A stretch of DNA of 1,053 bases from Escherichia coli (lineage in GTDB: Bacteria > Pseudomonadota > Gammaproteobacteria > Enterobacterales > Enterobacteriaceae). Where the stretch lies: assembly GCF_003334385.1 (NCBI RefSeq), contig NZ_QOWN01000131.1. The stretch is one strand, 5' to 3'. Of this stretch, positions 1-1,053 are shown piece after piece. Position 1 is the stretch's first letter; each line of letters begins with the position of its first letter. The notes under the pieces are model-generated. The model made no database searches. It saw only the letters and a list, made by a program, of their open reading frames with translations, and was not told the DNA's origin. Both the position numbers and the translations under genes were made by a program.

Positions 1-102
1 AAATCGCGTCAGTACAGTAAACGCGCTGGTGGCGGTGAATACCTGTCTTTCAGCTTGCTGGCTTTTTCGACAAGAGTTATTGGTGTGTCACGTTAACCGG
101 AA

Positions 103-108
103 AAGGGA
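103..108 (+). promoter_or_regulatory. Shine-Dalgarno-like ribosome binding site (AAGGGA) for the small ORF
   Basis: Purine-rich AAGGGA at 103-108, 7 nt upstream of ATG 116. Seen directly in the sequence. Confidence 0.5.
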
Positions 109-115
109 AAAAGAC

Positions 116-313
116 ATGCTGAAACAGCAGGATATGACCGAAACCGCCAGAGTGGTGTTTAATGAATTAAGTGCCACCGAACCGGCGACAGTCGGGGAGA
201 TTGCGCAGAATACTTACCTTTCACGTGAACGCTGCCAGTTAATACTGACCCAGCTTGTTATGGCGGGGCTGGCAGACTATCAGTTCGGTTGTTACAGACG
301 CCTTCAGTCCTGA
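116..313 (+). CDS. Small hypothetical protein, 65 aa, putative winged-helix DNA-binding protein
   Basis: ATG 116 with SD-like AAGGGA 7 nt upstream; stop TGA 311-313. Translation: MLKQQDMTETARVVFNELSATEPATVGEIAQNTYLSRERCQLILTQLVMAGLADYQFGCYRRLQS. The pattern (T-x-x-EIA ... hydrophobic helix LILTQLVMAGL ... aromatic/basic tail) resembles small wHTH regulators such as MarR-like or PapI/FaeA-like proteins; this is pattern-based inference, not a database hit. Frame 2 is open from the window start, so the ORF track's GTG 29 or a start outside the window cannot be excluded; ATG 134 is another in-frame alternative. Confidence 0.55.
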   Translation: MLKQQDMTETARVVFNELSATEPATVGEIAQNTYLSRERCQLILTQLVMAGLADYQFGCYRRLQS

Positions 314-327
314 AGGCTTTTTTATTT
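300..327 (+). terminator. Rho-independent (intrinsic) transcription terminator
   Basis: Perfect 7-bp stem GCCTTCA (300-306) pairing with TGAAGGC (311-317), 4-nt loop GTCC (307-310), followed by the T-tract TTTTTTATTT (318-327). The stop codon TGA (311-313) of the upstream ORF lies inside the stem. On the minus strand the hairpin is not followed by a U-tract, so it is unidirectional. Confidence 0.7.
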
Positions 328-340
328 GTGGTAAATGGGC

Positions 341-371
341 GGCTGGTGGGTGTTAGGGGCACTCACCAGCC
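341..371. repeat. GC-rich imperfect inverted repeat / stem-loop (12-bp stem, 7-nt loop), function unknown
   Basis: GGCTGGTGGGTG (341-352) pairs with CACTCACCAGCC (360-371): 11 Watson-Crick pairs plus one G-T (G-U in RNA) at 349/363; loop TTAGGGG (353-359). No downstream U-tract (followed by ATCTGCTCATGCG). Confidence 0.5.
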
Positions 372-412
372 ATCTGCTCATGCGTCCGGATCACAAGCAA
401 ACCTCAGGCCCA

Positions 413-431
413 CTGCTTTGCGCAAAAGCAG
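413..431. promoter_or_regulatory. Imperfect palindrome, candidate operator or protein-binding site upstream of the methyltransferase gene
   Basis: CTGCTTT-GCGC-AAAAGCAG: half-sites CTGCTTT (413-419) and AAAAGCAG (424-431) are reverse complements apart from one extra A, centred on GCGC. Located 33-51 nt upstream of ATG 464. A weak sigma70-like pair (TTGCGC 418-423, 16-nt spacer, TATCAG 440-445) overlaps it, but the -10 is poor. Confidence 0.3.
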
Positions 432-463
432 AATGAGCCTATCAGAGACAGGCTTAATGATCC

Positions 464-1053
464 ATGCTTAGTACTGTAAAAATATCCAGTTGTGAGTTAA
501 TCAACGCCGACTGCCTGGAATTTATCCGGTCGTTACCCGAAAATTCTGTTGACCTGATAGTCACGGACCCGCCGTACTTTAAAGTGAAGCCTGAGGGCTG
601 GGATAACCAGTGGAAGGGCGACGATGATTACCTGAAGTGGCTGGACCAGTGTCTTGCGCAGTTCTGGCGGGTGCTGAAACCTGCCGGAAGTCTTTACCTG
701 TTCTGTGGCCATCGCCTGGCGTCTGACATTGAAATCATGATGCGTGAACGCTTCAATGTGCTGAACCATATTATCTGGGCGAAGCCGTCCGGACGCTGGA
801 ACGGGTGCAACAAGGAAAGCCTGAGGGCATATTTCCCCGCCACAGAGCGCATTCTGTTCGCGGAACATTATCAGGGGCCGTATCGCCCGAAAGATGCCGG
901 GTATGAGGCGAAGGGCAGGGCACTGAAACAGCATGTGATGGCCCCGCTGATTTCTTACTTTCGTGATGCGCGTGCTGCCCTGGGGATAACGGCAAAACAG
1001 ATTGCTGATGCCACAGGAAAGAAAAACATGGTGTCGCACTGGTTCAGTGCCAG
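464..1053 (+). CDS. DNA methyltransferase, beta-class amino-MTase (N6-adenine or N4-cytosine; DPPY favours N6-adenine), 5' partial - C-terminus beyond window end
   Basis: Frame 2 is open from ATG 464 to the window end (196 codons, no stop). The only canonical in-frame start after the TAA/TGA stops at 455-460 is ATG 464. Translation begins MLSTVKISSCELINADCLEFIRSLPENSVDLIVTDPPYF... Motifs: DLIVTDPPYF (residues 31-40, catalytic motif IV), RVLKPAGSLYLF (residues 69-80) and HIIWAKP (residues 102-108), in the order typical of the N6_N4 MTase family with motif IV N-terminal. The AdoMet-binding motif I (FxGxG type) is expected downstream, outside the window. SD is weak (ACAGG 448-452, 11 nt upstream). 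Confidence 0.9.
   Translation, partial: MLSTVKISSCELINADCLEFIRSLPENSVDLIVTDPPYFKVKPEGWDNQWKGDDDYLKWLDQCLAQFWRVLKPAGSLYLFCGHRLASDIEIMMRERFNVLNHIIWAKPSGRWNGCNKESLRAYFPATERILFAEHYQGPYRPKDAGYEAKGRALKQHVMAPLISYFRDARAALGITAKQIADATGKKNMVSHWFSA
472..491. promoter_or_regulatory. LexA (SOS) box-like palindrome inside the 5' end of the methyltransferase ORF
   Basis: TACTGTAAAAATATCCAGTT: CTG (474-476) - 10 nt AT-rich spacer - CAG (487-489), with 5' TA flank. Matches the E. coli LexA consensus TACTGTATATATATACAGTA at 16 of 20 positions, with all six core CTG/CAG bases intact. Lies at +9 to +28 relative to the A of ATG 464, which is atypical for a LexA operator. Confidence 0.4.

Follow-up and report, generated by a model that had tools for sequence, protein, structure and literature searches.

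A gene for a predicted bare winged-helix protein and a structured leader RNA precede a probable M.EcoGII-type adenine methylase gene in lambdoid prophages

A 65-codon gene carried by lambdoid prophages of Escherichia coli encodes a protein that is predicted to be a compact, bare winged helix, and it is followed on the same strand by a structured leader RNA of about 165 nt and by the gene of a probable M.EcoGII-type methylase. We tentatively propose that the small protein is a cassette-specific regulator, at whatever level, of when and how much of this toxic methylase is made, a reading that we regard as possible rather than probable. Within it, an action at the level of RNA is about as likely as one at the level of DNA. 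The evidence and the competing explanations are set out below.

The window, that is, the whole stretch of 1,053 bases analysed here, is part of a lambdoid E. coli prophage. It was 100% identical to a prophage region in several E. coli chromosomes, 95-97% identical to Stx2-converting phages, 97% to phage 1720a-02 and 89% to phiP27. Of 5,426 complete E. coli genomes, 1,911 (~35%) contained a copy with at least 80% coverage of the window, at up to eight places per genome. The chromosome of strain EC2 served as the reference (locus L001, in which window position 1 corresponds to 8001). In this strain, a DUF968 gene, a RusA gene and a Q-type antitermination gene, which ends 111 nt 5′ of the window, precede the 198-nt small ORF, and the 352-aa DNA methyltransferase, tRNA-Ile, tRNA-Arg and the lysis genes follow it. 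The layout is identical in phiP27 and in the Sakai prophage Sp9 (ECs_1779/ECs_1780); in phiP27, the small ORF is preceded by a GIY-YIG nuclease gene. A terminator scan located a strong terminator, CCCGCCGCCTGGCGGG followed by T6, that ends 14 nt 5′ of the window. Lambda and Stx phages possess a constitutive late terminator, tR′, which is overridden by Q (PMC7547250), and by analogy the terminator upstream of the window would be its counterpart. Given a Q gene and its terminator directly upstream, the small ORF is thus the first ORF of the late operon. Between the Q gene and the terminator, TTGATT-16-TAAATT resembles lambda PR′ in our own reading, at a level below the threshold of the scan.

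The small ORF extends from ATG 116 to TGA 311-313 on the + strand and encodes 65 aa.

Positions 116 to 313, + strand: gene for a predicted 65-aa single-domain winged-helix protein (PHROG 331; RefSeq WP_000917743; phiP27 L23; Sakai ECs_1779)
Positions 105 to 108, + strand: Shine-Dalgarno-like GGGA, 7 nt 5′ of ATG 116, with AAGG or GAGG at the equivalent place in homologues

RefSeq annotates exactly this ORF (WP_000917743) in a 100%-identical E. coli chromosome. Comparison with 17 homologous loci yielded pS values of 0.6-0.9, near saturation, pN values of 0.03-0.38 and, where computable, dN/dS ratios of 0.05-0.42, a substitution pattern indicating that the small ORF is a real protein-coding gene under purifying selection. 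Annotation and substitutions together bear out the 65-aa ORF that a preliminary description of this DNA had placed at 116-313. The conserved N-terminus MLKQQDMTE marks its start. The same description had left room for a longer frame entering from upstream as the real gene; from GTG 29 or further 5′, however, 17 of the 29 distinct loci have no start codon before the conserved Met, and in most of those 17 the upstream in-frame stretch meets a stop within about 12 codons. The longer frame was therefore discarded.

As initially described, the small gene lies directly upstream of a methyltransferase gene, with a gap of 150 nt and the methyltransferase start at 464.

Positions 464 to 1053, + strand: 5′ part (196 codons) of the gene for a 352-aa beta-class N6-adenine DNA methyltransferase, probably of the M.EcoGII family, continuing past the window (DPPY motif, PHROG and NCBIfam matches, PDB relatives)

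The product carries a DPPY motif at residues 35-38 and matches phage DNA-methyltransferase PHROGs and NCBIfam methyltransferase models, with RsrI, CcrM and MboIIA as relatives in the PDB; FMGSGST, an FxGxG motif, is found in the C-terminal part of the methylase homologue at locus L022. The arrangement of an M.EcoGII-type beta-class enzyme, with DPPY at the N-terminus, a central TRD and FxGxG at the C-terminus, is thus present. The M.EcoGII paper describes the enzyme of phage 1720a-02 as very similar to M.EcoGII (PMC5778455). Since the window is 97% identical to that phage, we take the neighbour to be an M.EcoGII-type enzyme, and thus probably a non-specific adenine methylase. It also reports that the prophage genes of M.EcoGII and M.EcoGI stay silent in the lysogen, that overexpression harms growth, and that M.EcoGII alone is fully active and non-specific (PMC5778455).

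The two genes travel together. In 15 of 19 species-representative genomes, ranging from Escherichia to Providencia, the methylase start lies 340-349 nt beyond that of the small ORF, and this spacing is fixed across at least 10 genera and behind differing upstream genes, among them at least two unrelated Q types. A first scan of viral contigs with the leader motif, which matched mostly Proteus and Providencia phages, recovered both partners in 43 of 44 true leader loci, the 44th being cut by a contig end. A second scan with a looser motif that allowed a variable gap returned 119 loci, of which 96 hold both genes. Contig ends cut 5 of the others, 12 are apparently chance matches, 3 (L083, L093 and L150) have the leader and the methylase and lack the small ORF, and 3 that are identical to one another combine the small ORF with a truncated leader and have no methylase. 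The small ORF stands without the methylase at L145, L151, L172, L011 and L016, and such loci may be remnants. Judged from these genomes and contigs, the association is strong (~95% of loci) though not absolute, and the conserved co-occurrence that had been suggested as a check on the preliminary description was found. The three loci that combine leader and methylase without the winged-helix gene indicate that the small protein is not obligatory in cis. In Stx2c phages, the small gene seemed to be missing, because megablast homology begins at window position 333, and yet a divergent allele is present. Methylase pN in these phages was 0.08 versus 0.34 for the small protein; recombination has therefore swapped alleles rather than removed the gene.

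Between the two genes lies a structured leader RNA of about 165 nt, read from the + strand, with the following elements.

Positions 300 to 323, + strand: hairpin P0 (GCCUUCA/UGAAGGC, 300-317) followed by a U6 tract (terminator scan, MFE fold)
Positions 335 to 381, + strand: leader helix H1 (AUGGG 335-339 with CUCAU 377-381), enclosing hairpin P1 (341-352 with 360-371)
Positions 388 to 463, + strand: long-range leader helix H2 (GGAUCACAAGCA at 388-399 with GGCUUAAUGAUCC at 451-463), enclosing H3 and P4
Positions 406 to 412 with 434 to 440, + strand: leader helix H3, inside H2
Positions 413 to 431, + strand: hairpin P4, inside H2
Positions 473 to 490, + strand: small hairpin ACUG/CAGU just inside the methylase coding region (97% paired)

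Window positions 296-463 are more conserved than either ORF, with 67-91% identity in comparisons that have saturated synonymous sites. This architecture emerged alike from RNAalifold, from explicit pair counts and from two independent MFE folds, and the MFE z-scores were -4.2 for the E. coli leader and -2.7 for that of Providencia, with the same helices. Across 43 distinct sequences, 85.7% of the cells at paired positions could pair, versus 28-47% when the partners were slid, and 15 pairs had changed on both sides, concentrated in P0, P1 and H2. The sequences represent few clades, so the independent covariation events are modest in number. Because G·U pairs are frequent, the structure can be assigned to the RNA of the + strand. 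The ACUG/CAGU hairpin constitutes weak evidence because it is almost invariant. A search against Rfam (E ≤ 1, L001 6900-10100) returned only the tRNA genes and weak matches overlapping these, and nothing in the leader. The palindromes at 341-371 and 413-431, offered in the preliminary description as DNA binding sites for the small protein, coincide with hairpins P1 and P4; their arms covary and contain G·U pairs, which a DNA palindrome read on the other strand would show as mismatches, and that assignment was accordingly given up. Two further candidates were set aside. A UGGGC/GCCCA helix closing a three-way junction gave way to H1 and H3, both of which are backed by RNAalifold, MFE folds and pair counts. 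A leader peptide beginning at AUG 335-337, an invariant codon (MGGWWVL... in enterics versus MGDCKSV... in Proteus), is unlikely because neither its length nor its sequence is conserved in the alignment.

Leader helix H2 bears directly on the methylase start. It contains five covarying pairs, is paired in 88% of the cells and was predicted separately by the MFE folds of the leader from E. coli and from Providencia. By pairing GGAUCAC..AAGC with GCUU..UGAUC, it covers the 13 nt directly in front of the methylase AUG and ends one base 5′ of it; no GGAGG precedes this start codon. The 3′ end of 16S rRNA reads GAUCACCUCCUUA; UGAUC could thus make a weak ribosome contact at the correct spacing, with GAUCAC as its possible mimic. 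As an alternative, helix P3 (373-382/392-401) could form in place of H1 and H2, with which it is incompatible; it is itself 73% paired with three covarying pairs. The leader may therefore switch between two folds.

Hairpin P0 resembles an intrinsic terminator and overlaps the stop codon of the small ORF (311-313), which lies in its 3′ arm. Double changes were seen in four of its six counted pairs, and P0 is kept in the three loci without the small ORF and hence belongs to the leader, as its 5′ hairpin; it is absent from the Proteus and Providencia versions. Because the E. coli-type P0 holds the stop codon and is followed by U6, translation of the small ORF could interfere with termination at P0. 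This arrangement raises the possibility that only the act of translation matters, with ribosomes at the P0 stop preventing termination or remodelling the leader and the peptide itself being functionless. The position of the stop inside the terminator-like arm, the U6 tract and the fixed spacing to the leader would all suit such a role. We nevertheless consider it very improbable: the whole protein is under strong purifying selection and has a confidently predicted fold, its invariant helix H3 is unexpected in a mere leader peptide, and P0 occurs without the ORF in three loci and is missing from the Proteus and Providencia versions.

The regulator reading was proposed on the basis of the masked, GGAGG-less start of a toxic orphan methylase, a well-initiated small gene upstream of it on the same late transcript, selection for the pair, and a precedent in phage Mu. 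In Mu, Com is a small protein that activates mom translation (PMC6483171), and Mu-like prophages carry com homologues ahead of non-specific adenine methylases; putative Com sites lie at the 5′ end of hin1523 (PMC3299994). The likeness to Mu com-mom and to the com/methylase pairs (hin1523, hia5 and nma1821) lies in a gene of ~62-65 codons directly upstream of a cytotoxic adenine-modifying enzyme of broad specificity, and in a late enzyme whose start is masked by mRNA structure and whose purpose is the evasion of host restriction (PMC3299994, PMC6483171, PMC5778455). The parts differ. Com is a four-cysteine zinc finger, a motif not present in the small protein, which is a predicted winged helix with at most two cysteines, only one of them near-invariant, and whose RNA binding is putative; the present cassette also has a ~165-nt leader with six helices, an intergenic gap of 150 nt and a lambdoid host element. 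The logic may thus be likened to that of com/mom, built from unrelated parts.

In its more specific form, which we regard as doubtful, the proposal has the winged-helix protein switch translation by binding to the leader RNA, and the leader mask the methylase start through the anti-Shine-Dalgarno-like GAUCAC/UGAUC helix. During lysogeny, little transcription would pass the upstream terminator or terminators, and a stray transcript would give no methylase because H2 would bury a start region that lacks GGAGG. Upon induction, Q-modified RNA polymerase would read through, and the small protein, encoded by the first gene and well translated, would build up. It would then bind the control region of its own cassette via the invariant surface of its helix H3 (CQLILTQL), preferentially the leader RNA or, alternatively, the conserved DNA element 5′ of the gene (window 54-91). 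Binding would alter the folding or occupancy of the leader, such that the methylase is translated only above a threshold. The analysis itself shows the gene and its fold, the synteny, the structured leader with the start region that it masks, and the family of the methylase; every binding step, and whether the effect would be activation or repression, we infer. The retention of the winged-helix gene through allele swaps speaks for a regulator. Confidence is kept low because most members are acidic, the wing is variable, no confident dimer was predicted and leader-methylase units exist without the gene in three loci; the synteny alone could also reflect inheritance as one mobile block.

For the fold of the small protein, an AlphaFold2 model from a 17-sequence alignment reached a mean pLDDT of 92.3 and a pTM of 0.80, with helix H1 at residues 9-16, a beta-bridge at 24, H2 at 26-33, H3 at 37-49 and a beta-hairpin at 53-56/59-62. 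This is the H1-S1-H2-H3-S2-W1-S3 order of a winged helix-turn-helix (wHTH) in a compact domain. The model and its structural neighbours agree with the compact wHTH fold, and the predicted secondary structure with the helices, that had been read from the sequence beforehand. Among the structural neighbours were MarR, ArsR and BlaI regulators, Zα domains and RNA-binding SelB winged helices. The Pfam matches of the query were marginal and of wHTH kinds only (TrmB, MarR_2, HTH_24, DprA_WH and Rrf2): the TrmB profile (PF01978) matched with an E-value of 1.3e-3 and 19.0 bits and reached E ≤ 0.001 in only 2 of 17 relatives, and DprA_WH was the most frequent match in the family (7 of 17 relatives at E ≤ 0.001). 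No NCBIfam model reached its cut-off for the small protein, and a PDB sequence search with the 65-aa protein returned nothing significant; the match to 8vd6 was rejected as a designed repeat aligning to a short HTH-like stretch only.

The sequence features are unusual for a DNA-binding wHTH. T8, L44, T45, Q46 and G51 are invariant, protein helix H3 is very hydrophobic (CQLILTQLVMAGL), and C40, unlike the second cysteine of the window protein, C59, is near-invariant. A pI of 4.8-5.1 makes most family members acidic (the Stx2c-phage allele, at pI 9.2, is the exception), and the wing varies even in charge (ADYQFGCYRRLQS, IKENIKENTFQNI, AKDNGGYGNKFRRCQ), with no basic wing residue in some clades. 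The basic/aromatic tail highlighted in the preliminary description is consequently not a conserved trait, as the Proteus and Providencia versions end in IKENIKENTFQNI. A linker-fused homodimer modelled by AlphaFold2 showed no confident interface (pTM 0.49); this is weak negative evidence, and the lack of a predicted dimer argues weakly against a classical dimeric operator binder.

These features bear on the DNA-level form of the regulator reading, in which the small protein would be a transcription factor only, binding at 54-91 or at another phage or host promoter, with the leader acting independently.

Positions 54 to 91, + strand: conserved element 5′ of the small ORF, CTTGCTG-N13-CAAGAGTTAT-TGGTGTGTCAC, in all clades with the small ORF

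Most small bacterial wHTH proteins are DNA-binding regulators, and the nearest folds include MarR, ArsR and BlaI repressors. The 54-91 element is missing from the three loci that have leader and methylase and no small ORF; it thus goes with the winged-helix gene and not with the methylase. Read as TTGCTG-17-TATTGG, it has 3/6 and 3/6 promoter matches, and its general form, TTGCTG-17-TAYNNG, looks like a weak promoter that possibly needs an activator; it is either a 5′-UTR signal of the small ORF or a weak activator-dependent promoter. Against a DNA-level factor, the sigma-70 promoter scan called no promoter in front of either gene, the element has no dyad symmetry, the protein is acidic with a variable wing and no confident dimer, and an invariant recognition helix contrasts with palindromes that change by covariation. 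A factor acting on DNA alone seems unlikely to us on these grounds; its likelihood is counted as a share of that given to the regulator reading as a whole, and not in addition to it.

Many of the top Foldseek matches were the N-terminal winged helices of SAM-dependent methyltransferases (DsyB, RedM and PigF), and the best matches of a PDB profile search with a significant single matched stretch were also methyltransferase winged helices of this type. This raised the question of whether the small protein is a partner of the methylase or a binder of m6A-DNA, that is, a trans-acting domain or an m6A reader that modulates the methylase or marks or shields DNA. Prokaryotic winged-helix domains are established m6A readers (PMC11037411), DprA_WH is the best Pfam family, and the invariant H3 is unusually hydrophobic, all of which would fit. 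However, M.EcoGII is fully active and non-specific by itself (PMC5778455), and a single methylase background is found with freely exchanged alleles of the small protein. DpnI and the winged-helix-nuclease fusions that read m6A share no detectable sequence similarity with the small protein: for the DpnI-type winged helix there was no PDB sequence match at E ≤ 10, no Pfam match and no place among the best 50-60 structural matches. We consider this explanation improbable.

Another explanation regards the small protein as an anti-restriction antidote that blocks a host m6A-dependent nuclease (type IV, Mrr-like). It would be needed before the methylase acts and would therefore be encoded first and translated earlier, and the gene order, with an unmasked ribosome-binding site for the small ORF versus a masked one for the methylase, fits such an antidote-first design. 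An acidic protein with an invariant hydrophobic surface would suit a conserved host protein as a target, the cloning of M.EcoGII reportedly needed a methylation-tolerant host, and the small ORF is retained in some loci without the methylase. This case is purely circumstantial: the protein has no similarity to known anti-restriction families, PADLOC gave marginal matches only, with no defence match of note, and the loci with the small ORF alone may be decay products. The antidote explanation therefore has little in its favour, and we hold it to be quite improbable. The data also allow a function unrelated to the methylase.

To place the small protein among known families, we compared it with its possible relatives. 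The family comprised 343 clusters at 90% identity and 66 representatives at 50%, many of them fragments, among the 1.8 billion searched, with members in Escherichia, Shigella, Salmonella, Klebsiella, Citrobacter, Kluyvera, Buttiauxella, Mixta, Erwinia, Proteus and Providencia. PHROG 331 is labelled ‘unknown function’, and some members are named ‘TrmB family transcriptional regulator’ by NCBI; the C-terminal effector or sugar-binding domain of TrmB is absent from the 65-aa protein, which consists of the winged helix only. Compared with MarR, ArsR, TrmB-N and BlaI regulators, the small protein is a bare 65-residue domain without dimerisation helices or a ligand domain, is acidic, and combines an invariant hydrophobic H3 with no predicted dimer and marginal Pfam scores. 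Controller (C) proteins of restriction-modification systems are similar in that a small gene lies beside a DNA methyltransferase and in the idea of timing a dangerous enzyme. They are Xre-type five-helix HTH dimers that act on C-boxes and control an endonuclease, whereas the present protein is a predicted winged helix beside an orphan methylase; no endonuclease gene is adjacent, the neighbours being the Q antiterminator, the methylase, tRNAs and lysis genes. Together with the lack of Pfam matches to HTH_3 or HTH_31 in the query or its relatives, the predicted fold upholds the preliminary view that this is not an Xre-type C protein. PapI and FaeA resemble it as small stand-alone winged helices linked to the biology of adenine methylation; PapI, however, acts with Lrp at Dam sites of fimbrial operons, and the small ORF is a phage late gene. 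A FaeA/PapI-like membership, suggested at first, found no support, since PF04703 was absent from the Pfam matches (E ≤ 10 for the query, E ≤ 0.1 for 17 family members). Zα domains are marked by Asn and Tyr in helix 3 and Pro-Pro-x-Trp in the wing; despite the high similarity in fold, these contact residues are absent from the small protein. The small protein thus represents a new family of a known fold. Its function and the leader RNA appear undescribed, although the name ‘TrmB family regulator’ already exists for some members, and ECs1779 and ECs1780 were mentioned in no paper found. The proteins tested in a paper on the RNA-bound proteome of EHEC were others, in its available text.

The interest of the cassette lies mostly in the conserved leader RNA and in the link to the control of native M.EcoGII. 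M.EcoGII is widely used as a tool for chromatin footprinting and RNA methylation. The cassette bears on the control of the native enzyme, for which the original paper notes only the silence in lysogens (PMC5778455); if the RNA-switch reading is true, it would explain this silencing. Mu uses Com to ensure that a genome-wide DNA modification toxic to the host is made only in an already doomed cell, and the small protein and structured leader would then be a second, independently evolved answer to this problem, with a new RNA motif and possibly a new RNA- or protein-binding use of the winged helix. If the small protein is an ordinary small repressor, the finding is routine. In its design, the cassette is a further variant of a small regulator combined with a toxic DNA-modification enzyme.

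Some minor observations concern its distribution and sequence. The cassette often occurs in several prophages per genome, Shiga-toxin-adjacent prophages among these. At the Erwinia locus L021, identity of the small protein is 47% over 43 residues, in an uninformative neighbourhood. Finally, a pattern count located two Chi sites in the same orientation in the window, versus 0.06 expected; two were reached in 1 of 200 shuffles.

Positions 25 to 32, + strand: Chi site GCTGGTGG, the first of the two

The second, at 342-349, coincides with the 5′ arm of leader hairpin P1.

The winged-helix ORF and the M.EcoGII-type methylase gene are separated by a leader RNA of approximately 165 nt (window 296-463, + strand), which was more conserved than either ORF and had no match in Rfam. 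Six helices were supported by covariation, and a long-range helix of the leader buries the 13 nt 5′ of the methylase AUG. The leader may switch between folds, as suggested by an alternative helix (373-382/392-401). Furthermore, inspection of the alignments by eye yielded a candidate third pairing, of 326-331, (C/U)UGUG(A/G), with 391-396, UCAC(A/G)(A/G), which would act as an anti-anti-SD in competition with the 5′ strand of helix H2. At its upstream end, the leader overlaps the end of the small ORF in one hairpin:

Window 300-323, + strand: P0, a terminator-like hairpin with U6; the small ORF stop codon (311-313) lies inside it

Given that the stop codon is within P0, ribosomes reaching the end of the small ORF should melt this hairpin. 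A strong U-tract after P0 was confined to the E. coli/phiP27 clade.

A GATC Dam site directly 5′ of the methylase AUG (457-460) was invariant in all 43 of 43 distinct leaders, and its partner in H2 is a second G(A/G)UC, at 389-392. Two perfect Chi sites, GCTGGTGG, were present in the same orientation at 25-32 and 342-349 (expected number, 0.06); the latter constitutes the 5′ arm of hairpin P1, which is kept without the Chi sequence in most Proteus/Providencia versions. Lambdoid phages rich in Chi have been described previously (PMC12315714). Also invariant in the leader is an AUG at 335-337, which starts a short ORF conserved in neither length nor sequence (MGGWWVL* in many enterics, MGDCKSV... 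in Proteus and 33 aa in the window); a leader peptide is improbable.

Among the homologous loci, three retained the leader and an intact methylase gene without the small winged-helix gene:

L083 3758-3952: leader with intact methylase
L093 275-469: leader with intact methylase
L150 1702-1896: leader with intact methylase

Their upstream contexts were unrelated, indicating that the leader-methylase unit can move separately from the small ORF. Conversely, the small ORF was present with other DNA in place of the methylase in L011, L016 and the identical loci L145, L151 and L172 (small ORF identity in these three, 95%), and in all five the leader ended prematurely after P1 or H1. These loci could be decay products, or they could reflect separate use of the small protein.

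Found only in loci carrying the small ORF, an element 5′ of it (54-91; YTTGMTG-N13-CAGAGTTAY-N-TGTRTGT) was conserved from Escherichia to Providencia and matched a sigma-70 promoter poorly (3/6 + 3/6). Just 5′ of the window, in E. coli strain EC2 (L001 7894-7993), a strong terminator comes after a PR′-like TTGATT-16-TAAATT, an arrangement that implies a putative short constitutive RNA located where lambda 6S RNA and StxS lie. In phiP27 (L002 6653-7882), Q is separated from the cassette by a GIY-YIG nuclease gene; fusions of the wH-GIY-YIG type are m6A-dependent nucleases (PMC11037411). The enterobacterial prophage cassette was also contained in a record titled Chryseobacterium sp. 18061 (L009, CACSKA010000005.1), an assembly that is probably mislabelled or contaminated.

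Follow-up and report, generated by a model that had tools for sequence, protein, structure and literature searches.

The closest described relatives of the site considered here are the terminators that Q proteins read through in lambdoid late operons. In lambda, tR' is the first terminator after the late promoter pR'; it ends the non-coding 6S RNA, lies upstream of the lysis and morphogenesis genes, and the pR'-tR' leader RNA has 194 nt. In Stx phages, pR' is constitutive and its transcription is ended at tR' in lysogens (PMC7547250). For terminators near translated genes, it has been found that a Rho-independent terminator a few bp after the gene is almost completely repressed in vivo and that efficiency increases with the distance from the stop codon, which was attributed to ribosome-polymerase coupling (Li et al. 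2016, PMC4824070). Finally, translational attenuators of the ermC type are built from four segments that pair either as 1:2 plus 3:4 or as 2:3.

The window, by which we mean the whole stretch of 1,053 nucleotides of Escherichia coli DNA that was analysed, matches a prophage of E. coli EC2 at 100% identity, and the module matches 2206 of 5426 complete E. coli genomes, in up to eight places per genome. The order of the elements is Q, pR' with a lambda-like pause element, tR', a small helix-turn-helix (HTH) gene, the terminator at 300-327, a structured leader and a DNA methyltransferase gene, followed 3' by tRNA-Ile, tRNA-Arg, the stx slot, nanS-p, the lysis genes and terminase. At the EC2 locus a TolA-like gene occupies the slot that holds stx in Stx phages, and a nanS-p-type esterase, holin, lysozyme, terminase and capsid genes are found farther 3'; from the antiterminator to the capsid genes everything is on the + strand except one small gene of the YlcI/YnfO family. 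Replication genes and nin-like genes (DUF1627, QueH, hokD, DUF968, RusA) lie 5' of Q. We regard the window as part of a lambdoid, Stx-phage-like E. coli prophage, in which it is the leader of the late operon, and we think it probable that 300-327 is a genuine Rho-independent terminator of moderate strength, acting as a second, back-up stop in the late operon.

The antitermination protein, of 273 aa, is homologous to lambda Q (E 4e-41; 32% identity, with an insertion), and its stop codon lies 111 bp upstream of the window start. After this stop codon we found TTGATT-16 nt-TAAATT-TGCCCT-AACGATGGG, which aligns with the lambda pR' arrangement TTGACT-17-TAAATT-TGACTC-AACGATGGG; AACGAT is the sigma-70-dependent pause element of lambda. 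By its similarity to lambda pR', the putative start of transcription is placed near position 11929 of locus L001, that is, window position -71. About 44 nt 3' of this start comes a terminator, CCCGCCGCCTGGCGGG and then T6, at window positions -28 to -7, with 6 G-C pairs and a score of 49, so named tR' here; it lies about 300 nt upstream of the hairpin at 300-327, and the predicted pR' transcript of about 65 nt that it would leave folds as two hairpins. Counted from the putative pR' start, 300-327 occupies about +372 to +399 and is, as far as the sequence can tell, the second terminator, the first place being taken by the stronger tR'. Its location 3' of Q and pR', on the same strand as the lysis genes, is that of a late-operon element and not that of a nin region, between O/P and Q.

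An alternative is that 300-327 is itself the functional tR', such that the pR' RNA would have about 395 nt, resemble 6S or StxS, and contain the small open reading frame by chance. A distant tR' would not be unusual, as the pR'-tR' leader RNA of Sp5 has 258 nt (PMC7547250), but the stronger canonical terminator at about +44 to +65 stands against this alternative, as do the presence of a tR' equivalent in nearly every Q/pR' module type examined and the purifying selection on the small ORF, which does not behave as a chance ORF (see below). We consider it improbable.

As a back-up stop, then, 300-327 shares with lambda tR' and the other Q-read terminators a place 3' of a lambda-Q homologue and of a pR' with a TAAATT -10 hexamer and AACGATGGG, and it has in common with lambda tR' the hairpin and U-tract architecture and the position upstream of lysis and morphogenesis genes. 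Unlike lambda tR', it is second after pR' and overlaps the stop codon of a protein gene; there is no sequence homology between the two sites. The tR'/StxS element of Stx1 and Stx2a phages (PMC7547250) sits in the same slot, from Q to the tRNA and stx genes, and there too a constitutive pR' transcript is shortened in lysogens and antiterminated on induction. Sp5 and 933W differ in that they carry another Q/pR'/tR' module and have lost the small gene, the terminator 300-327 and the leader; in 933W and Sp5-type phages the cassette is replaced and the last 37 codons are all that remains of the methyltransferase. Stx2a, Stx2d and Stx2e phages, phiP27 among them, carry the same module as the window. 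When about 90 related contigs are compared with the locus, their homology to it sets in at one of three points: 1 kb upstream, where Q is the same; exactly at the tR' hairpin (window -30 to -25); or at +15. The Q/pR' part differs among 67 aligned representatives of 173 distinct upstream contexts, some carrying the lambda-type AACGATGGG and others the TTAAGAGTGGT type. Since a GC-rich hairpin with a T7 run is nevertheless found about 130 nt before the small ORF in nearly all 67 representatives, the terminator, small gene, hairpin, leader and methyltransferase appear to behave as one cassette, joined by recombination to varying Q/pR' units. The site at 300-327, the small ORF and the methylase are not described in the comparative pR' paper PMC6266700, a full-text search with the terminator and leader sequence strings returned nothing relevant, and we found no description of the site in the literature searched.

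The hairpin at 300-317 reads GCCTTCA-GTCC-TGAAGGC on the + strand, a perfect stem of 7 bp with 4 G-C pairs and a loop of 4 nt. The 5' arm (300-306) lies within the coding sequence of the small gene, in its Arg-Leu-Gln codons; the loop GTCC, as folded by RNAfold, spans 307-310, and the 3' arm spans 311-317. Directly 3' of the stem follows the U-tract T6-A-T3 (TTTTTTATTT, 318-327). The small ORF ends at 313, such that its TGA stop codon (311-313) forms the first three bases of the 3' arm. The earlier note had proposed a terminator with the stop codon inside the hairpin and had named the RNAfold energy as a check; the proposal holds, with the stem at 300-306/311-317, and the energy of 295-330 is -10.5 kcal/mol (z = -2.98 against dinucleotide shuffles, 2 of 200 being equally stable). 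Without its flanks the hairpin has -9.1 kcal/mol, and it is still formed when 290-470 is folded. The stem is short (7 bp, 4 G-C, -9 to -10.5 kcal/mol), such that its efficiency may be modest.

A terminator score after d'Aubenton-Carafa, which combines the hairpin energy and the T-tract, is 36 for 300-327, and of 3000 positions drawn at random from related loci as a background, 0.33% gave values above 35. A consensus terminator scan also listed the site, among 3 sites against 1.4 +/- 1.1 expected, which is not significant alone. The terminator signal is specific to the + strand because the reverse complement has no U-tract. In the window, the complement of GCCTTCA occurs as the 3' arm of the hairpin only, so no competing antiterminator helix was found, and the minimum free energy folds leave the terminator hairpin intact, which is not the behaviour of a trp-type attenuator; any effect of a ribosome at the hairpin would be direct occlusion at the stop codon. 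A search of the window against Rfam at a permissive threshold gave no match overlapping the terminator. With a G+C-rich stem, a short loop, a 3' U-tract and pairing that is kept in relatives, 300-327 is, as judged from these features, a real and conserved intrinsic terminator, ordinary for a known class, the Q-antiterminated terminators of lambdoid late operons.

The pairing was followed in relatives by a hairpin search carried out on each sequence, independent of any alignment. A stem of at least 5 bp across the stop codon was present in 79 of 86 distinct relatives, as compared with 29% of random positions, and a terminator score above 0 in 60 of the 86, as compared with 2.1%. RNAalifold on MAFFT alignments had missed the hairpin because of gaps inside its variable loop, and the search per sequence and a gap-free alignment of 18-nt hairpins were used in its place. 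The latter holds 37 distinct versions that were picked for having the hairpin, which inflates the percentage paired and leaves the covariation counts unaffected: pair 304:313 is U-A in 10, C-G in 26 and unpaired in none, pair 303:314 is U-A, U.G or C-G, and pair 300:317 is G-C, G.U or A-U. The stem occurs as GCCTTCA/TGAAGGC, GCCTCCA/TGGGGGC, GCCCCCA/TGGGGGC, GCCTCC/GGAGGC, ACCTCCA/TGGAGGT and GCCTCCCT/AGGGGGGC, and compensatory changes in it are seen in Escherichia, Kluyvera, Klebsiella, Citrobacter, Enterobacter, Buttiauxella and Erwinia. Arg-Leu-Gln, the conserved C-terminal residues of the small protein, are encoded by the 5' arm, and the non-coding 3' arm tracks its changes. The loop differs freely in close relatives (GTCC, GCCC, GTCA, CGCAGT) while the stem is retained, and in every case the stop codon falls within the loop or opens the 3' arm.

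The U-tract follows another pattern. In the Escherichia clade it is strong, with 6-7 T in 8 and a median terminator score of 27.6. In the clade of Klebsiella, Citrobacter, Kluyvera, Buttiauxella and Erwinia, in which the small protein is 60-85% identical, the hairpin is retained, the tail is degenerate (TTTCTGCTG, TTCCTGCTG, TTATGCTG and even CCCCGCTG), and the median score is 4.7, with some negative values. Across the family, the hairpin thus appears to be kept more strictly than the terminator character, and the poor U-tract beside a kept hairpin in the clade of other genera means that the function under conservation may be something other than termination.

The hairpin may also have a role at the RNA level, as it persists 8-15 nt 5' of the leader even where the U-tract has decayed. 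Carried further, this would make it mainly an RNA element (a stabiliser of the mRNA 3' end, a processing boundary or an insulator for the folding of the leader) with the U-tract of the Escherichia clade as a secondary acquisition. The main evidence for a role at the RNA level is that the hairpin is kept more strictly than the terminator character; the covarying hairpin is present where the tail is TTCCTGCTG, TTATGCTG or CCCCGCTG. Across a broad family of leaders, most of the 49 distinct contexts have a GC-rich hairpin whose end lies 8-15 nt 5' of leader position 1, whichever hairpin type supplies it; depending on the context, it is the stop hairpin of the small ORF or a terminator of the tR' type. 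In N15-like phages a pR'-like promoter and then tR' stand between the small HTH gene and the leader with its methyltransferase, tR' sitting where the stop-codon hairpin sits in the window locus. Yet 28 of the 49 pre-leader hairpins have a terminator score above 0 (as compared with 3.3% of windows of 78 nt taken at random), many of the tails called weak retain 4-5 U in 8, and the U-tract is perfect and conserved in the clade of the window itself. For these reasons we hold a mainly RNA-level function to be rather unlikely, though it is the most serious of the rivals to termination.

Taking 300-327 as a back-up terminator, its working would be as follows. In the lysogen, as in lambda and Stx phages, pR' would be constitutive and most transcripts would stop at tR' after about 65 nt. 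Polymerases that leak past tR' would transcribe the small gene and halt at 318-327, and this stop would keep the methyltransferase, the tRNAs and the lysis genes silent. On induction, polymerase paused at pR' would be loaded with Q and, so modified, would pass both terminators; as the small gene and the methyltransferase both lie 3' of tR', Q antitermination should carry the polymerase through the two of them. We infer termination at 300-327, its efficiency and its read-through by analogy, the read-through from the general property of lambda-type Q. The module would thereby set two terminators in series between a constitutive late promoter and the tRNA, toxin and lysis genes, in a very common prophage module, which is relevant to the silencing of late genes in lysogens, including stx in some relatives.

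Translation of the small gene would modify this scheme. With coding sequence in the 5' arm and the stop codon in the 3' one, the hairpin should be kept from forming by a ribosome that finishes the small ORF just behind the polymerase, so that mainly untranslated or uncoupled RNAs would be subject to termination. By analogy with the tR2 position study (PMC4824070), which likewise dealt with a Rho-independent terminator beginning near, or ahead of, a translated gene's stop codon, shielding by the ribosome at the stop codon could leave the terminator with almost no effect on translated mRNA. The construct there was an engineered reporter, whereas the overlap in the window is natural, is conserved across genera and gives a negative distance. 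The expectation of the earlier note that transcription should largely end at the site would therefore apply at most to a polymerase that is neither modified by Q nor closely followed by a ribosome, as less termination is to be expected on translated transcripts (PMC4824070). Of its suggestion of antitermination as in nin-type regions, the antitermination fits the context and the nin region does not, as the site is 3' of Q and pR'. Its view that the small gene and the methyltransferase are differentially regulated found no backing, in that the small gene is itself behind tR' and has no obvious separate expression.

The small gene (116-313, + strand) encodes a 65-aa protein resembling HTH or winged-helix domains, which matches phrog_331 (1.8e-37) and carries the NCBI name 'TrmB family'. 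A search at E<=1e-3 gave 341 homologues, which come from Escherichia, Salmonella, Klebsiella, Citrobacter and Buttiauxella. Against nine diverged genera, substitutions at codon positions 1, 2 and 3 stand at 83:60:290, and 215 codon changes are synonymous and 113 non-synonymous; on this pattern the small ORF is a real gene, evidently under purifying selection. Pfam gave weak TrmB, MarR and HTH matches, a PDB sequence-profile search with the small protein gave nothing significant, and the AlphaFold2 model (pLDDT 74.5) is a small helical bundle whose fold search returned weak matches (E of at least 0.36), all of them HTH or winged-helix domains. The gene is preceded by a 5' untranslated block with its ribosome-binding region (55-115, + strand; CTTGCTGG...AGAGTTATTGGTGTGTCAC...AAGGGAAAAAGAC), which is kept across genera while the sequence 5' of it is variable; a sigma-70 consensus scan of 55-115 found no site. 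In most loci that carry the leader, a small HTH gene of one of two subtypes (29% identical, E 2e-4) is linked to the methyltransferase. The associations seen across these loci argue that the hairpin or terminator, the leader and the methyltransferase form a functional unit.

If the terminator is ordinary, the leader that adjoins it is the more novel object. It spans 332-463 on the + strand, as defined from alignments A3 and A4 and the covariance model R1, and is about 135 nt long. The 150-nt spacer that holds it is conserved more than the flanking genes, with a column identity of about 80% where the methyltransferase proteins are 57-78% identical. Its helices, all on the + strand, are P1a (335-340/376-381), P1b (341-352/360-371), P3 (413-419/425-431), P4 (406-409 plus 411-412/434-435 plus 437-440), P5 (388-393/458-463) and P6 (395-398/452-455), with P2 (376-382/392-398) as an alternative. 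A broader set was gathered through methyltransferase homologues that share 59-95% identity with the enzyme of an Enterobacter N15-like phage (this enzyme and that of the locus are 55% identical), and this set has the same leader with extensive compensatory change. For example, the arms of P1b occur as GGCTGGTGGGTG/CACTCACCAGCC, GCTACAGTATG/CATACTGTAGC, GGCGGTATGGTG/CACCGGTACCGCC and GCGGGA/TCCCGC. Model R1 found exactly one copy, on the + strand and directly 5' of the methyltransferase, in 81 of 99 sources. In the R1 alignment, 80.4% of the cells are paired, as against 31-40% when the partners are slid by 1-3 columns, both sides change in 27 of 41 pairs, and the covariation score is 0.283 as against 0.06-0.10 when slid; this alignment is fitted to the model, and a MAFFT alignment points in the same direction (78.9% paired, 27-43% slid). 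The G.U pairs assign the structure to the + strand RNA. No match (E <= 1) to Rfam 15 was found in the window, nor any overlapping the leader in six divergent loci, and a literature search on methyltransferase-associated RNA motifs gave nothing specific.

Given that the 150-nt gap is long for a spacer within an operon and highly conserved, the terminator might be an operon boundary beyond which the methyltransferase is expressed from its own promoter in 328-463, the first of the options offered in the earlier note. This we find very hard to credit: a scan for the sigma-70 consensus found no site in the window, including 328-463, and no TAnnnT hexamer is conserved there in alignments A3 and A4, while the conservation is explained by RNA helices that tolerate G.U pairs, show compensatory changes and are specific to the + strand. 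Moreover, in the N15-like relatives the leader comes directly after the pR'-tR' cassette. In place of the suggested promoter, 328-463 is, on this comparative evidence, a conserved structured RNA leader devoid of a promoter consensus. Two promoter candidates, TTGCTG-17-TATTGG (55-83) and TTGCGC-16-TATCAG (418-445), were rejected, as they are without the critical -7 T or -11 A and their hexamers are not conserved.

Other explanations of the conserved spacer were likewise discarded. A leader peptide or upstream ORF in 335-471 is not maintained, since the 33-codon ORF of the window ends after 7 codons in most genera, and the ORF starting with ATG/GTG-AGC-CTA is broken by stops or 1-nt indels in two loci (L087, L089). 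A Chi site (GCTGGTGG, 342-349) as the cause of the invariant 5' arm of P1b holds in the Escherichia-like clade only; in the broad set this arm is entirely different yet complementary to its partner, so that pairing, and not Chi, is the conserved property.

The methyltransferase gene itself begins at 464 on the + strand, and its 5' part (464-1053) runs past the window end according to the locus annotation. The full-length protein has 352 aa and a DPPY motif and is of the beta-class N6-adenine or N4 type; it matches PHROG DNA methyltransferases, and its NCBIfam matches to adenine-specific methyltransferases are all below the cut-offs. No Shine-Dalgarno sequence is visible in 450-463, before the AUG at 464, and P5 and P6 pair the 12 nt 5' of this AUG.

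Four segments of the leader are mutually complementary, S1 AUGGGC (335-340), S2 GCUCAU (376-381), S3 ACAAGC (393-398) and S4 GCUU (452-455), and in a second clade S2 is GCCCGU, S3 is ACGGGC and S4 is GCCC. In alignment A4, the columns of 378 in S2 and 396 in S3 covary (U-A 19, C-G 17, unpaired 0), and the same S3 column covaries with S4 (A-U 17, G-C 8). The structure is supported by these data, and the mechanism looks like that of a switch. We tentatively suggest, while giving the idea somewhat less than an even chance, that the hairpin and 332-463 form one conserved regulatory unit of a widespread phage gene pair, the small HTH protein and the DNA methyltransferase, in which the leader is a cis-regulatory RNA switch gating translation of the methyltransferase through mutually exclusive pairings among S1-S4, in response to a signal. 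One of these pairings would hide the stretch that precedes a start codon lacking a Shine-Dalgarno sequence, and the signal could be a ligand (SAM, SAH), the small HTH protein, or the arrival of translation at the stop codon within the hairpin. Such a device would resemble the ermC-type attenuators in its four segments, with 1:2 and 3:4 or 2:3, and in a 3:4 state that covers the start region of the regulated gene; it would differ from them in lacking a conserved peptide, as any ORF from S1 varies in frame and length, and in hiding no Shine-Dalgarno sequence. If true, phage DNA methylation would have a new point of control at the post-transcriptional level. In the second clade the energies of the two pairing schemes differ by no more than about 1 kcal/mol, and in the window S1:S2 plus S3:S4 is favoured by about 14 kcal/mol.

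Directly upstream of the methyltransferase start, window positions 332-463 contain a conserved structured RNA of about 135 nt, which shows strong covariation and has the layout of a four-segment alternative pairing. No Rfam family was matched by this leader, and we consider it a candidate new cis-regulatory RNA. The methyltransferase start codon at 464 is not preceded by a Shine-Dalgarno sequence (window 450-466); the six bases immediately before it, TGATCC, have their pairing partner at 388-393 in the leader. The GATC included in this stretch (459-462) is retained in 40 of the 42 close relatives and is not retained in the wider family. A consensus scan also marked a "terminator" in the minus strand within the leader (436-454, AGCCTGTCTCTGATAGGCT + CATTCTGCTT); however, outside the Escherichia clade, to which the window belongs, the stem of this hairpin is lost, and therefore this site is probably not a terminator.

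Upstream of the window, a constitutive transcript of about 65 nt is predicted to run from the late promoter pR' to tR', the first terminator after it, at 11929-11996 of the annotated prophage locus L001 (window -71 to -4), and it would carry two hairpins and a U6 tail. Since its position is the same as that of the lambda 6S RNA and of StxS, an Hfq-binding sRNA, the predicted transcript could possibly be a regulatory sRNA. All the sequence from tR' onward is variable or missing among the relatives up to a block at window 55-92, CTTGCTGG-N-(C/A)(C/A)AGAGTTAT(T/C)(G/T)GT(G/A)TGTCAC, which precedes the small ORF (116-313) and is kept across genera. The block does not fit a sigma-70 promoter.

The Chi sequence (GCTGGTGG) occurs three times in a span of 520 bp, always on the late-transcription strand, at window 25-32, window 342-349 and L001 11823-11830; the 25-kb locus has seven Chi sites on the plus strand and three on the minus strand. 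In the Escherichia clade, counting distinct contexts, the site at 25-32 is retained in 68 of 91 and that at 342-349 in 86 of 93. Oriented in this way, the sites would be expected to meet RecBCD that comes in from the cos side.

Several viral contigs (L080, L055, L039, L018 and L010) lack the methyltransferase, and their homology to the window stops at the equivalent of position 353, in the loop of the leader helix P1b (341-352/360-371) and 4 nt past the Chi octamer. Other contigs have the homology break at 385, or an internal deletion of the methyltransferase beginning at 443. In phage 933W (20966-21076) and many Stx2a phages, the methyltransferase is reduced to its last 37 codons, located upstream of the tRNA/stx2 genes; a Q/pR'/tR' module of the 933W type, Q being the antiterminator gene, appears to have overwritten the rest of the methyltransferase together with the small gene, the terminator (300-327) and the leader.

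The gene pair is also conserved in N15-like phages, but in these the late promoter lies between the small HTH gene and the methyltransferase: after a distant homologue of the former come a pR'-like promoter and tR', and then the methyltransferase, preceded by the same leader. An example of the pair with its leader is found in Enterobacter phage MStein-2023a, a Ravinvirus (L296, 1007-1506). The whole cassette, of enterobacterial type, is present as well in a contig titled Chryseobacterium sp. (L089, CACSKA010000005.1), with 77% protein identity to the small ORF of the window; this assembly is probably mislabelled or contaminated.

Follow-up and report, generated by a model that had tools for sequence, protein, structure and literature searches.

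A G+C-rich inverted repeat at positions 341–371 of a 1,053-nucleotide stretch of Escherichia coli DNA (contig NZ_QOWN01000131.1; hereafter the window, meaning this stretch as a whole), lying between a small open reading frame and a DNA methyltransferase gene, raises the question of what role such a structure plays. The original prediction had proposed that it might be an RNA stability or processing element, a palindromic protein-binding site, or a recombination site. We find that it is the upper helix of the first of two domains of a conserved structured RNA of ~135 nt in the late transcript of lambdoid and N15-like phages, with the gene downstream usually coding for a DNA methyltransferase. 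The best explanation, which we hold to be somewhat better than an even bet, is that the hairpin serves the downstream gene after transcription, in the control of its expression or the processing of its message, and is overlaid with a Chi recombination site in the enteric phages.

The stem-loop and its gene neighborhood

The window belongs to the late region of a lambdoid prophage: it is 100% identical to the E. coli EC2 prophage, while many Stx2a phages match it at 95–97%, phiP27 at 89%, and SfV at 83% across the intergenic part. The EC2 locus shows the order Q antiterminator, pR'-like promoter with a strong tR' (ending 8 nt before the window start), 65-aa ORF, terminator-like hairpin, the stem-loop under study, and DNA methyltransferase gene, the last being followed on its 3' side by tRNA-Ile, tRNA-Arg, and then the lysis genes, an HNH endonuclease, and the terminase. 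This gene order behind Q places the stem-loop in the Q-dependent late transcript. In Stx phages the stx position is downstream of the stem-loop, with the element directly upstream of the stx insertion site. The features of the window that define this setting are:

Positions 116–313, + strand: 65-aa winged-helix ORF (phrog_331, function unknown), directly upstream of the element
Positions 300–327, + strand: terminator-like hairpin overlapping the stop codon of the small ORF, with a stem at 300–317 followed by a T6 run
Positions 341–371, + strand: the stem-loop under study, upper helix of domain 1 (12–14 bp and loop), from the fold and covariation
Positions 464–1053, + strand: DNA methyltransferase gene, 5' portion (N6/N4 type with a DPPY motif), from the EC2 annotation, running off the window

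The methyltransferase recovers PHROG DNA methyltransferase families (E = 1e-106), along with NCBIfam adenine-specific methyltransferase matches below the curated cut-off. The small ORF matches phrog_331 (E = 1.8e-37) and gives weak Pfam matches to the TrmB and MarR winged-HTH domains. Its AlphaFold2 model (pLDDT 92) displays a three-helix plus wing fold, whose structural matches include the DNA-binding domains of MarR and IclR, the RNA-binding winged helices of SelB, and MotA. The modeled fold is a generic winged helix and does not discriminate between DNA and RNA binding. Homologs with its core motif RCQLILTQL..AGL are encoded upstream of the element in phages ranging from the E. coli to the Proteus type. 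The small ORF holds this position in all lineages examined, with homologs also in the Providencia and Hafnia phages and more distant ones in PY54, N15, and Vibrio; in N15 an annotated promoter and terminator lie between the small gene and the element.

The two arms of the inverted repeat, 341–352 (GGCTGGTGGGTG) and 360–371 (CACTCACCAGCC), are 92% complementary and form 11 Watson-Crick pairs and one G-U pair (349/363), as in the 12-bp stem with a single wobble pair that had been read from the letters; folding as RNA adds two further U-G pairs, giving 14 bp closed by a 3-nt loop. The predicted free energy of –23.5 kcal/mol compares with a mean of –10.0 ± 2.5 for 200 dinucleotide-preserving shuffles (z = –5.4), none of which is as stable, confirming that the stem-loop is real and bearing out the claim that it is stronger than expected by chance.

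With respect to termination, the G+C-rich RNA hairpin of an intrinsic terminator is present, and the U-rich tract directly 3' of it is absent: the sequence following the stem (CATCTGCTCATGCG) has no T-run, and a terminator scan of the window did not flag 341–371 (tail CAUCUGCUCAUG). The same scan flagged the upstream hairpin 300–317 with TTTTTT (T6 at 318–323). Hence, the statement that the stem-loop is not a terminator holds for the canonical type in the window. The stem-loop starts 17 nt past the T6 run and 13 nt past the longer T-rich stretch ending at 327, so the spacing of 14 nt given earlier is about right, depending on how the T-stretch is defined. The further proposal that the two hairpins form a compound element did not stand. 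The terminator hairpin is present in an altered form in the SfV, mEp460, and Klebsiella types and is absent from the upstream sequences of the Providencia and Proteus types, and the stem-loop proves instead to be a part of a ~135-nt leader reaching the methylase start codon.

A conserved two-domain leader

In a 181-nt fold, a 6-bp basal stem (335–340/376–381) extends the helix to ~20 bp and is set off from the upper stem by a 4-nt internal loop (372–375) on the 3' strand alone. The whole structured element spans 329–466, with domain 1 being a 47-nt bipartite stem-loop (335–381) followed by a second domain. The parts beyond the upper helix are:

Positions 329–334, + strand: A-rich single-stranded 5' flank of domain 1, consensus GUGAAAAU, with columns A6–A8 of alignment A1 invariant or nearly so
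Positions 335–340, + strand: 5' strand of the basal stem, AUGGGC, invariant, from the minimum-free-energy fold
Positions 372–375, + strand: one-sided internal loop AUCU, consensus CAU(U/C)N counting the last stem base, from the fold
Positions 376–381, + strand: 3' strand of the basal stem, GCUCAU, from the fold and alignment
Positions 388–463, + strand: domain 2, a long irregular hairpin with its base formed by GGAUCA (388–393) and UGAUCC (458–463)

Every representative sequence, folded singly, yields this same architecture of domain 1 followed by domain 2. Columns C44, A45, and T46 of alignment A1, corresponding to window positions 371–373, are invariant. The basal 3' strand varies against its constant partner strand, resulting in G-U, G-C, and U-A or U-G pairs. 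Domain 2 at its base pairs the six bases directly before the methylase AUG (positions –6 to –1 of the methylase, predicted to lie in helix 3). No Shine-Dalgarno sequence is found at this start, and the predicted mean unpaired probability of the region from –10 to –1 is 0.22. The two most invariant motifs of the element, UGGGC (336–340) and GCCCA (408–412), are complementary in 99.7% of the alignment cells, with one double change (in L192). Forcing them to pair costs 8.7 kcal/mol relative to the minimum-free-energy fold and would exclude the helix covering the methylase start region; going by these models, the pairing could act as a factor-driven switch, for which the invariance of the motifs gives no covariation support. 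A translated small ORF beginning at the conserved AUG at 335 was considered and rejected: the peptide would vary from 7 to 33 aa across lineages and has no Shine-Dalgarno sequence, and the changes in the arms are compensatory.

The conservation of this structure was assessed on 240 loci around methylase homologs with 60–100% amino-acid identity, comparing ~140 nt before the start codon. RNAalifold on a MAFFT alignment gave a poor consensus with misaligned right-arm indels and was replaced by a covariance-model alignment and single-sequence folding; all-against-all column covariation was dominated by a two-clade split and was uninformative. A covariance model of the whole 138-nt element (R1) matched in every lineage tested, and the full element was recovered upstream of the methylase homologs in 82 loci, including those of coliphage N15, the Yersinia phage PY54, and the Hafnia, Vibrio, and Morganella phages. 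In the R1 alignment, 82.5% of the cells are standard pairs, and the covariation score of 0.226 drops to 0.06–0.08 when the partners are slid by 1–3 columns and is not reached by any of 500 shuffles. The basal stem (helix 1) is paired in 97.8% of the cells; in the originally reported hairpin (helix 2) both sides have changed in 10 of the 14 pairs; and helix 3 is paired in 90.8% of the cells, with double changes in four pairs. These pair counts are biased in that the alignment was fitted to the structure, so the sequences were also folded individually and free of any alignment, whereupon all 53 distinct domain-1 sequences gave one bipartite shape. The check for covariation in homologous intergenic regions thus came out in favor of the pairing, with compensatory changes where its non-conservation might have been seen. 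The extent of these changes is apparent in the unrelated stem sequences of different lineages:

E. coli type: 5' arm GGCUGGUGGGUG, 3' arm CACCCACCAGCC
Proteus/Providencia type: 5' arm GACUGUAAAAGUG, 3' arm CACCUUUACAGUC
L147: 5' arm GACAGUGAGGAUG, 3' arm CAUCCCCACUGUC
L160: 5' arm GACCGAUGAGUG, 3' arm CACACAUCGGUC

N15, PY54, and Vibrio have further different versions, the fold thereby ranging from Escherichia to Proteus, Hafnia, Vibrio, and the phages N15 and PY54. A one-genome-per-species scan found genuine copies in Escherichia, Klebsiella, Citrobacter, Enterobacter, Kosakonia, Kluyvera, Buttiauxella, Trabulsiella, Mangrovibacter, Pseudocitrobacter, Mixta, Erwinia, Hafnia, Rosenbergiella, Providencia, Proteus, Morganella, and Vibrio. 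Within E. coli, the 59-nt hairpin region (326–384) used as a query has 4,596 match places and is present in 2862 of 5426 complete genomes, with a median of one copy and a maximum of eight, always in prophage late regions. A REP-like dispersal across chromosomal intergenic regions, which had been named as evidence against a locus-specific role, was not seen among these 5426 genomes.

These features also bear on whether the stem-loop might, after all, be a back-up terminator or the relic of one, which together with the hairpin at 300–327 would bar unmodified polymerase from entering the methylase gene in lysogens and let Q-modified polymerase pass. Like a lambda tR'-type terminator, it is a G+C-rich stem-loop in a late leader, here 13–17 nt past a canonical terminator, the operon being under Q control. 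Moreover, the equivalently placed hairpin of an AT-rich lineage (L155, L159, and L164) has a U7 tract and is a canonical terminator, and that of L259 scans as terminator-like, with a loose U-tract (tail CTTTGCTTAT) and a promoter-like site after it. Intrinsic termination in E. coli, however, requires a U-tract, which is lacking in the window and in most lineages, where the 3' flank pairs back into the basal stem instead; nor would termination explain the conserved length, the internal loop, and domain 2. We accordingly place little credence in this reading.

The strand on which the structure acts can be approached through wobble pairs. Domain 2 has 117 G-U cells against 30 A-C cells, a pattern that favors the + strand, i.e., that of the late mRNA, as far as such sequence statistics go. 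For domain 1 the corresponding evidence is confounded. In the Chi-bearing sequences (see below) the + strand folds better in all 36 haplotypes, with 6–12 kcal/mol lost on the minus strand, whereas among the haplotypes without Chi six fold better on the + strand, 10 on the minus strand, and one equally on both. A G/U-rich left arm allows transitions only in its partner strand; hence, the asymmetry of the Chi clade might stem from RNA pairing, from an arm held by Chi, or from both, and the split among the remaining haplotypes means that the domain-1 evidence cannot be separated from a G/T-rich arm that Chi may fix. We therefore rejected the domain-1 wobble pairs as a general proof of the + strand, their testimony being valid only in the Chi-bearing sequences. 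In two loci where the hairpin precedes a different gene (L259 and L260), it is kept via seven G-U pairs, which would be seven mismatches on the other strand.

Could domain 1 then act from the opposite strand, together with a conserved UUUU (the complement of the A-run at 331–335), to end an antisense RNA over the methylase start? The invariance of the A-run 5' of the hairpin, the 10 of 17 non-Chi haplotypes that fold better on that strand, and a weak leftward promoter-like site in L146 are compatible with such an arrangement. Yet no leftward promoter-like site was found in the window or SfV, none is conserved, the U-run is only 3–5 nt long and fails the terminator scan, and both the wobble pattern of domain 2 and the weakness of the Chi-type hairpins on the minus strand run counter to it, making an antisense terminator highly improbable.

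The remaining question regarding the form of the element is whether the symmetry reflects a duplex operator, with a dimer of the 65-aa winged-helix protein bound to the inverted repeat and repressing or activating downstream transcription in the manner of restriction-modification controller proteins. The MarR/IclR-like fold of the small protein would suit this role, the small gene is always beside the palindrome and moves with it when the downstream gene changes, and changes in both arms are also expected of a dyad operator. The outer GGCUG/CAGCC halves are indeed symmetric and conserved, but the dyad is broken in many lineages by unequal arms (12 nt on the left vs 13 nt on the right), 1x2 internal loops, and bulges, and a basal stem formed across a one-sided loop suits a hairpin rather than a duplex site. 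These asymmetries speak for a single-stranded hairpin over a symmetric duplex site. Further, a 31-bp palindrome with abutting arms exceeds the size of typical winged-helix operators, and the small proteins of L146 and L147 are nearly identical while their upper stems are very different, making sequence-specific recognition of the upper stem by this protein unlikely. The palindromic protein-binding site of the original prediction is accordingly disfavored; we consider a duplex operator unlikely and infer that the functional form is RNA.

Chi and module boundaries within the element

The left arm of the hairpin contains a Chi octamer, and a second one is found upstream in the window:

Positions 25–32, + strand: first Chi octamer GCTGGTGG, in the leader of the small ORF, co-oriented with the hairpin Chi
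Positions 342–349, + strand: Chi octamer GCTGGTGG inside the left arm of the hairpin, read from the sequence

The first of these is listed at position 8025 in the census of L001 and is conserved in SfV (position 2207 of L003). The hairpin Chi lies on the strand with its 3' end toward the lysis genes, HNH endonuclease, and terminase/cos, and RecBCD entering from the right (cos) end of packaged or rolling-circle DNA recognizes Chi sites so disposed (PMC12315714). It is therefore an exact octamer in the orientation that RecBCD recognizes, and a putatively active recombination hotspot. Chi occurs in 116 of the 150 distinct upstream sequences and in 30 of the 44 species-level copies. It recurs in the AT-rich hairpins of L155, L159, and L164, again in the 5' arm, with the octamer left intact via three G-U pairs. 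In ~12% of the close E. coli prophage copies, single mutations break both Chi and a base pair with no compensation. The fold is kept without Chi in the Proteus-type, Hafnia, Rosenbergiella, N15, PY54, and Vibrio versions, as well as in L147 and L160. We read this distribution as indicating that the fold is the older and more general feature, and that the enteric 5' arm was kept as, or recruited to, Chi.

The Chi sites of entire phages were distributed as follows:

SfV: 17 on the + strand, 5 on the – strand
phiP27: 12 on the + strand, 5 on the – strand
mEp460: 16 on the + strand, 4 on the – strand

Base composition would predict ~0.8–1, a value that these counts far exceed, and the sites cluster toward the right end. 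Terminally clustered Chi sites in the active orientation have been described (Zheng et al., 2025, PMC12315714) in lambdoid phages without a recombination module of their own, one of which, phage LLS, carries the present element (hit H103). The phages of that study thus share with those considered here the same octamer, its active orientation, and many co-oriented sites toward the right end. That work treats Chi genome-wide; it describes no Chi within a conserved hairpin, and the word 'hairpin' does not appear in its text. The hairpin Chi is one of the many co-oriented Chi sites of such phages, a pattern already published at the genome level.

The element also coincides with breaks in homology between phages. 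In Stx2c, mEp460, cdtI, and other phages, DNA similarity to the window starts at ~333, the 5' edge of the element: the small ORF protein of mEp460 is only 55% identical to that of the window, and the methylase of the mEp460/Stx2c type (L005) is ~91% identical in its N-terminal part. L259 and L260 show the reverse arrangement, with a nearly identical small ORF and domain 1 followed by unrelated sequence right after the basal stem (just past 381), the replacement gene encoding an HTH-domain protein and being followed by tRNAs. In a third group, comprising L257 and many ST131-type genomes, homology ends after 353, i.e., at the end of the left arm. L258 was initially a candidate for a junction 1–3 nt after Chi; comparison with L259 shows it to be a locally scrambled copy of the intact hairpin before the other gene, and it was set aside. 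From the breaks at ~333, after 353, and after 381, the element thus emerges as a recurrent joint between late-region modules. Domain 1, on the basis of these comparisons, can move with its neighbor on either side, the small gene upstream or the methylase leader downstream, and its retention beside the small ORF despite the exchanged downstream gene of L259 and L260 suggests that it is portable. The earlier suggestion of a recombination site therefore gained support from the Chi octamer and from junctions at the edges of and inside the element, as regards the DNA.

Taken to its extreme, this evidence would allow the element to be understood at the DNA level alone, as a Chi site in a short linker where recombination by RecBCD and RecA protects the phage DNA and reshuffles modules, with the hairpin having no RNA function. 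The prevalence of Chi, its recurrence in the very different AT-rich hairpin, where the G-U pairs spare the octamer, and the three breaks in homology all accord with such an account. It fails, however, to explain the compensated fold in the lineages without Chi (the Proteus/Providencia type, L147, L160, Hafnia, Rosenbergiella, N15, PY54, and Vibrio) or the conservation of the basal stem, internal loop, and domain 2; and as these phages have many other Chi sites, that of the hairpin is not special for protection. An exclusive role in DNA is in our estimate unlikely, as is the operator. Each of the four alternatives, viz., terminator, antisense terminator, operator, and Chi alone, accounts for some of the data and is at odds with one or more of the tested features.

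A candidate control element for a late modification gene

Under the preferred reading, that of post-transcriptional control or processing of the downstream gene, the element would act after transcription on the expression of that gene. The helix of domain 2 would hold the start region of the methylase, which lacks a Shine-Dalgarno sequence, and domain 1 would be a docking or cleavage site for a factor setting the stability or translation of the downstream cistron, as suggested by its conserved length of ~20 bp, conserved one-sided loop, and invariant basal strand. Candidates for this factor are the co-conserved 65-aa winged-helix protein, in a Com-like role, or the host RNase III, acting as at T7-type sites. 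At the DNA level, the same 8 bp in enteric phages would be one of the clustered Chi sites of the phage, and the conserved element would additionally provide a joint for the exchange of late-region modules. Both the regulatory role and the identity of the factor are our inferences from the structure and gene context.

The first candidate has a parallel in Mu and Mu-like prophages, where a small regulator gene lies beside the leader of a DNA-modification or adenine methyltransferase gene (PMC6483171, PMC3299994). With its small gene of regulator-like character, a structured leader concealing the start, and a late modification gene, the present locus has a layout paralleling that of Mu com-mom. 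In both, the small gene is directly upstream of a late, potentially harmful DNA-modification gene whose start signals lie (as predicted here) inside a stem-loop, and the leader hairpin that is the RNA target of the Mu regulator has its candidate counterpart in domain 1. The small protein differs from Com in being a winged helix rather than a zinc finger, with no sequence relation between the two, and the element is longer than the com-mom leader, has two domains, and is found in lambdoid and N15 late operons behind Q. One specific version of this reading holds that the small protein docks on the RNA at the invariant base and the internal loop of domain 1, frees UGGGC to pair with GCCCA, and opens the start helix, making the element a portable Com-like switch that is, as DNA, a Chi-containing recombination joint; we offer this as a tentative elaboration with perhaps a slender chance of being correct in full.

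As for the second candidate, intercistronic RNase III signals of the T7 type (e.g., R1.1) are irregular hairpins of ~20 bp, or about two helical turns, whose upper and lower stems are separated by an asymmetric loop; cleavage in this loop leaves a protective 3' hairpin on the upstream RNA and a new 5' end downstream. Domain 1 is similar to these in geometry, with a 6-bp basal stem, a 4-nt one-sided loop, an upper stem of 12–14 bp, a conserved length, and a location between cistrons. Its loop is confined to the 3' side, and one site per phage is seen rather than a series. By analogy, the hairpin may be processed by RNase III or may stabilize the RNA; a literature search for RNase III cleavage at this site found none.

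The element itself is apparently undescribed, being absent from Rfam and the papers searched. A scan of the window against Rfam 15 (E up to 10) gave nothing relevant at the element, the overlapping matches being at chance level (P26, whose gathering score is 36, with 16.6 bits, E = 1.3; mir-2008 with 16.3 bits, E = 4), and no Rfam family reached its gathering score over the element in five other lineages. A tRNA/tmRNA scan of the window likewise gave nothing relevant, and a literature search with the exact sequences of the element had no match. The small RNAs AsxR, AgvB, StxS, and Pas were rejected as identities for it, having been published on other loci.

Beyond its regulatory interest, the element is of use in annotation, as it marks the true start of the methylase gene: gene 52 of N15, for example, is annotated 78 codons too short. 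The sharing of 8 bp between an RNA helix and Chi at a module boundary offers a testable case of a lambdoid mosaic joint with a dual role. The element is present in about half of the complete E. coli genomes and in many phages of Enterobacterales and Vibrio, including the Shiga-toxin phages, where, being directly upstream of the stx insertion site, it may therefore affect the processing or stability of the toxin-carrying late transcript. If it is a genuine regulatory RNA, it would constitute a new and widespread family among the few structured RNAs of temperate-phage late operons.

Methylase start region and the base of domain 2

The methylase AUG lacks a preceding Shine-Dalgarno sequence, and positions -6 to -1 relative to it (window 458-463) are occupied by a conserved UGAUC(C/U), which is complementary to the GAUCA stretch of the 16S rRNA 3' tail. 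This motif is predicted to pair with GGAUCA at 388-393, closing the base of domain 2 (388-463) of the structured RNA element, and GGAUCA mimics that same rRNA stretch. The window and many other lineages display GATC in both strands of this helix, with the copy at 459-462 being near-universal. UGGGC (336-340) and GCCCA (408-412) vary least of all motifs in the element and are complementary in 99.7% of the sequences, with one double change, in locus L192; it is possible that a long-range pairing between them would compete with the helix over the methylase start region. A terminator scan additionally recovered a feature within domain 2, whose T-tract is weak and for which a search for a conserved leftward promoter was negative:

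Window 436-454, minus strand: terminator-like hairpin, AGCCTGTCTCTGATAGGCT followed by CATTCTGCTT

In phage N15 (L252, 1740-1974 region), the 3' end of the element is an ATG in frame with gene 52, lying 78 codons upstream of its annotated start. Given that the DPPY catalytic motif falls within this 78-codon extension, the gene 52 start as annotated appears to be too far downstream.

Q-controlled region to the left of the window

In the E. coli EC2 prophage locus that contains the window (L001), the Q gene is followed, directly to the left of the window, by the following region:

L001 7890-7993: pR'-like promoter region and strong tR' terminator (CCCGCCGCCTGGCGGG, then T6)

The window starts 8 nt past the tR' terminator and hence lies in its entirety downstream of the Q-controlled stop.

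Variant lineages and the Chi octamer of the hairpin

The AT-rich lineage and the locus in which the small ORF and domain 1 precede a gene for an HTH-domain protein in place of the methylase (L259) present the following features:

L155, L159, L164, about 1448-1485: canonical terminator hairpin with a U7 tract, downstream of the small ORF and ahead of the methylase
L259 1769-1796: promoter-like site (10/12 matches), just after domain 1
L259 2900-3090 region: STnc100 sRNA gene, downstream of three tRNAs

The terminator hairpin of the AT-rich lineage likewise bears Chi in its 5' arm, with the 3' arm pairing via three G-U pairs. A further Chi octamer lies 310 nt upstream of the hairpin Chi and is also kept in SfV (L003 2207):

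Window 25-32, plus strand: second Chi octamer, in the small ORF leader

Among close E. coli prophage copies, about 12% have a G342A or G346A substitution (loci named for these changes: L011, L013, L023, L024, L026, L027, L034, L088, and L018). Either substitution abolishes the hairpin Chi and also disrupts a base pair, which is left uncompensated. These copies could represent decay in defective prophages, and they offer natural variants usable for a test of Chi.

Follow-up and report, generated by a model that had tools for sequence, protein, structure and literature searches.

A palindrome within a probable structured RNA leader conserved upstream of DNA methyltransferase genes in temperate phages

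The 1,053-nucleotide (nt) stretch of Escherichia coli DNA analysed here (the window) is a 100% match to an E. coli prophage and lies directly 3' of the antiterminator gene Q, a pR'-like promoter, and tR'. It represents the head of the late operon of a lambdoid (Stx/phiP27-type) prophage, in which the gene order is Q, pR'/tR', a 65-amino-acid winged-helix open reading frame (phrog_331), an intergenic element of ~130 nt, an N6_N4 methyltransferase (MTase), tRNAs, and lysis genes. The same order of genes is found in phiP27, SfV, mEp460, phiNP, and Morganella and Providencia phages, and in Stx2-converting phages the locus is situated between the antiterminator gene Q and the tRNA and stx genes. 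The window was matched in 2206 of 5426 complete E. coli genomes. Its principal features are as follows.

116..313, + strand: small open reading frame of 65 amino acids, phrog_331, winged-helix fold (RefSeq CDS; phrog_331 E = 1.8e-37)
300..325, + strand: intrinsic-terminator-like hairpin and T-run, GCCTTCAGTCCTGAAGGC then TTTTTTATTT
333..463, + strand: conserved structured leader of ~130 nt, from the small open reading frame to the MTase start (blastn, folding, and covariance model)
464..1053, + strand: 5' part of the MTase gene (N6_N4_Mtase; the product of the full locus has 352 amino acids; RefSeq CDS)

The initial annotation, made from the letters alone, had taken the upstream open reading frame to encode a winged-helix protein, and structural modeling bears this out. 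The AlphaFold model (pLDDT 90.9) has an H-H-H-wing fold of three helices and a wing, and Foldseek aligns it with winged-helix domains of IclR, MarR, and SelB. These matches are generic (E ~1e-3), with the DNA-binding IclR and MarR domains ranking equally and SelB winged-helix domains appearing among the structural neighbors at ranks 33, 46, and 49 (E ~1e-2). Pfam matches, to TrmB, MarR, and DprA_WH, are weak, and no match to Com was found in PHROGs or Pfam. Homologues of the small open reading frame adjoin the leader in SfV, mEp460, phiNP, Morganella and Providencia phages, N15, phiKO2, and PY54, and the phrog_331 proteins found beside it in lambdoid and N15-like phages are only 22 to 25% identical. 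No phrog_331 gene was found adjoining the leader in VHML or phiARM81ld; in phiARM81ld, and only in this Aeromonas relative, a gene for a Com-like translational regulator (phrog_6417) separates the leader from the MTase homologue.

The terminator-like hairpin overlaps the stop codon of the small open reading frame, with the leader directly 3' of it. An equivalent hairpin is present in SfV, and N15 and phiKO2 have an annotated terminator at the equivalent place, 3' of the late promoter. The MTase matches PF01555 (E = 4.7e-43) and the PHROG DNA methyltransferase families, with only a marginal match to HTH_3 (E = 0.06), and is an orphan in the late operon, with no restriction gene. No GGAGG-like Shine-Dalgarno motif occurs within 10 nt of its AUG, the upstream bases being ...ACAGGCUUAAUGAUCC-AUG.

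The palindrome that gave rise to this analysis lies in the leader and forms the top of a larger stem-loop.

413..431, + strand: palindrome forming helix P3, with CUGCUUU, a GCGCA loop, and AAAGCAG (sequence CTGCTTTGCGCAAAAGCAG)
407..439, + strand: complete stem-loop topped by the palindrome (folds of natural versions, covariation)

Initially described as near perfect, the palindrome has perfect 7-bp arms (CTGCTTT/AAAGCAG) but is not symmetric: its dyad is off by one base because the arms are separated by a 5-nt spacer (GCGCA). Between its end and the A of ATG 464, a start on which the RefSeq CDS agrees, there are 33 nt (~35 nt in the initial annotation), and its CTG-N13-CAG arrangement was rightly set apart from the LexA box (consensus CTGT-N8-ACAG). 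Of dinucleotide shuffles of the 150-nt intergenic region, 7% contain a hairpin with at least 7 perfect pairs and a loop of no more than 6 nt; in the entire window there are 3 such hairpins versus 0.47 expected, a number attained by 35 of 1000 shuffles. The palindrome alone is thus mildly unusual, and its significance comes from conservation. The dyad, whose absence from homologues had been named as a refutation of the operator reading, is kept in them, is tied to the MTase gene, and looks functional.

At the base of the stem-loop, GGC pairs with GCC (407-409 with 437-439), with C410 bulged above; CA/UG pairs (411-412 with 434-435) form the middle, followed by a 2-nt bulge (432-433) and then P3. 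When 56 distinct natural versions of 407-439 were folded in isolation, ~50 gave the nested three-helix stem, and 5 (Proteus/Providencia, AGCTT-type) folded into a shifted alternative. The basal pair 407/439 occurs as G-C (44), A-U (12), and G-U (11), with a single other combination (A-C), and in a second set as G-C (31), A-U (9), and G-U (7). In the wide set, all 7 of the 7 P3 pairs have changes on both sides. The arms can be replaced altogether, as in N15 (GCGAT/ATCGC) and in phiKO2 and PY54 (TTGCTG/CAGCAA), and in other clades the outer two pairs are often open, with CAC(U) pairing with (A)GUG two bases further 3'. Between the TGCTT-AAGCA arm cores the distance is 7, 8, or 9 nt depending on the clade, with asymmetric bulges on one side only, and the center is self-complementary in every clade (GCGC, AGCGCT, GTGCAC, ACGCGT, GTCGAC, or ATCGAT). 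P3 and its extension show no + strand bias (A-C 47 versus G-U 20), and sequence conservation in the P3 arms and flanks exceeds what pairing alone demands.

Two other roles for the palindrome were considered and rejected. P3 is not an intrinsic terminator: it has no U-run, its 3' flank reading AAUGAGCC on the + strand and UGGGCCUG on the - strand, and is absent from the terminator scan. Nor is its center a recognition site of the MTase, since the centers (GCGC, GTGCAC, ACGCGT, and ATCGAT) differ among closely related enzymes and GCGC is without adenine.

The leader as a whole is conserved in phages of Escherichia, Shigella, Klebsiella, Citrobacter, Hafnia, Morganella, Providencia, and Proteus. 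A blastn search with a 146-nt intergenic query returned 59 phage records from six genera, with identity falling to 73% in the phages of Morganella and Providencia. A covariance model extended this range to N15, phiKO2, PY54, VHML, phiARM81ld (Aeromonas), and Hafnia yong2 (E values of 1e-22 to 1e-7) and identified 40 genome loci with the leader, 39 of them from named Enterobacterales species. Sampling was done partly with exact P1 or P3 patterns, so that the invariance of these segments is partly by construction, and alignments A4, A6, and A8 were fitted to the models. Degenerate P3 patterns also matched in Methylococcaceae, Bradyrhizobium, Bacillota, and others; these non-enterobacterial matches are taken as chance because the covariance model did not confirm them. 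From the start of the leader to the MTase AUG the distance is constrained to 127 to 133 nt, and in phiARM81ld the leader is fixed instead to the start of the Com-like gene.

No Rfam 15 family comes near its gathering score in the window, and no riboswitch of Rfam is matched at E values up to 10, the best listed match being P26 at 16.6 bits (gathering score 36, E = 1.3); in the 3.2-kb neighborhood only tRNAs reach the gathering score, the other two listed matches being far below theirs. Full-text literature searches found no description of the leader, which is apparently undescribed. We rejected a conserved small protein or leader peptide starting at ATG 335 (MGGWWV...), a frame of 6, 7, 13, 16, 33, 43, or 45 codons depending on the phage, with the start changed to ATA in one phage and to GTG in N15-type phages. 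Because nucleotides are conserved while this frame is cut to 6 to 45 codons, the leader is noncoding.

Its most stable predicted fold has two domains, built from the following helices.

341..371, + strand: hairpin P1, with arms at 341-352 and 360-371 and a 7-nt loop (inverted repeat, covariation)
335..381, + strand: helix P1x, 335-340 (AUGGGC) with 376-381 (GCUCAU), which extends P1 (minimum-energy fold, all representatives)
388..463, + strand: closing helices H5 and H6 of domain 2 (minimum-energy folds)

P1 and P1x together form an interrupted helix of 18 bp, and the rod of domain 2 is of comparable length. Whole P1 arms are replaced by other complementary sequences in some versions (GACTGTAAAAGTG/CACCTTTACAGTC, GACAGTGAGGATG/CATCCCCACTGTC, and CGCGGGA/TCCCGCG in N15). 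Changes on both sides were seen at 7 of the 12 P1 pairs, and at 12 of 12 in a wider set, and noncanonical combinations (G-U 70 versus A-C 7) indicate the + strand. The 5' arm of P1 contains Chi (GCTGGTGG) at 342-349; Chi was rejected as the cause of its conservation, since Proteus-type, N15-type, and other versions have lost Chi and kept the hairpin. In P1x, 97.8% of the alignment cells are paired (G-U 67 versus A-C 9), with compensatory changes in L274 (AUAGGC/GCCUGU) and phiARM81ld (CGUGGC/GCCACG).

In domain 2, H5 joins 388-393 (GGAUCA) to 458-463 (UGAUCC) and H6 joins 395-398 (AAGC) to 452-455 (GCUU), and in the predicted fold the two helices bury the bases directly 5' of the AUG. The AUG itself is paired in the fold of the window because 382-385 pairs with 464-467. 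In the Proteus-type clade H6 has GGA/UCC in place of AAG/CUU, the H5 pair 390/461 is G-U in 40 cases and A-U in 26, and the GAUC/GAUC closing helix is missing from N15-type leaders. The + strand folds at -63.5 kcal/mol (z = -4.5), and 0 of 200 shuffles fold as well; the - strand has a z of -2.9. The two-domain fold was predicted in 10 of 12 representatives, among which the mean unpaired probability of positions -7 to +3 was 0.11 to 0.62, and in the window 458-467 is paired in the minimum-energy fold.

Alignments support this structure. In the first set, 83.2% of cells are paired versus 25 to 45% in slid controls, with 20 pairs changed on both sides, a result that 0 of 500 shuffles reach; in a wider set, 80.7% are paired and 36 of 43 pairs have changes on both sides. 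Across three covariation analyses, 81 to 83% of cells are paired versus 25 to 47% in slid controls, values that none of 500 shuffles attain. Compensatory changes above controls are those of a conserved structured RNA; the strand signature (G-U tolerated, A-C not) is seen in P1x, P1, P4, and pair 407/439 but not in the P3 core or in the helix 373-382/392-401.

Some segments of the leader can also form a second, mutually exclusive set of helices.

373..401, + strand: alternative helix altB, 373-382 with 392-401 (mutually exclusive with P1x and with H5/H6)
433..457, + strand: alternative hairpin P4, ~434-440 (UGAGCCU) with 450-456 (AGGCUUA) (hairpin 436-454 in the scan)

In altB, 74.8% of cells are paired versus 20 to 45% in slid controls, and its pairs vary: 375/399 is U-A (21), C-G (19), or A-U (11), 378/396 is U-A (42) or C-G (26), and 376/398 is G-C (59) or A-U (7). 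Its mismatches are almost all A-C (146 versus 2 G-U). P4, a competitor of H6 and of the base of the P3 stem, has 80.8% of its cells paired, 2 pairs changed on both sides, and G-U 76 versus A-C 15. The second fold as a whole has 80.9% of cells paired and 17 pairs changed on both sides, with model bit scores similar to those of the first. In phiARM81ld, the 5' strand CGUGGC has changed along with both of its alternative partners, GCCACG occurring twice. Two mutually exclusive helix sets, both conserved, suggest a switch. The switch between folds was not reproduced thermodynamically, and folds forced to contain altB are less stable by a median of 5.3 kcal/mol (range, 0 to 12). A ribosome-driven switch was not supported, as masking positions -12 to +15 around AUG 335 leaves the MTase start closed and altB unformed in most representatives.

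On balance, we consider it somewhat probable that the palindrome is the apical helix P3 of the conserved stem-loop 407-439 within the ~130-nt leader of the late mRNA and that it acts as folded + strand RNA, not as duplex DNA. Conservation, covariation, the + strand wobble bias, the lack of a promoter, and the pairing of the start region in predicted folds carry this explanation; an effect on translation and an interconversion of the two folds are inferred. In the most stable fold, the long hairpin P1 plus P1x (335-381) would stand beside an irregular rod of ~75 nt (388-463), whose tip would be P3 and whose base would pair GGAUCA (388-393) with UGAUCC (458-463), the six bases that directly precede the AUG. 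P3 may nucleate the rod and keep both strands in register, and a rod in register would keep the ribosome-binding region of the MTase closed. The MTase gene lacks an ordinary Shine-Dalgarno sequence, and UGAUCC shows complementarity to GGAUCA of the 16S rRNA 3' tail. The second helix set (336-340/408-412, 373-382/392-401, and 434-440/450-456) would keep P3 and free the bases before the AUG, and because this exclusive and conserved set would free the start bases, the leader probably switches translation of the MTase on and off. Candidate triggers are the neighboring winged-helix protein, a ribosome arriving from upstream, and RNase processing.

In its most far-reaching form, the proposal is a genuine two-state switch, widespread in temperate phages of Enterobacterales and present also in Vibrio and Aeromonas phages, that gates translation of the first long late gene upon a phage-specific signal. 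We advance this form only tentatively. The candidate signals would be phrog_331, acting as a translational regulator that binds an RNA hairpin, or the passage or speed of Q-modified transcription with coupled ribosomes.

The initial annotation had instead proposed an operator for a dimeric regulator overlapping the promoter of the MTase gene, with TTGCGC (418-423) as the only sigma70-like -35 candidate. No acceptable -10 was found for this hexamer, which could not be confirmed as part of a promoter: TATCAG/ATCAGA, 16 to 17 nt 3' of it, is missing the invariant final T, and TTGCGC itself is not conserved, with TTAGCG or TTGTGT in other clades. The promoter scan found no sigma-70-like site on either strand of the window or in the leaders of SfV and the Morganella phage. 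An extended -10 at the conserved TGTGRAAAT (327-336) and a promoter at the dyad likewise lack support, neither having a scan match in the three clades and the hexamers being weak by eye. The sole promoter-like signal is pR', ~500 nt upstream of the palindrome with two terminators between. With no promoter detected in three clades, variable arm spacing, and covarying outer bases, the proposal as first made is not supported. More broadly, the dyad might be a double-stranded DNA operator through which a dimeric winged-helix protein or the MTase represses an MTase promoter or blocks elongation. This would suit the conservation of the dyad, the center that is always self-complementary as expected of a DNA dyad, the conserved winged-helix neighbor, and the lack of + strand wobble bias in P3 itself; operators of the MarR or IclR type, at 19 to 21 bp, are also of a size that fits the palindrome. 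However, the half-site spacing differs by 1 to 2 bp with asymmetric bulges, and a rigid dimer, for which half-sites should be at a fixed spacing, should not tolerate arm distances of 7 to 9 nt. The arms of N15 and phiKO2 differ though both phages carry a phrog_331 gp51, and VHML and phiARM81ld have the element without a detectable adjoining phrog_331 gene, while the HTH_3 match of the MTase is marginal. Positions 407-409/437-439, outside the dyad, covary through G-U and not A-C intermediates, and a duplex site would leave both this and the covariation over the other 100 nt unexplained. We therefore regard a DNA operator as quite improbable and, with the neighboring winged-helix protein as its ligand, as a weaker reading than an RNA stem-loop.

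Other alternatives place the function in RNA. P3 and its flanks (GGCCCA... / ...GAGCCUAUCA) could be an mRNA site at which a small phage protein, phrog_331 or in some phages a Com-like one, opens or closes the ribosome-binding region in the manner of Com on mom in phage Mu. This would account for the preservation of the P3 arms and flanks beyond pairing needs, and it agrees with the adjacency of phrog_331 to the leader in lambdoid and N15-like phages despite 22 to 25% identity, with a phrog_331 model that is a bare winged helix whose neighbors include SECIS-binding SelB domains, and with the Com-like gene between leader and MTase in phiARM81ld. It is set against the generic fold matches of phrog_331 (E ~1e-3), the failure to find phrog_331 beside the leader in VHML or phiARM81ld, and the occurrence of the small open reading frame and P1 without P3 and without the MTase in L135, phiSTEC1575-Stx2k, and PhiR5_1, and we rate it as unlikely. 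Such a protein-bound hairpin refines the RNA leader explanation and does not oppose it. Very little weight, in our judgment, falls to the leader being an RNA processing or stability element or a released stable RNA (RNase III/E sites, protective hairpins), with P3 a module that has no direct role in translation and with the message of the small open reading frame split there from that of the MTase, tRNA, and lysis genes. Intercistronic helices of such a kind are RNase III sites in T7 and the lambda N leader, and the 18-bp P1 plus P1x helix and the rod of similar length resemble them; moreover, the leader is always 3' of a terminator and 5' of the first long late gene, and the downstream tRNA genes require processing. 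A simple processing site, however, would not need conserved alternative pairings, nor would it call for a 3' end of the structure at a fixed distance from the MTase start codon or, in phiARM81ld, fixed to the start of the Com-like gene. Finally, the functional form of the structure might be a minus-strand antisense RNA, or the palindrome might be a functionless product of chance or mutation. The altB mismatches, nearly all A-C, would be G-U on the minus strand, which also folds well (z = -2.9) and on which the A-run before 335 becomes a U-run after the P1 hairpin, and for the palindrome alone the chance expectation is 7%. Yet P1, P1x, P4, and pair 407/439 have a strong + strand wobble bias, which for P1, P1x, and P4 led us to reject a minus-strand RNA, the minus strand is without a promoter-like site in the window, SfV, and the Morganella phage, and conservation and covariation across phage families rule out chance; this last group of explanations appears extremely improbable.

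Should the RNA leader gate translation, this would account for the silence in lysogens, and the exclusively late expression, of an orphan MTase without a Shine-Dalgarno sequence. A well-studied phage regulatory region would then gain an RNA element found neither in Rfam nor in the literature searched, and phrog_331, a large phage protein family, would acquire a testable function. Because the leader shares its late transcript with the tRNA genes and stx in Stx phages, it could also shape expression of the toxin operon. For annotation, the ~130 nt 5' of these MTase genes are better described as a structured RNA element than as a promoter/operator or a small open reading frame.

Several known systems resemble this locus in part. 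As in C-protein/C-box systems and SsoII-type MTases, a small helix-turn-helix protein or the MTase, a palindromic site, and an MTase gene are clustered. In contrast to those systems, there is no restriction gene, the MTase being an orphan in a late operon; no promoter lies near the site, which is 3' of the small gene; and the protein is a winged helix, not Xre-type, with a covarying stem-loop as the site. The SelB-SECIS pair illustrates that a winged-helix domain of the size of the small open reading frame can read an RNA hairpin, although the fold similarity here is generic (E ~1e-2) and neither sequence nor function links the two. The RNase III hairpins of the lambda N leader and T7 are likewise long, imperfect, conserved helices in polycistronic phage mRNA beside a ribosome-binding site, and there translation of the following gene is set by how they fold or are cleaved; their sequences are unrelated to the present one, which differs also in having two alternative conserved pairing schemes.

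The isrK-orf45-anrP region of Gifsy-1 (PMC4825925) is similarly situated, directly 3' of the gene for a Q-type antiterminator, with its terminated short RNA, and translation of its first downstream gene awaits remodeling of an upstream element. The upstream open reading frame there shows nucleotide rather than amino acid conservation, with a stop overlapping the next start (AUGA) (PMC4825925), much as the ATG 335 frame does in some phages, that of phiNP having 43 codons and ending in AUGA. Because this frame is cut to 6 or 7 codons in many phages, coupling through it cannot be general. No match to IsrK was found in the window or upstream of it, and neither DNA nor MTase protein searches yielded a Salmonella or Gifsy match. 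In Gifsy-1 the downstream gene encodes an antirepressor, here a methyltransferase, and identity with orf45-anrP was rejected for want of DNA or protein similarity to Salmonella phages, so that the likeness is one of analogy only.

Compared with com-mom of phage Mu, the small protein here is a winged helix and not the zinc-finger Com, the leader is far larger (~130 nt, with several helices) and unrelated in sequence, and the enzyme is an N6_N4 methyltransferase and not Mom. In both, nevertheless, a DNA modification gene lies at the end of a regulatory cascade, a gene for a small protein (~62 to 65 amino acids) lies directly upstream of it, and a conserved RNA stem-loop encloses the start region of the modification gene, in our case in the predicted fold. 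In Aeromonas phage phiARM81ld the resemblance extends to a Com-like gene between the leader and a related MTase.

The dyad at 413-431 (CTGCTTTGCGCAAAAGCAG) has arms CTGCTTT and AAAGCAG with perfect 7-bp complementarity and a 5-nt separation, and its reverse complement is off register by one base. The methyltransferase (MTase) ATG is at 464, as in the RefSeq CDS of the identical E. coli locus, so that the dyad ends 33 nt before it. The initial annotation, which had noted a near-perfect palindrome about 35 nt before the MTase, was therefore right about sequence and position, while rarity by chance is only mild, as 7% of dinucleotide-shuffled versions of the intergenic region (150 nt) contain a hairpin of this quality. 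There are 3 such arm pairs in the window versus 0.47 expected, a number reached in 35 of 1,000 shuffles. Taken alone, the dyad was correctly observed and only mildly unusual.

E. coli EC2 carries a prophage that matches the window at 100% identity, and the window also has matches in 2,206 of 5,426 complete E. coli genomes and in many Stx2-converting phages. The full prophage locus (L001) has the following order.

Antiterminator Q gene, first in the order
L001 8894-8993, shortly before the window begins: lambda-like pR' (TTGATT, 17 nt, TAAATT), then a first hairpin and a second one that is a strong terminator (CCCGCCGCCTGGCGGG with its T-run)
Window 116-313: 65-amino-acid ORF
Window 300-325: second terminator-like hairpin, with a gap of about 140 nt between it and the MTase
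MTase gene (PF01555, E=4.7e-43)
Two tRNA genes after the MTase, then lysis genes

The segment at L001 8894-8993 is the pR'/tR' short-RNA unit of the prophage; in Rfam it matched neither IsrK nor any other family. Since this gene order is shared by phiP27, SfV, mEp460, Citrobacter phiNP, and Morganella and Providencia phages, the dyad lies inside a Q-dependent late transcription unit, with the late promoter about 500 nt away. The tRNA genes (tRNA-Ile and tRNA-Arg, L001 10563-10724) are directly 3' of the MTase, the arrangement that Stx phages show with ileZ and argO; the antisense strand of tRNA-Ile gave a subthreshold match to a plastid 5' UTR family, taken as a tRNA-shape artifact.

A conserved leader occupies the interval between the small ORF and the MTase. 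A blastn query with 325-470 recovered 59 phage records, with the lowest identity (73%) in Morganella and Providencia phages, and in a nine-phage alignment the invariant leader blocks are long and the adjacent small ORF falls to 42% protein identity. Three additional samplings (loci found by the E. coli MTase protein; by a Morganella-phage MTase query, which is independent of leader sequence; and by a shared invariant 21-mer) yielded more than 100 distinct leader versions, part of the sampling having used exact P1 or P3 helix patterns. Between the 5' edge of the conserved block and the MTase AUG, the length is held at 127 to 133 nt. A conserved peptide starting at ATG 335 (MGGWWV...) was rejected: its frame stops at 6, 7, 13, 16, 33, 43, or 45 codons across phages with the nucleotides still conserved, and the constraint is therefore on nucleic acid rather than peptide. 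In this frame (335-436 in the window), the tandem Trp codons of the MGGWW start are the Chi sequence. The frame has 43 codons in phiNP-type phages, with a terminal ATGA overlapping the MTase start, and 45 codons in phiP27-type phages, ending 8 nt beyond that start.

The leader + strand has a predicted fold of -63.5 kcal/mol (z=-4.5), with 0 of 200 shuffles as stable; the - strand has z=-2.9. The same two-domain fold is predicted in 10 of 12 representatives, E. coli through Proteus type, the exceptions being L086, which is without the rod, and L274, whose rod is closed by a different helix. The predicted elements are as follows.

341-352/360-371, + strand: hairpin P1, from predicted fold and covariation
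335-340/376-381, + strand: P1x, extending P1
388-393/458-463, + strand: H5 (GGAUCA/UGAUCC), closing a rod of about 75 nt
395-398/452-455, + strand: H6 (AAGC/GCUU), second closing helix of the rod
407-439, + strand: stem-loop at the rod tip, the dyad being its top helix (P3)

The clearest covariation is in P1, both arms of which are wholly exchanged in other phages (GACTGTAAAAGTG/CACCTTTACAGTC, GACCGATGAGTG/CACACATCGGTC, GACAGTGAGGATG/CATCCCCACTGTC, and, in N15, CGCGGGA/TCCCGCG). A covariance model was trained on 47 sequences, and 69 loci were realigned to it; in this alignment, which like the others behind our pair counts was fitted to the models, standard pairs fill 83.2% of cells versus 25 to 45% with partners slid by 1 to 3 columns, and both sides change at 20 of 43 pairs (0 of 500 shuffles reach the observed values). 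The model also matched six phages outside its training set, Hafnia yong2 (90.7 bits), phiKO2 (58.8 bits), PY54 (56.3 bits), VHML (46.6 bits), N15 (39.6 bits, E=2.6e-9), and Aeromonas phiARM81ld (34.4 bits), and 40 of 67 genome loci preselected by a degenerate P3 pattern, 39 from named Enterobacterales species and 1 from a soil metagenome-assembled genome labeled only "Proteobacteria." In this wider set, 80.7% of cells are paired and 36 of 43 pairs change on both sides. G-U exceeds A-C in P1x (67:9), P1 (70:7), and helix P4 (434-440/450-456; 76:15), which argues that these helices are selected on the + strand, the strand of the late mRNA. No such wobble signal is seen in the P3 core (A-C 47, G-U 20), and the mismatches of 373-382/392-401 are almost all A-C (146 A-C, 2 G-U, 24 other; N15 is alike by eye). 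The latter excess is evidence of an incomplete picture and may reflect pairing weakened on purpose, A-C wobbles that are protonated, or a constraint on the minus strand.

Helix P3 is retained across clades, with variable sequence, loop, and register.

Window type: CTGCTTT-GCGCA-AAAGCAG
SfV/Klebsiella type: CTGCTTT-AGCGCA-AAAGCAG
phiNP: GCTTTAGCGCTAAAGC, a perfect 16-mer
Proteus/Morganella type: TGCTT-G-TGTGCACA-AAGCA
Another Providencia type: GCTTA-TACGCGTA-AAGC
phiKO2: TTGCTG-ATTGCGCAA-CAGCAA
N15: GCGAT-GCGC-ATCGC
VHML: CGCTT-CATCGATA-AAGCG
phiARM81ld: CGCTTTGCAAAGCG

The dyad is thus real and conserved in homologous loci, with compensatory changes at 7 of 7 P3 pairs in the wide set (for example, one pair with U-A 42 and G-C 5, and another with C-G 41 and G-C 4). 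Such conservation also favors the DNA operator for a dimeric regulator that was initially proposed, but the manner in which the dyad varies argues for a single-stranded fold over a duplex operator. The spacing between the conserved arm cores is 7, 8, or 9 nt, with the additional bases forming a one-sided bulge; the two outer pairs of the "palindrome" are lost in most clades, where the partner of CAC(U) is an (A)GUG displaced by two bases in the 3' direction; and bases beyond the dyad pair and covary, 407/439 being G-C 44, A-U 12, G-U 11, and A-C 1 (G-C 31, A-U 9, and G-U 7 in a second set). When 56 distinct natural versions of 407-439 were folded in isolation, about 50 formed a nested three-helix stem and 5, all of the Proteus/Providencia AGCTT type, formed a shifted fold. 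The promoter proposed to be covered by such an operator was not confirmed: the suggested MTase -35 element, TTGCGC, is without a usable -10 and varies among homologues, and promoter scans of both window strands and of the equivalent SfV and Morganella-phage leaders gave zero sigma-70-like sites. On balance, we slightly favor the reading that the dyad is the helix at the apex of an RNA stem-loop, itself part of a structured leader controlling the late-operon MTase. A protein-bound RNA site at this hairpin, a rather unlikely refinement, would be compatible with the RNA reading, and the weaker alternative of a DNA operator appears improbable.

A near-invariant TGTGRAAAT lies at 327-336, just 5' of P1x, and in SfV-type phages resembles an extended -10 (TGnGAAAAT), the window version being weaker; the promoter scan gave no match there. 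If transcription began at this site, the RNA 5' end would be the foot of P1.

Several leader segments have two mutually exclusive partners each, and conservation extends to both sets.

State 1, + strand: P1x, H5/H6, and the base of the P3 stem
State 2, + strand: UGGGC 336-340 with GCCCA 408-412
State 2, + strand: 373-382 with 392-401 (altB)
State 2, + strand: UGAGCCU 434-440 with AGGCUUA 450-456

P3 is common to both states, and UGAUCC-AUG is unpaired in state 2 only. Compensatory events in altB are independent: 375/399 occurs as U-A, C-G, and A-U, 378/396 changes from U-A to C-G, and 376/398 changes from G-C to A-U inside the Proteus clade. A state-2 covariance model scores the loci about equally, with 80.9% of cells paired and 17 pairs changed on both sides, and in phiARM81ld the 5' strand is now CGUGGC and both alternative partners are GCCACG. 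When state 2 is forced, the median penalty is 5.3 kcal/mol (from 0 to 12), which counts against a simple switch, and under ribosome-like masking of the 5' strand the start region stays closed in most sequences folded. The leader is therefore described here as a likely but unproven two-state RNA.

No GGAGG-like motif occurs within 10 nt of the MTase AUG, which is directly preceded by UGAUCC (458-463). Because this segment is complementary to GGAUCA in the E. coli 16S rRNA 3' end (...GGAUCACCUCCUUA), a stretch duplicated in the leader as GGAUCAC (388-394), H5 looks like an anti-ribosome-binding-site helix. H5 is kept in lambdoid clades and absent from N15-type leaders. GATC (Dam) sites lie within these two segments, at 389-392 and 459-462, and the pre-AUG site is invariant among lambdoid clades. 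Two loci represent natural leader mutants: L192, from IMG/VR, has a deletion equivalent to about 378-416 between two direct copies of CCATCTGCT, corresponding to 369-377 and 409-417, which removes the 5' strands of altB, H5, and H6 and leaves P1 and a hybrid P3, and L218 is a recombinant without anything 5' of the P3 3' arm.

Mosaic junctions occur at window positions of about 333 and about 353-385. Similarity of Stx2c-type phages to the window begins at 333, and that of the PhiR5_1, phiSTEC1575-Stx2k, and L135 loci is limited to 1-353/385, that is, the small ORF and P1, which in L135 are followed by an AraC-like cargo gene in the MTase place. P1, with its Chi site (GCTGGTGG, 342-349, within the 5' arm), lies at a recombination boundary. 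A second Chi is at 25-32, and the 19-kb prophage stretch has 10 Chi sites (0.7 would be expected), of which 7 are on the strand of late transcription; going by lambda, Chi so oriented would meet RecBCD as it enters from the cos end. The P1 hairpin does not depend on Chi, which is missing from Proteus-type, N15-type, and other versions.

The 65-amino-acid product is a member of phrog_331, whose function is unknown, and has weak Pfam matches to TrmB, MarR, and DprA_WH. The initial description of this candidate regulator as a winged helix-turn-helix protein agrees with a confidently predicted bare winged helix (pLDDT 90.9), whose structural neighbors include DNA-binding IclR and MarR, methyltransferase dimerization domains, and SECIS-RNA-binding SelB domains. 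Lambdoid phages have the gene adjoining the leader; in N15, phiKO2, PY54, and PhiR46_1 it is gp51, separated from the leader by the late promoter and terminator, and no such gene was found next to the VHML and phiARM81ld leaders. The small ORF and P1 are also found without P3 or the MTase. In the linear-plasmid prophages N15 (L290) and phiKO2 (L292), the leader is directly 3' of the annotated late promoter and terminator, and in N15-like prophages gp51 is upstream of that promoter, beside a putative partition site. In phiARM81ld (L289 1194-1544), a diverged leader copy is followed by a Com-like translational regulator gene, phrog_6417, which sits between leader and MTase homologue and overlaps the start of the latter.

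The leader was unmatched in Rfam 15, our literature search did not find a description of it, and it is apparently undescribed and widely distributed. By sequence or defining protein it falls outside the Mu com/mom, Gifsy-1, and lambda N/T7 groups, which are nevertheless among the closest by mechanism. The Com-like gene of phiARM81ld echoes the Mu arrangement, and the lambda N and T7 leaders are RNase III sensitive. Gifsy-1 isrK-orf45-anrP shares the post-Q position, and its upstream frame is nucleotide conserved and amino acid variable (PMC4825925); the ATG 335 frame of phiNP- and phiP27-type phages, which is not general, resembles the orf45-anrP coupling.

Follow-up and report, generated by a model that had tools for sequence, protein, structure and literature searches.

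The question raised by this locus of Escherichia coli is why a DNA methyltransferase gene at the head of a prophage late operon carries, within its first codons, a sequence resembling a LexA operator (SOS box), and what LexA could do at such a position. The candidate operator, TACTGTAAAAATATCCAGTT, occupies positions 472–491 (no strand assigned) of the window, that is, of the whole stretch of 1,053 nucleotides that was analysed. A first-pass annotation had proposed a functional LexA site in the first methyltransferase codons, and this interpretation is supported by the score of the site and by the comparative data described below.

Methyltransferase gene and late operon

The methyltransferase ORF, defined by translation and alignment, occupies 464–1053 on the plus strand and continues beyond the window, which therefore holds the 5' 590 nt of a gene of 353 codons. 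Since the ATG lies at 464 and an in-frame TAA at 455–457, the box falls in codons 3–9. The first-pass annotation had allowed for either a roadblock or an unusual start and promoter arrangement around a LexA site in the first codons. The selected site itself stands, as the comparative data below indicate, whereas a start codon different from the annotated one is contradicted by the conserved ATG and N-terminus and by the in-frame stop 9 nt upstream, and such an alternative start was ruled out.

The predicted methyltransferase shows the beta-class motif order, with DPPY at residues 35–38 and FFMGSGS (FxGxG) at residues 309–315. Its best PDB and NCBIfam matches are beta-class adenine and N4-cytosine methyltransferases, and it also matches PHROG DNA methyltransferase families. 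Sequence identity to the methyltransferase of phage 1720a-02, which is very similar to M.EcoGII (PMC5778455), is 95.2%; the link to M.EcoGII runs via this phage enzyme, and the lengths are 352 aa here and 349 aa for M.EcoGII. Judged by these similarities, the gene is a probable member of the M.EcoGI/M.EcoGII family of prophage-encoded, non-specific N6-adenine methyltransferases of the beta class. M.EcoGI and M.EcoGII themselves, encoded by prophages of E. coli O104:H4, resemble the window protein in size, in the DPPY-then-FxGxG order and in their prophage location, and a PDB sequence search found no M.EcoGII structure. Both enzymes are silent in the lysogen, and constitutive expression of M.EcoGII is deleterious (PMC5778455). 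The same paper gives no mechanism for this silence and contains no occurrence of LexA or SOS; the link to LexA and the SOS response is proposed here.

Several E. coli chromosomes carry a lambdoid prophage that matches the window at 100% identity, and window-like DNA was detected in 2,206 of 5,426 complete E. coli genomes as well as in many Stx2 phages. The gene order is Q antiterminator, pR'-like promoter, terminator, 65-aa ORF, terminator, leader, methyltransferase, tRNA genes and lysis genes. In Stx phages, stx is inserted between the tRNA and lysis genes, and the methyltransferase lies between Q and stx. In the lambdoid E. coli prophage, the methyltransferase is the first gene after Q, the late promoter and two terminators. 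Just upstream of the window, positions 8890–8997 of locus L001 hold the pR'-like promoter and the first terminator, which places the late promoter about 570 bp upstream of the box with two terminators between them.

The small 65-aa ORF (116–313, plus strand), annotated in loci L001 and L002 and conserved upstream of the methyltransferase, matches phrog_331 (E = 1.8e-37) and has weak winged-helix similarity (Pfam TrmB and MarR at E of about 1e-3 to 1e-2). Its stop codon is overlapped by an intrinsic terminator, the second after the late promoter, which a terminator scan located at 300–327 on the plus strand (stem at 300–317, then a T-run). An annotated terminator is equally placed in phiKO2 and N15, 139 nt before the ATG. 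Between the terminator and the ATG lies a conserved, strongly structured and untranslated leader of about 138 nt (326–463, plus strand), in which a Shine-Dalgarno sequence is weak or absent. The segment 326–500, which spans the leader, folds at -68.4 kcal/mol (z = -4.6), and an Rfam search of the whole window returned no match at E <= 1.

Sequence and score of the predicted operator

The 20-mer at 472–491 is an imperfect palindrome, and its 16-bp CTG-N10-CAG core, CTGTAAAAATATCCAG, lies at 474–489 (CTG at 474–476, CAG at 487–489); the codons under the box, 3–9, read AGT ACT GTA AAA ATA TCC AGT. The complete core and the 16 of 20 identities with the E. coli consensus, TACTGTATATATATACAGTA, were confirmed in the sequence as first annotated, the mismatches being at box positions 8, 10, 15 and 20. 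The window contains this single CTG-N10-CAG match, with 0.28 expected from shuffles, in agreement with the earlier estimate of about 0.25 per 1 kb.

To score the site, the Lewis heterology-index (HI) matrix was recovered by regression on 140 E. coli K-12 site/HI pairs given in Table S1 of PMC12527982. The recovered matrix is palindromic, and the fit is exact, with a maximum error of 5e-5. It also agrees with the published HI values of umuDC (2.77), recA (4.31), sulA (4.65), recN (5.16) and uvrB (6.11). With this matrix, TACTGTAAAAATATCCAGTT has an HI of 5.50, well below the value of about 15 under which the first-pass annotation had expected LexA binding, and better than those of uvrB, lexA and uvrA/ssb. 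Only six distinct E. coli K-12 sites in Table S1 of PMC12527982 score better, and the window site lies far inside the LexA-binding class of that table, whose upper edge is at an HI of about 13.6. Therefore, the earlier comparison with weaker functional SOS boxes understated the site, which is stronger. No other site in 19 kb of this prophage has HI < 13, and exact convolution gives a chance expectation for a site with HI <= 5.5 of 7.5e-6 per window, or 0.04 per 5 Mb.

The box has the CTG-N10-CAG core and the AT-rich spacer in common with canonical E. coli SOS boxes, such as recN box 1, TACTGTATATAAAACCAGTT, and the uvrB box, AACTGTTTTTTTATCCAGTA. The latter, listed with an HI of 6.11 in the table of PMC12527982, has the CCAG right half that the first-pass annotation had correctly ascribed to it. 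The half-site variants of the window box, TACTGT on the left and ATCCAGT and CCAGTT on the right, are also found in canonical boxes, and its HI falls between those of recN box 1 (5.16) and uvrB (6.11). The difference lies in the position, since canonical SOS boxes overlap or abut promoters upstream of genes, whereas the window box is intragenic, lies hundreds of bp from the operon promoter and consists of bases that double as codons.

Constraint on the box and other LexA sites in the family

The core is found at exactly +8 from the ATG in phiP27, Stx2c phages, mEp460, cdtI and SfV, in Klebsiella phages, coliphages Eeyore and LLS and Hafnia phage yong2, and in Morganella phage IME1369_02, phiKO2 and PY54; this holds for every representative fetched from the named phage groups. 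These homologues come from phages of E. coli, Shigella, Klebsiella, Hafnia, Morganella and Yersinia, with protein identity down to about 60%. The HI of the +8 boxes ranges from 5.6 to 10.7 in the named phages and from 5.6 to 11.2 over all homologues scored, and in each 4-kb homologous locus the +8 box is the only site with HI < 14. In 80 close IMG/VR relatives, the box is almost unchanged and codons 2–3 and 10–13 are variable; two more scans added 101 further IMG/VR loci with the +8 box, comprising at least 12 spacer variants. No LexA site was found near the gene in N15-type relatives or in the Vibrio and Aeromonas phages VHML, phiO18P, phiARM81ld and Val-yong3.

The constraint beyond coding was evaluated in 11 divergent box-bearing genes whose synonymous codons differ at 50–65% of sites. 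An invariant third base occurs in only 4 of 335 codon columns, and two of these four are the wobble bases inside CTG and CAG, at codon 4 (the T of CTG) and codon 8 (the C of CAG), for which the probability as two prespecified columns is about 1e-4. Similarly, only 2 of 129 amino-acid-invariant degenerate codons are also codon-invariant, one of them being Thr4 ACT. Over a larger set of 160 distinct genes, Thr4 is ACT in all 160 (at other positions of these genes, 18% of Thr codons are ACT), codon 8 ends in C in all 160, and the core is intact in 159.

A constraint other than LexA, acting through the N-terminal peptide, mRNA structure or translation initiation, or a site for a phage protein, with the SOS likeness coincidental, might be read from the fairly conserved peptide (N/S)TV..(N/S)S, from the A-richness that is frequent near start codons, from the short hairpin that the two halves can form, and from the small winged-helix-like ORF that is always adjacent. 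We consider this explanation very improbable. The residues vary beneath the fixed core (K/N/I/H/C/E at codon 6, I/L/M/K/V/F at codon 7 and S/N/D at codon 8), and locus L180 retains the peptide TVNLNS written as ACA ... AAT AGC, the box being destroyed by synonymous changes alone; the same peptide can therefore be encoded without the box. In every case the arms read CTG and CAG, with no compensatory alternatives, and flanks 1–2 and 19–20 vary without complementarity, which favours protein–DNA recognition over an RNA hairpin. An RNA hairpin as the cause of the palindrome was rejected on this lack of covariation and complementarity and on a stem of only 4–5 bp (in the window, 4 bp with a 10-nt loop). 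Further, the box is missing from N15-type phages, in which the small ORF and the leader are retained, an HI of 5.5 would arise by chance with a p of about 1e-5, and a sister clade of the methyltransferases carries unmistakable consensus LexA boxes elsewhere.

In this sister clade, designated clade B (13 loci), the internal box is absent and a canonical LexA box lies 166–188 bp (about 167) upstream of the ATG. The N-termini of its members begin with MHKHTL.., MQTTTL.. or MHEHIL.., and the nearest named relatives are Vibrio phages. The clade B boxes have HI values of 3.3–9.1, for example TACTGTATAAAAATACAGTT (3.3) and AGCTGTATATATATACAGTC (4.4), and are followed by a TGATAAAGT-type extended -10 element; in one clade B locus, L244, the box overlaps the promoter-like TATACA-17-TAAAAT. 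In addition, locus L162 has lost the +8 box and carries AGCTGTATAAATAGCCAGTA (HI 7.3) five bases upstream of the late-promoter-like TTGCAT-17-TATTAT. The promoter box of clade B represents an independent tie of the family to LexA. Considering the +8 box, the upstream box of clade B and the box of L162 at a late-promoter-like site, the methyltransferase family thus appears to have acquired its links to LexA by at least two, perhaps three, different routes.

These data also bear on the possibility that LexA binds without regulatory consequence, as a tolerated intragenic occupancy of the kind seen at non-regulatory ChIP sites. The site is indeed intragenic and far from the late promoter, in a gene already under Q antitermination and terminators. 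However, if the site were neutral, two saturated wobble positions should not have stayed fixed across genera, and LexA boxes should not have reappeared elsewhere in clade B and L162; we regard binding of this inconsequential kind as improbable. By core sequence, score and conservation beyond coding need, the window box has the features of a SOS box; the usual overlap or abutment with a promoter is absent from it and present in clade B. It is highly probable, as judged from these comparisons, that LexA binds the window site and that selection keeps the site for that reason.

LexA as a possible roadblock in the late operon

Most known LexA boxes overlap promoters, and clade B is arranged exactly so; hence, the window box might be the classical operator of a nearby promoter, with LexA occluding either a -10-like element within the box, with a start near +27, or an unrecognised promoter in the leader. 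In this way, LexA would govern a transcript made without Q, covering either the methyltransferase or the tRNA, stx and lysis genes that lie downstream. A motif scan did identify an extended -10-like element, TGtAAAAAT, inside the box at 475–483 on the plus strand and pointing into the gene. An element of this type (TGn plus NANNNT) occurs at the same position in 11 of 12 representatives and is the sole position-conserved promoter-like element on the coding strand; in window-type and Stx2c-type sequences, TTAATG or TTACTG lies 17–18 nt upstream of it.

Nevertheless, a promoter at this place is unlikely. A transcript starting near +27 begins past the ATG, with no nearby in-frame start before DPPY, and could not yield the enzyme. 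Conservation of the -35-like hexamer breaks down in the Hafnia and Morganella phages, phiKO2 and PY54, and the -10-like hexamer is lost in the codon 6 variants CAT, TGT and GAA, in which the LexA core is retained. Because its start would lie downstream of the ATG, no conserved -35 accompanies it and it is lost where the LexA core is kept, the -10-like element inside the box is probably incidental. A consensus scan for sigma-70-like promoters was empty in the window, in L001 8850–9560 and in L237 420–720. The leader does contain invariant blocks, but these are common to box-bearing phages and to N15-type phages that have no box, and they therefore look like RNA structure rather than a promoter. 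A promoter for an antisense RNA on the minus strand was also considered and rejected; the -35-like TTGAYW (reverse complement of 499–504) has no properly spaced -10, and the only position-conserved minus-strand match is the reverse complement of an invariant leader block, near-identical in the box-less N15-type phages.

As the scans place no promoter close enough to the box, we regard classical occlusion as unlikely. The predicted operator spans +8 to +27 of the first late ORF, with the pR'-like promoter and the terminators upstream of it. Such a high-affinity site within a transcription unit, where the first ORF begins behind an untranslated structured leader, fits a roadblock to elongation. 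In the lysogen, the constitutive late promoter pR' would let a few polymerases leak through the two terminators, and LexA bound at +8 to +27 would stop them before the toxic methyltransferase is transcribed. At a box so soon after the start codon, no trailing ribosome would be there to help a stalled polymerase forward. DNA damage would lead to LexA cleavage and remove the block, and dense Q-modified transcription would be expected to pass the roadblock in any case.

Whether LexA at the internal box acts in this way, as an elongation roadblock on leaking polymerases in lysogens, is close to evenly balanced, with a slight lean in favour. For the explanation as a whole, namely a selected high-affinity LexA operator in codons 3–9 that serves as a roadblock in the late operon, we come down slightly on the positive side; within it, we infer LexA occupancy, the roadblock mechanism and its physiological purpose. 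Counted against this explanation are the box-less N15-type, Vibrio and Aeromonas relatives and the presence of the extended -10-like element in most boxes. As the gene lies in a Q-dependent late operon behind terminators, the methyltransferase is already damage-inducible indirectly via Q, and LexA would add a second lock. Under such control, the enzyme would probably be locked off until DNA damage.

Two observations concern the cost and the benefit of such a block. Two terminators precede the gene, and another is located 3' of the methyltransferase gene in SfV, phiKO2 and N15, so that the added gain from a roadblock is uncertain. Additionally, when undamaged cells are infected lytically, a block placed this early in the late operon could impair the expression of late genes.

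Roadblocks of this type are known for other repressors. LacI at lac operators, CcpA, CodY and the C protein of Kpn2I each stop an elongating polymerase downstream of the promoter, as is proposed here for LexA, and in the Kpn2I restriction-modification system the C-protein roadblock sets gene expression (PMC6237814). Repressor roadblocks are strongest at low polymerase flux; LacI stops about 96% of polymerases when the promoter is weak and about 73% when it is strong. Trailing polymerases or ribosomes relieve the block, and stalled polymerase is removed by Mfd and, in vitro, by Rho (PMC4132739). Unlike in the LacI and Kpn2I cases, the polymerases stopped here would, we infer, be those reading through terminators from a promoter under antitermination control. 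The literature searched contained no documented case of LexA as an elongation roadblock, and no published description of the window site was found in searches on LexA with methyltransferase, Stx and late genes, telomere phages, O157 ChIP-seq and EcoGII induction. A study of ExPEC vesicles (PMC9621596) reported LexA-dependent expression of a prophage endolysin with proposed boxes that are non-canonical, and these boxes were considered and found not to be the same site.

The placing of a phage gene under a host LexA box, as proposed here, has parallels in 186 tum, in the N15 antirepressor (Mardanov and Ravin 2007, as far as cited in PMC10612081) and in the dinI-like genes of phiKO2 (PMC7556043) and the Gifsy phages. 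Those LexA-controlled genes are early, accessory or anti-immunity genes with promoter-overlapping boxes, whereas the gene described here serves DNA modification and opens the late operon, and its box is intragenic. A further likeness is to the mom gene of phage Mu, a late and potentially lethal DNA-modification function kept under several independent locks, namely Dam/OxyR, the C activator and the translational activator Com. Unlike in mom, the locks here would be the terminators together with Q, the structured leader with its weak ribosome-binding site, and LexA. A Com-like or zinc-ribbon ORF precedes the distant methyltransferase relatives in Aeromonas and Vibrio phages.

LexA and its motif are well known. 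What appears to be new is where the box lies, within a coding sequence, which gene it serves, the leading gene of a late operon encoding a non-specific hypermethylase, and how LexA probably acts there. That LexA serves as a natural elongation roadblock and a second damage-sensitive lock, wired in three lineage-specific ways (at +8, at about -167 and beside the late promoter), is a tentative proposal to which we give slightly less than even confidence. If it is true, SOS status, and not only Q antitermination, would time DNA hypermethylation by temperate phages of Enterobacterales, and a widespread prophage gene would join the SOS regulon. The methyltransferase family is very common, Shiga-toxin phages included, and its best-known member, M.EcoGII, is a widely used reagent whose natural silencing has no described mechanism; the proposal would account for the fact that M.EcoGI and M.EcoGII stay silent in lysogens. 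It would also be a clear natural example of a repressor operator that is encoded within codons and works at a distance from promoters. SOS-box searches limited to upstream regions miss intragenic sites of this sort, and the synonymous-site signature offers a route to further intragenic operators.

Alternative placements of the predicted LexA site and natural variants of the box

The predicted LexA site lying within codons 3-9 of the adenine methyltransferase (MTase) gene is not the only arrangement found among the homologous loci. In the sister clade (L235-L242, L244-L247 and L252), the MTase has a predicted consensus LexA box at its own promoter, about -167 from the MTase ATG, with a heterology index (HI; lower values denote better LexA sites) of 3.3-9.1. 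This box is followed by a conserved leader unlike that of the type with the intragenic box, and in L237 a terminator-like hairpin lies within this leader, at 627-654, some 40 nt ahead of a strong Shine-Dalgarno sequence. In locus L162, the intragenic box (+8) was lost, and a predicted LexA box, AGCTGTATAAATAGCCAGTA (151-170, HI 7.3), was observed directly 3' of the stop codon that ends the upstream ORF, presumably Q, with a late-promoter-like TTGCAT-17-TATTAT 5 nt downstream of it. This single case possibly represents a compensatory relocation of LexA control.

The LexA core was destroyed through synonymous changes only in L180 (701-730), where the peptide TVNLNS is kept using the codons ACA, AAT and AGC; this natural sequence could serve directly as the pattern for a mutant without the box. 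Additionally, the MTase gene start carries two A5 runs, in which a one-base change in length shifts the MTase frame and leaves the box intact, as observed in one IMG/VR relative of the window, having A6 in place of A5 in the box spacer, and in L215 (ATGAAAATACTG), which is one A short. Sequencing error or decay could account for these changes, as could slippage that switches a toxic gene on and off.

The leader and the upstream small ORF

The leader, some 138 nt long, that separates the terminator from the MTase ATG (window 326-463; 1363-1500 in both L093 and L098) is conserved and strongly structured, and folding of window 326-500, which spans it, yielded -68.4 kcal/mol (z = -4.6). Even N15-type phages without the LexA box share its covarying hairpins and its invariant blocks (ATGGGCG, GGCCCA, GCGCA and AGC.TA.C). 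The leader has a weak Shine-Dalgarno sequence or none, and it had no match in Rfam. It may act in the control of translation or of antitermination. A GATC (Dam) site at 459-462, 2 nt 5' of the ATG, is present in the E. coli, Klebsiella and Morganella types and absent from Hafnia, phiKO2 and PY54.

Further upstream, a 65-aa ORF (window 116-313; phrog_331), with weak similarity to TrmB/MarR winged-helix proteins, accompanies the MTase in lambdoid phages. A small ORF (gp51, annotated as winged-helix in phiKO2) occupies the corresponding position in phiKO2 and N15, and a Com-like or zinc-ribbon ORF replaces it in Aeromonas and Vibrio relatives.

Relation to prophage lysis genes

Deletion of lexA in ExPEC strongly increased prophage endolysin expression, which the authors ascribed to non-canonical 'SOS boxes' (PMC9621596). 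As the MTase gene usually lies directly upstream of the lysis cassette, the strong predicted LexA box in the MTase might contribute to this endolysin effect.

Follow-up and report, generated by a model that had tools for sequence, protein, structure and literature searches.

The DNA methyltransferase M.EcoGII is sold by NEB. It is a beta-class enzyme encoded in a prophage of Escherichia coli O104:H4 C227-11 and methylates adenine whatever the surrounding sequence, on dsDNA, ssDNA and RNA (PMC5778455). M.EcoGI of the same strain is likewise a non-specific adenine methyltransferase (PMC5778455). With up to 99% of dA methylated, many restriction enzymes are blocked (PMC5778455; PMC12707154). M.EcoGI and M.EcoGII are both silent in the lysogen, and their constitutive expression is harmful and slows growth (PMC5778455). 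Murray et al. called the element that carries M.EcoGII a cryptic prophage, and named phage 1720a-02 as having a very similar methyltransferase (PMC5778455). The reconstructed ancestors Anc291 and SUPREM are reported to be still largely non-sequence-specific in context assays, which were done on RNA (PMC11551740). In 45-kb Stx2a phages, a regulator and methylase pair has been noted between q and the tRNA genes (PMC8456039), and short terminated PR' transcripts have been documented in Stx phages (PMC7547250). The Mom system of phage Mu is a broad protective DNA modification that is toxic if mis-expressed and silent in the lysogen (PMC12707154).

In this paper we describe a stretch of 1,053 nucleotides of E. 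coli DNA (the window) together with its genomic surroundings. The original prediction for the window was an apparently orphan beta-class amino-methyltransferase, probably on a mobile element. By its sequence the gene, here called the MTase gene, belongs to the M.EcoGII family, and probably it encodes a non-specific enzyme of the M.EcoGII type that lies in a phage late operon, is expressed in dependence on Q and methylates virion DNA against restriction. Added to the first account are the family and likely non-specific activity of the enzyme, the late-operon position of its gene, the winged-helix fold of the neighbouring protein and a conserved leader.

The MTase reading frame opens with an ATG on the + strand, continues for 196 codons to the end of the window without a stop, and leaves it there (Table 1). 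The window is 100% identical to E. coli chromosomes, for example NZ_CP053284.1, and in the record of an identical genome the full ORF is 352 aa (L001:20464-21522) and ends at a stop codon. A downstream frameshift or stop had been named as the sign of a pseudogene; the ORF is intact over its length and matches Pfam PF01555 (N6_N4_Mtase) over residues 29-340 with an E-value of 4.7e-43. Motif I (FxGxG), which was to be sought downstream, lies beyond the window in the identical genome record as FFMGSGS, aa 309-315 of the full protein. The order of the motifs is IV, target-recognition domain, I, and the enzyme is therefore of the beta class. PHROG 6025 matches residues 1-203 (E 1e-106), and solved beta-class methyltransferases in the PDB (M.RsrI, CcrM, M.MboIIA, DpnA and others) match with E-values of 1e-14 to 1e-25, all well outside what chance would give. 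In NCBIfam, Pfam and the PDB the top matches belong to the beta class, with every NCBIfam match falling below its curated cut-off. A Dam-type (GATC) phage orphan methyltransferase, such as Dam, T4 Dam or P1 Dmt, was rejected because motif IV before motif I rules out the alpha/gamma order. The MTase gene thus codes for a beta-class amino-methyltransferase with motif IV N-terminal, as had been read from its DPPY, RVLKPAGS and IIWAKP motifs.

Table 1. Features of the window; positions are nucleotides of the window unless marked aa.
Feature	Position	Strand	Basis	Remarks
Chi octamer GCTGGTGG	25..32	+	exact-match scan	untranslated, between the PR'-proximal terminator and the 65-aa ORF
Gene for 65-aa stand-alone winged-helix protein	116..313	+	ORF list, RefSeq annotation	first ORF after Q/PR'
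Second intrinsic-terminator-like hairpin	300..323	+	terminator scan	GCCTTCA-GTCC-TGAAGGC then T6
Conserved structured 5' leader of the MTase module	334..463	+	folding, conservation, covariation	
Invariant 21-mer AATGGGCGGCTGGTGGGTGTT	334-354	+	exact-match scan	
Strong 5' hairpin	335-350 paired with 362-381	+	RNAalifold	
Chi octamer inside the 21-mer	342-349	+		
Long-range helices	388-392/459-463, 395-397/453-455, 407-409/437-439	+	RNAalifold	
MTase gene	464..1053	+		first 196 of 352 codons; M.EcoGII-family beta-class N6-adenine methyltransferase
DPPY	aa 35-38, nt 566-577	+	translation	catalytic motif IV
RVLKPAGS	aa 69-76, nt 668-691	+	translation	
IIWAKP	aa 103-108, nt 770-787	+	translation	
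Helix-turn-helix-like target-recognition domain, start	from about nt 941	+		

About 41 kb around the window are a lambdoid prophage that adjoins ompW. The left part of this prophage holds, in order, genes for an integrase and an excisionase, CI-like and Cro-like regulators, replication genes, RusA and the Q antiterminator gene (L001:19068-19889). After Q come PR', a first terminator, the 65-aa ORF, a second terminator, a 130-nt leader, the MTase gene and tRNA genes, which start 40 nt 3' of the MTase gene and code for tRNA-Ile (RefSeq; CAU by ARAGORN) and tRNA-Arg UCG. The tRNA genes are followed by a 142-aa ORF labelled TolA-like, in the slot where Stx phages have stx, then by the STnc100 and AsxR/AgvB sRNA genes and a gene for a NanS-p-type esterase; the distal late genes are those for holin, lysozyme, terminase, head and tail. 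An examination of about 20 kb of flanking DNA had been proposed, and there it is phage genes that were found (int/xis, CI/Cro, Q, lysis, terminase, head/tail). Of the two kinds of mobile element suggested at the outset, the prophage was borne out, and an origin in a plasmid leading region was rejected, with plasmids accounting for 13 of the 4,818 places that match the window.

Of 5,426 complete E. coli genomes, 2,206 (about 40%) contain similar DNA, with up to 8 copies in one genome, and inducible Stx phages are among its carriers. The same cassette stands behind three different Q families in E. coli, and it is also present in prophages of Salmonella and Klebsiella. In Stx2c phages it lies upstream of tRNA genes. 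In Salmonella and Klebsiella the cassette is followed at once by other late genes, either holin or a TerB-domain ORF that precedes holin, so the linkage of MTase and tRNA genes is not universal.

The sequence just after Q reads TTGATT, 17 bp, TAAATT and then AACGAT, and these elements align, as -35, -10 and pause element, with lambda PR' (TTGACT...TAAATT...AACGAT). A first hairpin resembling an intrinsic terminator lies just upstream of the window (L001:19972-19993). The second, inside the window, has a fold of -10.5 kcal/mol (z -3.4) and takes the stop codon of the 65-aa ORF (311-313) into its 3' arm; other genera keep the hairpin with other sequences (GCTGCCA/TGGCAGT, GCCTCCA/TGGAGGC, GCCTCCC/GGGAGGC). 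Between Q and the tRNA genes no sigma-70-like promoter was predicted on the + strand, promoter and terminator calls being consensus scans. The gene had been credited with its own regulatory region; no promoter was predicted for it, and a terminator and a conserved structured 5' leader do precede it. The MTase gene has the layout of a late-operon gene: it shares a strand with Q, PR'/qut and tR' and lies 3' of them, the lysis genes come after it, and no promoter is predicted in between. With two terminators ahead of it and no promoter of its own predicted, the gene may be silent in lysogenic cells. The epigenetic role proposed at the outset finds no support for the lysogen. The Chi octamer at 25-32, in the untranslated stretch, is not kept in all relatives, with GCTGGCGG standing in its place in L026.

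In strain SCU-104 a DUF1627 gene of the prophage is truncated, and its replication and portal genes are frameshifted, so that with these frameshifts the prophage may never finish a lytic cycle. These lesions, and the description of the M.EcoGII element as cryptic, would fit a MTase gene that is the silent passenger of a decaying prophage in its host, a reading that is compatible with the biochemical assignment of the enzyme. We consider it improbable, although it survives better than the other alternatives: several unrelated isolates share the ORF, its motifs and the leader in intact and identical form, the wide distribution of similar DNA takes in inducible Stx phages, and assembly frameshifts can be sequencing errors.

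The MTase was compared with M.EcoGII (GenBank EGT69837.1) as given in Table S1 of PMC11551740, a machine-read text with evident errors, so that the identities are approximate: 328 of 349 residues over the whole protein (about 94%), 191 of 196 over the part encoded in the window (97%), and 73 of 78 in the target-recognition domain (94%). A natural 349-aa allele from public assemblies that is nearly identical to M.EcoGII served as a stand-in for it and shares 331 of 349 residues with the MTase. It differs from the printed M.EcoGII text in eight alignment columns, several of which are evident reading errors, and an exact-sequence look-up of a hand-corrected guess at M.EcoGII gave no match. The gene for this allele occupies the same slot, with Q and the 65-aa ORF ahead of it and the lysis genes behind it. 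The MTase differs from M.EcoGII by about 20 substitutions and by a C-terminus that is 3 residues longer (352 versus 349 aa). Residue 191 is S in the MTase, as in the reconstructed ancestors, and P in M.EcoGII; most of the other positions that are unlike M.EcoGII likewise hold a residue found in another relative or in a reconstructed ancestor, and D203 and D220, both in the target-recognition domain, occur in no other sequence of the comparison. The reconstructed clade ancestors Anc291 and SUPREM are 82% and 70% identical to the MTase, respectively. Among phages, 1720a-02 matches the window best (97% nucleotide identity), and it is this match to the phage named by Murray et al., together with the near-identity to M.EcoGII, that assigns the MTase to the M.EcoGII family. 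From this homology the MTase is predicted to methylate adenine-N6 without sequence specificity; the earlier view that target specificity could not be read from the sequence has been overtaken by it.

An orphan methyltransferase that recognises a specific sequence and works in the lysogen, either in epigenetic regulation or as a guard against one restriction system, is very unlikely. [quoted passage not shown] However, M.PflMI is only about 27% identical to M.EcoGII, whereas the identity of the MTase to M.EcoGII extends through the target-recognition domain and the charged linker, and ancestors far more distant than the MTase are still non-site-specific. Homologues yield no detectable motif in the methylomes of lysogens, and two terminators upstream and no predicted promoter also speak against this reading. 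The RefSeq/NCBI name is probably wrong for the M.EcoGII family.

It is also very unlikely, and somewhat more so, that in nature the enzyme acts mainly on RNA and not on DNA, whether on host RNA, on late transcripts of the phage or on the phage tRNAs encoded next to it. M.EcoGII does methylate RNA and DNA:RNA hybrids in vitro, and the MTase gene is directly 5' of phage tRNA genes. The initial rate on DNA, however, is about 90-fold above that on RNA (11.12 versus 0.12, Table S3, PMC11551740), up to 99% of dA in DNA is methylated in vitro against about 30% of adenines in RNA, and the tRNA genes are absent beside the Salmonella and Klebsiella cassettes.

No restriction endonuclease gene was found within 20 kb on either side of the MTase gene, and the only HNH gene near it is terminase-associated and 7 kb away. 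The MTase module contains no nuclease, either here or in more than 80 related loci. At this locus PADLOC reported methyltransferase models only, with no model matched by the 65-aa ORF or by the next ORF downstream of the MTase gene. The MTase is an orphan on a prophage, because it has no adjacent endonuclease; that its upstream neighbour is a small ORF and not an endonuclease gene had been noted from the start. Although the best PADLOC model is labelled 'Type II methyltransferase', the idea that the MTase is the modifying partner in a complete restriction-modification system, or in another defence system, can practically be dismissed: no endonuclease adjoins it, the orphan layout recurs in the related loci, and downstream lie tRNA genes and then a small ORF, genes for sRNAs and an esterase, and the lysis genes.

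We therefore return to a late-expressed, non-specific enzyme of the M.EcoGII type. It would be a dimeric, SAM-dependent, beta-class enzyme that methylates N6 of adenine with essentially no sequence requirement. In the lysogen, PR' transcripts would end at the two terminators, and because of this the toxic enzyme would not be made. After induction, RNA polymerase modified by Q would pass both terminators and the MTase would be made late, when it would methylate the adenines of replicating (concatemeric) phage DNA prior to packaging; virion DNA methylated in this way should consequently resist many m6A-blocked restriction systems in the next host. Late-gene control by Q most likely holds, and fits the reported silence in the lysogen and the toxicity of the enzyme. 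We infer Q-dependent expression, methylation of virion DNA and an anti-restriction benefit for the MTase alike. There could be a cost to the phage from heavy methylation, since plasmid DNA modified by M.EcoGII transforms E. coli 4-5 orders of magnitude worse (PMC5778455), and heavy methylation would expose the phage to m6A-dependent nucleases. A literature search turned up no report of hypermethylated virion DNA in these phages, a search for native-context work on M.EcoGII-type enzymes (induction, virion DNA) returned nothing relevant, and a comparative pR' paper does not mention the methylase.

The small upstream neighbour had been described as DNA-binding-like, and this holds at the level of the fold. 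The 65-aa ORF matches PHROG 331 (E 1.8e-37) and is labelled 'TrmB family' in some records; its matches to Pfam winged helix-turn-helix families are weak (TrmB, E 0.0013), its sequence matches in the PDB are insignificant, and NCBIfam gave none. The AF2 model of the protein has three helices and a beta-hairpin wing (pLDDT 90.9), and Foldseek aligned it with IclR/MarR winged helix-turn-helix domains and with O-methyltransferase dimerisation domains (TM 0.7-0.8). The model thus supports a DNA-binding-like protein at fold level only. Homologues of 77-100% identity are found across Enterobacteriaceae, and the ORF is upstream of the MTase gene in all 81 close relatives with enough flanking DNA. The two genes are separable, in that the 65-aa ORF occurs without the MTase gene in PhiR5_1 and in one Klebsiella locus, and eight distant MTase loci are without the 65-aa ORF.

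The leader between the second terminator and the MTase gene is non-coding, yet it is more conserved than the synonymous sites of the MTase gene. Compared with Salmonella, nucleotide identity is 77.5% in the leader and 43% at third codon positions of the MTase gene; compared with Klebsiella, the values are 68% and 47%. A scan of species-representative genomes found the exact 21-mer in 29 stretches, an exact-word search being one that selects for conservation. Among the genera and species are E. albertii, Enterobacter, Citrobacter, Kluyvera, Klebsiella, Kosakonia, Buttiauxella, Mangrovibacter, Mixta, Providencia and Morganella. Of the 27 loci where the sequence extends far enough downstream, 26 have the 21-mer 129-134 nt before the start of a M.EcoGII-like methyltransferase gene, and the proteins encoded there are down to 55-62% identical to the MTase. 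The presence of the 21-mer beside methyltransferase genes that have diverged so far is informative despite the selection by an exact word.

The folding z-score is -4.75 for positions 290-480 and -6.1 for the 5' hairpin. In the consensus structure from 32 distinct leaders (RNAalifold), 98% of cells are paired at the predicted pairs, versus 23-45% with partners slid. Both-sided compensatory changes were seen in five leader pairs (12 cells), a number reached by at most 4 of 500 shuffles, where the structure is derived from the same sequences as those tested and the double changes are confined to one or two clades; AAG:CUU is replaced by GGA:UCC in Providencia and Morganella, for example. In the 3' arm of the 5' hairpin all substitutions keep pairing through G-U pairs, which is workable only in RNA of the + strand. 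The long-range helices reach the base directly before the AUG, and the ATG itself has no obvious Shine-Dalgarno sequence. Among E. coli alone no linked changes occur in the long-range helix because the variants recombine freely, and the helix gained support only when other genera were added. A hairpin at 437-455 is broken in common variants and was dropped. A 33-aa mini-ORF in the leader (335-436) was rejected as a gene because it is not conserved, with most other genera having a stop after seven codons (MGGWWVL). No Rfam family matches the leader at permissive thresholds, and a 15-mer of it is in no searchable paper.

The leader is joined to Stx2c-type modules at about position 333, just left of Chi. 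It could serve translational control of a toxic enzyme, recombination as a linker, or both. Our reading, which is tentative and which we hold to be plausible but slightly short of probable, is that the leader is either an undescribed cis-acting RNA element of M.EcoGII-family genes that holds translation low or timed, or a recombination linker that bears Chi. As an RNA element it would hold translation down, perhaps acting together with the co-resident 65-aa winged-helix protein, and as a linker the Chi-bearing block may move the MTase module between phages.

The MTase is already known, since it is a member of a characterised family and its exact allele is in RefSeq; the gene itself is another allele of a characterised enzyme and adds little. 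Its fixed place behind Q, PR' and two terminators offers a concrete possible basis for the reported silence in the lysogen, which the M.EcoGII papers left open. The leader, which extends from Escherichia to Providencia with Chi embedded in it and is absent from Rfam and from the papers searched, is a candidate control element, and as a conserved structured leader it may be new. Work on E. coli methylomes and on Stx phages should reckon with non-specific adenine methylation by the products of these genes when the phage is induced.

Among the known systems close to this one are the DNA methylases of the Stx phages 1720a-02 (AGR48369.1), phiP27 (L24, NP_543076.1) and those of the Stx2a/2c/2d types, which have the same gene between Q and the ileZ/arg tRNAs. 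Nucleotide identity to the window is 89% in phiP27, as against the 97% of 1720a-02, and in both phages stx2 is downstream of the tRNA genes, in the slot that is here taken by the 142-aa TolA-like ORF. M.PflMI (CCANNNNNTGG), the nearest site-specific relative named in PMC11551740, also has the beta-class fold and a similar predicted target-recognition domain. Unlike M.EcoGII, to which it is identical at about 27% of residues, M.PflMI is without the charged linker and is site-specific, and the MTase is clearly on the side of M.EcoGII and not on that of M.PflMI. Mom of phage Mu is alike in its working and different in protein, chemistry and control: Mom is controlled by Dam/OxyR/C/Com, whereas the MTase would be controlled by Q antitermination and a structured leader. 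The layout of lambda PR'-qut-tR' (6S RNA) is repeated here, with an intrinsic terminator after the PR' elements. Alignment places the PR' start near L001:19929, and the predicted terminated RNA is only about 65 nt; it has no Rfam match and is not StxS. Unlike both lambda PR'-tR' and StxS, the locus described here has a second terminator after a small ORF.

The module with the small ORF and the one with the MTase recombine independently, with the break adjoining a Chi octamer, because Stx2c phages match the window from position 333 on and show no match before it, and the matches of PhiR5_1 and phiSTEC1575-Stx2k end at 353-362. Within a span of 520 bp, three identically oriented Chi octamers straddle the end of the antiterminator gene Q and the MTase leader. 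The octamer at 342-349, which makes up the 5' arm of the leader hairpin, shows no variation between genera. Over the whole 41-kb prophage locus (L001, strain SCU-104), Chi was counted 9 times on the strand that carries the octamers of the window and 4 times on the opposite strand.

Features in the window and in locus L001
Feature	Coordinates	Remark
Frameshifted replication gene	L001:12897-13944	annotation, strain SCU-104
Truncated DUF1627 gene	L001:14432-14722	annotation, strain SCU-104
Frameshifted portal gene	L001:34016-36600	annotation, strain SCU-104
Chi octamer GCTGGTGG	window 25-32; window 342-349; L001:19823	all in the same orientation
Lambda-like PR' (-35, -10, AACGAT pause element), then intrinsic terminator	L001:19890-19993	just upstream of window
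Mosaic junction	window about 333-360	from extent of phage matches to window
Mini-ORF, 33 aa	window 335-436	start within invariant 21-mer
Two phage tRNA genes	L001:21563-21724	40 nt past MTase stop
142-aa ORF labelled TolA-like	L001:22003-22431	occupies stx position of Stx phages
Rfam matches STnc100 (179 bits) and AsxR/AgvB (opposite strand)	L001:22538-22804	after TolA-like ORF

Genera from Escherichia to Providencia and Morganella share a conserved non-coding leader (334-463), which contains compensatory base-pair changes, has no match in Rfam, and moves along with the MTase gene, not with the winged-helix ORF. In the segment 335-358 a mini-ORF opens with the invariant 21-mer, reading ATG GGC GGC TGG TGG GTG TT (MGGWWV...), with two adjacent Trp codons. 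It runs for 33 codons in the window, whereas most of the other genera in the comparison have a stop after 7. It lacks a convincing ribosome-binding site.

The exact enterobacterial 21-mer (334-354) was also present in two assemblies labelled as Bacteroidota, a Candidatus Coprenecus MAG (L115) and a Chryseobacterium sp. (L125), the latter carrying the MTase and the winged-helix ORF besides; these occurrences probably stem from contamination or mis-binning and do not seem to reflect a true host range. In the Klebsiella loci L095, L097 and L098 the early region, upstream of Q, contains a further methylase gene, for a large PF00145 cytosine-C5 enzyme, so that each of these prophages has two different orphan methyltransferases.

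Of the two tRNA genes downstream of the MTase, one has a CAU anticodon and is annotated as tRNA-Ile, whereas ARAGORN calls it Met; the other is tRNA-Arg(UCG), and relatives carry argO (UCU) in addition or as a replacement. The disrupted genes annotated in SCU-104 may mean that its prophage is defective, or may reflect errors in the assembly.

Alignment puts the start of the late promoter upstream of the window near L001:19929, so that the predicted terminated transcript is only about 65 nt long. This short RNA is not StxS. Phage 1720a-02 has the terminator in common with the L001 locus, but its promoter and Q are different.

Follow-up and report, generated by a model that had tools for sequence, protein, structure and literature searches.

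A predicted lambda-repressor-like helix-turn-helix domain in the probable target-recognition domain of an M.EcoGII-family prophage methyltransferase of Escherichia coli

M.EcoGII and related enzymes

As a non-specific m6A 'footprinting' enzyme, M.EcoGII has found wide use both in chromatin mapping and in RNA work. It is a non-specific adenine methyltransferase (MTase), which acts on A in DNA as well as in RNA regardless of the context, is silent in the lysogen and is harmful when over-expressed (PMC5778455). Murray et al. (2018) described the MTase of phage 1720a-02 as very similar to M.EcoGII, and suggested that the enzyme is of benefit by protecting progeny DNA broadly from restriction (PMC5778455). 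In 2018 (PMC5778455) and again in 2020, the authors reported no unusual domain in the region of M.EcoGII corresponding to the target-recognition domain (TRD).

Such a domain was described by Ochiai et al. (2024), according to whom the TRD of M.EcoGII contains a helix-turn-helix (HTH) and is tied to the catalytic core by a long charged linker (PMC11551740). Size-exclusion chromatography showed M.EcoGII to be dimeric; in the published AF2-multimer model the dimer interface is formed by residues 97-110 and 116-140, and a positively charged surface spans TRD and linker (PMC11551740). Further, the exchange E179Q in SUPREM, an engineered relative or ancestor, cuts RNA methylation 3.4-fold (PMC11551740). 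The closest site-specific relative is M.PflMI (CCANNNNNTGG; 27% identity), which by published description has a similar predicted TRD but, unlike M.EcoGII, lacks the highly charged linker (PMC11551740). The HTH-containing TRD of this enzyme family has been in print since 2024, and the feature analyzed here is already known. It is of some practical use. Engineering of M.EcoGII may be aided by the knowledge that its nucleic-acid-binding part is probably an HTH domain. For annotation, the 'DNA-methyltransferase' found 3' of Q in about 40% of the complete E. coli genomes can be named an M.EcoGII-family enzyme, and the internal HTH of these MTases should not be taken for a separate regulator or for a gene fusion.

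The methyltransferase gene and its prophage

The DNA analyzed here (the window) is a stretch of 1,053 nt from E. coli. It is matched at 100% by several complete E. coli chromosomes, and a match of at least 80% identity exists in 2206 of the 5426 complete E. coli genomes (~40%). Among phage records, 39 match the window; these are mostly Stx-converting phages, many of them Stx2-converting, and the top match is phage 1720a-02 (97% at the nucleotide level). As a reference we used locus L001 of E. coli SCU-104, in which the window corresponds to positions 6001-7053 with a 100% DNA match.

The MTase gene starts with an ATG at nt 464 and runs past the end of the window after codon 196. The translated part ends with ...FRDARAALGITAKQIADATGKKNMVSHWFSA. 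At full length (L001 6464-7522) the gene encodes a protein of 352 aa, annotated as 'DNA-methyltransferase' (CDS WP_016232051.1). This protein shares 328 of 349 residues (94%) with M.EcoGII, for which we took the sequence given in Table S1 of PMC11551740, machine-read from the PDF and containing a few evident reading errors. The two enzymes have the same architecture, with a DPPY half, an HTH-containing TRD, a long helix and an FxGxG half. They differ in length (352 aa versus 349 aa), in their C-terminal tail and by about 20 substitutions. In the segment of interest only one position differs, and this may be due to the machine reading of the reference. The features of the window are compiled in Table 1.

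Table 1. Coordinates of features in the 1,053-nt window
Feature	Position (nt)	Strand	Basis
Terminator-like hairpin GCCTTCAG-tc-CTGAAGGC, followed by T-run TTTTTTATTT	300-327	+	Pattern scan and inverted-repeat search
Second stem-loop GGCTGGTGGGTG / CACTCACCAGCC; 12-nt arms (92% complementary), 7-nt loop, no T-run	341-371	+	Inverted-repeat search
Imperfect 8-bp hairpin/inverted repeat AGCCTGTC-tct-GATAGGCT	436-454	-	Terminator pattern scan
Beta-class N6-adenine DNA methyltransferase, M.EcoGI/M.EcoGII family, 5' part (codons 1-196 of 352)	464-1053	+	Translation, DNA match, Pfam, M.EcoGII identity
DPPY catalytic motif (motif IV), residues 35-38	566-577	+	Sequence reading
IIWAKP motif, residues 103-108; on the final conserved strand of the core, ahead of the variable middle region	770-787	+	Sequence reading
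Predicted basic helix leading from the core to the HTH domain, residues 146-158	899-937	+	AlphaFold2 secondary structure
Predicted HTH helix 1, residues 160-173, APLISYFRDARAAL	941-982	+	AlphaFold2 models
Predicted HTH helix 2 ('positioning' helix), residues 177-184, AKQIADAT, includes position 179	992-1015	+	AlphaFold2 models
Predicted HTH turn, residues 185-189, GKKNM	1016-1030	+	AlphaFold2 models
Predicted HTH helix 3 ('recognition helix' position), residues 190-194, VSHWF, short	1031-1045	+	AlphaFold2 models

In SCU-104 the gene is located in an integrated lambdoid prophage adjoined by ompW. The gene order is replication protein P ... RusA, Q antiterminator, a 65-aa ORF, the 352-aa MTase, tRNA-Ile and tRNA-Arg, with the lysis genes (holin, lysozyme) further on. 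These flanking genes identify the MTase gene as a prophage gene, and this setting is the same as that of M.EcoGII and M.EcoGI, which are encoded in prophages of E. coli O104:H4 C227-11. The tRNA-Ile and tRNA-Arg are found directly 3' of the MTase gene, and an Rfam scan of L001 5500-8200 revealed nothing beyond these two tRNAs. In Stx phages, tRNA-Ile and tRNA-Arg are arranged just upstream of stx. Here a 142-aa ORF annotated as 'TolA' and a SASA-family esterase follow, and there are no stx genes in that place (tRNAs and following genes: L001 7563-7724 and 8003-8431). Two genes of the prophage are pseudogenes, namely a DUF1627 gene, which is truncated, and a DnaT-like replication gene, which is frameshifted (L001 432-722 and L002 9536-10583); the prophage may therefore be defective.

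Catalytic core and HTH domain

The class assignment of the MTase is supported by a Pfam match to N6_N4_Mtase (PF01555) covering residues 29-340 (E 4.7e-43). The AdoMet-binding FxGxG motif is present as FMGSG at residues 310-314, so that the motifs appear in the order required for the beta class, namely DPPY, TRD, FxGxG. In an alignment of 74 family sequences, D35 of the DPPY motif is invariant, while P36, P37 and Y38, as well as W105 and K107 of the IIWAKP motif, are at least 90% conserved. The latter motif lies on strand E97-106 in the AlphaFold2 model, and the predicted catalytic fold is of the Rossmann type common to the solved beta-class members. Among these, M.BceJIV (8urk), M.MboIIA (1g60), M.PvuII (1boo), CcrM (6pbd) and M.RsrI (1eg2) were matched by phmmer with E values from 1e-25 to 1e-7. 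In these five enzymes only the core can be aligned (203-223 residues), whereas their middle regions are different, mostly shorter, and contain neither the HTH module nor the long helix. By sequence, solved beta-class MTases align only to residues 8-142 and 269-347, and structural alignments cover only 200-225 of the 352 residues. We also considered an assignment of the HTH segment to the catalytic core. This was discarded, since both the sequence and the structure alignments skip residues about 143-268.

The original prediction had placed an HTH-like segment at nt 965-1053 (residues about 168-196), downstream of an IIWxK motif, and had noted that the window ends inside it. These positions are right within one codon: codon 168 begins at nt 965, and the peptide of 30 residues quoted at that time, RDARAALGITAKQIADATGKKNMVSHWFSA, corresponds to residues 167-196 (nt 962-1051). 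Both the IIWAKP and the DPPY motif lie upstream of the segment. Moreover, the window indeed ends within the module, since the predicted domain extends to about residue 220 in the full-length protein.

Structure prediction with the full-length ORF, which had been proposed as a check, clearly speaks for an HTH. The AlphaFold2 model of the whole protein (pLDDT 94.5, pTM 0.88) contains helices at residues 146-158, 160-173, 177-184, 190-194, 204-220 and 231-255, and the helix-turn-helix geometry of the segment is predicted at pLDDT >90. Lower confidence was obtained for the loop of residues about 136-145 preceding helix 146-158 (mean pLDDT 80 for residues 131-140 and 66 for residues 141-150). When the isolated module (residues 153-217) was modeled with an alignment of 64 sequences, the same helices were predicted (pLDDT 95.3). 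In the predicted model, helix 2, turn and helix 3 can be superposed on solved lambda-repressor-like members. According to these models, the segment consists of the first three helices of a lambda-repressor-like HTH domain, including the turn between the second and the third. Helix 3 is followed by the conserved loop SASQWQLP, which is partly located past the end of the window.

At the sequence level, the best non-methyltransferase match is Pfam HTH_3 (PF01381). It corresponds exactly to residues 167-195, but is weak (E 0.061 with the whole protein, 0.0029 with the isolated module). Additional weak Pfam matches to the isolated module were Pou-specific and HTH_31, and HTH_3 was detected at E<=0.1 in only 4 of 64 family modules; all sequence-level HTH matches of the module fall below curated thresholds. 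With NCBIfam, no family was found for the isolated module even at E<=10, and comparison of the module family profile to PDB sequences returned no HTH protein but chance-level matches only. A profile alignment (hhalign) to the cI protein of the same prophage paired LISYFRDARAALGITAKQIADATGKK with ISERIRNRRKDVGLTQQQVAKAIGIS in the canonical register (P 3e-4, probability 39.5%). The alignment was limited to residues 162-187, which match the first two helices of cI in register. The same procedure gave no meaningful alignment to the Cro protein of the prophage. Altogether, the similarity of the module to HTH families is marginal in sequence, and the support from predicted structure is much stronger.

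The canonical signature G-(I/L)-T/S-x-x-Q-(I/L/V)-A-x-x-x-G of the Xre/HTH_3-type regulators, such as the N-terminal domain of lambda cI, P22 c2, ClgR and the controller C proteins of restriction-modification systems, is also present in the module. By inspection of the sequence, P202, close to the beginning of the last helix, is at the place of the conserved Pro of Xre domains. In contrast to these regulators, the module is internal to an enzyme and not free-standing, its helix 3 comprises only 5 residues in a region which is conserved and not variable across the family, and it probably binds without sequence specificity.

To see whether the insert is shared by other MTases, 1.84 billion cluster representatives (50%-identity clusters) were searched with query residues 113-281. 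Matches were obtained in 295 clusters at E<=1e-3, 121 of them at E<=1e-10. In the best 150 of the 295 module matches, 72 sequences were 300-420 aa long. The complete module matches listed were almost all MTases of 330-390 aa, in which the module occupies residues about 110-290, and most of them contain both DPPY and FxGxG. Also in the alignment of 74 family sequences the module occupies the same position. Thus, the module is conserved in about 295 clusters, almost all of them MTases which have it at the same place.

Near-invariant residues outside of the core are Y165, G174, H192, Q198, W199, P202, Y207, R256, R257, F259, D269 and W271 (74-sequence alignment). In the first part of the domain, Y165 is conserved to 95%, G174 to 91% and G185 to 69%. 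Helix 3 and the next loop are strongly kept, with 76-97% conservation at H192, F194, S197, Q198, W199, L201 and P202 (H192, Q198 and W199 91% each, F194 82%, P202 97%). In helix 2 and the turn, the most frequent residue accounts for 12-39% at most positions. With a conserved helix 3 next to a variable helix 2, it is unlikely that helix 3 reads the sequence. A recognition helix which does so would be expected to show the reverse pattern, and DNA contact through the classic HTH face is therefore no more than putative. The short, conserved helix 3 would better fit a conserved role in structure or in contacts to the backbone than the reading of bases.

In distant relatives, the long helix after the HTH is a tandem heptad (L-R-R-E-Y-E-D)n with variants such as LKREYDD and LRADYDA, present in one to about five copies. 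The heptad region is 10 to 67 aa long and is found in the alignment columns of query residues 216-256 (L001 7109-7231, beyond the window). Judged from this alignment, the pattern points to a tether between TRD and core, the length of which may vary by gain or loss of 21-nt repeats.

Possible role of the HTH domain

We consider it highly probable that the segment represents helices 1-3 of an Xre/Cro-C1-type HTH domain (residues about 160-220), and that this domain is the TRD of an M.EcoGII-family prophage MTase. Two roles had been offered for it in the original prediction, either recognition of the target or autoregulation by a DNA-binding insert. The former is supported by the location in the TRD slot, the predicted HTH fold, the family-wide position and the work of Ochiai et al.; we found nothing in favor of the latter. 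Since the best-studied member of the family is non-specific, 'recognition' most likely means non-specific binding of nucleic acids.

The HTH domain interrupts the Rossmann core (residues about 1-135 and about 260-352) and is tethered to it by the basic helix 146-158 on one side and by the long helix 231-255 on the other side. For the mechanism, we infer by analogy with the nearly identical M.EcoGII that the enzyme is a homodimer with a dimeric division of labor, and that HTH domain and charged linkers together form a positive surface, which would hold DNA or RNA without reading its sequence. Adenines would then flip into the DPPY pocket and become methylated irrespective of their context. For the orientation of the HTH to the active site and for the surface charge, we relied on the published AF2-multimer description (PMC11551740). 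Sequence-independent methylation of DNA and RNA was demonstrated for M.EcoGII and is carried over here to the present allele, which is probably non-specific as well. Because its gene is located downstream of Q in the Q-dependent late region, the MTase is probably expressed only upon prophage induction. The induced enzyme would methylate phage DNA broadly and in this way could confer protection from restriction.

Several other explanations were weighed against the proposed nucleic-acid-binding TRD. The fold could lack any contact to nucleic acids and serve as a scaffold, for dimerisation or for docking of a partner, with the basic linkers and the core binding the substrate. This would be in line with the shortness of helix 3, which together with the next loop (H192, F194, Q198, W199, P202) is the most conserved part, and with the distribution of charges: within residues 160-220, 7 K/R are balanced by 7 D/E (net charge zero), and positive charge is mainly found in the flanking helices (5 K/R versus 2 D/E in residues 136-159, and 7 versus 5 in residues 221-258). 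However, the published dimer interface is outside of the HTH domain, and the published positive surface includes the TRD in addition to the linker (PMC11551740). Position 179, at which the exchange in SUPREM lowers RNA methylation (PMC11551740), is within HTH helix 2 in the numbering of our MTase. Further, the site-specific M.PflMI has kept the same TRD while the charged linker is absent, so that something in its TRD must bind DNA. Altogether, a pure scaffold is improbable. A somewhat less remote, though still unlikely, variant is that the recognition helix was repurposed as a clamp or as an aid in base flipping instead of being a base reader. Specificity would then be set elsewhere, for example by the heptad helix acting as a ruler between the DNA-binding and the catalytic parts. 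That the HTH may not read bases is suggested by the pattern M189-x-x-H192-x-F194...S197-Q198-W199-x-L-P202, which is nearly invariant across hundreds of diverged MTases, while helix 2 and the turn vary. Finally, the HTH-like pattern could be a chance resemblance in a helical linker without any HTH domain, as might be thought from the subthreshold HTH_3 match, the lack of HTH proteins among the PDB matches and the low hhalign probability. Yet two independent high-confidence AlphaFold2 models predict the fold, and another group independently concluded the same for M.EcoGII (PMC11551740), which makes a mere coincidence hardly conceivable. The proposed TRD with an HTH fold remains our preferred reading.

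The N-terminal HTH regions of some C5-cytosine MTases (for example M.SsoII), or separate C proteins, repress their own transcription. Following these examples, the HTH described here could be an autoregulatory module, which binds an operator near its own promoter and represses transcription of the MTase gene. We regard this as very improbable for several reasons. The module is located in the TRD slot between the core halves of a protein which offers no other candidate for nucleic-acid binding, and it is kept there in the diverged clusters mentioned above, from many hosts. In addition, the location of the gene in the Q-antiterminated late region already accounts for its silence in lysogens. At the DNA level, a scan of the whole window for sigma-70-like promoters was negative, and hence there is no promoter or operator support for autoregulation. 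Between nt 300 and 480, the search for inverted repeats revealed none besides the hairpins at 300-317 and 341-371, both well upstream of the ATG, and thus no candidate operator of the MTase gene.

The region upstream of the MTase gene has some additional features. The terminator-like hairpin (300-317) includes the stop codon of the 65-aa ORF (311-313) and is located about 135 nt 5' of the MTase start. It is a plausible late-region terminator, which would be read through by Q-modified polymerase. The imperfect inverted repeat on the minus strand lies 10 nt 5' of the MTase ATG, and one of its pairs is an A·C mismatch on the plus strand. The 65-aa ORF itself (WP_000917743.1; window positions 116-313, plus strand) is located between the genes of the Q antiterminator and the MTase and matches PHROG 331 (E 1.8e-37). 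NCBIfam gave a weak hint to HTH regulators of the Lrs14 type (E 0.073), and from its sequence (…ATVGEIAQNTYLSRERCQLILTQLVMAGL…) the product looks like a small winged-helix protein.
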